The translations under genes and the position numbers were made by a program. Under the pieces are notes generated by a model that saw only the letters and a list, made by a program, of their open reading frames with translations, did not search any database and was not told where the DNA came from. This document shows positions 1 through 64,000 of a stretch of 64,000 nucleotides of DNA, piece by piece (within the stretch, counting starts at the first letter, position 1; each line of letters begins with the position of its first letter). Origin of the DNA: the human T2T-CHM13v2.0 reference genome, Homo sapiens. Location: NCBI RefSeq assembly GCF_009914755.1, contig NC_060933.1. The stretch is one strand, 5' to 3'.

Positions 1-1079
1 TTCATACTCAGACAAGAAGAAAATAATAAAGCCAGTCCCACTGGCTTTCACATAGAGTTTCATAGAAACTCTGCCAGCAGTCAAAGAAGACTATATCTTT
101 ATGAGGACCACCCTCTGTTACTAGTTTGGAGAGAACTGGAAATGCACCGCTATTCGCAGTTAACATGGAGCAGCTGACAGCCTCCAGGTTAAATGGAGTG
201 GAAGACATGCGAGTCAGGAAGACATGGATATGTACCCATTCTGCTGCCATGGTCTGACAAGTCTCAGGGACCCAGGAACATGGTGCTCTTCTTAGCCAGC
301 AGGAGCTAACCTCAGCTGATCAGCCTTAATACACCTCAGGAGCCACCATTCTAGGGCCAACATTTCAGGGACCAGGATGGACCACGAGCTGTCTTTGGAC
401 TGCAGTTCTGGGAAGGAGAGCTGAAAAAGACATGGGAGGTGAGGTGGAGCTGGAAAGGGGCAGGTGCAGGAAGCAGGAGGTAAGTTCTGTAAGGTCCTAG
501 GACGGCAAGGTCCCAGGTGAATGCCTCCCTCTCTGAGGGCAGAGTGCATGCCACTCTGGAATGCCAGCTCCTCAGACCCTTGGGTGTCACTCACCCTTCC
601 TGGACTATGAAGACCCACATGTGCTGCAGCACCCTCCTTGGCTAAGCTCCTGCTATTTTCCTCCTCCTACACCCACAGAGCTTACTACTTTCTCCCTAGG
701 AGAAAGAAGAGCAACACTTTGTGTTGTAAAAGAAAGCCCATTTTCACTAACTCCATTACTCTATGCAAGAATGGGAGAAGCAGAACAGCAGTGGGTTAGG
801 GGCCAGTCCTGCCACCAACACCCTCTGGGACCCTGGGAAGGTCCCTTGACCTCTCTAGGCCTCACAGTCTACACCCTGTTGATCTCCTGGGGTTGGCTGT
901 GGATTAAACAGGAGAATAGGAAAGTTCTTCTTACCAAGAAAATGAGCAACACAGGGGCTTGTATCTATATACTATTCAGAGATTCATCCCCAGCTTCTAG
1001 CTGAGCACCTGGTATACAGAAGGTGCTCAGTATATCCTCACTGAATTGAAACAATAATTTAAGTACACTATATTCTGTA

Positions 1080-1460
1080 TTTATTTCTTCCTTCAACAAA
1101 TATCTTTTTAATACAAAATAAAGACATAATTCCTATCTTCAATGAGTTTTCAGTGAGTGAATGTAGAAAAGACAAACATCAAATAGAAACAAATATATAA
1201 TTAAAATCTGTGATTAAGTGCTGCCAATAGCAGGAACTTATATATAAAACAGGGAGACTGGCTCTAACTAAGAAGTCAGAGAAGGCTTCTCTGAGAGAGT
1301 GACATTAACTTAGAATCTGAAAAATGAGCAGGAGTCAGTCAGGCAAAAAGGGGTAGAGGCAAGATGTTTCCAGGAACTAGAAACAGCTTGTGCAAAGGCC
1401 AAGAGGCAGAAGTGGGTCTGTTACATTAGTGGGAAGATAAGATCAGCAGAGATGGAAAAG
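1080..1460 (-). mobile_element. L2 fragment
   Basis: ttcaacaaatat... and gtcagagaaggcttctctgag...aacagcttgtgcaaaggcc typical of reverse-oriented L2 3' region. Confidence 0.7.
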
Positions 1461-2044
1461 CAAAGAATCACAGGGAGAATGGCAGGATACGAGGCTGGAG
1501 ATAAAAACAGAGCTTGAACCAGAAGATCCACAGGCTTCCTAGCATCATTCCCCTAAGGCAAATCCTCTTTGTTTCTGGAGAGAAATGCGGAGTCCTGACT
1601 TCTGGACATGGGTTGTGGCATGCAGAGCAGGCCACAAGAAAGTCATCACTTTTGCCAGGCACATAAAGATTATGAAATCCTAAAACTACTTCCATGATCA
1701 CCCTCACCTGGTCTTTATAGAGCCCTTGATTTGATGCTCTGTTTTGCTGCAAAGGCTAGAGCTGAAAGGGGCCCTGGAGATCATAGAGCCTAGTGGTATC
1801 TCACTGTACTTCACAAAGCTCAAGAACCACTTCAGAAAGGGGAAGAGAAGGCCTACAAGGAAGGGCTTTGGGCCCGTTCACCCTTCCCTCAGCCAGAGAA
1901 GTTCAGCTTTGCTCTAGTTTTTACAGCACTCTTCACAGTGGAGCCATCCAAGATTCCATTTGAAGAAAGGCTTTGATGACAAAATAGGGATTTTGAAAAC
2001 CACTACCATTGTGCAAATGAGAACTCTGAGGTCCTAATGAGCAC

Positions 2045-2450
2045 ATGTCTTGCTTTTTCTACCCAACAATATTTTAGTATTGATTCCTAGACCCACCTTT
2101 CAAAATCTACCTCTTCTCCATTTATGTATATCCCAGACGGAACATCAATCCAGGTATCATCTTCTTCCCTAGATGAGACATATATATCAGGCCACCCTGG
2201 GCTAATGAGACTCTCCCAAGAATTCTGAATTCCGGTGAGGTCATGGGAGTGAGGAAAGGATGACAGACACTTGGATCTCCTTCATCCTAGTGGGAGTGCT
2301 CTGATGAGACTGTGTGCTGGTTATTGCTCCCAAGATCCCCAGAGCAAGCTCCTTCAGCAATTCTATCCTTCCATGAGCCATCCCAAATAGAAATATTTGG
2401 ATATTTCTTAAATAAACAGAGTTGGCTTCTATTGGTTGCAGACCAACTGA
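2045..2450. mobile_element. Old ERVL-type LTR (LTR16/LTR33-like)
   Basis: 3' end cttaaataaacagagttggcttctattggttgca resembles these LTR ends. Confidence 0.5.
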
Positions 2451-3499
2451 TAGACCCTGTAATCTATGGATGGCTTGGTTAGGGTGCTCAGAGAGTTGGG
2501 AGTGTAGCCAAGATTAGAAGTCAGAGCTCTTCAACCACAGCCTGTGACGGCCTGGGCTGGTGACTATTTGCAACCTCATGTTAGCTGGGTCCTTAATCCC
2601 TAGAATTCTGCCTTGTCTTCCCAGCCTCTTTCCCCAGAGTCTCATGAAGAGTAAAATTATATCCTTTCTATATCCTCCAACAGAATTCACAGGCTATCTT
2701 GCCCTTGGGGTCCTTCTTTATAAATATGACATCAGTCACTCCTCATTGACCATAAAATAATTTATTCAATGTGCAAAGAAACAAGTACAGATATTATGCC
2801 AGGATCTGGATCTCAAGCCAAACAGAAACAAGATAAATGTTTAACTAATCCTTACTGTGCTACTCCAATAGTATGCGTGTGCCTTTCACTTCAACCTGAG
2901 CAAGGATTAAAGAAATCATTTGCAATATACCCTGCTTCAGAAAGCACCTGTGAATGTCCTGGGTCTACATCACTCTTCCCTTTGCTCACAATCCAAGCAG
3001 GTTAATTTCCTATATGAAAGAAGCTGCAAAGGGGGTGGGCAAGAGGGGAGAAAGGGCTTTTGGTTTTTCTTCTTTAAGCCTATTGACTAGAGCTGCTTCC
3101 AACAGTAGCAGAAGTTGCTCCCAAGGCATTTGAAGGAGATGGGAACACACAAACCTAATTGCATTACACTGCAGCTTGACCAAGCGATCACTAACTTGAT
3201 TGCAGAGAAAGGAAATGAAAATGACAGAGACAAATTCAACTCAACCGTTCTCTTACTTAAACTCAGGACTCAGGCCACCAGCTGGAAGGCAAAGGGAATA
3301 GAGGCAAATGCTCATGGATAATTGAGGAAATTATTTCTGTGGTCTGTAGCCCTTTTGAAGGAGTGGAAGTAGGGTATGGGCACCCTTTGTCTTACCTACC
3401 TCCAGCCATTTAGCTCTTCCCCAGTGGTCTACTCAGACTTGACACTATGGAGGCAGGAAGAAGGACCATATTCGACACTGGTATCTATCCATTTATTTG

Positions 3500-3830
3500 C
3501 TCCTTCACTCATTCATTCATCCAGTGAACATGTACTGAGTACTAATTGTGAACCAAATGCTTGGAGAAGCACTAGGTATGCGGTATTGAAAAAAAGAGAC
3601 AAAGTCCCTGTCCTTGAAAAGTTTAGTCTGGAGGGGCCCACAGACAATTAACATGAACAGATACCCAAATGCAATGTGGCTACTGAGTGACAAAAAAAAA
3701 AAAAGAACAGGGTGTTGTGAGAAAGACAGTGTATTCGGGGGTAGGTGAACATGGACTCTAATTAGGATGGAATGGCCAGGGAGGCCCTCTGGGGTCTCTG
3801 GAAAGCAAAAGAAATGCACCATGAGTGAAG
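3500..3830 (-). mobile_element. L2 fragment
   Basis: cattcattcatcc...gtactgagtac...agacaaagtccctgtcctt. Confidence 0.7.
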
Positions 3831-4009
3831 GTGGAACCAGGCCAAGCCTTGACAGCAGTGGCTCTCAACCCAGGTTGGCACTTTGGAATCACCTAAGCCA
3901 CTGGGAGAGATTACAAACAAAAACAAGAGAAAACAGCAATGCTTGGGAACAACCCTCAGTTATTACAATTTAGCCTAGGGTAGGGCCCAGATCCTGAGAT
4001 ATATACAGA

Positions 4010-4763
4010 TATTTTTTAAATTAATAGACTTTATTAGTTTTAGGTTTAGAGAAAAATTGATGAGAAAGTACAGAGAATTCCAATATCCTAACTCTCCCCT
4101 CCACAAACAGTCATCCCTATTATTTACATCTTGTGTTAGTGTGGCCCATTTGTTATAATTGATGAGCCAATATTAACTCACTGTTATTAACTACAGTCCA
4201 TGGTTTACATTAGGGTTCAGTCTTTGTAGTGTACATTCTATGGGTTTGACAAATATCCAGTAACAGATGTTCATCATTCCTGTATCATACAGAATCGTTT
4301 CACTGCTCTAAGAATCTTCTGTGCTCTGACCCTGCTCATCTTTCCCTCCCTACTAGTCCTGACAACTGATCTTTTTCTTGTCTCCATAGTCTTGCCTTTT
4401 CCAGAATGTCATATAGTTGAAATCATATAGTATGTGGCCTTTTCAGATTGGTGTCTTTCACTTAGCAATATGCTTTTAAGGCTCCTCCATGTCTTTTTGC
4501 TGCTTGATATTAATAGCTCATCTATTTTTATTTCTGAAAAATATCCCATTGTCTGGATGTACTCCAGTTTGTTTATCCACTCACCTCACAACAGACATGT
4601 TGGTTTCCTCCACATTTTGACAATTATGAATAAAGCTGCTATAAACATTCATGGTGGACATGAGTTTTCAACTCATTTGGGTATATACCCAGGAGTGCAA
4701 TTACTGGATCCCATGGTAAGAGTATGCTTTGTTTTACAAGAAACTGCCAAACTGTTTTACCCC
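4010..4763 (-). mobile_element. L1M (L1MC-like) 3' fragment
   Basis: tttacattagggttcagtctt...gtacattctatgggtttgacaaat; gaataaagctgctataaacattc; gaaactgccaaactgttt. Confidence 0.85.
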
Positions 4764-4829
4764 TAGTTACACTGATTTAATTGGCCTAAGGTAGATCCCA
4801 GGTCCTGGTATTTTTAAAAGCTTCCCAAG

Positions 4830-5009
4830 TATAATTGGTCCTCCATATCCATAGGCTTTGCATCCATAGATTTACCCAACCATAGATGGAAACTCACAGA
4901 AATGGAGGGTGGACTGGACTAATTTTCTATCTGAGGTTAGTTGACTTGGAGGATAGGGAACCCTAGGAATCTGAGGGGCCAACTGTAAGGATACGGAGGG
5001 CCAACTGTA
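4830..5009. mobile_element. MER2-like TcMar-Tigger non-autonomous element
   Basis: Degenerate left TIR ta-taattggtcctccatatcc and right TIR ggatacggagggccaactg-ta. Confidence 0.7.
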
Positions 5010-5102
5010 TTCTAAGGGACAGCTAAAGCTGAATATCTTGTAGGCCTTGATTAGGAACCATGTATTTCATTATAAGCACAATGGGAAGTCATCATGAATT
5101 TA

Positions 5103-5466
5103 AGTATGAGTCCATTTTCATGCTGCTGATAAAGACATACCCAAGACTGGGCAATTTACAAAAGAAAGAGGTTTATTGGATTTACAGTTCCACATGGCTG
5201 GTGAGGCCTCACAATTATGTCAGACGGCAAGGAGGAGCAAGTCACATCTTATGTGGATGGCAGCAGGCAAAAACAGCTTGTGCAGAGAAACTCTCATTTT
5301 TTAAAAGCCATCAAATCTTGTGAGACCAATTCACTATCATGAGAACAGCATGGGAAAGACCTGCTTCCATGATTCAATCATCTCCTACTGGGTCCCTCAC
5401 AACACGTGGGAATTATGGGAGCTACAAGATGAGATTTGGGTGGGGACACAGAGCCAAACCATATCA
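5103..5466 (-). mobile_element. THE1 (THE1A/B-like) MaLR LTR
   Basis: Close match to the THE1 LTR reverse complement: tccattttcatgctgctgataaagacataccc...gatttgggtggggacacagagccaaaccatatca. Confidence 0.93.
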
Positions 5467-5866
5467 TTTCGCCCCTGGCCCCTCCCAAATCTCATCTTGT
5501 AAGCACATTTCAAAACCATTCATGCCTTCCCAACAGTCCCCCAAAGTCTCAACTCATTTCAGCATTAACTCAAAAGTCCACAGTCCAAAGTCTCATCTGA
5601 GACAAGGCAAGTCCCTTCCACCTTTGAGCCTGTAAAATCAAAAGCAAGTTAGTTACTTCCTAGATACAATAGGGGCACAGGCACTGGTTAAATACAGCCA
5701 TTCCAAATGGGAGAAATTGGCCAAAACAAAGGGGATACAGGCCCCATGCAAGTCTGAAATCCGGCAGAATAGTCAAATCTTAAATCTCCAAAATGATCTC
5801 CTTTGACTCCATATCTCACATCTGGGTTATGCTGATACAAGATGTAGGTTCCCATAGTCTTGGGCA
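5467..5866 (-). mobile_element. THE1-int 3' fragment (5'-truncated provirus)
   Basis: PPT complement cccctggcccctccc adjacent to the LTR; internal sequence ends abruptly at ~5866. Confidence 0.9.
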
Positions 5867-7042
5867 TTCATTATAAGCACAATGGGAAGTCATGAGTTGA
5901 AGCAGAGAAGAGGCATGATTTGATGTACATGTTTATAAAGTCATTCTGGCAGCATGTGAGAATGGATTGGGAAGGCCTGACGGGGGATTAAGAGCAAGAC
6001 AGAATCTGAGAGACCAATTAGGAAACTATTGAATTATAGGTCAGAGTTGTTAGTAACTTATAGCAAGGTAGAGATGGAAAGAAATACATGGATTCAAAAG
6101 CTACATTGAGAGAAAAATCAATAAGCTTTGATCATAGGTTAAACATTGAAATGAGGGGAAACAAAGGGAGAAATCCAAGGATTACAAGAGATACTTCTAA
6201 TCCTTCTCTGGAAGCAAATTTAAATCTACCCTGCAGATAGGCACAAAGGTTACTAGCTTATTTTCTTTTCTGTCATGGTCTTCTTTTCTCTTTCTTCTTT
6301 GTTTTGTACTGTTTGTTTGTTTGTTTTGTTTTTGAAGTAAGAGCTCCTCTTAATACCGATTACTATTTTAAGGGATTACTAAACTCTTACAACCTAATTG
6401 GGCATAGGCCTTTAAGGTCAAACTCAATCTCCTTTGCCCACATCAGAAGGCTACATGATATTTTAGGGATATGTTAGCTTAGCTCAAATGCTTTTCATTG
6501 TCAGTTACAACCAAGAGTTGAAATTTTAGAAGGGATAGTCTCTTAAGAGAGTTTATCAGTCTTGGAAGTTTTCTTCTGAAACTACCCAGCAGATGTTTCC
6601 AATGCCCTGAGGAAAAAGGCTTTAAGAAAGAGCTGGTGATGAATAGTGCAAGAGCAGCAGAGGAGGTTGAGAAAGAGGAGCCCACCAGAGTTACAGAAAA
6701 AGAGCTTTGCAAAACAGGAATAAGACACTCAGGTCTCTACCAGCTGCTCTCAAAAACCCACCTCACATTAAAAATCAAGGTCATGGACAAATTGGCACAA
6801 GATGGACCAAGTGGTCATGGTGGCCTCTAAGTTCACTCAGGACATTTGGAGTCACATTTGGTAACAGGAGTAGACAAAGAGGCTACCTGTCAGGAATGTG
6901 GAGGTTCTGACCTCACATGAAAGCTAGAGCTGCTCCCTGAAAGGCCAGCCCCTCCTCAGCCAAGAATCTCACTTCTACTCTCTCCTTAGCTGCAAATACC
7001 ATACTGGAATGTCTGACCCTGAGCAGAAGGAGCCAGCTTTAA

Positions 7043-7056
7043 GCTGCAGATGGCGC
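7043..7056 (+). promoter_or_regulatory. Candidate CTCF site
   Basis: gctgcagatggcgc matches the CTCF core (..CAGATGGCGC); CpGs retained locally. Confidence 0.45.
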
Positions 7057-7574
7057 CACGCTGGTCAACAAGGGACTTTGGCTGGTTTCTCTGGTTAGGG
7101 TAGGTGGACAGGAAAGACTTGTGCTCAGAGATTCTAAAGAGAACTTGAGATTGTTGGGGACAGAGAGACAGAGACTGAGAGAAAGTGATGGAAAGACAGA
7201 CACACAAACACACACACAGATGTAGAGAAAGAGGAGAAAAGAGACATTAAAAGTAAATAGAAAGCGAGAGAAAAAAACACTAAAGACAGAAAAGAGAAGA
7301 AATTTAAAAAGTGGAAATGGAAAGGAAACTGAGGAAAGCAAGGAATGAGACAAGGATGGGGAGGAGAAAAGAGAGGAGAGCCTCTTGCATTCCATTCTCG
7401 TGCCATCACTCACACGGGACAGTTTTCAGGAGTTCTCTCTGGAAGAAACACTCATAAATCTTCCATAAAACAATGATGAAAGAAAGCTCAAACCTGTGCA
7501 TTCATGTCAGACAGTTCCATCCGCTCCTGTCTCGCAGGGACTGAGAGCTCCTGAGACCCTCTTGCTAAGGCCTA

Positions 7575-7700
7575 GGAATGGGCAGGCTCTGAGGTGGAAT
7601 GGGCAGGCTCTGGGGCTGGATAAGCAGACTCTGGGGTGCAGTGGGGAGACTCTAGGGTAGAATGGGCAGGCTCTGGTATGAAATGGGCAAGCTCTGGGAT
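7575..7700. repeat. Degenerate minisatellite, ~21-bp unit x6 (GGAATGGGCAGGCTCTGGGGT)
   Basis: Six tandem variants read directly. Confidence 0.85.
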
Positions 7701-8073
7701 ATGGAGGAGGAGGAGGAGATGGGAAGGGAAGGGATGGCTGAGAACAGGCCCATCAAGGGTCCAGAATTCCTACTGGTAAGTGTGATTAATAGGATTCATC
7801 TAGGACATCCTGGACTATAAGATGCACCAGACTTTGCGAATGCAAGCTTATGATGCAATATTTGTATTAGCAACCCTTGGTGTCTTTTCAAAATAAATTG
7901 CCTTAAACTTGCATTTTCAAAGTGGATCTCTTTGGGGTTACTGGTTACAGTCCTGTCATGAAAGTCAGTGCTACCAACATTAATTGGTAGCACCTATTCA
8001 ATAACAGATTCTGTACCAGGCAACAGGAGACAGAAAAGGCAAGAGTCCTTCCATCCCCTCAAGGCTTTCATAG

Positions 8074-8280
8074 GCAGTGCTATCCAACATAAATTTCTGC
8101 AATACTGGACACGTTCTATGTCTATGTTATTCAATGTAGTAGCCAAGAGTCACATGTGGCTATTACTTAAATTTATAAAAATTAAGTAAAATTTAAAATT
8201 AGTTCCCCAGTGATCCTAGGCACACTTCATATGCTCAATAGCCACATATGGCTAGTGGCCACTATATTGGATTTTGCAGG
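8074..8280. mobile_element. MER3/MER33-like hAT-Charlie element inside L2
   Basis: gtcacatgtggcta...gctcaatagccacatatggctagtggccactatattgga. Confidence 0.8.
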
Positions 8281-10404
8281 CAGAGGATGAGATAAGAGAG
8301 AGACATCAATATATCAATATAAGGGAGGAGGCCTAAGAAAGATAAATAAAGTGTCCTGAATAAAGTTAATCAAAGATAAATAAGGCAAAGAGGGAAAGCG
8401 GGAGGAGAAATAAGGAATGAATGTTTCTGTGAGGAAAGTAGCTTATACGAAACAGGTAAGTTCCACCAGCAGAAATTCAGGAGAACAAGGTTGTCCCTGA
8501 CAGAGGACACAGCTCGAGCAAAGTCACAGAAATGGGAAAGTAAAGCTTATTTTCCGGACAGTAAAAACCCCAGTTTGGCTGAAGTGTAGGCAAAGGAACT
8601 GTGAGAGAGACAAGCAATAGAGGCGGGTTGGGTCCTTATACAGAGGACTCAGCTGCTAGGGAATTTACTCTTAATCCTGTAAAGCAGTGGGGAGCCACTG
8701 AGGATTCCACATGAGAGAAAGACAACCTTTGGGAATGATTCTTCAAGTATCTACTTGAAGAAAGAAACTGCAGCAGTAGAAACTGCCAAGAGACTGGGAG
8801 AGTGATGAGGGTGGTGGAAACGAGGAAAGAGCATGGGGGAAATGAGGAAGGAAGAGCTGCTACTGGATTACAAGACAGAAAGCTGTATGGGACCCTTATT
8901 TCTCCCACAACAAGAATGGCATCTAAAAGTCTAACTATCACTGTGAAAGGCAGATCCCTGAAGTCATTTCCTGAGCCAATGTCTTTTCAGAGGCAGAATC
9001 ATCCAAGAAAGGAGTGCTTTCTCATAATCATTTGTCAGCCCATTAACCTATATAGCAGGACTCCTTCCCCAAATGCCGCCCCCACTGTGTCCCCTCATAA
9101 GCCACTGGGGCAGGGTGCCTGAGAATTGGATAGAAGAAAGGAAACACAGAAGAAAGGAAAATGAGATGGGGAGAAGAGGTCTTTAAAAAAACATGCTGGG
9201 GAAGTCAAAACAAATTCCCAGCCATTCCTGCTGGAGATTTTATGGGGCGAGACATCCCCAAAATAGGTTTTGAATTATACTCTGCACCTCATAAAACACA
9301 GGAACTCTTGGCAGCCCGCTCACACACACTGCCCTCTTGTTACCTGCCCAACCGTCCCTAAAGGTAGGCATGCTGGGAAACCCAGTGGAGACAAAAGAAC
9401 TCAAGGCTGGTGTTCTGAGTTCTGTGTTCATAAGTAGCCTCACTCCCTTGACGTCAGGAAATGTAGTAGCCTTCTCCCAGCCTTTGCCTCCCTCTGTGCA
9501 ATAAGAAAGCTGGATGTGGCCAGAGGGCCCTGGAGTTGTGAATTTAGATAATCTGGGGAATTGGGGTGCAAATACGCAGAGTTACACAGAACCCCCATGA
9601 AACCATACATGTACAAGGTGAGGGCAAAAAGGACTTGAAAGAGAATGCCTGTTGAGGTGTGGTCCCAGATGGAAAAAATATTTGTTAATGTTTAATTATT
9701 TTCTAAAAATATTGAAAGCTACTGCTGAACAACAACAAGAAGAATCTATAGAACATTCCTGGTCTTTGGGAAGTCAGTGTGATCTGGGAATTTAACAGCA
9801 GCTCTAACATGCTCGGCAACTTTACTATTGGAACCACAGTTTTCTCATCTATAAAATAGGGGATAGTGTGGGGTGCCTCCCTAAGAAGGCCACCCCAAAG
9901 CATGAGGACATCAATGGCAATTGCTGAGGAATCCTAGGAAGGGTTATGAACTACAACAGTCAGGAGTTCCTGGCTCATCTCTGGGATTCTGTTTCCTCCT
10001 CTTTAAATCAGAATTTTGGACAAATGATATCTAAAGCCTCAGCCACTAAAACTGCTATGACTTAATGCCTCTGTCAACCTGAAATGTATATATTTCAAAA
10101 GCTTACAGCTGGCCTTCTTTCCACTGACTGCCAGATGAGCTTGCGTTTCATGTTATCTCTGTAGAACATTTCGGGCCTCCCCAGCTATGAATGCTTACAC
10201 TGCTAAAGTGCTGCCTCTCCAGCACTCAGGACTTTGCCACCCGTTAAGTTGTATTTTACAGGAAGCCAATTTGTTTTCCAGACCTGCTTATGCTCATTAT
10301 ATTTCTTATAATTACAAAACTTAAAGAAATAGTTTACTTTTTATTTTTTATTTTTGTGTGTATATTGTAGGTGCATATATTTATGGGGTACATGAGATGT
10401 TTTG

Positions 10405-10701
10405 TGTTGTTGTTGTTATGAGACAGAGTCTCACTCTGTCTCCCAGGCTAGAGTGCAGTGGCCTGATCTTGGCTCACTGCAAACTCCGCTTCCTGGGTTC
10501 AAGTGATTCTTCTGCCTTAGCTTCCTGAGTTGCTGGGATTACAGGTATGCACCACCATGCCCAGCTAATTTTTGTATTTTTAGTAGAAACAGAGTTTCCC
10601 CATGTTGGCAAAGCTGGTCTCAAGCTCCTGACCTCAAGTGATCTGCCCGTCTTGGTCTCCCAAAGTGCTGGGATTACAGGCGTGAGCCACCACACCCAGC
10701 T
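10405..10701 (-). mobile_element. AluS element
   Basis: Full dimer; TSD tacatgagatgttttg / tatatgagatattttg; tail decayed to (TTG)n. Confidence 0.95.
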
Positions 10702-10777
10702 ATATGAGATATTTTGATACAGGCATGCAATGTGAAAAAAGCACATCATGGAGAATGGGGTATCCATCCACTCAAGC

Positions 10778-11044
10778 TTTTTTTTTTTTTTTTTGAGGGG
10801 GAGTCTCGCTTTGTCACCCAGGCTAGAGTGTAGCGGCCCAATCTAAGCTCACTGCAACCTCTGCATCTCAGATTCAAGCAATTCTCCTGCTTCAGCCTCC
10901 CAAGTAGCTGGGATTACAGGCATGCACCACCATGCCTGGCTAATTTTTTGTATTTTTAATAGAGACGGTGTTTCACCATGCTGGCCAGGTTGTTCTCCAA
11001 CTCCCAAAGTGCTGGGATTCAAGCGTGAGCCACAGCGCCTGGCC
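10778..11044 (-). mobile_element. AluS element with internal deletion
   Basis: T-tail, TSD catccactcaagc / catcccctcaagc; ~30 bp missing from the left arm. Confidence 0.95.
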
Positions 11045-11119
11045 CATCCCCTCAAGCATTTATCCTTTGAGTTACAAACAATCCAATTACACTCTTTATT
11101 TAAAAATGTACAAAACTTA

Positions 11120-11575
11120 ATGAAATATTCTGCAAATTAAAAATTTATGAACATCCAAGAAAGTGGTTTCTAGGAGGACTAAGTTGATTATACTATTTAA
11201 AAAAAACAAAGAAAGTCACTTAAATATTGCTGTTGAATTAGGTCAGGTGCGACAACTATAAAAATTTAGAAAGGAATCATAAAACTCTAGAAAAATTACT
11301 TGGCAAGCATCTTTAGGTCCTCAGTCTCCTTTAATGAAACCAACACTGGAGATCATATCTGGTGTATTATGAGCATGGTTTATGGAAGACAGATGGCATG
11401 GAACTCCAATCAGCTGATCCAGCCTCCAAGAGGCAGCCTTGGGCCTACATCTAATAATTGGCAAATGTATGCACATTTACGTATTTTAAGTTAAAATGAA
11501 ATGTTTACGGTGCGTCTATTACTTTTTATGATTCTCCACTTTAATGGACTTTTTCTACTAACTGACCAACTGCCA
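11120..11575 (+). mobile_element. Ancient TcMar-Tigger (Tigger15-like) remnant
   Basis: gcatggtttatggaagacagatggcatggaactccaatcagc encodes AWFMEDRWHGTPIS, like the CENP-B-type HTH of pogo transposases. Confidence 0.6.
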
Positions 11576-12274
11576 GTCTAAATGGCTTCAAAAACAAGGA
11601 TTTCTAGGGCAAGGAATTAAAATGAAATGTAGTTAGCCCTCCCCTGAATAGTTTGTCTCCCCACACAAATGAGAAGTTTAACGAAGAAGAAGAGAAGCAC
11701 TGATTTAGCAATCATGTCAAATGCCATGCCAGAGACACCCACCCCCGACAGGTTGTAATAACTAGTCCCTTTCTAGCTTCTCCTTTGCTGAGTTCAGTTT
11801 CTTCTACTTCTCCTGACAGAAGAATCATCATATTCCACACTCTCTGTGTCTCATATGTATCTGCATGTATGTATGTATTTGTGTACATGTACGAATGTTT
11901 CTGTTACATATTATGTATATGTGTGTGTGTGTGCATCTTTATGTGTAAATCAAGCAAAGGAAAATAAAAAAAGAAAATTCCCTAAGACCTACAGGAAATC
12001 TTGAGATAGTTTCAGGGGCCTGAACATTCTAGGGGTGGTTTGTAAAGCTGGCTTAATGTTAATTATAAGACGGACAGTAAGATTCCTTCAATCACACTAC
12101 CACCAAAAAATGTGGAAGGAACATTAACCATCTCCTTTCCAATATATTGTACATGGAGAATGGAGGCCGATGCTGTGGTTTGGACATAGTGCCATCCTTC
12201 TAAAATGTTTTTTAAATGTCTAAATGCATGTTTTGTTCAGATGAAATTGAAGCTCCAATGTTACAGGCAGCTAA

Positions 12275-12918
<644 letters not shown>

Positions 12919-15435
12919 CAAAATGTAAAATTGAGGTTGGAAATACAATAAACACACGTGTACTCTCTGCTGGAGTTACAGATATTAAAGAGAAATGATG
13001 TTTAACTTAGAAAGCTTACATACTAACAAGAAAGGCCGACATGCAATCAACAATATTTCTATGAAAATACTGACTGCACTGAATATACGAAATGCTTGGG
13101 AAATAACTGTTTTGGGGGGAGCCAGGAAAGTCATCTTAGAAGGAGTGAGGGAATATTCACGCTGGATCTTAAAAGATGGTAGTTATGAGGCAGAAAAGAT
13201 ATTTTTAAAATATATAATATTAAAGATAATCTGACATTTAAGTGAGCAAAATTTGAATTTTAGAGGACTATCTTCGTCTCTGTGCTTGGGTCGATCAACA
13301 TTTTCCAAGTATTGAACCAGAGATGAATTTAGACGGCACATGAGTGTTTTAACTTCGATAGAGACATACTTACTTTTGCAGGCTATCTTCCATTTACTGA
13401 AAGTTATTTTGGTGTTTCATTCATGACAGTGATACAAAGTTTCCTTTTTAAAATAAATACAGCTAATCCCATTACTACTGACCTTATGCAATAAGGGTCT
13501 ATGAGCACCCTGCTTTTCTATACCACTAGAGATCCAGCACAGGGTCTGGGATGGAAGGACCACTGAAGAATTACTAAAAGGTCTTAACACCAGGCAGAGA
13601 TGCCAAGGTTTTCGGGTTGAATTGGTTTAGATTAGGAAATGGGAATAAAATTCATCCCCTATGCTAATCCCAATTGACTGGAAGTGATTGATGAGGCATT
13701 GCATTGAGAAAGAATCTCAGGCTATCATTAAATGATTGATTAGCAATGTCTGTCATGAATACAGAAGTGGACAGTGGCAGTATGGCCAAACATAATTTCC
13801 ACTGATTATTCATTTATTCATTCAACAAATATTTATTGAGTATCTACTATATGATGGACACATCTGTAGGCACATGGGATTTTGCAGCAAACCAGACTGG
13901 ATGATTTCTCCTCTCTCTTGGAGTAGCCTATGCAGCTCAATCTTCCCCTGCTTTCCTGAAAGAGACTTGGCTCTTACAATATTAATCTTCCCTGAGGTCA
14001 AAAAAGGACTGCCATTTATTTAAGGTCACACAACAAATCAATGGCAGAAACAGGACTAGACTCCAGGCACTACCTCCAAATTCAACACAGTTGTGTACTT
14101 ACCAGACTTGAAAAACCTGTTTGGTTTTCCTAGCTCTGTAGCTGCCCTTTCTCAGCCATCAGTCTTTCCACCTGCTGTCCTTTTGTGGGGAGGACAGAAC
14201 GTCTGTTCCCTCCTGGAAGCAGGGAGGCAAGTGAGTGGGGGCGATTCCCTAGAGGCTTCTGTGGTTTGGAGAGATGGATTAAAGAGGTCAGGACAATAAA
14301 AGAGAGAGAGAAAAGAGGGGAGGGAGGGACAGTAGGAACCCTGCCATTGGCAGACCAGTAATTGGTTACTTTGGGCAGTCCCCCTCCCTGGGGAAGGCTA
14401 GAGAGAAAGTAATTGAAGAAGATTCCCTGATAAATTAGTGCAAGACTGGGCTTGAAAACTCTAGTCGCACCTGGGTTCAGAGCTGAGTGTTTGATCTTCA
14501 GAGGCCCCAGAAAGGATAGAGAAGGAAAGGAGAAAGCTTTAACTGTAACTCCAGCCTCAGAAGTTCCCAGAGGGAACCCTTCTCTCCCTCCTGGGCTCCT
14601 AGGATCACTTAGTTTAATCTCATCACATTAGAGATGAGGGAAAGCCTGAAAAGAGGAAGAGACTTGACCACAGACACCCAGCAGAACTGGGACCAAAACC
14701 CACGATTCCTAGTTCTAGTCCTCTCCACCATATTACACTGCCTCTGGGTTCCATGAGATCTTTAACCACATGACTTGCTTCGAGTGATCCTAAGCTCTCT
14801 CCAGCTGCAAAAGAGGTAGGGAGGGGGCTGGTATTAGGGATTAAGGTACAGGCTTATTTACTTTTGTTTATTTAACGAGCACATAGGTAGCATGTACTAA
14901 GTGCCGGGTACTGCTGAACATACTTTATAAACTTTAGCTCCTGGAATCCTCCTCCTAATAAAAAACAGAACAACCTGATGAGGTAGTGATCCATCAGAAG
15001 TGGTGTTCACAAACTATCACCCCGATTTCTGCCCATTTTGTCAGGAAATATCTACTCAGAACCTACTATGTGATGTTCCTCAGCTACGTAGCTGAGGGAG
15101 CAAAATGATGAACAAGACACACTCCCTGCCTCCAAATACCTGTCAGGTAAAGGCTTTTAAAAATAATTGAGATAGCTGAGAGTGTGGTGTATAAGGGTGC
15201 TACTTTGGTCCGGGAAGACTACTTGGAGGAGGTAATATTTGAGTTTTGTGAGCAAGGGAGGAAATGGTAGAAGGCAACTCAGAGAAAAAGGCAAATTATT
15301 TAGGATTTTGCAGACACTGAAAAAGAATGAGGATTTTATCCTAAAAACAATGAGAAACAATTGCAGGTCGTAAACAGGGGAGTGGCAAAATATAATTTAT
15401 TTTTTGGAAGACATCACTCTGGCTACTGTGTAGAG

Positions 15436-15775
15436 CAGAGGTTGGCAAACGTTTTCTGTAAAGGGCCAGTTAATAAATATTTTAAGCTTTGCAGGCTAGA
15501 CACTCTCTATTGCCACTGCTTGACTTTGTCATTATAGACCATAAGCAGCCACAGGCAACACATAAACAAAGGAGTGTGGCTGTGTTCCAGTACATTTTTA
15601 TTTATAGGTACTGACATCTGAATTTCATATGATTGTCACATGTCAACAAATATTATTCTTCTCTTGACTTTTTGTCAACTATTTTAAAAAAGTTAATAGT
15701 CTTATGAGCTGAACAAACAAACAAACAAACAAGCAATTGTTTAGATTTGGCCCATGGGCTATATATAGTATGGCA
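15436..15775. mobile_element. MER58 hAT-Charlie element inside L2
   Basis: cagaggttggcaaacgttttctgtaaagggccag...gtggctgtgttccag. Confidence 0.85.
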
Positions 15776-15820
15776 TAAAGAAAGGACAGAGAAGGGAGAG
15801 GCAGCAGGAAGACCGGTTAG

Positions 15821-16200
<380 letters not shown>

Positions 16201-16410
16201 TGAAAATCATTTAAGAAGCAAAACCATCAGGGTTAGCTGACTGAAAGGATGAGAGGCAAGGAAAACGATGAAGAATGACTGCTTAGCTTGAAAAACTAGG
16301 CTAATAGTTTGATTTCCTGAGATGGGAAGATGTGGGTAGAGCAGGTTTAGGGGGCAAATCACACATCAATAGTGTGATCCCAGACAAGAAGGAGAGAAAC
16401 ACAGGTTTCC

Positions 16411-16603
16411 TACGGGCTTCTGAATAAAATAAAGGACGCTCAGTTCACTTTGAATTTCAGATAGTCAGCGAGACATTTTTAGTATAAGTATGTCCAAAAT
16501 ACTGCATGGAACATACTTATACTAAACAAGTATTCATTATTTATCTGAAATTTAAATTTAAGTTGGCATCATGTATTTTTATTTGCTAAACAGAGCAACC
16601 CTA
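16411..16603. mobile_element. MER53 palindromic DNA element
   Basis: tgaatttcagata...tttagtataagtatgtcc / ggaacatacttatactaaa...tatctgaaatt...gcaacccta. Confidence 0.9.
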
Positions 16604-19079
16604 CAGGGAGTGGGGTGGGGTGGTGGTGGTGGTGTGATGGAGGGTATATAGGTCTCCAGGAAAAGAAAACCTAAGCCCAAGAGGAGAAAGAGAAGGCTCC
16701 TTAGAGATGACACCCCTTAGAGCAGATGCTAGAGCTAAGTCTAGGAGCTGGCCAGGTGAACGAGGAATACAAAAACAATCTAAACAGAGAGAAGAGAATA
16801 AGCATGTTACCCTCAGACATTTGCAAGTAATTAATGAGGCTAGAGCCTCGAGGGAGGAAAGGAACATTGGAGGATGAGGCTGAAGAGCTTCTAACAGGGC
16901 TTCACTTCACAGAGGTTTTCTAGGTAAAGGCCAGGGTGTCAATACACTTGCTGAAGTTCAGATTCCCAGGCCTCTCCCCAGGAGCCTCAGCAGGTCTGGC
17001 CTTGAGAGCCTGAGGTCTACCGTGATTCTGATGATCAGCTAACTTGAGGAAAGCCTGGGTTAAATAATCTGGGAACTCTTCCACCTACAAATCCTGGGAG
17101 CCAAACAAGTTGCTGCTGGCTGTAAAAGTCTTGAAAAGAGTAATTCAGATAATCAGAGGAAAGGAAGCATTGAATAAGTGTGCAGCCTCCCATGGGGACC
17201 CTCTAGAATGGAGCTCTGTCCATTTGGAGGACAATAGGGAATCCAGAATGTTTGTCAAAGGACCAGTCCTGCTCCTGAATAGTCACCCTGTCTGGCACCT
17301 GGCTCTAATTTGGTGCTATCTCCCAGCTCTGTGCAAGTAGACCAGACGTCTTCCTGTGCCTTCCCCCGATGCCCCACCCCCTTCCCTCCTCCGCCCTCAG
17401 CCACCACTGAAATGATTCCCCCAAATGCAGCTATTACTGTGACTGGAAATCTCTTTACTGCTGATTCTGCTAATGGAAATGTTCCTTCCCTTTTCGGCTG
17501 CTTGCAAAGCCACTCGTGACTTCCCTGGGTGCATGAGAGCAAGGCTTTGTCAGCCAGCCACCACCAGAAGGGAGAGGATTCTGCCCCGCCTGCTCCCACA
17601 ACACCCACCTGCCTTAGACTCAGTCTCTAAGAGCTCTTCTGTCCCAACTGTCCTCAAACAACCCCGGAATTCCCTGCTTCCCCCAGCTTCCCCCAGCTCC
17701 AAGAGAATGAGCAGACATCAATGGTCAATTTCATCCTTTTTTGCCTTGCTGGGGAGGAGGGGAGGTGGAGAGAGGAGGCATAAGAGGAGCATGAGGGAGT
17801 GGAAAGAGGGGGAGGGGAAAGGAAATTTACATTCATTATTGATTCATACCTCCACCTCCTTCCAAAAAAAGGATTCCAGGTGGCGAAGAGGCACAGAGCC
17901 CAAGCTGTGTGCCAGATGCTGCGCTAGGTGCTTTGCACACACTATCTCCATAAGGATCACACAGCTTAGTGTAAGTAAAAAGTTAGCACAGTGCCCAGTG
18001 CTGACTAAAATGTGGTTATGGAGGGCTCTCCAAAATTAAGTGACTATTATGTTTTCTTCATGTTATTGATGGGTAAGCAGAGGCTCAGAGAAGTGGCATA
18101 CATAAATCTAAAGCTAGGAATTAGCACATCTGGGATTTGATCCCAGGGCTTTTGGTCCTCAGACCTAGCAAAAGTCTCACTCTAGCACACTGCCACCATC
18201 AGAGGACCTGAGCTAGAGACTTGGTTGTGCTGTGGATTAGCTGCAGGACCTTGGAAAATGTATTTGTCTTCGCTACATAGATGAAGGAGTTAGGTTGGAT
18301 CTCAAAGGCATCATTTTACCTCATTCTAATAATCTAGAAGGATACACTATATATTTGGATTTATATAGCATTATAATATATTACGTATGTGTGTGTATGT
18401 ATGTATAATATAGATCCCACATTCAAGGAGGAAACACGAAAACTGCACAATGATGCTAAGGAGTACTGAGTGGAAAAATTTGACAAGGTTGAGCAGGAGT
18501 GAGAAGCAAGTTCACCTAGCCAGATAGCGGCTACATCTCAGACTCCAGACACCCTGATCATTTCCCAAAAAAGGACATAGAGCTTATACAAATTTCTCAG
18601 AGGACAAGATCACTGATCCCCTAGTAAACACTTGGCAGAGCATGAGGTGACAACTCTCTAAGAGTTGGGAGGAAGGAAGAAAAGGGGGAAAAAAAAGAAG
18701 GAAAGGGGATGGGGAAGAAAGGAGGGAAGGTGGAAAGAATAGAGGGAGGGAAGGAGAGAGGAAACCAAGAAGGCACAGAAACATAGGAGTTTGCTTGTCA
18801 AGTGGGTCCAGGAGTAACAAGAGGCATCTGGAGAGTATGAGACAAGGCCTAGATGCTGTCTTGGCAAAGCAGCAAGGAGCAAGCAAAGGGGCCTGGGGAG
18901 CTGCTAAGTCAGCTCCTGGCAGCACAGAACAAGGTGCTCAGTCCCTTGGGCCTGTGAGGCTGTCACACCTGAAGTTCCTATATAAGAAACGCCTGCAGCT
19001 TCTTGGTCATGAGAAGAGGATGACATAAGAAGTAAAAAAGTCTAGAGATGAAAAGTTGAGAGCATCTCTTGTTCTATGC

Positions 19080-19320
19080 AGCATGCAAGGCAGACAGAAC
19101 ATAGACTATGGAACCAGGCAGACCTGGATTTGGACTGAGCTTAGCTGTATAATAGCTGTGTGATCTTGGGTAGGTTCCTTCACTCCTCTGAGCCTCAGAA
19201 CTCACCCTATAACATGGGATGAGCTACATCTGTCCTTCAGCACTGTAGAAAGAATAGATAACAAATGTACCATCATGGCACCTGGGACATAGTACATGTT
19301 ACATAAAATGGTCACGGTTT
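19080..19320. mobile_element. MIR
   Basis: tagctgtgtgatcttgggtagg...ctctgagcctcag core. Confidence 0.75.
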
Positions 19321-20149
19321 TCATAGCCTATCCTATGTAGGATGATAAAGTCCAGTTACATTACAACTCTGGAATTCCAACTCCTCCTGTCCCCAGTTTC
19401 CCAGCTGCCCTTCCCTAAGATGGAAGGAAAACACATAGGGGTCAGTAGATCTGGGATCTGGCATCTGCTTTACCACAGGCTTGGTGACCTTGATTTCCCC
19501 ATCTTTATATAGAAGTGTTTCAGTTAGATAATGTCCTAAATTTTTCCATTTCTGATATTTGATAATCCTGGAACCATGGTGTATCATTTCCCTGAAACTT
19601 GTATTGTCTCTTCGTTTGCTACAATGCAAAGTTTCTAATCATTTACCTGGTTTCCAAGCTGCTCAAGACAGAGTCTTCTCCAAACACAATGATCTTTCCT
19701 CTAATCACATTGTTCTCATTAGCCATCCTGCAATCACCCCAAAATAATCAGGAGACAGGAGAAGGTAGCAGCAATGGCTATGGGTGCTTAGAAGAGGGAA
19801 GGCTCTGTGGGATGGATAGTGTTTAGGCTCACTCTTAACAGGGTAGTGCAAATTCAGCCCATCTCAAGTTTTGTCTACTGTGGATTCTGGGATGACACTT
19901 AGCAAACACAGAGTTCTAGTTCTCTAAGATCTCCTGTACACCTACAATGTGCCAAGTAAAGGGTGAGTCACCACAGCCCCAGAGATGAAGGAGGTACATT
20001 AGCTGCTCACAGGGTACATAGGCAAACAGCGTGAGACACATGAGGAAACACACAGCGTAAATTCTGGTCTCACTCTGCTCCAAGCCACCATTACTTTTCA
20101 TCAGTAGAGACTCCTTCAGGCTTTCCTGCACCCATCGTTGGTCCTGTAC

Positions 20150-20690
20150 AGAGCAGCGTAGGGAATTCTTTTGAAACATAAGTCAGACCTTGGCACTGTT
20201 TTGCTTAAAATTCTACAGAGCTCTTGATTTCACTCAGAGTCAAAGCCCAAATCCTGACAGTAGTCTGTACAGCCCTACATGACTGTTCTTTTCTTCTCTG
20301 ACGTCTTGTCCTGCCACCCCCCTCCTCCACCACCACTTGTTCACTGCATTCCAGCCACACCGACCTTCATGCTGTCCCTTGAAAGGTCCAGGTGTGCTCC
20401 TAAGCTAGATAATCAGCTAGGATTATCTAGCTAGGAGCTGTTCTCCGCCTGGAATGTGCTTTTCCTAGATGCTGCTTGGCTAACTCCTTCCCCTTCTTTT
20501 AGCCTTTGTTCCAATCTCACATTCTCAATAAGCTCTTCTCATTCTATCCTATTTAATATTAAAACCCGTCTCCTTATCTCAGAACTCTCGATTCTCTTTT
20601 CCCTTAGTTTTTTCCCTTTTCCATAGAATTTTTCATCTTCTCACATACTACATAACTTATTTACTTATTATGTCTGTTGTCATTGTCCCC

Positions 20691-20728
<38 letters not shown>

Positions 20729-21320
20729 CACAGAGGGATAAAAGCTCTCTGAATGCAGAGATCTTTGTCTTTTGTTCTCTGATGTATCCTAGGCACATAG
20801 AACAGTGACTCTCACATCACTGGTGCTCAGTGATTCAAAGGGCCTGGCTATGATTATAGCAGTCTTTATTGATAGTGGGCACCAAGGCTCAGAGTGTTCA
20901 ACTCTGGTGCAGAGGGGTCAGAAAAGGCTTCAAAAATAAGTTGACACCTGAATTCGGTCTTGAAAAGCAAGAAGGAATTTCCCCAGGGGATGGTGAGGTA
21001 GAGGTGCCAAATAAGAAGGAAGGGTTCTTAGTAAAGGACAATCTGGCAGAGTGTGATCAGGGACCTTGTACTACTACAATAGGGAGAGGGAAATTCAACA
21101 TCTTCAGAACAATGGGGAAGCAGTGAAGTGCTTTACAAGAGGATGGCCATTATCAGATTTGGGCTTTTAATAAAATCACTTTGTCTGCAAGTACGGAGGA
21201 TGGATTAGAGGGGATAAGACTAGAGGTAGACAGATCAGTGCGTTGACTGTTGTAATTGTAGTAGAGAGAAGTGTTGAGGCCTGACCTTGACAGTGACTGC
21301 AGTGCTGGGGATGAAGAAGT
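20150..21320. mobile_element. Two L2 fragments (plus ~20150-20830, minus ~20830-21320)
   Basis: cactgcattccagccacac, gcctggaatgtgct, agaacagtgac...gtgctcagt; then the reverse-oriented purine-rich copy. Confidence 0.75.
20693..20726. repeat. (AC)17 microsatellite
   Basis: Read directly. Confidence 0.97.
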
Positions 21321-23471
21321 AGTTTCCCTTCATAGTTTGTAACCTACAACATGCTTGTCAAATTTCAACTCACAGACTTGGATGCTTACATATTCCAGTA
21401 TGCTAGTAAGAAAGCTACACATATTTCAGTTTTGAATCTTGCATTGTGTAGTCATCACCCACTCCTTTTCCATTCAAAAGGGAGTTCTTTTGGGGGGCTA
21501 TTGTCCAAAAGAGCTATAGTCAGTAGAGAAAAGCCAGTGAAAGGAGAGAACAAGTGCTAGAAAATAGAACAACTCTCATTGAGCATTGCTGCCTGCCTCT
21601 TTCTGGGGGCAGAGAGGCTGTCTGCTCCATTGCAAGGAAAGAAAAACCAGCTCTCTCTCTCACTCTATAGTTAATCTTTTGTTGCCACTAGCTGGTCAGT
21701 ATGAGAACGTGGGAGAGTATCAGCTCTGGAAAGGAAGCCTCCTCTAATGCTGCTCCACCCCAAGGTTAAACCCGACTCTTTTTTTCCTTTCCTGAAAAGA
21801 GCAGATTTCCTCCACCCACCCCCAAAGGCAGCTAGGGTGAGAGGCAGTGAGGCTTCCTTCTGCCCCAGAACAAAACCCATCAGCCCAGGTGCTTAGGATA
21901 GATTGGAGCCAATCAGTTGGATACTCAGGCAGGAAAACCAATTCAATTTCCCTAAGGAGATTTTTCCTTGTAGATTTTTTTTTTTTGGCAGGGGGAGAGG
22001 AAAGAGTGTCCCCCTTTATGATGCTGAACTAACTTGTAGAATCTGTGATATGTTTAAACCCAATGCCTTCTGTGAGAGGCCCAGCAATGTGATAGAAAGA
22101 GGCAGTGTGGGCTTCAAGACAATTGGGCTTAAATTTGGACTGTAGGGTAGGTTTCTTCCCTTATCTAGGCCTCAGTGTTACCATATAAAATAGAGGGGTT
22201 GAATTCAATGCCTTGTGAGTCTGTGATGCTGGGAGCCCATCAAAGTCGACGGTTGTGGTGACAGTTTTCCAGACTTCATTCAAGAGGTCGCTGTCAGTCT
22301 ATCCTCCTCTCCCCACATCACACATATTCACAATGGCCTATGGCAAACAAGGCTTAGTGTATAACAAAGCAAGGAGGTGAGAAGCAGGAGGCCTTGCCAG
22401 CCAAAGGCCTAGTCAATCCTCCTGCTGCACCTGCTACAAATTAAAATCACAGAGTAATTTTGCAGACTGAGGTCCCAGTTCAGGAAAATGATCAAGCCAT
22501 GGGTCATGCCAAAGCTTGCAGATCTGCCTAGGTTGGTATCACTGACCCCCCAAGAAACAGCAAATCTGGTCCACCTTGACCAAATCTAAGCCTTGCTAAT
22601 GGTTGAAATGAGCTCTCCCCTCTCTCTGCCCTACACTGTCTCAATAACATAGTACTTTCTGAAGGAAGACAACGTATTTCACTCTGCCCTGAGCATTAAA
22701 TAAATTTCATCGGCTTTGAGATGGAAAGAAGTGGGGTAGGGTATGGAGTGAGGGAAGTGAGTGGAAAAGAGTAGAAGAATTAGATCAGAGGCCACTAAAC
22801 ACCACCTCCCCCAAGACCCTTGTTTATAATGTCCCAGAAACCTAGACCATCACACCAAGATGGGAACTTGAAGTTTGACTGCTAACCAAATATCTCAATT
22901 AGCAGTAAAGGACTTGGTGACCAAATGAAGAAATAACATACATTGTTTTAATCCTATCTTTCTCTCAAGAAATCAAATTTTCTTGCTTCTCCATCCCAGA
23001 ATCTTTCTCTCACACATAAGAAAAAAAAGTGGAATTGATGCTAATGAACATTCTGTGGTCAGAAACCCCTAGAGAAGACACAGCTCATGACTATTTATAA
23101 GGATTTTTTCCTCCCTCCAAAAAAATTACCATCTGCTTTGATTCAGCAAAAGGAGGTAAAAGCAAAATTGAGTAAGCACTCATTGTCCACCTTTAGAACC
23201 AAACCAGAAAGCAATAAGGGTATACAACGGTCTGCAAGGAAGTGGGTCCATTCTTCGAATGTCTGCCAAACGGAGGTCCAGTCTGTGCTTGAATACCTAC
23301 AAGGTGGATTGTATTACCGTTAGGGGTCAGCATACTGGGTTGTTGGACAGCTCCAGGGGACACAGCCTCCTGTAGGGCTCAGCTCTATCCTCTCAGATCT
23401 TTCAAGACATTCGTTAGAATCAGACACCCTCCCCTTCTCCAACAGAAAACATACTCTTAATTTGTGTAGAC

Positions 23472-23610
23472 TTTTCTTTAGGGACAGGGTCTCCCCCTGC
23501 CACACAGGCTGGAGTGCTGTGGTATGGGCACAGCTCACTGAAGCCTCAAACTCCTGGGCATAAGTGATCCTCCTGCTTCAGCCTCCCAAGTAGCCACCAC
23601 ACTCAGCTCA
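23472..23610 (-). mobile_element. AluJ/FRAM-like monomer fragment
   Basis: gacagggtctc...caggctggagtgc...gctcactgaagcctcaaactcctggg...cagcctcccaagtagc. Confidence 0.85.
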
Positions 23611-25273
23611 TTGTTGACATTTAAAGGAAGCTTCTCCAGCCCTCTGTGGCTAAACTCCCTTCTCCCAACCATTCTTCTGGCCAGGTTCCTGGCCCCTCAC
23701 TCCTTCAAGGAACATTTGCTGACCTGAACAAGTTGGCATTTCAAACCGTATCTTCCTCCTTCTTCCAGGCCATCAGCTTCTTGCATAAAGCATCCTTTGG
23801 GATGGTCCTTTGGGACCCCGCCAGCTCTACGCATGCAGGTGTACTTAACACAGACTAATGAATAGCTTTTCTTTCTTCACACTCCCTCCCCCAAATACAG
23901 ATCACACGCCTCTCCTGTCAGGTTGATATGGCAAAGCAAATTACTAAAAAATGTTGACAATGAGTGCTTATTCAATTTTATTGCTTTTTCCTGCTTTTGC
24001 TGAATCAAAGCAGGTAGTAAACAGTCTTGCCTGACCACTATCAAGCACAGCAAGAAGGATGACATTTCCCTACCTGTGGGCATGAAAGCTAAATCCACAA
24101 GCAGACCCCGGGGGCTGCCTGGAGGTAAGTGAGGACTGAATGACATACAGGTTCACCTTAGAAGCCCTGGGCTGGCAGTTGTTCCTGCTCAAATTCTTTC
24201 TTTTCTATCAGTCCTTCCCACCACCCTCATGTTACCAGTAAAGGAAAACAGACAGTACAAAGCAAGAGGAGCTATCAGAGTCATGGAGTAGGTCAGGGCA
24301 CTTCAAGTTCATAGAATCTTTACACGAAAGGATTATTTTAGAGCTCATCTACCCACTCATATTGCAGCAGAAAGAATTGAAGCTCTGGGGGATAAATGAC
24401 TTATTCAAGGTCACAGTGAGCCAAAGCTGAGATTTCCAGATCCTAACCAGCGTTAAATTTCTAAGCTGCATTTTAGCATTCCACTTTTCCTCATTTTGCC
24501 TATTAAATCCTCCAAGGCCTAGTTCAGGTTCTTTCTGGTCCAGAAAGTGCCCCCAGTCTTCTCCAATTCTACAGAGATGCCTTCCTTCCCTGATGCTACA
24601 GAATGTATCATCTCCATCACTCATTGGCACCAATAAATAAAATGCCCTTTGACATCCAAGAGTCATGAAACTTTGAGCTGGAAGGGTCATTGGATGTCAT
24701 TTAACTCATATTTCAGTTTCAAACTTACATAGGTCAGCTCACCAAGGTAGCTGAAGTTCCTTTGGAGAAAAGCTCTTGTCTAACAATCTTGATGATTGTT
24801 ATCCCTCTCTATTCAGCACCATAACCTGCATAAACTTCATATTTGGTTCAGAATACCAGTTTAGCAACCTACAAGAATGTAGGTGTCTGGCAGACCAGGA
24901 TTCCAGTTCCAGGTCTGCCATTGATTCCTGGCATGACTTTGGATTACGCGTTTGACCTCTCTAAAAATACTTCCTCATCTGGCAAATGGGAGTAACAGTA
25001 GAGCCCACTCCATATATGTTATGTAAATTAATAATACAAGGCAGGAAGAAAGCTCTTAGCATCACATTAAGGATTCAATAACTATTTGCTATTCTTTGAT
25101 CACTTTCAGGGAGATTCACTTTGTCAATGTCATTGACTTATAATCAGATTCTAAAGAAGAATCCCAGGCAAACAAACTTTGGAGATAGTTCACAACTGAA
25201 GGAAACTTCCATTTACTTAAGGCAGGCTGAAATTTGATAGGGAGACTAGAAATACAAAAAGGAAAGGATCTGC

Positions 25274-25298
25274 AAAAAAAAAAAAAAAAAAAAAAAAA
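25274..25298. repeat. A25 homopolymer
   Basis: Read directly; no adjacent Alu/L1 body. Confidence 0.95.
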
Positions 25299-27728
25299 GA
25301 CTTGCTTCCAGTCTGGGCATTACCAATAACAGAAACAAAAGAGGCAGAATGGAGGGAGCCAGGGTTAAATATGAAGGTGACCTTGGTGCACGCAGATGGG
25401 AGATAGTGCATGCAAAATTACCTTGAGGTCCCCCACTGGAGTTTGAATAAACTAAGAATTCTTCTTTTTGTTTGTCCCCCTTTAATACCAGGGATGGTTT
25501 ACCACCACTAATTCTGGTCCCAGGACCCAAAGTGACCAGAGGGCTTTGGTGGACACCATCACCCCCTAGTGGTAGCTCCACACTCCCCACTATTGGCAGA
25601 GTTTGGCATTTACCAACTTTGCATGCTCAGCTGTGGCACTGGCCATGTCCGTATCCCCTGAACTGATAAGCTGATAGTGAAAGCTGCCCAACTCGCCAGA
25701 GACAAACGTTAGGCAGGATGTTTAAAAGTCTGGGGATGGGATGGGGCTGCCTTGGGACACTAGAAAGAGATGGCCATAAATGTCTCATAGTATCAGCCCC
25801 AACCCCACCCCTACCACCACCCCCACCTCACCCCTCCCCCCCCAACCCCCAGCGGGCACCAACTCTCATTTCCGGCCAGCTAGGCCCTCCCAGAACTCAT
25901 TGTGCACTCTGTGTTTACACACAAACAGTGGAAGACCAACACAAATAAAAATCCCACGTCTCCCTACACAGCTCCTGCTATACCGAGCCATCTGGTGACT
26001 ACCTCGCTAGCCAAATCCCCGTTGAGAGCGCCTAAAGCTGCCAGCCCAGGGCGCTAGGGGGAAAAGGAGGAGGCAAGAACCCAATCCCCCGCATGCATCC
26101 AAAAGGCTCAGCGCTGCCAAGGAGGCCAGCCCCGTGCTCTCCAAGGGGCAGAGGGTCCCAAGCTGCCAGGCTCAGGGACCGTGCATCAGAGGAGGGGGAA
26201 GTCTCCATGTGCAGGTTGTTGCCAGGAGACTCTCAAGCAACACATGGGTCCTGGGGGAATCAAGACTTCTAATTCCTCGCTCAGGTCCTCACTCAGCTTG
26301 TCCCAGGCTCACAGGCACCCATCCTGTTTGAAAGCCAAAGTTAAAAATGGCAAAGATTGTCAGTTCCAGGAATCCCGGGGCACCTATACAGATGGTTGGA
26401 GCAGGTCCTCCATATCCTCGAAGACTTGAAATGCTCTGTGGTCCTCACTGCCAAGTCAGGCCATACCCAAGGACCGTCTCATCCCTTCACTTGAATGGCC
26501 GTTTGGGGGGCGGGAGGATTTCCACCCCTCATCTCTCAGAGTACCCCGGAGTAGAGAGATCTAAAGGATGAAGGGAGAAGGTCAGGAATGGAAGTGGTAG
26601 TGAAGGGATACCTTCTGTGTCTCTAGAAAGACCCTTCCCCACGGGGAGGTGGCAAGAGCCAGCTGTGAGCCTGAGGTTAGTCCGGCGGCGCTCTAAGGAA
26701 CACCACCTCCACCCTCCTTCCCTTTCTCGGACATGGGCAGCCCCACAGGTGCACGTGGGAAGAGCTACTGGTTTGTGTGTGTCTGTGTGTGTGTGCTTGG
26801 TGCGTCGCACCCCAGAAGCGCCGCCGCGGGGAGTCCCCGAGGAACCTGCAGGACGCTCCGCTGCCTCTCCTCCCGGAACGCTCGGCACGCTCAGGTTACA
26901 GCCTGCGAGGGTGGGTACAGGGGCTCGACCCCCGAGGTTCAAGCTCAGAGCGGGAGAACCACTGGCACTCGCTCAAATCCCCAGAGGTGGTAGCATGAAA
27001 GGATGGGGAGTGGGTCACAAAAATACTTTTAACAATATCAGGGCTACCAGGAGAGTGGAGCGTAGTCCGCTGATTATTCTGTGGGTCTTTTCAGGCGAGC
27101 AAGGAGTTAACCTCGGAAGTTCAGGGATCGTAAAGGTTCTCACCTGGAAGGCCCCTCACCTGCGGTGCCCGAGGCGGATCCCGCCGAGGAAAAGACCCGG
27201 GGAAGAAGAGCTCCGGGTCTGGGCGAGCCCCTGGCGCCTCACGGGCGCTGTTGTTGGCCAGACTCCGACAACCAATAAGGCCCCGCGCCCCCAAGAGGGG
27301 AGGGGAGAGCGAGCAAGCAGCGAGCGCGGGAGAGCTAAGGGGAACAACATTTTTGTAAACGCTCTCCGAGATAATTAAGCTATCAATTACCCGGGTGGGA
27401 AATCAGCTGCGCTTCCCACAGCTCCACTGAAGGGCCGACTCCTCCGGGATTCGCGCAGGGAACCAGCAGGCAGCAAGCTGCTGGCGAACTTTTCTGATTA
27501 ACTTTTCCGTTGGAGCCCCCCACCCACACCCATCTCCTCTCCTCTCCTTTTTCTTGCCTTTAAGTAATTATTATTAGCCCAGGGAGTGAGCTGCAAGGAC
27601 AAACCGGCTCTCTGCCTGGAGGTGGGTAGAAAGGGAAGGCGGTAACGGGGGTAGAGGGAGGCTCTAAACGTGGAGACCTCGGAGTCGGAATCCCAGTTCT
27701 CAGCAACCACTCAAGTCTCTCCAGCCCT

Positions 27729-27830
27729 ATTTCACAGATGGCCAGAACTGAGGCTCAGAGAAGGGAAGCGACTTGGCCAAGGTCACTCAGCCCATGCGGA
27801 AGCCACGCTTTTGCGGGTTGAGCGATTCCA
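27729..27830. mobile_element. MIR fragment inside the CpG island
   Basis: atttcacagatggccagaactgaggctcagagaagggaagcgacttggccaaggtcac. Confidence 0.8.
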
Positions 27831-28323
27831 CACGGAACTACTCCATTCCTACTCTCATGAAAATCCATCTGGAAGGGCAGAACCCGCAACTCCGAGGCGA
27901 GAGCGAGGGGGCGGTGACGGCGGGTGGCCAGTGACGGTACCCGGAGAAGTGGGAGGCTCGACCTGAAACTGGCTTAGGATCTGGGATGCTCCGGCCCCTA
28001 GCCAGAGCACCTTCAGTGAATGGGGTCTCCGGCTTCCGGGATGGATCAAGCAGAGCTCCAGGTCGGGACTGAGAGGCAGAGGGGCAGGTTCCCACTGCGG
28101 GAGGGTTGGCACGCCCCCAGGCTCCCGCCGCGCGCTCTCCAGGACCTCCTCCCACATGCTCGTTTCCAACCACCTGTGCGACCTCTGGGCCCCTCCTCTA
28201 CCCTCTGCCAACCCCACTCGGGGCAGCCCCGGGCAGGGATCCCCAGGGCGCCCCCACCCGTCCGGCATGACGCAGGGGCTCGGGGTTCCTTGGGATCTAG
28301 CGCGTGCCGGCGCCCAGCCTTAC

Positions 28324-28765
28324 CCAGGGTGAAGAAGGGCAGCTCGGTGTTGTCCAGGTCGTCCTGCACCGCGATGCGCCCCGGCAGCTCGTTACGCACA
28401 AAGAGCAGGAGGCGCGACTCGGCGGCGGTGCCGGCAGAGCCAGGAGAGCCCGGGGACGCGGCGGCGGCGGCGGCTCCGGCCCCGGTCCCAGCCCCGGCCC
28501 CGGCGCGGGCGCCGCTCCAGCCGATGTCGCTCTCCCGCAGGGCGGGCAGTGTGGACACCGTGACGGTCTTCAGCCGGCACGGGCTGTCGGGCTCCCGCGA
28601 GGCAGCGGCGGTGGCGCCGGCCAGCAGCGGCGGCGGCGGCAGCAGGAGCAGGAACAGCAGCAGCAGCGGCAGCAGTGGCGGCGGCCCCGGGTGGAAGCAG
28701 AGCCTCGGCCGCCCCCGGAGCCCCGAGCCGGGGCCGGGGCTGAGCCGGGCGCCGGCGGCGGCCAT
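28324..28765 (-). CDS. ASTN2: Astrotactin-2 coding exon 1 (signal peptide + N-terminal region, 147 codons + 1 nt)
   Basis: Translation MAAAGARLSPGPGSGLRGRPRLCFHPGPPPLLPLLLLFLLLLPPPPLLAGATAAASREPDSPCRLKTVTVSTLPALRESD...RLLLFVRNELPGRIAVQDDLDNTELPFFTL recognised as the ASTN2 N-terminus; ATG at 28765 in strong Kozak context (cccgccATGG); donor CTGG|GTAAGG with GT at 28323-28322. Confidence 0.97.
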
Positions 28766-28900
28766 GGCGGGAGGGGCTGCGGTGCTGCGGGCGGCGGCGG
28801 CGGTGGCGGCGGTGGCGAAGGAGGAAGAGGAGGCAGCTGCGGAGACGGCGGACGCCGAAGCGAACCAGGACGCCCGAGCTAAGGAGCGGAGAGAGCCGCT
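28766..28900 (-). other. ASTN2: ASTN2 5' UTR (TSS approximate)
   Basis: GC-rich, ATG-free sequence directly upstream of the start codon; exact TSS cannot be read from sequence. Confidence 0.6.
28791..28817. repeat. Interrupted (GCG)n repeat in the 5' UTR
   Basis: gcggcggcggcggtggcggcggtggcg. Confidence 0.85.
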
Positions 28901-31344
28901 CGCCAGCAGCCCCCAGCTCCGGGCTCCGCCTCCCGATCGGCCCTGGACCGCCCCCCCGCGCCGCCTCCCGGGGCCCAGCCGCCCGTCCCCGATCTCCGGC
29001 TCCCCCCGCAGACCCCGAGCGTTTCGGAGGCTCCGCCCGGCCTCGTGCAAGTCCCAGTGGCTCCCTCCCCTTTCCCAAGATCCCCCAATTCCGCCCTCAC
29101 AGCATTCTTTAGCCACAACACCCCTCCCTAAACTCCCAAAATTCCTAATACTTAGGGCCCCCTCGGGCCCCCCCAAGCCCCCCTGACTCAACCCAGTTCT
29201 CCTGGCTTCACCCCACCTTCGGCTCAACCCAGAGGCTGCACCTGGGGGCGCGCCTTGGCCCAGCCTTGCTCAAGGCCCCGCCTTCTTGGGGATAGGGAGC
29301 CCCCTGGATAGCCAAGACTTAACTTTGTCTCCCCTCAGGCCCAAGAACAAGTCCTTTCTCCAATCTCCTACCCTTTTCTAGTCTCTGAAATAACTTCCTG
29401 TAGCCTCAGAGCCCCCTTCCCACCCACTTGGCCACAACTCCTGCATTCATTCTCCCACTGCCCGCAAACCTTCCTCTCCCCTCCATCCAGGCCTTGTGCT
29501 AGCACTAATTGCTAATGGACAGAGGGGCGTCGAACTCCACCGTCTAACGCCGACCCCACAACTGACTGAAGCCGGGCTGTTCTGGCCCCCTAGCTGCCGC
29601 CCTGCAAGCCAGCCCACTCACGCTTTTTTATTTTGGATCCCTGCTCCCAGCTTGGAGCAGCTCTACTTGGCTGCTTCTGCTCTCTGTGTGAAATTCCTGA
29701 AAAGGGTGTGAGGTAGAGACCTACTATTCTGTCTGTCCTTGGCTCCCGGGTCTTTTAGATCCTCTGCCCAAGTCCCAGAGAACGGGAGTGCTCACCAATT
29801 CTTCACCTGCAGTCTTTCTAGACTCAAGTTGAGCTAGGTCCTCAGATTCAGCACCCTTTGGTCTTGGGCTGACTCTGTCTCTGACCCACATACCTGAGAC
29901 CCTCCAGGGAGCGGACACCTCTGCATGGGTCAAGTGCCGTGCAGCCCCTTCCCCACTCCCCTACTTTTCTTCATCTTCCCTGTCTCTGTTTTCTGTTTCA
30001 TCTCTCCATTCATTTCCTTCCTTCTCATCTTGACTTTAATCTTACAAATGCTTCTTTCCTATAATTTGTGAGCAACTTCTCATCTCTGTCTAGCTTACCC
30101 ATCTGCACCTTTTGTGCTGTCTCTATGCATTCACTTTTCTCTTAGCTCTTCCCTCTTCTGTCTCATTCCCCTTTTCTATCTTTAACCCTTCATATAAATT
30201 GCTTTTCTCCTCTCTCATCATATATTTTTTAATAACGTTGGATAAAGGCAGAGCACTGAAAATAAGGAAAAAAGCAAAAGCTGTTTTGCGACCTTGGACT
30301 TAATGTGTTTAAAGCATTCTCCAAATGCTAGACATGTACGTATGTTAGCTTTTTTACATGACCATAATCCAAAAAGATGGATATTATGATTCCCATTTTC
30401 CATGTGAGGAAACTGAGATCAGGTGGTCAGGGAGGTGAAGGGATTTTCCAAGGTCGTATAGCAAATGAGCTGAAGAGCTGAGGTTTGAACAGTAGGCTTC
30501 AAGCCTTGACTGTTTCCCTTAAATTACACTGTCCTCAGTGACCTTGGAAAACCCCACCCATCAAAGATGCTGTAAAAGGTAAATCTGCATAAGCACAGTT
30601 GGATCTACTTCCCTGTGAGGTTTGTAAGGTATACTTCTCCTGTCTCAGTTTACTAATCTGTGAACCCAAAGGATGTGTGGAGGTTGGGGTGGAATCTGGC
30701 CTTTCAAGTCCTCTAATTCTAAATGGTCTCCTGCCTCTCTGATGCCTGCTCTAGTTCATTTACTCCTCCAAAATATGTCACCCTGCCTCCCTCAGTCTCT
30801 CCTTTGTGTCCTTACAATCCGCCACTATCCACCGCAATGGGGCTTTCTGATTCTCTATGCCCCTTTCTTCAAATATGCTGACATAGTCCATTTACAGAAG
30901 AGCACACCAGGAAAAAAGGGCTCCCTTATGTAAGGCAGAGTCTGTGCAAGTCCTTCATGGACCTCTAGTACAAAGGCCTGTCAAATGAGACCAACACTTT
31001 CATTCATTCATTCATTCATCACCAAATATTCAGGGTGCCTACCAGGTGCTATATGGAGATGCAGGGATGGATAAACACAACTCCTGCCTTTGGAAAGCTT
31101 ATAATGATTGGGGTGAGGGGGTGGGATGCCGGAAAGAGACAGGCACATAAATATCTCAGGTAATGGGCAGGCAGGCAGACATGTGTTTCCTAAGATGAGG
31201 TACTTGGAGAAATCAAAGAAAGCTTCCCAGAGGCGGTGGCTTTGGAATTGAACCATAAAGATTAGTAACAAGGGAGTGGGCATTCTAGGTTAAAGTTGGC
31301 ATTTGGCATTCTTTGCAACTGCTTAGTAAATGAATAAATCCCTT

Positions 31345-31870
31345 TCCTACATCAGAGAATGTTTTATCTTTTAAGGCACAGCCCACCTCCCATGAAGAAG
31401 CTAACATTTCTGGATACTTTCTCAGCCTCCACTGCAGCTAGAGCTTGGGCACATGACCCAGGCTTCACCAGTTAGATTCACCCACCCCAGATGCTGAAAA
31501 ATAAGCCGGAATCAGGCAGAATCCAGTGGCGGCTAAAAGGGCAATAGTTGGGGCAGTTACATCCAGGTGTCTCTGCTAGTCGAAAAGGTTCTAATAGCAC
31601 TGTTTGGAGCCCAGTGATATCAATGTCAACAGTGTGAAGTGCCTTTTATTTATGCTTGGCTGCAGCTGAAACATATCTTCACCCATACAGTTCTGTGCTA
31701 TGATTTGGAGTGGTGCTCTTGACTTCATGCACTTTAAACCCAGATCCCATGCCTTTCTGGAGATTCTAAGGAATCTAATAATCACTTAACTGAATTCTGA
31801 ATTCTCTTTCTGCTTAAATTATTCAGGATTGCTTTCTGTTGCTTGCAACTGAAACACCTGGCTGAGAACA
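31345..31870. mobile_element. LTR33-like ERVL LTR
   Basis: cagcctccactgcagctagagcttgggcacatgacccagg...gctttctgttgcttgcaact. Confidence 0.65.
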
Positions 31871-34352
31871 CAGAATGTGGAAACAAAGGGAGGGCAGAGA
31901 CAGCAAGGTGTATGATGGGAAATGAAGCTCAGTGAGGGGGAGAGGGAGTAACTGAAGACAAGACAGAAAAGGCAGACAAGGAGTACCAACTTTATATCAC
32001 AGACAGTGTCAAATCTGGAATGTCCACAGGAAATGACTTATACTTCTGAACACATGCTCTGTGATCCAAAACTTTTTGTAGCATATCAATGAATGATGAT
32101 AACAACTGTTGCCTTATGGTGGTTGTGAGGCTTTAGAAATAATTATACAAAGCATTTAACACATAATAGCTGCTCAATAAATTATAACTACTGCTTTGAT
32201 GTATAATCTCAGCAACATTTGGAGCAAGGCTTTTTATCCCTATTTTATAGGTATGAAATCGGAGGCTCAGGGAAGCTGAGAAACTTGATTTTGGTCATGG
32301 AGTTATCAAGTGGTGAAATACAAGAATGCCTGGCTCCCAAATCTTTGCTCTGTCTGTCACAGAATGCCCCTCCTGGCCTCAGCCCTTTGCATGCAACTTA
32401 TTCCCAGTATACTATAACTTCCCTACTCATACTCGAGTCCCCTGTCCTATGACCACCACTTTTCTCCCTCTCAGCCCCTCACACTCCTTCTCCTTTCCCC
32501 TCTTTGTTCAGTTATATTTCATTATTGATTCAATTCTTTCTCTTTTACAGTCCCCTGTACTCCCATCTTTGACTCCACTGATACAAAATTTTTTTCATTC
32601 TAACTCCTTTCCAGTCTTTCTAGCAAATACTTCCTCTTCTTTCATCTTTCATATTTGCCTTTCTAGGTAGTTTTGAAATATTTTTTCTTTCCTGCTTCCC
32701 CCTTCTCCATACTCTACTCTGTTTTAAAAATCCCTTGTATTTATGCCACCTGACTGAGGCATCCTAATGTAGTTGAAAAAGCCAGAGGCCCAAGAGGCTG
32801 GTTGATTTTCGTTTAGAAATCATCTTTGCTATTTCTCTATGGAGTCAAGTCACTTTATAGTTCCTACTAGGTCTTTTCTTTTCTCATTTGTGAAATGGGG
32901 AAAGTAGTACCCACTTCTCAGGATCACTGTGTGAATTAAATGAGATGATGTGTATGAAACTGTCTAGCACATATGAGGCTCTCTTGAATGTTGTAAGTAA
33001 ATCCAATCATCTTACGGATCTCACCCACTGTTTTCCACTCCAGCCTCATGTCCCATAATCCCCACCACCACCACTTGATTCCAACCATATTGATCTCTTT
33101 TCTGTTCCCGAAATACTTCAAGCTCTTGTTGCCCCAGCATCTTCAAACGGACTCTTTCTTCTGCCTGGAGAGACCTCCCTCCGTCTTCACTAGCTATCTT
33201 TTGCTAGTCTATAAGTTTTGCTAATCAAAGCACTTTCCCTAACGTGACCACCCACCCAGCCTAAGTTAGCCTCTTGCTGTACTTTCTGTTACATCCTTTC
33301 ATATTTCTTTATAACCATTTTAATTGTACTCATTCCATATTTCAATAATTGTCCATTTATTAGAGCATTTTCTTGGTGCGTATGTTCCTTACTAGATTGG
33401 GAGCTGCCAGATATCAAAGACCAACTATGTCTTGCTTACCGCAGTGTGCACACCAGCTAGTACAGTAACCTACATAGGGTAGAGATGCAAAATAAGTATT
33501 TTGCCAATGAACCATCACATATTTATTGAATTTTTACTGAGACAGGCACTGTTTTCGCATTAGCTGCACTTTCACAGAGAATATAATTTAAATTTTACAA
33601 CAAAAACCTTCCCCCATCCTCCGTCTGTCAATTCTTCCTTCCCTTCTTCCTTTCCTTTCCTTCTTTCCTTCCATCCTCCCTTCTCAGCTTCCCATGATTC
33701 AAGTAATTCTTTTTAACAGTCTTTCTTCTTAAGCCTCCAGATGATCTCTAGAACATAAATAAACTCTAATTGAGGAAAAGAGAGTGCCATCTTCTGCTCC
33801 ATCTCTGCTCTATCTAAGCTCAATCTTCCATCAATCCTTTTCCTGTCCACGAATCTCCACCATTTGTTTTCTCTTGTTCAATCACTGCCTTCTCCGTAAC
33901 TCATATTGTCCTTTTAATCGTGCTTTGCTCTCTGCAGCATGTTGACTCCATTTATCACTCAGCGTATCCCATTTCTCTTCATTCCCTTCAGTCACCTTGC
34001 TCTAGACACTCTCTTGACCTGAGTTCTGCCAACCTCTTAGCATCTTGACCTATGCCGAACTCAGCACCGTCATCTAGTTTGGCATCAGTGACAAAACTAA
34101 GGTCAATCCTGAAGCTTTTATTTTTATTGTTGCAGGATCCAAAATACACTGCTGTAAATATGGTTATCACTGTTATTTAATTCTTTGAAACCTTCTGGTG
34201 AGTTAAGTTCAAGTTATTTTCTCTACCACTTACTAGTTTGCTGATTTTTAATGAGACTCATAACCTCTTTTAGACTTAATTTCCTCACCTATAAATGGAG
34301 GTAATGGGAAGGCTGAATGAGCCAGCAGGTGTAAATGAAAGTATCTAGTGCT

Positions 34353-34722
<370 letters not shown>

Positions 34723-36939
34723 TCATCAGTACTAGTAGCTACTTTCCACCTCCAAATGTCTATTTATTTGGTCCTTCTGTGACCTCTGTCTCTTTGCATT
34801 CATCTCTCCACTTCTCATTTCCATTTTCAGAACATTTCCACTATGTCTCATTTAGAGCAAACTTTTACCATTGTCTCTAACTTCTCTTTCGTGAAAAATG
34901 AAAGAATATTTTAATCACCATTGTCGTTCTTCATTTCCACTTGCATCTGTTTGACTGATTTCTGCTTCAACCCAGCACTTCTCTGACTCTTTCCCTTAAC
35001 AATTCTCAAATTTATTATCTTTTTTCTCCAGCTCATACCTTTCACTACCTCCCACTTTGTCTGTCCCCGGTCCTCTAAATCAACCCCTTCTTGTTCTGTG
35101 ATTTACTGCCTTCATTTCATATCCTTTTATAGTCAAAATCCTCACAATACTCCTAAAAGTCTCTTTCCTCACTCATTCTTTTGCATTTTCTTTCTCAAGT
35201 CCACTCAAGTTTAATTCATCTTCATCATTCATTTGCTTGTACCCAAATCTCTGTACCTTTTTGCCTACTTAATCATTTAACCTATTCGAGTTTCCTTTTG
35301 CTTCTGTTACACTGTCATCTTTCATCTTTAACACATATTAATGAGCAATGTTTCTTTGGACTTTTTCTTCATACAAATTCTAATGCTGGTGTATTTTCAG
35401 GATCCTCTTCCTGGGTCCCACTAACTTTAATTCTTTTCTGGAATCTTTTCTCTGGGAATCTGCTTTAGTTAGAAAAAAAAGAAAAAAAAAGGCCTGCAGG
35501 ATCTGCTCTGTATTTATTCAAGCTATGCTGCTATCGTGGTGGATTCAAATGTATATTACTGGTGAAAAGTGTAAGCTTTATTCTCTTCTATAGAGTACTA
35601 GGTCATTCTCCTTTCTGCAGCACACTATTTTTATTATTATTATTACATTTTGAACTGGTCAAGGCGATATCAGCCTAGATTCACTGTTTCCGTAACATTT
35701 ACTGAACACCTACTGTGTGTTAAACACAAGCTATTTTTTTTTTCTTATTTAATGTTTGCAAGCCTGTGAATTTGGGATTTTTAATTCTTGTTTTACATGT
35801 GAAGCATAGGGAACACATAGAGAATGCACGGCCTGCAATATGTTGGCAATTTATATCTAATAAAGTCCTTTTAACTTTTTTGAGTGAGACAGTAAAGTGT
35901 AAGAGTTAAGAGTTGCATACTTTATAACAGGGATAGTGACAACCACTTTGGAGGAGTGTTATTTAATATTTGTCTTCCCTCCTAAATTATAGTTTCCAGA
36001 AGGGCAGAAATTCTATCATTCTTGTTCTCTGCTCTCTTGTATATATTAGGCCATCAATGATTATTGTTGAATAAAGAAGTAGATAAATGAATGTATGCTA
36101 AAAGTACAATTTTTTGCATAAGACAACACTGGCTTTGAATTTCAGCTTTGCCATGTAACAAATTTGTGACCTTGAACATACTAGGGAGAAAGCAGATATC
36201 TTGTAACAGTCTGCATCTTTAAACTTTGTTGATATATGTCGTCCTATACATGTTGTTTTTAATTTTTATGCAATATTTTTTAGCAATACTCAGAGCCAGG
36301 AAAGCCAAGGTTCAAATCCCAGTTCTCCCACTTCCTAGCTTTAATGCCTTAGGCAAGTTATCTATCTCTTCAAGTATCACTTCTTCATCTATAAAATGGA
36401 AATGATACTACCTCTCTACTATACTCATGGGCAGGTGCCAGTGTAGTTGATGATCTGGAATGAACACACGAGAATGCCTGATTTCAAGTACTCTGTACTT
36501 TTTACTACACAAGAATTCTCGTTGCCCTGACTTCCAGCTTTAAAGACTGCTCTCCTTGTTTCTCCCACTATCTTAAGAGCTTTATATAAACTTAACTCCC
36601 AGGACTATGCCTGGATGTTTCTCAAGGAAGCAGAGGCCATCTCCCACTCCTGACCCAGATACCAAGCTCTATTTGATGACTATTGTATGATAATCCACAG
36701 ACTCAGCAAAGCTGGGGCTCTGCAGGTTCCCTGTGACTCCTGAAGCTTCAGCCTCACTCCATCTAATTCTAAGAGGCTTTCAGAGAAATCTGTGGAAAGT
36801 TATGGGAAGTCCCTCTGTTCCTCCTCCCAGATCTAGGGCATTTATTTTTTAAAACTAAGGCTGTGGTCTACAGAGAAAAAAAAATCTAAATTCAAAAGAG
36901 CACTCTCTCTTTTCTCACTCCTTCCCTCCCTCTCATTTT

Positions 36940-37640
36940 TTCATCCTCTCTTCTTCATGGAATATTGGGGAATACTATTTTCCAGGCATGTGGATAACAA
37001 TGATGAACAAGACTGAAAATGATCCCTGCACTCATGAAGCTTACAGTCTAATCAAGAGATAGACAAATACAAATATCAAAAATAAATATATGATTAGAAG
37101 TTTTTAAATACGTTATGCTGAAAAGGTATATGGTTCTATAAAACAGAATAATGAGAGAGGTCTTCATTTATATTTTGGGGCTAGGTAATGTATCTCTGAA
37201 AAAGTCACAATTTATTAGAAACAAAGACAGATGAATAGGAATTGTTATGGCAAAGGAGGATTCCCACGGGAATTCAAGGCAGAGGGAGCTGCAGGCGTGA
37301 AAGGCTGTTAGAGAAAATGTGGCAAGTTCTAGGAACCAAACATTTAAAGTCAGTATGTCGGGACAGTTGAGAGGGAAGACTAGAAAAGAATGAAGTGAGT
37401 CTTAGAAAGTTAGTTTGGCTGAAGCTATTCAGGCTTATGTAGGCCATGATAAGGAGTTTGGATGTAATTCTAATTTAAGTGGAAAGCTATGGACAATTTT
37501 AAGAAAGAGAATGACATAATCAGAACTACATTTTTTAAGCATTACTTTGGATCTATGTAGAGGATGGATTGGTTTAGTGTGAGAGAGGATCAAGGAGTCT
37601 AACGTGGAGCCTATCACAGCTGTCCAGATGTGAACACATC
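36940..37640 (-). mobile_element. L2 fragment
   Basis: gatccctgcactcatgaagcttacagtcta...aggccatgataaggagtttgga. Confidence 0.8.
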
Positions 37641-40246
37641 CAGGAGGCAGACTTACCCATTACAACCTCTCCCACCATGGGGTCCTGTAGCTTGCTCACC
37701 CTAACAGTGGAGAATTCATTATCTCCACTGAAAACTGGTTCCACTTGTGGTTGACCTTGACCAAGAGAATGTACTGATTTATATCTTCTTTATTGGATGT
37801 ACCATGTATTGATTCAAATTCCATATTCTGGGGAAGCCACATGGAGCAAACTTTATGAAAATTCTCCAAGTCTCTGAAGGCATCTATCTTTTTGTCCCTT
37901 TCAAGGAATGACTGTCCTCGTCAGCTGCCTCTACTATTCTCTGCCTGGGTTTTAGAAGCAACAACAATGAGAAACAATAATTAACAATAACTTCCATTTA
38001 AATGGAGTGCTTCTACATTCATCATCATGACATTTGATTTCCACAAAACCTTGTGAATCCAACAGAACAGGAAATTTTAGCATCAACTTACAAATCACAA
38101 AAAGAACATTCAAAGATGTAATTTACCTGAGATAGGGCAGATAATAATTGGCAGAATCGAGTCCTGAATCAAGTCTTCCAACTCTTACTTCTATCTTCTT
38201 TTCATGGTAGAGTGAGCATGGAGCACAGATGGAAGATAAGCTCATAGGTTTTGGCATTAGATTGATTGTCTAAGTTTAAATTCTGACTCTGATATTTGCT
38301 GTGTGACCTTAGGAAAAGCACTTAACTTCTCTGAACTTTGGTTTCTTAATCTGAGAACAAGAGTATCTACCTCATGCAGTTGGATGAGGATTAAATGAAC
38401 TAGTAGATTAAAAGTATGAAGCACAGTGTCTCACCTATATTAATAATCAATAAATGTTCACTATTATCAACAGCTTCAATCATCTTGGTCAAAAGCCACA
38501 GTAGCAAAAGAAAAGTTGCTGCAGATTTGCTATAAGGTGGCTTAGCTTAGAATAGTAACTCTGCTGCAGTATCATGAATAAAATGTTTAATCAATGACTT
38601 AGTTCTTCATCTGTAAAATGGAAATAATCATATCTAGCTCACAAAGTTGCTGAAAAAATAAGTAACAAGAGAAATTGCCTAGCCCCAAGAATTACATATT
38701 CAATAAATGTTACCTTCCTTTCTCTCTGCTTTAACACTATTTCCCCTAGCAAGACTTCTCTGATGCCCTAGACTGGGTTAGGTACTCTTCCTCTCTTTGC
38801 TCTTAGCACTTTGCACTTACCTGGAGCAGAATGTAGATCATGCTACAATTAATGTATCTACTCATCTGTCTCCACTTTGAGACTGGAGCTGCTCCATGTG
38901 CCTGTTAACTATTCTAAGCACTTTGAAAATAACAACCCAGTTAATCCTCATATGAACTCTGTGAAGGAGTTCATGATCATCCCCCTTCATACCAATTAAA
39001 AAATAAGGCAAGGAGAGATTAAATCACGTGTCTCAGGTTGCATGTCTGGCATACAGGGGGTGTTCACTTATTCCTTCTTGTTGGATCATTCCAGATGCCA
39101 TCGCCTTAAAGGGGACTCTTGTGGCTCTTTTCTCCAAATAACTCACTTATTCACCATAATATCCACATTGACATTTTCTCCATCATAGCTGATTCACTGA
39201 TTGATTGGTGGACAGACATCTCTCACCAAAATAAAAGCTTTAAGAGGAAAGATATTTTACCTGTCTTGTTCATTGTTGTGGTACCCAGCTGTTAGGATAG
39301 GCCCTGACACATAGGAGGTGTTCAATGAGTATTTGCTGAGTAAATGAACACATGCATGCATTTCTTAATTGCTTCACTTATACTGTAACTTAAAAACAAT
39401 GGCCTATGTCAAAGCGTATGTCTATACATTCTTGTGAAAGTTTGTAGCATTTTAAATTGGAGATGGGTTAGGGATGAGGAAGACTGTAGAGACAGGTAAA
39501 GAGTACTCCCTTCTGCTCTGCACTGTCTCCTGGACTCTAAATAGCATCACTTGTCTCCCAGCAGCTGGCCAGCAGGTGGGGAGAGACCCTCCGCTCAGAA
39601 GGCAGGAGGAGTTTCTGCTCAAGGTGACAGGAGCAAAGCAGGAGGAAGCTGCACAGGGAAGAGATATACTGCAGTCATGGCATTAAACCTGAGGTTTGCG
39701 ATGCCCACTAAGATTCACTGGGAAAAAATAATACTGAAAAAAGTGTAATGTCTAGTATTTATCACCTCAGTCTACTGGTAGTTCATTCTCCCTGACATCT
39801 ATGGAGATTCTTAGGAACTAATATATTGTCTAACACCTACCCTGCCACCAATGCACTATGTACTTTTTTTTTGGTTAGCTTTCATTCTCATCTGTTATTC
39901 TCTAATTAATTTTTGTTGCTTTAGGTCTTATGTAACCCATTAGCATGGCATTCAAGTTCCCAAACAACCTTTCTGATCTGCTTTCTTGTTTTTGTTCCTA
40001 TAACCCATGCTCTCATCAAAATAAATGTCCTTACTGTTCTCTGTACACATTCCAATTTCCCTGTTACCTCAGTCTAAATTATTTCCCTCTGAATAGCACT
40101 CTGCGTGCACATACAGCAGCCATCCTTCAGGGGCATTTTTGATTCTCATCATACTCTGTATATGTAATAGTTTTTTCCCCTTATATGTGATTATTCATCA
40201 CATAACTTATTTATTACATTTAATAATTTCTATCACATATGATACT

Positions 40247-40705
40247 GTAGTCAAGGCTGTGATGAGGATAACTATGATTAAGAAGACTGAAAATGGTCCC
40301 TGCACTCATGAAGCTTACAGAAAATATTCACTCTCTCTCCTGTCACTTCCCCAGAGCCCACTGATGTTGATCTTGGCCATGCGACATGAATCGGCTGGTG
40401 AGATACTGGCAGTCATGATGTGAACCGAGGCTTGCATAGTGGGGCTTCCTCTTTGTGTTTTTGCATTGCCGTGAGAGGAACATGCTCTGCCTTGCTTGCT
40501 GGTCCGAGTAGGGTAACAGACATAAGAGCAGACCTGGACCTAACCTGAAGTTTGAAGACAAGCCTCGCCAAGACAGTGTAAATCAGCAGATCCCCCCAGC
40601 CTGCTTTCAGATGTTTGAATGAGAATAAAGGATTGCCACTTTAATCCACTGTTTCAAGGTGGCTTTATCACACAGCATTATTGTGGTAACAAATAGCTGG
40701 TGCAA
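40247..40705. mobile_element. MLT1 (MLT1I-like) LTR
   Basis: tgtagtcaaggctgtg...aaatattc start; gagaataaa...cacagcattattgtggtaacaaatagctggtgca end. Confidence 0.7.
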
Positions 40706-42659
40706 AGTCTTCACTTCCATCCTATACTCTGAATTTCTTGAAACTAGAGACCATCTGATTCTTTTTTTTTTAACTCATGCAAAGTTCCAAGGCACAATCC
40801 TAATGCATATTTATTGAACAAATGAACAAATGAATAAATGAATGATTAAAGAGCTCTAGAGTGAGAGAGAGACTCAAGATCTAGGAGACTAATGTACTTG
40901 TAAGTTCAACAAGAATTTATCTAATACTTATTTTGTGTCAGGTATTGTGCTATAGGAAGGGTACTTAGTAGTAAACAAACAGGACTTGGCTTCTAGTTGC
41001 CACTTAGTGGTACAGGAAATCTTGAGACCTGGAGATTCATAATGCAGTCAATTTGCAAATTCTGATTATCCTTGAATTGCATGCAAGGGCACCACAATAA
41101 TCAGAGAAGTGATAATGGATAGAAAAGAGCAGAAAGATCCCTCTGTCACTGCTGATTCCCATTATCTCAGGTTAAGAGCAAATTCTAGACAGATGGGAGG
41201 CATTTGCATCCTTTTGAAGAAAATGAGTTAGTAAAAGCTGGCCCATGGGATAAAATAAAAATCTCTGGGGAAAGGTATTGGTTGGTCATTTTCTGATTGC
41301 TGAATGACACCTCTGTCACTTTCTACTATTATCGACAGGCTATCAGCATGCTGAGTCTAAATGTCGTTACCATCTGTGAATCAAAAACCTGGATCCATGA
41401 CGACCAATCTGACAGTGTGGTCTCAGTGAACACCAGGGACTCTGTCTGAACCTTGATAAAAATTACTATGTGTCTCTTTCCTGAGAGCTTTTCCTGATTG
41501 TTAAGCATTACTGTCACACTCTCCTGCCTACCCTACCCACTCACTCCAAAGGTGTTGTCAAGGTAGCTTGTGGCAGATGCCTTCCATTTTCCAACAGAAG
41601 AAGCTCTAGGAACCACAGGCATATTGCTGAAATTCTTAAATAATGGAAGGCATCAACAGAGCCAAGAATTAAGTCCAACTTCCCTTGCCCTGGACACTAG
41701 CCACTGGGGAGCAAAATTCATCCAACATGTGCTTTGATGTCACCCAAAATATTTTTTTTCTGTTTGTGTCTATCTTTTGAAAGAGGAAGTGGCTAGGACA
41801 GATGGACTATTAGAGAGAAAAGGCAACTTTTGCAGGGCTCAAAGGATGGCACTCCAGAAGAAATGCATGGCTGTCTCCACAACTAGCACCTTTCAGCTTG
41901 AAAGAATAAGTTGGGCCATTTTACCTTCTTCCATATATGAGCAAATCCTAATGAGGACTGCAGCCATAAAGAAATAAACTTTTAGCTTAGGTAGACAAAC
42001 ATTGACAGAGATCTATTTTCAAATCACTATGCAACTTAAATGTGATAATGTACCTGCAGCATTTAGTATACAATTTGGCCTATGGCAACAATAATAATAA
42101 TAATAATGATAATAATACCATTTATTGAGTACCTGCAATATACCAAGCAGTATGCTAAATGCTGTCGAAGTACCATCTCAGTTAGCTCCTTCAACAACTT
42201 TAAGAGCTGGGAACTTTAAGTATCTTCATTTTACATATGAAGAAGCTAAAGCTCAGAAAGACAAAATTCCTTATCCAGAGTCACATAGCTAGTGATGGGG
42301 CCAGGATTTAATCTCATGCTGTCCCACTCCAGAGCTCCTGGTTACAGACACTACTCCACATTTTCTCTCATAATTGAGAAGAAACAAACATTATTATCAT
42401 CGTCATCATTTTCAATCATAATCATAATTAACAAGTGTCATAACAAGAAAAGTCACTGAATGAGGGTAGTTTTCTAGAATATTATAACTAAAAGAAACTG
42501 TTGATTGAAATGAAGATGCAAATTTAAGTGTGATCTTTGGGGCAAAATTGTTGGAGATGTGTGAAAAGGAACGGAAAGTTCTTTTACAGTGCAAAATACT
42601 TGGCTTTGACTTCACGCAGTAGCCTAGGCAAGGTACTCCCAAGTCAATTGAAAAATGGA

Positions 42660-43152
42660 ATGCAGTAGATTATGTTATAGCCCCGATTCTTCACCTCTCC
42701 CCTGTCTGCAAACTCTGCCCTGTGATTTTGCAGTTTCTCTTACTAAAGAGGCACAGTCTATTCCCCCACCCTTTAAATCAGAGCTTGACCATGTGACTTG
42801 TTTTGACCAATAGAATGAGGTAAAATCCATCGTGGGCCAGTTTTGAGCCTTGTGTGTTTCTGCTTACTATTTTATGCTTCTGCACTCACCAGGTGCAAAT
42901 GCTTGGGCCAGTCTACCCGCCCCAGAAGGAGGATGAGAAATACATGCAACAGAGATTTCCCAGGAAGGGGGCCTCAGCTAAGCCCAGCCTAGAACTGAAT
43001 CCCAGCTGACTTGCAGACCCATTGATGAGCCCAACCCTGATCAACAGACCCCCAACCAACCCACTGACAAGTAAACTATGATTATAAATAATCATTGTGT
43101 TAAGCCTATGCACTCTGGGGTAATTTGTAATGCAGTAACAGGTAACTGGCAC
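42660..43152. mobile_element. MLT1 (H/G-like) LTR
   Basis: ccatgtgacttgttttgaccaatagaatg...gtaatgcagtaacaggtaactggcaca. Confidence 0.75.
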
Positions 43153-44269
43153 AGAGAATAATCATACATATTCATGCCCAATGCGTGGCATATAGTAGCT
43201 GTTGGAAAAAAAGAATAGTCCCCTTTCATACCTTTTCAACCAATCAGAAAAGTCCCAGCTCATCCCAGTGAAAGTTGCAAAATTATGTTAAGATCATTAG
43301 TCACAAAGATGGAGGAAGCAAGTTCAGGAATACCATTTATCAATGCTTCTACTTTGGCTCCTTGCTGAGAGGAGAGAAGCAAAGCAACGGCTGGAACATG
43401 GACCTCCTGCACTGGGGGCATGCAGCTCCACCATCGACACGCAGGTGGCCTGACAGCCTCAGAGCAGGTTTTCCTGGAATAATTATTCCCATTGCCATGA
43501 TTGGTTATTTCTATGTCAAAGTCACTTCCCCTTTTCACTCCTGATTTTTCATTTTTGTAAAAATGACAGTGCTTGATTTTAGCTCTTGGAAGAGGATAGG
43601 GAATTTGGGGAGGTGTAGAGACATGGAGCAGAAAGTTGAGGAAGGGAACAAAATTAGTCATCAAAATGGGCTTTACAAATATAAAGTGCTAATGAAATTT
43701 GAAATAACAACAATAATTATGCTTCCAAGGCCGAAGCCTCACATTTCTCACCATGAATATTCATTCCCTGTTATCTTTCTAAGGAATGAAAATTGAGTGA
43801 AATAGCAACATGCATGTAGGGTGTTGTTGTTGTGTGTGTTTTCTCTTCTTCTATTTTTACCTGGACCAAGGCCAGCCCCTGGCTTGAGACTGTATTTCAG
43901 TATTTTTGTAGCTATGATTTGTTTCACTGGGTGTCCATGTGCAGACATCTTAAGTGGAAGATGCTTCAAAAGTCAATAAAATGTAAGTTAAAAAGAAGTG
44001 TGTGGGTGGGGGAGCTGAAACAACTCTTTGTAGCTGCTAAATGGTCACAGGTGGAATATCACTTTGACTTAGAGCTTGGCAGCCAGAAATCTGGACGAGG
44101 GGATCCAATGCATCTTTTAACAACTGGCATGGAAGATTAGGAGGCTATTGCTAAGTTATCAATAGACGGTGCAGTTTGCTGCTGGAAGTGGTCTTCAATT
44201 GACTTCTAAGTGCAGAAGTTACATTTGTACAACAACAGTCAGTATAACCAACTGTAAATGTATATACAA

Positions 44270-44726
44270 TGGATTAGTCTGTTCAGGTTGTCATAACAAA
44301 ATCCCACAAGCTGGGTGGTTTAAACAACAGAATTTTATTCTCTCACAGTCCTGGAGGCTCGAGGTCCAAGATCAAGGTGCCATCTGGGTTAGTGTCTAGT
44401 GAGGGCTCTCTCCCTGGTTTGTAGGTGGCACTTTGTGTCTTCACATAGCCTTTCCTTGGCACATGTGCTCAAAAAGGGGGGGAGAGAAAGGGAGAGGGGG
44501 GAGAGAGAAAAGGAGGGAAGTGAAGAGAGAGTGAACAAGAGAGAGAAAATGAGAGAAAGAGAGATAAGAGAAAGATATCTTCTACTTATAAGGTCACCAG
44601 CCCCATCAGATTAGGGTCCCATTCTCATGACCTTATTGACTTTTACCTTCTAAAAGCCCTATCTCCAAATACAGTCAATAAGCTTCAACATACAAATTTT
44701 GAGGAGGCATAATTCAGTTAATAGCA
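44270..44726 (-). mobile_element. MLT1A-like solo LTR with internal GA-rich expansion
   Basis: TG...CA ends with perfect 5-bp TSD tacaa (44265-44269, 44727-44731). Confidence 0.88.
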
Positions 44727-46034
44727 TACAATATAGTCAACTGTCTCTGCCAGCTCTTGTGAAGGCGGCATGGTTCCCGTTGTCACCAAGAAGAAAATAA
44801 AAGGCTCATATAATCCATCTATGATGCAATAACTGGCCTATATTTCATGGCTTGGAGTCACAATGTCACCATTGAGAACACCACTCCTGAGGGGGTTGCA
44901 GGAATTGGGGGAGGAGTGGAAGAGTGGCAAAAGAATCACATCCTTCAGCAAGTCCATGGGAACAACTAGGGCTAGGGGCTGTGAGCCAGGGGGTTGGCTC
45001 CCTTTCACAGGTCTCTGAAAAGTAGGAAGCTTTGCCTAAGTCAGTGATCAGGCAGACAGCTTTGGAGACAGGGGAGGGACCTTGGGGAATTGCTGAATGC
45101 TGGTGTGTTCCGGGAGGAAGAGGCACCTAGGTCAGTGGGCTAATGGAGTGCGGGGGAGAGAAAACATAATAGTATGACATATGTTGACATATTAAGACTT
45201 CCTAAAATACAGCTCTGATAATGTCATCCACAACTTTGCTCACAAACTGTCAGCAGCTTTTTGGTACCTTTATAATAATGGCATTAACATGCATTAACAT
45301 GGCATTCATGGCTCGGCTTGCTATGGTTTCAACTAACTCTTGCAGTTTTAAGGGGATGACAGTCATATCTAACATTTAGAGAATGCTTATTTGGGACAGC
45401 CACTCTCATGAGCCCTCCACACATAAAAACTCATTTAATTCTGGTAACAAGCCAAGAAGGTAGGAGTTGTGATCTTCATTTTAAAGGTGAGAAGAATGGA
45501 GCTCATGGAAGTTCATGACTCAGCCGAGGTCACATAGATAGTAAACACTGGATCTGGGATTCAAACCCAAACAGTCTAACTCCAGAGCAATAATCATAAA
45601 TATTACATGATATGCTTTTTCATGCACTTTATATGACAGAATCCCTGGCCTGCTCCCAAACATGTTCCATATTTTCTGTTCCTGTAGTGTTCGACCTCAT
45701 CCCAACCTTATCCCAGTCTCTGCAGATTCCAATACTCATCAATATTCAAGGCGAAATTCAAGGGCAGTTCCTCCATGAAAATGATCTTTTTTCCTTCCAC
45801 TGTAAGTGGTATCTCTTGATTCAGATCCCACTAAGAGCTTTATCTTTTCTTCTTTTGTGGTGACTGCCATTTGGGGACTGAAAAGAAAATTGATATGGCT
45901 GGAGTTCAGTGTGTCAAATGACCATCAGATATGGCAGCACTGCTGTTCTTCTGCAGGCTATGAGTGCTATGCAGGCATGAGACCCATGTCAGCATGCCCC
46001 ACAATCCCTAGAACAGTGCTCTGCACTTAGGAGT

Positions 46035-46500
46035 TGTATCTACTGGAATTAGATTTGATTGCAAATAACAAAGAACCAAAATCAGTGAATTGAATAAGAC
46101 AGAAATCTACTTATCTTTCAAATAAAACAAGTCTACAGATAGAGTAGAATTGTTCTAACAATTCCATGGTCTTCAGGGATCCAGGTGGCTTTCATACTTC
46201 TGCTTCTTAGGCCCCAGCGTGTGGGTCTGGTCTTCATGGTCCAAAATGACTGAGTTCCAGCCATCACATGCATGATCTAAGGAGGAGGATGGAGTAAAAG
46301 ACTTCATGGAAGTGAAACACAACATTTCTGTTTACATCTCATGAATCAGATTTACACAGTTATTCTTAATGACACAGGAGCTGGATTGTCTTTTGGCCAC
46401 TTAGTATGGCCTTCCAGGTTAAAATGAGAATTATGTTACTTAAAAAGAAGGGATAAGTATGACCTACTATGATACAAGGCAACTAGTAATCTCAGCAGAG
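46035..46500. mobile_element. Old MLT1 (K/L-like) LTR
   Basis: gattgcaaataacaaagaacc...gagttccagccatcacatgc. Confidence 0.55.
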
Positions 46501-46864
46501 TAGGTCCTAAGGAAATATTTACTTCAACAACTATTTCTTGAAACCTACTTTGTGTCAGTCCCCATGTGAAACACTAAGGATACAGAATTCAACAAGAAAG
46601 CCAAGGTCCCTGTTTGTTAAAAGTTTATATTTTATTTGGGAAGTTGAACAATAAAAAGATTACTTACCAAAAATGTATGATAAAGGGTAAAATAGGGTGA
46701 GTACAGGTTGCTGTAGGAGCCCTTAATCTATGAGATCTTGACAGATTGCCTAGTGGAATAAATGAATGACTTGAACACAGGATCAAATAAACCCTTCTTT
46801 CATTCTATTCTGGTAGGCATAGATGAGCAAGGGAAGACACACAGGAGCTGACGTCTGTTGTTGT

Positions 46865-47258
46865 TGTAGTTGCTGTTGTTTGAATGTTCCCTACAACACT
46901 CACGTTAAAATTTAATTGCCATTGTGACAGTATTAAGAAGTGGGATCTTTAGAGGTGATAGGTTATGAGGGCTCTACCCTCATGAATGGATTAATGCTTT
47001 ATTTTTAGAATGGGTTATAGAAGCGGACTCCTGATAAGAGAGTAAGTTCTGCCCTTATCTTTCTCTATCTCTTGTACTCACTTGCTTTCTTCTTTCCACC
47101 ATGGGAGAATGCAACAAGGTCTTCACCAGATGGCCGAACAGATCCAAGTGTCATGACCTTGGACTGTCCATCCTCCAGAACCATAAGCCAAATAAATTTC
47201 TTTTCTTCATAAATTTCCCAGTCTGTGGTATCTATTATAGCAGCAGACAATTGACTAA
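46865..47258 (+). mobile_element. MST/MLT1A-type LTR
   Basis: gtttgaatgttccc...aatttaattgccattgtgacagtattaaga...aataaatttcttttcttcataaatttcccagtctgtggta. Confidence 0.85.
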
Positions 47259-48205
47259 GCCGGAAGTTTTGGATGAAAGAATGTATTCAGATCTACCATA
47301 TTCTGAATATGGCTGGACTATTTGTTGTATTTTGGACAAATAACTTGATGCCTCCCAAACTTTGTTTTTGTAAAATTAAATTATATTGACTCTTCCACAG
47401 GGTTCTGGGGGGATCTGATATAGTATACAGTAGGTTCTCAACAAATATTAGCTTTTTCATTCAAAGCCAAAGAGATCCAGCCATTACCATACAGTGTACC
47501 CCCTTTCTATTTTGCTTCTGCCCTTCAACACCAAACCCAGCTTGAAATGAAGCTGAGATTAATTTTTTTTCTTAAGTTGACATAAAGGGGTCTGTCCCTT
47601 AATTACTAGTCATTGCCCTTCACACACACACAAATGGTAACCCGCTCAGCCCATCACAGCTTGCCCTTTGAAATACTGAACTAGACATTGAACAGAAAGT
47701 ATCTGCCAAAAGGCTTCTTTTCTTCACGAGATAAAAGCAACTTGAAATGCATGTAAGTCCCTTGCCCTTGTTAATTAATCAGGATTCGCATTAAAAGCTT
47801 AAATGTCTTTGAAGAAGAAAGCTCAGGGAGCTGGAACCTTTTTTTTCTGCTTGGTAGAGGGGAGATGGGTGGACAGGGCAGCCCAAAGAGGTATGTTTGG
47901 GGGTGGGGGGAATAGAGGACCAGGACCGATTAACAGGCAAGGAGGAGACAGGTTCCAAAGTAAGAGACCACCATGTTCTTGCAGGTTCCACCCTTCATTA
48001 AATAAAAATGCAGGGTTCTGAACTACCAGTGTTTCTGACACAGTTTTCTTACTAATATTCATTCATTCAGTAGGAGCTTATAGTAAAAACTTCTATTCAT
48101 TCATGCAACACATGATCAGTAGCCTTCCACTAAATGCCAGGTTGTGATACAGTGGTATTCACTACTTATTCAAGACACAGTCCTTACCTTCTCAATGATC
48201 TGGCA

Positions 48206-48419
48206 CAGTCACTCTCAAATGGATGTGACTGCCCCCCCAGGAGACATTTAGCAACGTCTGCAGACATTCTTGGCTGTCATAACTGGGGAAGGTGCTACTG
48301 GCATCTAGCGGGTAGAGGCCAGGGATGCTGCTAAACAACCTACCATGTACAAGACAGCCCCCGCCACAAAGAATGATTTGGTCCAAAATGTCAATCATAC
48401 CAAGGCTGAGATACCCTCA
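48206..48419. mobile_element. MER20 hAT-Charlie element inside L2
   Basis: ggtgctactggcatctagcgggtagaggccagggatgctgctaaaca. Confidence 0.9.
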
Positions 48420-51400
48420 GCAGGAGAGATAAACATTTCAACAAGTAATTTCAGTAAAGCATAATAAGTGCCATATTGTAGCAGTAGCAACTAAGTGAGT
48501 ATTGGGGAAAGCCTTCCTGTGAAGTGATATGTAACCTGAGACCTCCAAGATGAGCCACAGTGAAGGGCTGAGTCTGGCTGGGTGGGGCTGGGTGGGGCAA
48601 GCAGAAAGAATGGCATGTGAGGGAGCTCAAAGGCAGGAAGGAGCAAGAAGCCTTGAGAAGTTGAGTGCTTCCTGTAAGTGGAAGGGGAAGTGAGGAGGGC
48701 AAAGGGCTTCTGCCTTTGGTGAGGCTGGCAGGCTAATGGGGCTGGAACATGAGGGACTTGTGGCCTGTATTTTGGAATAGGGTTTTGTCCTAAAATGTAC
48801 TGCAGAGTCACTGAAGGATTTTAAACCAGAAAGTGACATGATAGAAATTTGTTATAGGAAAATACAAATGTATTGTTAGGCACTATTCTAGGTACTTGGG
48901 AGGAAATACAAAGATCATCTGTTCCTTGGCAGTCTGATAAGAAAAATAATATGTGCCCTCAAATTGGATCATTGTGATGCAAATTACATGTTAAAAAAAA
49001 AAACATTGAGACAGATCAGTTTCCATTTATAAGGCAAGAGGAAATTAGTCCGTTTGGGGATCAAAAGGAACTGGGATCTTGGTGTTGACCAAACTGGGGA
49101 GGTGATTAAGAGGCTGTACAGGAGGGAGTTACAGAGCCCAACATTAAGTATGAAGGTACCAAATATAAGGTGAAGCTGGAAGTAGAGAAATAGGTAAAGA
49201 AGTTGGCTTTTGCTTAGTACTTAGCTTTGTCCAAACCGAGTGTCTTTCCATTTCTTAAATGTAACAGGTTCTCCTTTGTTGCCTAGATGTATTACTTGGA
49301 ACATTCTGCCTTTCTAAACAGACTTTCACCTAATTAACACCTTCTCAGCCCATAGATCTCATATATCTCATACTGGACCCTTTTTGAAAATTTCCCTATA
49401 AATTCCTTAGTTTGAAGATTGAAATTGTTTAATTGTTTATAGCCTCATTAGGTTCTTATCTTCAAGAGAGCAAAAGACATGAATTATTGTCCATTACCGT
49501 ACCCCATAATTTAGCACACTCCTAGCAAATAGCAAGTGCTTGGTAACTATGTATTGACTTGGCTGGAAGTTGCAAGGCAGGAGAATACAAATAGGGTGAA
49601 ATCTAATCTGAGGAATGACTCAGGGTCAGGCCAGAATTTCAGAACTGAGGCTGCAGACTCTAAGAGAGCTGGAATCCTATTTATTGGGTGCCAGCTGAAT
49701 GCTGTTGGGGTTGGCATGGGTACGGAAAGTTCAAGGCCACATCGACAGAGTGAAACAAGTACACAGATTCAGAAGAAATTAATTCCTTCAGGAGGAGAAA
49801 GAAGCCCCAGAAAGCTATGTGAAGAAAGTGGCATTTGACTTGGCTTAATGGACAGACAGGCTTTGGTGTTGCTATTACGTGGCTCTGTTCTCCTTACCTT
49901 GGCATGTGTTGATGTGGCAAATTTCTCTCTCCACACCACCATCTGTCAGAGCACAGGTGTGGCAGAATATCACCTGGGTTATACTCTGGGAGTTATACTC
50001 TGTGGGTTACCCCCACAGGGGACACCTATTGTGTGCTGTTATGGGCTGGGATCTCCAGGCACAAGCATTCAAAGCACAAAACACCTACAGCATATTCAAA
50101 ACAGAGTACATTATGTATTCATGATCATGAATAGTGTATGTGTGTGTGGATCCATAAAAACTTGCATTTTGTTCAGGGGCTTAAAGAACTTCCAGAATGA
50201 AATCTCATTTCTTCTGCATAGCAATAATATGAGACAGGTGAGAAAGACATTGTTACACTTACATGACAGGTGAGAAAGCAGTGGCATAGAGAGGCTAAGC
50301 ACCTTATCAAAGGTCACACAGCTATTGTTATGCAACCAGCGATGGAGCTCAGGCCTTTGGTTGCTAATCAATCTAGCCCTTTCTGCCCAGTGTAGATGAA
50401 CTCTCTAGATTGTGAGAAAATATGTTTGAATGTGTACTGAGAAGCAACTGCCATTAGCTCAACCTACTGTGGAATATTTACTGGGGTCTTACATTATGAC
50501 CACTTGACACATGAATCATTTTCACTTCAGAATTTTTATGTGTTTGACCTAATGAATTAATTTCTTCAATATAAAATTGAGATTCTTGTATTTTAGTAAC
50601 ATGTCAGTGTCAATTTTATGAATAAACAAATAATCATTAATAACATAAACTTATATTCATCTAAATTTAAAAAGTTAGTTACATACTTGGCTTACCTTGA
50701 AATCAACTGAAATCAGTCACTAAGGAACAAAATTCTCCAGAGAAACTGTTTCTTCCTTGAATCTGAATGCTAGGGCATATAATCATAAGGCTAATGTTGA
50801 AGTAACTTGGTTAATGGCAACACATATACACATATCTAGCTCTAACTACTTATACAGCTGCTCAAAATCCTTATAAAGCCTTTCAACTCAAACTTGGTGC
50901 AAATGCAAACACACTTGCATTCTCCATGTTCCCCTGCCTCCAGTCTTTTTTATTTTTCCTTTTTCATCTTGTCTTCCACCGATTTCTCTCTAAGATGGTT
51001 TCTTCTCTGTGATAGTTTCTATGATAAAACTAATGATAAGGCAGGCTCATTAATTCTGAAAAAGAAAGAAGTATAGCTATGTTGAATTAGGTGCAAATTC
51101 ATTTATGTGGTCTGAAGTCTTTCAGCATCGAATGTTTTCAAGCATTTGTAAAAAGAAGTGTTCTTTTATGACGTTCACGTTGTCTTTACCTTCCACTCTT
51201 GCTGCTTTATGCCCACACTCACATACACACATGCTTGCAGAGACAGACGCTGTTCCTACGCAACTTTGCCCAAACAGTGTTCTCCCACAGATAAATCACT
51301 TCCTTCCCAAGGAAGCAAATACCTTTGCCACATGGCTGGAGTGGGCGGGGGACTCTTCCTCCTGAAATACTCACCCTGACTGTCAATCATTTAGCACTGA

Positions 51401-53986
51401 AACAAGGAGAGCCTCTCTGAATGTTGAGCAGCCAAGAGAGCTGCCCACACTGGACATCAATCAGCAGCAGGGCCTGTCCTCAGGGTGACTCCATTTACCA
51501 GTTCTGGAATGACTGAAGGGCCTTGCATCAGCAGACAAATCTGATTAGTGGTGGTAGCCATCCAGGCTGACTTTTATGTCTGTGTGAAGAGCAAAGCATG
51601 TATGAGCTTCCCAGAGCTAATGTTGAAACTAAGCAGAAGCCTCAGACAGATGAATTATGGCTGGGAGATCCCATGGAGGGCATCTACCTCCTCCTGTATT
51701 ACTCAAGGGGGAAAAAAAAATCACACACCCATACAGATAACTTGCAAATATATGAATGCTGATAATGTGCTTCCACTATTGCACAAAGGAAGAAAACACA
51801 TAAATGGGTTAATTAGCTCCTATGCAGAATTTAATTAGAGTGTCTTTGTTCACTCTGCTTCAGCCAGAATCTCAATTATCCATCCCTGTTTCCAGGATTT
51901 TTGAGCATGGACGTAAATTTTCACTTGGAGCTTCCCATCTGAAGCTTGGGGGTCTCAGCCGCCTTCCACATGGCAACAGTAGCCGATTTCAACATAAAAT
52001 TTTGATTACTTTGAAGTCATCCCATTATTACAGAGAACTCTTTTCAGCACTCAAAAGGTATTCTACATTGCACCTCCCCTACACGTGTTTAATAAACTGG
52101 CTTTTAAAAAGTTCAGAATGGAGCTAGGGCTAAGAATTCTGTGATTTTTTTTCCCCATAGGATGAAACAATGATAAGTGACCTTGATTGTGTAATAACTC
52201 ATTTAACACCCACAGCAGTCCTCGAAGGTAGGTTTTATTGTTGTTATTATTATTATGAGCATTTGCTAAATAAAAAGGAGTAAGTCACACCAAGGCTAAG
52301 GGATTTGCACGAGGACTTGAGCCCAGGTATTCTGGATTCTGAGTCCACATTCTTCATCATTAATATGATTAAGAGTGCTCCTATGTCTCAATAATAAATA
52401 TTCTCTTGTGAGAAAGCCAATACCAATTCTATGGAAATTGTACATTTTAAAAATTAATTCTTTTGATAGGAATGACATTATTTAGAGCTATTCTGATTCC
52501 AAATAACACAAATCAGACACATACTTATATGAAAGGGGAAATTTTTTATGAGATTGGGGGGATAGTTCTTGAGAAACTCAGGGCAGGGAGTGCAGCTAGA
52601 CCTCAGAAACAAAGGATGCTAGAAATAGGAACAGCATCAGGAAGGCCCTATCCTTCCTCCTTATTTCTTTCTACTATCATTGGTGCCTGCTTTTTTTTTC
52701 TTTCTGTTAACAAAGTTGCATCTTCCAAGTCTCCATTTTACAGGGGGAAAAACACATACCCTCAGGTTCTGAGCTTTATTTCCTGTACTCTAGGATCCAA
52801 AGAGAGATTAGTCCAAGATTTGCTCCTCATATGTCCAGAGAGCCCAAAAAGAAAAATGATGATGATAATGATAGCTACCACTGAGGCCCTTGGGGAGGAT
52901 AGCCATATTGATTTGTGTGTCTGGTGTTTGGAATAGCCCCTCTGCAGCTCACATGTAGGTGCTGCTGTGTTTCAAAGTACAAGCATCGCAAGGGTCTCTC
53001 AACCTTATTGAGCCAGTAAGGAACTTCCCTGGGCTTTTGACAAATCTATAAGTGCTTTCCAGGATTTGATACTTGCAACAACATTGAGGAGCAGACAAGG
53101 TAAGTACATTTACCATTTTTTTTTTTTTAACAGATGAGGAAACAGAGGTCACCTAGAGAGGGAATGTTTCTTACCCAATTTTTCACTGCTAGCAAGTGAC
53201 AGAGCTCTTAGTCAATGGCTCTTTATACAACTAAATCAAAATTCAAAATACAGCTTTTAGTCATGGTCCACCCTACATTAAAGAATCCAATAAAAGTACA
53301 CCTGATTTGAAGATTAGGAGACAGATCTCCAGACTTCTGGTCTTGCCATAATTTTTTTTCCCACATTCCTAAGGAGTCTGAAGCACACATTATTTTAACA
53401 GCTCAGTATTTGGAATTTAACTTTTTCCTAGAATCATTGCTTCTTGGTACTGAACACATATAATTTTCTTTTATTATTTTCTACTTGGCTCCTAGTTTTG
53501 CTTGCCAAGTTTGGATTATGAAAAAGTGGCCAATGTTGTAGATGTCAAAGCTTTGAATGTTCAGATTATCCATATAGAAGCCATGAGTTCTTTTGTTCCT
53601 TCCCTACCTTCTTAAAGAATATTTCCTCCATTCGACAACCTATCAATCACTGTCATCAATTAATACATGTGGATACCCACTCCTTGGAGATTCACACTGC
53701 TCCTGCTCTCTATAGGGGCTCCTTCAACACATTTCCAGGGAAATTAGAACAGATCTCTTGGGTAAATGGTGTCCTACAAATCATGAATATGTAGTTAACC
53801 AGCTGTACTGCATCTCACACTCTAAGGCACACAAAGTTGGTTTTAATTCTGCATTTAAAACAAGAGAGATTCAGGTTGAATCTAAAAGAGAACATCTTGA
53901 TCATCCAAGGGAAAAATACTGGCAGGATCTACTCAATGAAAATGTTGCTTTTTTGTGTCTAGAAACCTGTATTAGTGCTGGCTCTT

Positions 53987-54527
53987 GTGGTACTCAGCTT
54001 CCAGGTGGCCCCCAATGATTTTCACCTCCTGGTATTCATGCCATTGTATAGTCCCCTCCCACCATGAATATGGATGATCTGTGTAACCAATAGGATATTA
54101 CAGAAATGACGGCGTTTGACCTCTGAGGCTAGGTCATAAAAGACATTGTGGCTCTCACTCTAGTTTCTCTTGTATTCCTTGTTTAGAAAAAAGCCAGCTG
54201 CCATGTCATGAAGACATGAAAGCAGCCCATGAAGAGACCCATATGGGGAGAGCCAAGGACGCCTGGTAACAGCTAGCATCAACTTTTAGAAATGTGAGTG
54301 AACTACCTTGGAAGTGGACCTTCCAGCCCCAGTCTAGTCTTCAAATGATGATAGCCCCATCTGATATCTTGCCTTCAACTGCATGAGAGATTCTGAGCTA
54401 CAACCACTCAGCTAAGCTGCTACCAAATTCCTGACCCATATAAACGGTGAGATAATAAATGTCTACTGTTGTTTCAAGCCACTAAATTTACGGGCAATTT
54501 GTTATGCAGCAAAAGATTATCAATACA
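53987..54527 (+). mobile_element. MLT1F-like LTR, followed by LTR16-like sequence to ~54920
   Basis: ggcccccaatgattttcacctcctggtattcatgcc...tttgttatgcagcaaaagattatcaataca. Confidence 0.85.
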
Positions 54528-57500
54528 GCTTTAAAATCCTATTCTGCCTATATCCCACCTTAGAGCAGCTACATTTACATAACCCCTAATGCATGAGCAC
54601 AGCTGAGCTATGTGCCATGTGCCCAGCGAGCTCTTCAGCCTGACCACAGCTGACTGGAACAGGCAGCTAGACCCAGACACAATAGACTAGGCCCAGTAGA
54701 TTCCCCTTTCAGGAGTTTGGGTTTGAGTAAATGGAAGACGGAGTCAGCTACTGCTGGGCACTGCTTCTGAAAAAGCAATGAAGAGTTGGGGGCTGTGTCA
54801 GCCATCATGATTTGGAAAAGCAGAGGGCTATGAATACCTGTGACTGTGGAAGAAGGAGCAGAGGCACAGACAGGAGAGAAAACAAATGTGAATGTAGCTT
54901 TGGGTCCCAGTGGCTTCTCAGTGCCTCTTCACAGGGGACTTGACACTAACTCTGAACTGCTCAGTCTCTAAGAAGTTCCAAACTTTATGATTTACACCAA
55001 TCTGAGTTACACCCACAAAGACCTCTGACCCATAAGCACTTTCCAGGGTCATTTGATAATCACCTTTCCAAATGTTTAGGTATTTACCTGGAAGAATGAA
55101 GGGTTCTGGACTTGAGCTCTTAAGAAGTAGTGTTTCATGGAGGAAATAACATACGTTCTTTGCCATCACTCCATTTTAAAGCTGAAGAATCACTCAGAGA
55201 AAGTGGCTTGCACACAGTGCTATGGTGATTTAAAGAAGTAATGCTCTCTCCCTGGTACCAAATAAGAACACAATTAAGAAAACTGTCTTCTCTAGACTTG
55301 TGTTCATTCCTTTCTGCTACTAACAAGCTCAAGATCAGAGGAGATTCATGCAGGTTTAGAACAATGTTCTTTTTAGTCTGAACACCATGACTTGCTATGA
55401 TGAATAGCTGAAGCGGCAGGTTCTAGGAGATACAGGCACATCCCTGCATTGCTTATTGATGTGACCCTATCTCATAGAGAGGACACATCCTCGAGGGGCC
55501 CTGCATTGGCTTACACATTAATTTGGTACTGAGACTGAGCCCTCTGTGTGCAGAGGAGCCCTGGTAAGGAGCCTTTAGCTTCCATAAAAGAATAATGCTA
55601 AGTACACATTTTATGTGCCAGCCTCCTGCTCCAGACAGATCTCACAAAAAAAGAATCTTTACAGGTGAAAAGTGGTAAGAGCTCCCTTTGCTTTTCATTG
55701 CAAGAGGGTATCTCATGCATCTGAGAAAATGAGGTCAGAGGAAGTCAGATTAGGAAAAGGTGGGTGAGGATGGGAGCAGCAGAGGAAGTCTTTATGCAGG
55801 AGGTGTGGGGTACGAGCTGCGCCTTGCACAGGTGGAGAGGTGGGAGGTGAGCCCTGCAGACCAGAAAGGTGGAGGAACACAGCTTTAGTGTTAATTTCCA
55901 AATGGAGCCTGAAGATGTTTCCATCATGAATACAAAATTATTTCTTCTGCAAGGAATGTTTCATGCTTCCATAAACAGCCTACGCCTGTATGATTTTATG
56001 GGAGAAATACTCCATAATAGGGAAAGATTTCTACTTACAGGGAGTTTTTAAGTAGCTGCAATGATGTGCCTTCAATAAAAGAAGAAATGAAACATCAGAG
56101 ACACTTAACAGGAATGGTCTTGGATCATGTGACTATTCTTTGATGTCTCTGGAGGACATTGCCTTGTTCATGTTTCTGTTTCTCAGCCCAAGGAATTTAA
56201 GGTTTGGGGGCTTTGGACCTGTTCATTGTTCCAGTCTCAATTCTCATCATTCCTCCTTCCAAGTCTATGTTCTTGCCATACTGAACTATCACCATTTCCC
56301 AGAGGCAGTGCTTTTATAGTCCCATATCCAAGCTTATGCGTCTGCCATTCCATCTGCCTTGAATATTTTCTCAGACCTGTCTTTACCTGGTTAACTTCTT
56401 CTCTTGTTTTGAAGCTCAGATGAGATATCAATACATCTGAGAAGTTTTTTGTGTTCCCTTTCACTCTCTGTTCCCCTAAATTTTCCATTAGAGATCTGTA
56501 CTGGACACTTGCCATGCTTTTTGAGCTGTGCAGTAGCAGCTTTTGAACACACAATTTCTCTGGTTGGACACTATCCTGCCTCATTCTCAACTTGATTGGT
56601 GCAGTCTCAGCCTCATCAGCTGAGCATTCTTGGGTCAGGCCTTATTAGAAAGCCAGTGACATGAGAAAGGGGACATGCACAAAGTATTTTTCCTAGCCAA
56701 GCTGACAGCAAGTGCACCTAGTGTTCAGGTCAGAGAAAGTGGAAGTTCTGGTATTTGGCATCCACGGCAGGGGCTATGTGCTGCTGTTTTCGGTCAGGGG
56801 GCAGCAGGGTGGGATTTGCTGGCATGTCCCCACACTGTGGTTTGGGGGTTGTATGGTGTAAAAACTTGGATGTTAATCACTTTCAGTCCAATCCTTTCAT
56901 CAATTCATTTTTCTCCTTAAATTACCTTAAAGGGTTATTTTCAGCTAAGAACTCTGAATGAGGCAGTACCCCCTCCTCTGTGCCCCAACAGCCTCCTGAG
57001 CTTTCCTTTTTCATTCCACATTGTGATTTATTCCATCTGATTGCCTTCTTACTTGCACATCAATTTCCTGTGGTTTAGGACCAAGTATACATTCTTCATA
57101 ATTATACCCCAGTTCATTCTGCAATGCCTGGTGAAATAAGTATCCACTGATTAAATAAATGTGCAAATATTTTTCCATATGCCTTTTACTATTGTCTCAT
57201 TCAAGAGGATACTTTTCAACTACACTTCTATTCAGAACGAGCCAAATGCAGAGCACATGTCTGTGGGCACCAGAGTGTCCTAGGAGAGCCAGTTAGAATC
57301 AGGAGTGGACAGCTACACAGAACAGCCAGATATAAAACAGAGAGGCTTGTACCTAAAGAAGGTAGAAACGCTCATTGCAAGGCTTAAATATCAGAGACTT
57401 CTGTCTGTTTTAAAAGGTGAGGGCAAATCCTTGGACAGAGGCTAGGGAAACCAGCGACAGGAGCTGAACATAGAAAACAGGTCTCAGGAGTACAGTATCA

Positions 57501-57899
57501 GCAGGTGGGAGGAAGAATGAACAAACACTTTCCCAGGGATGAGTGGAGGAGGCAGGTAGAAAGGAAGCAGATGTACAAAGGCCTTGAGGTGGAAGGTCTG
57601 GACACACCCCAGGAATAGAAGGAAAGCAGGTGAGGCTGGAAGCAGTGATGGGCCCCAAGCCATTGGCACAGAGAATCCATGCTGCCTGAGAAATTCTCCT
57701 CGACTTCTACCTGGAAAGCCACTACTCATCCTTCACATCAGCTTGGGTCCAAGATCCCCACCAGGAAACATTTCCTGACCTGAACTTGACTTGAATCATT
57801 TACTGGAACCCCGAGACCCTGTTGTTTCTGCCCAAGCACTTATAGTGTTAGAATATAGTTATCTGTTTATATGCCTGTCTTATAATACTAACCAATACT

Positions 57900-58135
57900 G
57901 GTAACAATAATAGTTGCCATTTGCTGTATGTCAAACACTCTTTTCATATCATTCATTAAATTCTCCCCCAAATCTGTACCATTGGCACCATGATTATCTT
58001 TACTTTTCAGATGGTGAAAGTAAGACTCAGAGAAGTAAAGTGACTAGCTTAAAGTTGCATAGTCAGTAAATGGCAAAGGGGAGGTATGAACTCAAAGTCT
58101 GCTTGATTCCAGGGCCTCTGCCCTTAAACACTAGT
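57900..58135. mobile_element. MIR
   Basis: ttttcagatggtgaaagtaagactcagagaagtaaagtgactagc. Confidence 0.75.
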
Positions 58136-61009
58136 TTATAATGACTTAATGCCATATCCCAGCTGGATATCCGAGCTCCAGTTTTCTTACCCTTTTTGAA
58201 GCTCAAGAAGGCAAGTGAGGATTTAGGAGTAAGGAAAGAAAAGTAAGTTGTCAGAGTGACACAGTGTCTGGCGGAGCTGAAACTGGAATCCAGATCTCTC
58301 AGTTAATCTTTAGGAGAACTATCTAGGAAGATGAGGCTGGCCCAAGTAGACTGGGGTGAGTGTTGGAGGAGGAAGGGAATATTAGTAATTGGCTCTGCAG
58401 GTGGGCCAAATACCAGTGTGCAGGAGAAATAATTTTTGCACAGAGAGCCTGCTGGTAATTAATATCCTGTGACTCTGGACAAGCTGCTGCCATCAAGAGC
58501 CAGCAAGGCCTGTACAGTCTTGCTGCTCTGCTTAGCAGATATATCCAGACACTAGATGCTCTGAGGGGAAATGCCTCCGATTGGCGTTGGCTCCCCTCCT
58601 AAAAAGCCGAGATTTATGGGCAGGCCCATGGGGGCAGAGTGGAGAATGGCTTCAGGCTCAATTTCAGCTGTTCCACAATGGGGCCCTAGTTCCTCTTCTC
58701 TTACTTTCAAGCTAGCAGGTAAAAAGATAATAGAAGTATGGAATCTTGGACCTGGTTCTGTCCTTTGAGATCCTCTTAAATGGGACATCCAAACATGCTG
58801 GTCCTCACAATTATCTAGGGCATTGTGAAAAACACACATTGTGAGACTCGCTTAAGACCCCAAGGCACAGATATTGGCAGTTTCTAACAGCATCTAGAGG
58901 GATGCTGATGATCAGCCAGGTGGAAGAATCTGTGATCTAACCCAATAGAATGATGGCCACATTATATAGATGGGAAAACAGAATATAGGAGGGGAGGGTG
59001 CAAGCAGCATAAGAAAGTGGTTAAAACCTTGACTCTGCCATGTGGTTTAGAGAAAGTAACTGAACCTTCTCAAACTCCAGTTTTTTTCATATTAAAAACA
59101 AAACAGAGCTTATTTCGAAGCACTCTTGTGAGATGTAAGTGTAAAGTCACACAGTTCCTGACAAAGTAAATGTTTGCTGTTATTAAGCAGGAGGTTGGAG
59201 CAGACAAATACAATAATTATAATCTAGTAGGATTAACAGTTTTGGTCATTTTTATGGTTGTTGTTGCTCACCATTCTCTTCTCTGTACTCCGTTAGAGAA
59301 AACCTCTCCCTGGACAACAAGCTGAGCACCCCATACACGACTATGTAGATGAACTCCCTTGCTGTGATATGAACTTTTTTTTTCCTCTGAGTTTCCCCTC
59401 TTGCCAGATCAGCTTACAAAGACCTAAACAGACCCCACTGCCTGACCTGCCATCAGAGGCCCTTTAGAGTGGAGCATCTGAGAGAATTGATCCATCTCAC
59501 AGTCCAGGGACCCACAGGCAAGGACATGGATGATTTTCCGGGACACGGGCTCAAGGCCTGGACCCAGGGCGTCTCCAGCTACTACTCCCTGGATCTCTCT
59601 TTTGAAGAGACCAAATGCAGAGAGCTGGCCAGTGTGGGTGTGTAGTCCGCGATGTATTTGCATATCTCAATTTCAATGCAGGTACTTTGTGTTGTTATGT
59701 GCATGCATGTGTGTACACATATCTGCAGGCACAGAATAGACAAATCCACCACACTGAGATTGGGTGGGAATAAAAGGCACTGAGTTTTACACATCTTCTA
59801 TGGTGATAAGTATGTAACATGTATTTGTTAAATGGATGGATAGAATGAGTGAATAAATGACTGAACAAATGAAGAAATGCGCAAGTGTCTCAAATGGAAG
59901 CCATGGGAAAGCTTTCCAAATCCAAAGTGTGAAGTCAGAGACTGATACATCTATGTCTCTGAAAATATTTGTTCCTTCGTTTGAGATGACAATTTTCAGT
60001 CTTCTAAGTTTTACAGTTAGACAGGCTTAGATGAGAAACTCAGCACAAGCTTCTTAGCCTCTCTAAGCAGCAATTTCTTTTTAAATCAGAGATGTCAATA
60101 TTCTCACTTAAGTTTGTGATGAAGATTAAATCAAGTAACATATGTATGTTATGTGCCAAGCACAGTGCCTGTCACAGGGGAACTTAGTATATCTTTTCTT
60201 TCTCTCTCCGTTGCTACTCCCTCTCTGTCTTCTCATTGTCTCTTTCCCTACTTTCCCCCTTCCTGTTTCCTTTCCCTGCTTATCCTCCTCCCTCTTTCCT
60301 TCTTTCTTTTCTTTTCTTCCTCTGTGTTTCTTCCCTCAAGGATACAGCAATGCATTATCTTTCAAAACACTTCACTAAAAATGTTGGCAGAATTCCCTGG
60401 GGTTGAGACGGTGCCTCAGAAGGTCAGCTTGGAGACAAGAGAATGTTCCAGACGGGTGTGGGCATGCTTTCCAAACTTCAAGCCCCGTTACGAGTTCACT
60501 ATTTAATTCCTTCTAAGAGTCAGTGTAGTGCAACAGGAAGAAAAAAAAATAAAGTAGACTAATTTGATATTTTGTCCAAGTTCTCCCATTATGGGAGACT
60601 GAGCCCTGGAGGTGAACCTTGGATCAATCCCTTTCCCTTTCTGGTCCTCAGTTTTCCTATCTGTCAGATGAGGAGATTGAATTAAATGAGAACTCTTACA
60701 ACCCTTCATTGCTAGGTGAGAGTATACATATTTTATGTGCTGGAGAAAAGAGTTTCCTCCTGTATCTTGTGTACAAGGCTCAGAATGTGAGATGGGGACA
60801 GAATTTACAAGGATCTCATTCAATTGCACTTAGCCATATAGAGTGATGTTGGGGTTGACAACTGAAGGAACATATCTTAAGGGTTAAGGCCGTTCAAGAA
60901 AAAGAAAGGGGGGCCCTTGGGAATTGTCCTTCTTTTGGTCTCCAGATGTGTGGTGTTAGAAGAACATCCTTCAAGAATGCCTCCCCTCATTAGGAAGAAA
61001 TAATCATTA

Positions 61010-61550
61010 TGATTACATTAATAACTACCATTTATTAAGCATTATTCAATTCCAAGACCTGTGCTAAGTACTTTATGTACAATATCTGTCATGTCTTTTT
61101 AAATAAAATATAGGGTCAATGCTACTACTATTATTTACATTTTATAGATAGGTAAGTGGCTTGCAAGGTGAATGGCAGGTAGGATGTGAACCGAGACTAT
61201 CTAACTTCACAGACTGTGCTCTTAACAGCTACCATACCCAGCATCTCTGAGAGCAGTTACAACCCAACAGATACTTCTAATGGCACTGCTGCTATGACCA
61301 GAACTACTGCAAGGACCAATGGTGGTGATAATAGGCTATCCTTTATGTTGATATTTTGCACTTTTTTAAAAAAATCCTCTCCATTGTTTCTTAACACCAT
61401 TCCAGAGGAAAAAATAAAGGGGTAATTGGATTTTCCCCATTTCACAGATTAAGAAAATGAGGCTCTGAGAATTTGTTTCTTGTATAATAACACAGTAAGG
61501 GACAGAGCTAATACCATGGCCCTTGGCTCTAAATGTAGCCTTTTTCCTTA
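61010..61550. mobile_element. Two MIR fragments
   Basis: taccatttattaagca...tgtgctaagtacttt; cccatttcacagattaagaaaatgaggct. Confidence 0.7.
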
Positions 61551-64000
61551 AGGTGATGTTAAAGGCTCCTTAAATGAAGTGTAATTGCACCTCTAGCAAG
61601 AGGGTAAACTGAGACACAGTTTATCTGTTTGCCACATTTTCTATAGAAGTTGTGATTGTGCTAGGTGCAGAGAGTGGTCTCTCTGCTCATTGTCCTCTCT
61701 GCTTCGGCTGCCCCATTCTGCGTGCCTGCCAGAAGATTCCCTGGTATCAGGTAAGACAGAAACTTTCCAGTAGATCAGGCTCGGTAACCCACTTGCCTCA
61801 GTTCAGCACGCAGCACAGAAAGCTCGGATGTCATTAATCACGGTTGTTTCCATAAAGTGCCATCATCTCGTGTCCCAGGCACAAACGTACATACCCAAGA
61901 GAGAAACTCTAGAAAGAGAAGCCAAGGCATGCGCTCTAGCACCAGACAAGGAGGAAGGGGCTGAGGTTACTGAAGTGTCAGAGAAAGGGTGAAATCTTTA
62001 GCACTCCTGTTGGGAAAAAGCTTTGCTTAGAGTCCTATCAGACTACCAGAACCTCAGCCTCCAGGAGCAACTTACCCAGAATTAAATCCTGATGCCCTCT
62101 GTTGGTGTTTTCCAGTAATGGTAAAAGTTTAGAGATTTAGAAAGGAAACAACAATTTCTGGAACGCAGATATAAACCCCATAAAGCCCAATGAACCCTGT
62201 AATTACATATAAACACAAATTCACTTGTACCATGTGTTTATTCTCAGCACCTGCAAAATAGAACCACAGACAGCCCTATGATTAATGGCACAGTGCATTG
62301 AGCATGTATTATATGGTGGCAATGTGCCAAGTTCTTTACACACATCATCCTTCCTGCAGTCACAGATAGTAGGCATTACTCTCTCCCATTTACAAAGGGG
62401 AAAAAGAGGAGCAGGGAATTCATATAACACACCCAGAGTTAGTAAAACTATGCCCTGGCAGATCTTGAATGTTAACCTAAGTGAATTTGGCTCCAGAATC
62501 CATGCTGCCTCCTAACTTAGAAATGGAGTTACAACTTGAACCTGGATCTCCTAACCTTCAGCCACATTACCTTTACATTACTGTGTACAAAATACAGATG
62601 TTTGGACTCTCCTAGTCCACATGGAGACACACTGAGCTAAATTTAGCCTTCTGTTCTGGACACCACTGAGGAACGCAATGTTTGATCCAATAAATGAGAT
62701 CCTGTTTTCCCACCTGTGTTTAGAACCAGTTGAGAGTTACACACGGGAGTAAAAAGGGAAAAATCATTCATTCATTTTTTCTACTGTTAAATCTCTTGGG
62801 TTTTATGGCTCTGGGCCTGTTGCCCAAGTGGACCTGCTAGTATTTCATTCCTGAATAAGTGAAGCTCACCTGCTCAGTCATTGGTACAGCGGTCAATCAC
62901 AGGCCTCTACCTTTAGAGAGATAATCTGTTTGACGAAGCTTAGCACATGACAGAAGCAGAGAGTGCCTCCTTCTTACAGGCAGGAAGACCTGAAACAGAC
63001 AAATACATAAATAATCAAGGCTGCAGATTGAGCTGTGTATGCCCATTTCTTTCTGCAGAACCCACTAATCAGATAAGTTATTCCTCTTCTCCTGGGGTTA
63101 TAGAGCAGCAACAATATTATGTTAATGGAAGTTCCTTCCAAATGACATGAGAAGCTGAGTATAAGCAATTTCACTTAAATGCTGTCGTTTCAGGGGTTCA
63201 CTAATTCAGAATACATAAAGTTCCTCTTAGGATTATCTGCAAAGTTTGGCAAGTGAGTTAAAGCTGAAATCTAGAGTACACAGAACAATTAGATTCCTTG
63301 AAAGATGGATTTTCAAGAATTGCATTATAACTAGCTTGTGATATACTAGTTACCAATAAATATTTTTCAATTTCCATCAGCATGTCCCCATAGGAACTTG
63401 AATTAAATTCTATCCAAAACATGGGCTTCTGGAGTTTAGACAATCCTTCTTTTAATTAGTACAAGTGATGAGTCTGGCTCAAGGTAAATGAGTTATAGTG
63501 TTGACTTTTGCGAGCTACATTCTAAGATGGAAAGTTTTATTGTAAGCCCAACTTTTGCCTGCTTGAAATTCTCTGAAAATCTTCCTTTTGGATGGTAACT
63601 TGTCAGACCCATGTCTTGTCATAAGTTGGAGAAAATCAATGCCACTATTTGGGAGTCGGACTCAATCTGAAGGCAATAGGCTTGCAACATTTAATTATTT
63701 CACACTCCACTCACCAGGCCATGAAAGTGTCAATTTCACCTGAGGGATAAAGGTACCAGGAAAGAAAAACTGGCCCAAGTGTGGGAAAACAATAAATTAT
63801 GGTTAACAACAGCAGCAACCTTTAGAAGTTAAAGAAGCAGCTTTCCCCAGAGAGGGACTAGAGGGGGATTGAAAGATATAGACCTGTATATTGATTTTCT
63901 CCTAATTTTACTAATAAAAAATTAGAATTCTAGAAAATAGGTGTATAAAGTGACCTTAGAGGTGATTATATCAAACTGTTTTAGTTTATTGGTATAGTGA

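What the first reader, a model, noticed from the sequence alone, without database searches (positions are those of the whole stretch)
5140..5656. Sense-oriented THE1 fragment forms an intact gene-trap terminal exon in frame with ASTN2 exon 1
Seen: on the ASTN2 strand the THE1-int remnant reads gtaaCTAACttgcttttgattttacAG|gctcaaagg (branch CTAAC 5652-5648, AG 5631-5630), followed by the LTR poly(A) signal AATAAA at 5177-5172. Splicing the phase-1 exon-1 donor (28324) to 5629 gives ...PFFTL-GSKVEGTCLVSDETLDCGLLS-stop (TAA 5567-5565), a 168-aa product with the signal peptide but none of the downstream TM segments. Established: MaLR elements carry an internal acceptor and LTR poly(A) site, and sense LTRs are generally depleted from introns. 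Inference: as a last exon it would escape EJC-dependent NMD, so it could give a primate-specific short secreted ASTN2 N-terminal isoform or attenuate the very long full-length transcript. The truncation happens to keep exactly this cassette.
Basis: partly seen in the sequence, partly recalled or inferred. Interest (0 to 1): 0.8.

Follow-up and report, generated by a model that had tools for sequence, protein, structure and literature searches.

The report
Old retroelement relic in ASTN2 intron
A 760-base remnant of an ancient THE1 retroelement sits in the first intron of ASTN2 and carries that family's usual splice-acceptor and poly(A) signals, so it could in principle end the transcript early, but nothing available here shows that it does.

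Summary
The sequence facts are right. On the ASTN2 strand there is CTAAC (5652-5648), a pyrimidine tract, AG (5631-5630) and AATAAA (5177-5172). Joining exon 1 (28324) to 5629 gives 168 aa ending at TAA 5567-5565.

These signals are family heirlooms, not a feature of this copy. The exact 28-nt acceptor string occurs 892 times in the genome. Acceptor plus hexamer survive in 18 of 29 relatives. Van de Lagemaat et al. 2006 already list this acceptor (THE1 consensus 1775) as used in mRNAs at 8 loci, and they modelled acceptor 1774 to poly(A) 2224.

"In frame" means nothing here: 38% of intronic AGs would add 21 or more codons. The element is larger than reported, 5104-5866, and is flanked by a unique 27-nt duplication.

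None of the eight RefSeq ASTN2 transcripts has an exon here (hub table), and no paper links ASTN2 to it.

Most likely it is a tolerated relic that is silent or used at trace level. RNA evidence could not be examined. Interest is low.

The parts
28324..28765 (-). ASTN2 exon-1 coding part (147 codons + 1 base) with phase-1 donor G|GTAAGG at 28324/28323
   Evidence: hub annotation table
5867..5893 (.). Upstream copy of a perfect 27-nt direct repeat (target-site duplication) flanking the element
   Evidence: The 27-mer occurs only at these two places in the genome at up to 1 mismatch.
5467..5866 (-). 5'-truncated THE1 internal remnant, about 400 nt
   Evidence: 85-88% identity to other copies from 5866 on. 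27 of 29 relatives continue at least 1200 nt further upstream; the window copy does not.
5648..5652 (-). Branch-site-like CTAAC, branch A 19 nt before the AG
   Evidence: kept in 18 of 29 relatives
5630..5647 (-). Pyrimidine tract and AG (ttgcttttgattttacAG); the would-be exon starts at 5629. Same site as THE1 consensus acceptor 1774/1775.
   Evidence: ACAG|G in 22 of 29 relatives and YAG|G in 25 of 29. 892 exact 28-mers in the genome. Used in mRNAs at 8 loci.
5565..5629 (-). Would-be coding extension (2 bases + 20 codons + TAA at 5567-5565)
   Evidence: 23 of 29 relatives have TAG at +6..+8 where this copy has AAG.
5104..5466 (-). Complete 3' LTR, 363 nt, starting TG
   Evidence: The same stretch matches a second place upstream in other copies; where that upstream LTR is held whole (L007, L008, L028) the match starts at window 5466-5469.
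5180..5187 (-). Decayed LTR donor CT|GTAAAT, 8 nt before the hexamer; relatives mostly have GTAAGT or GTGAGT
   Evidence: 20 of 29 relatives have GTAAGT/GTGAGT and 1 of 29 has GTAAAT. It fits donor 2215 of the published model.
5172..5177 (-). AATAAA poly(A) hexamer. CA at 5149-5148 lies 24 nt downstream, and a G/T-rich stretch follows at 5147-5128.
   Evidence: It ranks 4th of 29 intronic hexamers by a crude downstream G+T measure. Relatives: AATAAA 10, ATTAAA 10, other 7, unaligned 2, of 29.
5135..5143 (-). Donor-like TGG|GTATGT just past the likely cleavage site; could define an internal 489-nt exon or bind U1 next to the PAS
   Evidence: 6 of 9 matches to CAG|GTAAGT. 19 of 29 relatives keep GGTATGT and 10 of 29 have the same nine bases.
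5066..5092 (.). Downstream copy of the 27-nt direct repeat; 11 nt (5093-5103) lie between it and the LTR end

Best explanation
This is a 5'-truncated THE1 (MaLR) retroelement: about 400 nt of internal sequence plus a complete 3' LTR, at 5866-5104 in the same orientation as ASTN2, 22.7 kb into intron 1. It carries the standard signals of its family. These are the strong internal acceptor (consensus position 1774/1775), the LTR poly(A) signal about 450 nt downstream, and LTR donor-like sites. Together they form a potential decoy exon. If the acceptor were used, the exon could end in one of three ways: by cleavage near 5148 (a terminal exon giving the 168-aa product), or at the donor-like sites 5361 or 5141 (an internal exon with a premature stop, then NMD).

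The most likely state is a tolerated relic that is skipped, or used only at trace level. A copy that ended many transcripts would have been exposed to the selection that depletes sense LTR elements from introns.

Shown: the anatomy, the family-wide inheritance of the signals, and the published use of the same acceptor elsewhere. Inferred: that this copy is largely silent.
For: Anatomy and family:
- Element boundaries, LTR/internal structure and copy number.
- The acceptor string has 892 exact genomic copies against 0 for the control.
- 18 of 29 relatives keep both YAG|G and AATAAA/ATTAAA, so this copy is not special.
- The acceptor ranks only 29th of 2074 AGs in this stretch of intron by my crude score, and 16 of the top 29 have a hexamer within 700 nt.

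Lack of support for use:
- None of the 8 RefSeq (RS_2025_08) ASTN2 transcripts has an exon in 5104-5866 (hub table).
- No paper holds ASTN2 with THE1 in a relevant sense, with 'intronic polyadenylation' (0 papers), with a relevant 'alternative polyadenylation', or with a relevant 'cryptic exon'.
- ASTN2 is absent from the 4 supplementary files of a long-read TE-chimera atlas.

Base rates are low:
- 110 internal MaLR-derived termination sites in eight cell types (PMC3517506 Table 1).
- 292 MaLR-associated poly(A) sites (PMC2553571 Table 1).
- 8 loci using acceptor 1775 among 9,019 THE1 copies with internal sequence (PMC1794541).

Selection and model:
- Sense LTR elements are two- to three-fold depleted in genes, so survivors are expected to be the harmless ones (inference).
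- In the published simulation, acceptor 1774 led to poly(A) in 69 of 855 events.
Against: - The acceptor is proven competent elsewhere: 8 of the 9 mRNA-supported sense THE1-int acceptors are this very site (P 8.3e-13 for use of predicted sites).
- In this copy it is fully intact, with CTAAC and no AG between branch site and AG.
- The hexamer is the canonical AATAAA with CA and a G/T-rich downstream stretch, and ranks 4th of 29 in the intron.
- The strongest competing LTR donor (GTAAGT just before the PAS; 397 of 855 events in the model) has decayed to GTAAAT here. That should shift any use towards polyadenylation.
- Sense LTR termination sites, where they are used, are used strongly.
- The site lies early in a very long gene, where a decoy is transcribed long before exon 2.
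- Absence from RefSeq does not exclude a minor or tissue-restricted isoform, and I could examine no RNA-seq, long-read or 3'-end data.
Confidence: 0.72

Rival explanations
1. The cassette is a working intronic-polyadenylation terminal exon. Exon 1 splices to 5629, and cleavage near 5148 follows AATAAA. This would give an NMD-immune mRNA for a 168-aa secreted N-terminal ASTN2 fragment, or would throttle the full-length transcript, in primates only.
For: - Intact branch site, tract, AG and canonical hexamer with downstream element.
- The same acceptor is used at 8 other loci.
- The acceptor-1774 to poly(A)-2224 event is explicit in the published model, with spacing 450 against 453 here.
- The competing GTAAGT donor is lost in this copy.
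- No donor-like GT with 6 or more of 9 matches lies between 5629 and 5362.
- LTR-derived termination sites are strong when used.
- The product keeps the signal peptide and has no later hydrophobic segment.
Against: - No exon here in any of the 8 RefSeq transcripts (hub table), and no literature.
- The cassette is equally intact in 18 of 29 relatives and in hundreds of genomic copies, most of which cannot be functional exons.
- Only 69 of 855 model events from this acceptor ended in poly(A).
- A donor-like TGG|GTATGT sits 8 nt past the likely cleavage site, where U1 binding could suppress cleavage (the mechanism is from established knowledge of U1-mediated PAS suppression).
- The 21-residue tail is random repeat sequence, and the frame is no evidence.
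Confidence: 0.12
2. It is an occasional internal 'poison' exon. The acceptor at 5629 pairs with the donor-like site at 5141 (489 nt) or 5361 (269 nt). The TAA at 5567-5565 then lies more than 50 nt before the next junction, so the transcript is degraded by NMD. The result is a small, invisible drain on ASTN2 output.
For: - In the 2006 mRNA survey, the 8 uses of this acceptor came with 8 internal donor records (consensus 1808-1898) at 8 loci. For 6 loci the donor is in the same mRNA, and for a seventh in a second mRNA.
- 786 of 855 simulated events from acceptor 1774 were internal exons.
- The donor-like sites CAG|GTCTTT (5361) and TGG|GTATGT (5141) are present.
Against: - Both donors match only 6 of 9 consensus positions, and there are 103 such sites in the 28.3 kb.
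- The donors used in the published cases (consensus 1808-1898) have no GT in this copy.
- A 489-nt internal exon is long.
- There is no annotation.
Confidence: 0.08
3. The LTR acts as an alternative promoter or enhancer for ASTN2 or a non-coding RNA, as THE1 LTRs do elsewhere (THE1B-CSF1R).
For: - THE1B LTR promoter use is documented.
- The LTR is complete and in sense orientation.
Against: - No transcript starts here in the hub's table.
- No TATAAA in the expected LTR region of this copy or of any of the 29 relatives.
- A transcript starting here would lack exon 1 and its signal peptide.
- Nothing was tested about chromatin or transcription starts.
Confidence: 0.04

Closest known systems
Sense-oriented ERV/LTR 'splice acceptor plus poly(A) or donor' disruption cassette (van de Lagemaat, Medstrand & Mager 2006, PMC1794541)
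   Same: It is the same element family, the same acceptor (consensus 1774/1775) and the same LTR poly(A) signal (2224), with spacing 450 in the consensus and 453 here. The paper's supplement lists this acceptor as used in mRNAs at 8 human loci and simulates its outcomes.
   Different: - The paper used a full-length consensus; this copy is 5'-truncated.
- This copy lacks the earlier acceptors of the 5' LTR and internal region.
- It has lost the GTAAGT donor before the PAS.
- It has AATAAA.
- ASTN2 is not among the paper's listed THE1 loci.
TE-derived intragenic transcription termination sites (Conley & Jordan 2012, PMC3517506; Lee, Ji & Tian 2008, PMC2553571)
   Same: It is a sense LTR/MaLR element inside a gene, carrying its own poly(A) signal in the LTR.
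   Different: Those sites were defined by transcript-end data. Here there is only sequence potential.
TE-driven soluble receptor isoforms by intronic polyadenylation (e.g. sPD-L1 through an L2a PAS, as tabulated in PMC13709765)
   Same: The proposed outcome is the same: the transmembrane part is lost, a short novel C-terminal tail is added, and the product is secreted.
   Different: sPD-L1 has transcript, protein and deletion evidence. The ASTN2 product is hypothetical and would keep only 96 mature ASTN2 residues (52-147) of low complexity.

Membership tests
THE1 / MaLR LTR retroelement | LTR - internal - LTR architecture of about 2.2-2.3 kb in full-length relatives | tested here: met
   27 of 29 relatives continue at least 1200 nt upstream. 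The LTR part (5466-5104) matches a second place upstream. In L007, L008 and L028 the LTR starts are about 1.83-1.89 kb apart.
THE1 / MaLR LTR retroelement | High copy number, with copies diverged as expected for an element of about 55 My | tested here: met
   8126 first-look candidates; 39 scored places at 85-88% identity. PMC1794541 Table 1 gives 37k THE1 copies, 9,019 with internal sequence, and 55 My.
THE1 / MaLR LTR retroelement | Named THE1-int by a curated repeat library | tested here: inconclusive
   No Dfam/Repbase library is on hand. Indirect support: sequences labelled 'MaLR, THE1-int' in PMC1794541 file S2 contain the window's acceptor string, with the 28-mer exact in row 33. The LTR name also rests on my recall.
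THE1 / MaLR LTR retroelement | Short (about 5 bp) target-site duplication from integrase-mediated insertion (feature recalled, not from a call) | tested here: not met
   The copy is flanked by a perfect 27-nt duplication of unique sequence, with 11 nt between the LTR end and the repeat, and it is 5'-truncated. It is a THE1-derived sequence, but this copy probably did not arrive by a normal integration.
Intronic-polyadenylation terminal exon | Acceptor with branch site and pyrimidine tract | tested here: met
   (sequence level only; no MaxEnt or SpliceAI available).
Intronic-polyadenylation terminal exon | Poly(A) hexamer with cleavage site and downstream G/U-rich element | tested here: met
   (sequence level only).
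Intronic-polyadenylation terminal exon | Transcripts that use the junction and end at the site | tested here: not met
   No such exon among the 8 RefSeq ASTN2 transcripts (hub table), and no report in print. RNA-seq, long-read and 3'-end data are not testable with these tools.
Intronic-polyadenylation terminal exon | Conservation of the signals beyond neutral expectation in species that share the insertion | not testable with these tools
   Only the human assembly is held (header).

The most novel reading that the evidence does not exclude
In some human tissue (cerebellum, fetal brain or testis), exon 1 of ASTN2 splices to the THE1 acceptor at 5629 and the transcript is cleaved after the LTR AATAAA. 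Decay of the LTR's GTAAGT donor to GTAAAT in this copy would favour that outcome. The result would be an anthropoid-specific short mRNA that either encodes a secreted 168-aa N-terminal fragment or measurably throttles output of the roughly 1-Mb full-length gene.
Probability: 0.08. Interest if true: 0.5.

Novelty: already known. Interest (0 to 1): 0.2.

Why it matters
If the cassette were used, a neurodevelopmental risk gene would have a primate-only early exit. That could set its dosage or yield a small secreted peptide, and it would be a clean case of a retroelement gene-trap kept in a constrained gene.

As it stands, the value of the check is mostly negative. The 'cassette' is the standard equipment of hundreds of THE1 copies and was described down to the same acceptor and poly(A) positions in 2006. 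The open frame is meaningless. No transcript evidence exists in the sources I could reach.

The practical use is as a flagged site. A variant that strengthens it, or loss of U1 or NMD control, could make it a pathogenic decoy exon in ASTN2.

Tried and rejected
How many comparable cassettes the gene tolerates is therefore unknown.
- Earlier findings of this scan were not open.
- Lionel et al. 2014 on ASTN2 isoforms (PMC3990173) is not held. What it says about isoforms could not be checked.
- Literature searches that found nothing relevant:
  - ASTN2 + THE1: 4 papers, 3 listed; judged from the listing only to be unrelated.
  - ASTN2 + 'intronic polyadenylation': 0 papers.
  - ASTN2 + 'alternative polyadenylation': 4 papers; by their titles and abstracts two concern radiation-induced transcripts and two are reviews.
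  - ASTN2 + 'cryptic exon': 3 papers; two were read by passages and concern the ASTN2-PAPPA antisense chimera at exon 22.
  - THE1 + 'polyadenylation signal' + truncated + intron: 12 papers; the two I opened gave no THE1-terminated gene isoform.
  - ASTN2 in the 4 held supplementary files of PMC12999487: 0 occurrences.
- I checked a second 5'-truncated copy (L012) for a long flanking duplication and saw none that was convincing.
- MaxEnt, SpliceAI and poly(A)-site predictors were not available. My acceptor score uses rough frequencies recalled from memory, and my downstream-element measure is ad hoc. Both serve only for ranking within this intron.
- Recursive splice site: rejected, because the AG is followed by GCTCAA, not GT.
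- L1-mediated retrocopy as the origin of the long duplication: rejected, because there is no poly(A) tail and the LTR runs to its natural end.

Full report
THE OBSERVATION. On the minus (ASTN2) strand the window reads gtaaCTAACttgcttttgattttacAG|gctcaaagg. CTAAC is at 5652-5648 and AG at 5631-5630, with no other AG between them. AATAAA lies at 5177-5172 and is the only AATAAA or ATTAAA in 5000-5700 on that strand. CA at 5149-5148 lies 24 nt downstream, and a G/T-rich stretch follows. Exon 1 ends ACC CTG G|GTAAGG at 28324. Its coding part is 442 nt, so the donor is phase 1. Joining 28324 to 5629 gives a 168-residue product ending GSKVEGTCLVSDETLDCGLLS, with TAA at 5567-5565.

WHAT THE ELEMENT IS. 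A search of the window's own assembly with 5100-5870 found 8126 first-look candidates. The 40 that were scored gave 39 other places at 85-88% identity, and 35 of these cover the query from base 5-11 to base 762-770, that is window 5866 to about 5104. The repeat is therefore 5104-5866. That is longer than the finding (5140-5656) and longer than NCBI's mask (5106-5675).

27 of the 29 relatives fetched with flanks are homologous to each other for up to 1200 nt further upstream. The window copy (and L012) is not, so the window copy is 5'-truncated. The part 5466-5104 matches a second place upstream in the relatives. Where that upstream copy is held whole (L007, L008, L028), the match starts at window 5466-5469 and the two copies start about 1.83-1.89 kb apart. 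So relatives have an LTR-internal-LTR structure of about 2.2 kb, and the window holds about 400 nt of internal sequence plus a complete 363-nt 3' LTR.

It is supported by supplementary file 2 of van de Lagemaat et al. 2006, where sequences labelled 'MaLR, THE1-int' carry the window's acceptor string. Copy number and age in that paper's Table 1 also fit: 37k copies, 9,019 with internal sequence, 55 My.

THE SIGNALS ARE INHERITED. The 28-nt string from CTAAC through AG|GCTCA occurs 892 times in the genome (453 forward, 439 reverse), against 0 for the reversed control. The tallies among the 29 relatives are:

| Feature | Relatives (of 29) |
|---|---|
| CTAAC kept | 18 |
| ACAG\|G kept | 22 |
| YAG\|G kept | 25 |
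| Hexamer AATAAA | 10 |
| Hexamer ATTAAA | 10 |
| Other hexamer | 7 |
| Hexamer region unaligned | 2 |
| Both YAG\|G and a canonical hexamer | 18 |

These 29 are the best-scoring full-length matches and are not a random sample. The cassette is the family's standard equipment, not a peculiarity that 'the truncation happens to keep'. The fragment begins 237 nt upstream of the acceptor.

IT IS IN PRINT AS A CLASS. I read the following parts of van de Lagemaat, Medstrand & Mager 2006 (PMC1794541): passages, sections 7 and 10, Table 1, supplementary file 2 in part, and the THE1A sheet of file 1. The paper argues that sense ERVs are selected against in introns because an internal acceptor, followed by a donor or a poly(A) signal, disrupts the host transcript.

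Its file 2 lists mRNA-supported splice sites inside sense THE1-int. There are 9 acceptor records, and 8 of them, from 8 loci, lie at consensus position 1775. The printed 100-nt sequences break exactly after TTTTACAG. The summary gives 176 AG motifs, 8 predicted strong acceptors, 1 cryptic and 8 strong sites used, and P = 8.3e-13. At seven of those eight loci the file also lists a donor inside the internal region, at consensus 1808-1898, which makes short internal exons. For one locus the donor comes from a second mRNA.

Its file 1 simulates 10,000 transcriptions through a sense full-length THE1A consensus. The totals are 4634 splice events, 1551 poly(A) events and 894 short internal exons. The outcomes from acceptor 1774 are listed below.

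| End point | Event type | Instances |
|---|---|---|
| 1899 | splice | 20 |
| 2026 | splice | 132 |
| 2156 | splice | 180 |
| 2215 | splice | 397 |
| 2253 | splice | 57 |
| 2224 | poly(A) | 69 |

That is 855 events, of which 8% end in poly(A). The 1774-to-2224 spacing of 450 matches the window's 453.

WHAT IS PARTICULAR TO THIS COPY.
(a) The donor at consensus 2215 fits the GTAAGT/GTGAGT that 20 of 29 relatives carry 8 nt before the hexamer. The window has GTAAAT, like 1 of 29 relatives. This removes the main competitor and possible U1-mediated suppressor of the poly(A) site.
(b) The hexamer is the stronger variant, AATAAA.
(c) 23 of 29 relatives have TAG at +6..+8, which would stop a phase-1 reading after Gly-Ser. 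The window has AAG, so the frame runs on for 21 residues. This has no evident meaning.
(d) The places where the published cases had acquired donors have no GT here. The only donor-like sites with 6 or more of 9 consensus matches before 5100 are CAG|GTCTTT (exon end 5361) and TGG|GTATGT (exon end 5141, 8 nt past the likely cleavage site). There are 103 such sites in the 28.3 kb of intron.

IS IT MORE THAN CHANCE? The motifs are not chance, because they are inherited. As a candidate exon in this intron, however, it is not outstanding by crude measures. My ad hoc acceptor score (rough recalled frequencies, not MaxEnt) ranks it 29th of 2074 AGs, and 16 of the top 29 have AATAAA or ATTAAA within 700 nt. 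The hexamer ranks 4th of 29 by downstream G+T content. 'In frame with exon 1' carries no information. The other two phases stop after 19 and 11 codons. Of 2072 intronic AGs, 38.4% would add 21 or more codons behind a phase-1 donor, and the median is 14.

IS IT USED? I could examine no RNA data. The hub's table (RefSeq RS_2025_08) lists 8 ASTN2 transcripts, and their only exon in the window is 28324-28884. No paper in the library connects ASTN2 with this element, and ASTN2 is absent from the four held supplementary files of a recent long-read TE-chimera study.

Base rates are low:
- 110 internal MaLR termination sites in eight cell types (PMC3517506 Table 1, passages read).
- 292 MaLR-associated poly(A) sites (PMC2553571 Table 1, passages read).
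- 8 loci using acceptor 1775 with 2006-era mRNAs.

On the other side, sense LTR termination sites are strongly used where they exist. Because sense LTR elements are depleted two- to three-fold from genes, a copy that has survived some tens of millions of years in intron 1 of a constrained gene is more likely to be a harmless one (inference).

THE PRODUCT. The 168-aa product would keep the hydrophobic signal sequence. In mouse Astn2 the signal peptide is residues 1-51 and is cleaved, followed by a lumenal N-terminal domain and two transmembrane helices (bioRxiv 493858, passages read). Human exon 1 ends at residue 147, and I see no further hydrophobic segment in the translation. A stop in a last exon escapes EJC-dependent NMD (established knowledge). 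If a downstream donor were used instead, the TAA would lie more than 50 nt before the junction and the transcript should be degraded.

VERDICT. The best reading (0.72) is a tolerated, 5'-truncated sense THE1 relic whose published family signals make it a potential decoy exon that is silent or used at trace level. The rivals are a real intronic-polyadenylation isoform (0.12), an NMD-targeted internal exon (0.08) and LTR promoter or enhancer activity (0.04). The kind is already known, and the ASTN2 instance is unreported and unproven. Interest is 0.2.

SIDE OBSERVATION. The fragment is flanked by a perfect 27-nt direct repeat (5066-5092 and 5867-5893) that occurs nowhere else in the genome at up to 1 mismatch. 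Eleven bases (5093-5103) lie between the LTR end and the downstream repeat copy. They resemble the bases upstream of the other repeat copy (9 of 11 by my eye). This long duplication, the 5' truncation, the natural LTR end and the lack of a poly(A) tail do not fit a normal LTR integration, for which I recall about 5 bp. They do not fit an L1-mediated retrocopy either. Capture of a broken element DNA at a staggered break is my guess, and it is untested.

Noticed in passing
window 5066-5092 and 5867-5893 (plus 5093-5103): A perfect 27-nt direct repeat of unique sequence flanks the 5'-truncated THE1 fragment and occurs only at these two places in the genome. 11 extra bases lie between the LTR end and the downstream copy. 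This is far longer than the short duplication expected for an LTR integration, and there is no poly(A) tail, so the fragment probably arrived by an unusual route.
   Followed up: partly
window 5676-5866: NCBI's repeat mask stops at 5675, but homology to other THE1 copies runs on to 5866 at 85-88% identity. About 190 nt of the element are unmasked.
   Followed up: yes
window 5429-5501: The internal/LTR junction matches itself on the opposite strand (80% over 79 nt), and relatives show the same. This inverted repeat would form a hairpin inside the would-be exon.
   Followed up: no
window 25270, 14805, 14213, 16671, 16780, 21074 (minus strand): Other acceptor-like AGs in the same intron score as high or higher by my crude measure, and most have a hexamer nearby. 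Examples: a 19-T tract plus CAG at 25270; 14805 with ATTAAA 187 nt on; 14213 with AATAAA 193 nt on. None is annotated as an exon.
   Followed up: no
L012 (G000:C23:29298202-29298937): This is another THE1 copy truncated at nearly the same internal point (query base 31), with no homology upstream. No convincing long flanking duplication was seen.
   Followed up: partly
window 5290-5312 and the aligned region of L002-L030: This copy and all 29 close relatives have a TTTTAAAAA-type stretch and no TATAAA at the place where I expected the LTR's TATA box from memory. They may belong to a THE1 subfamily other than the one I recalled.
   Followed up: no
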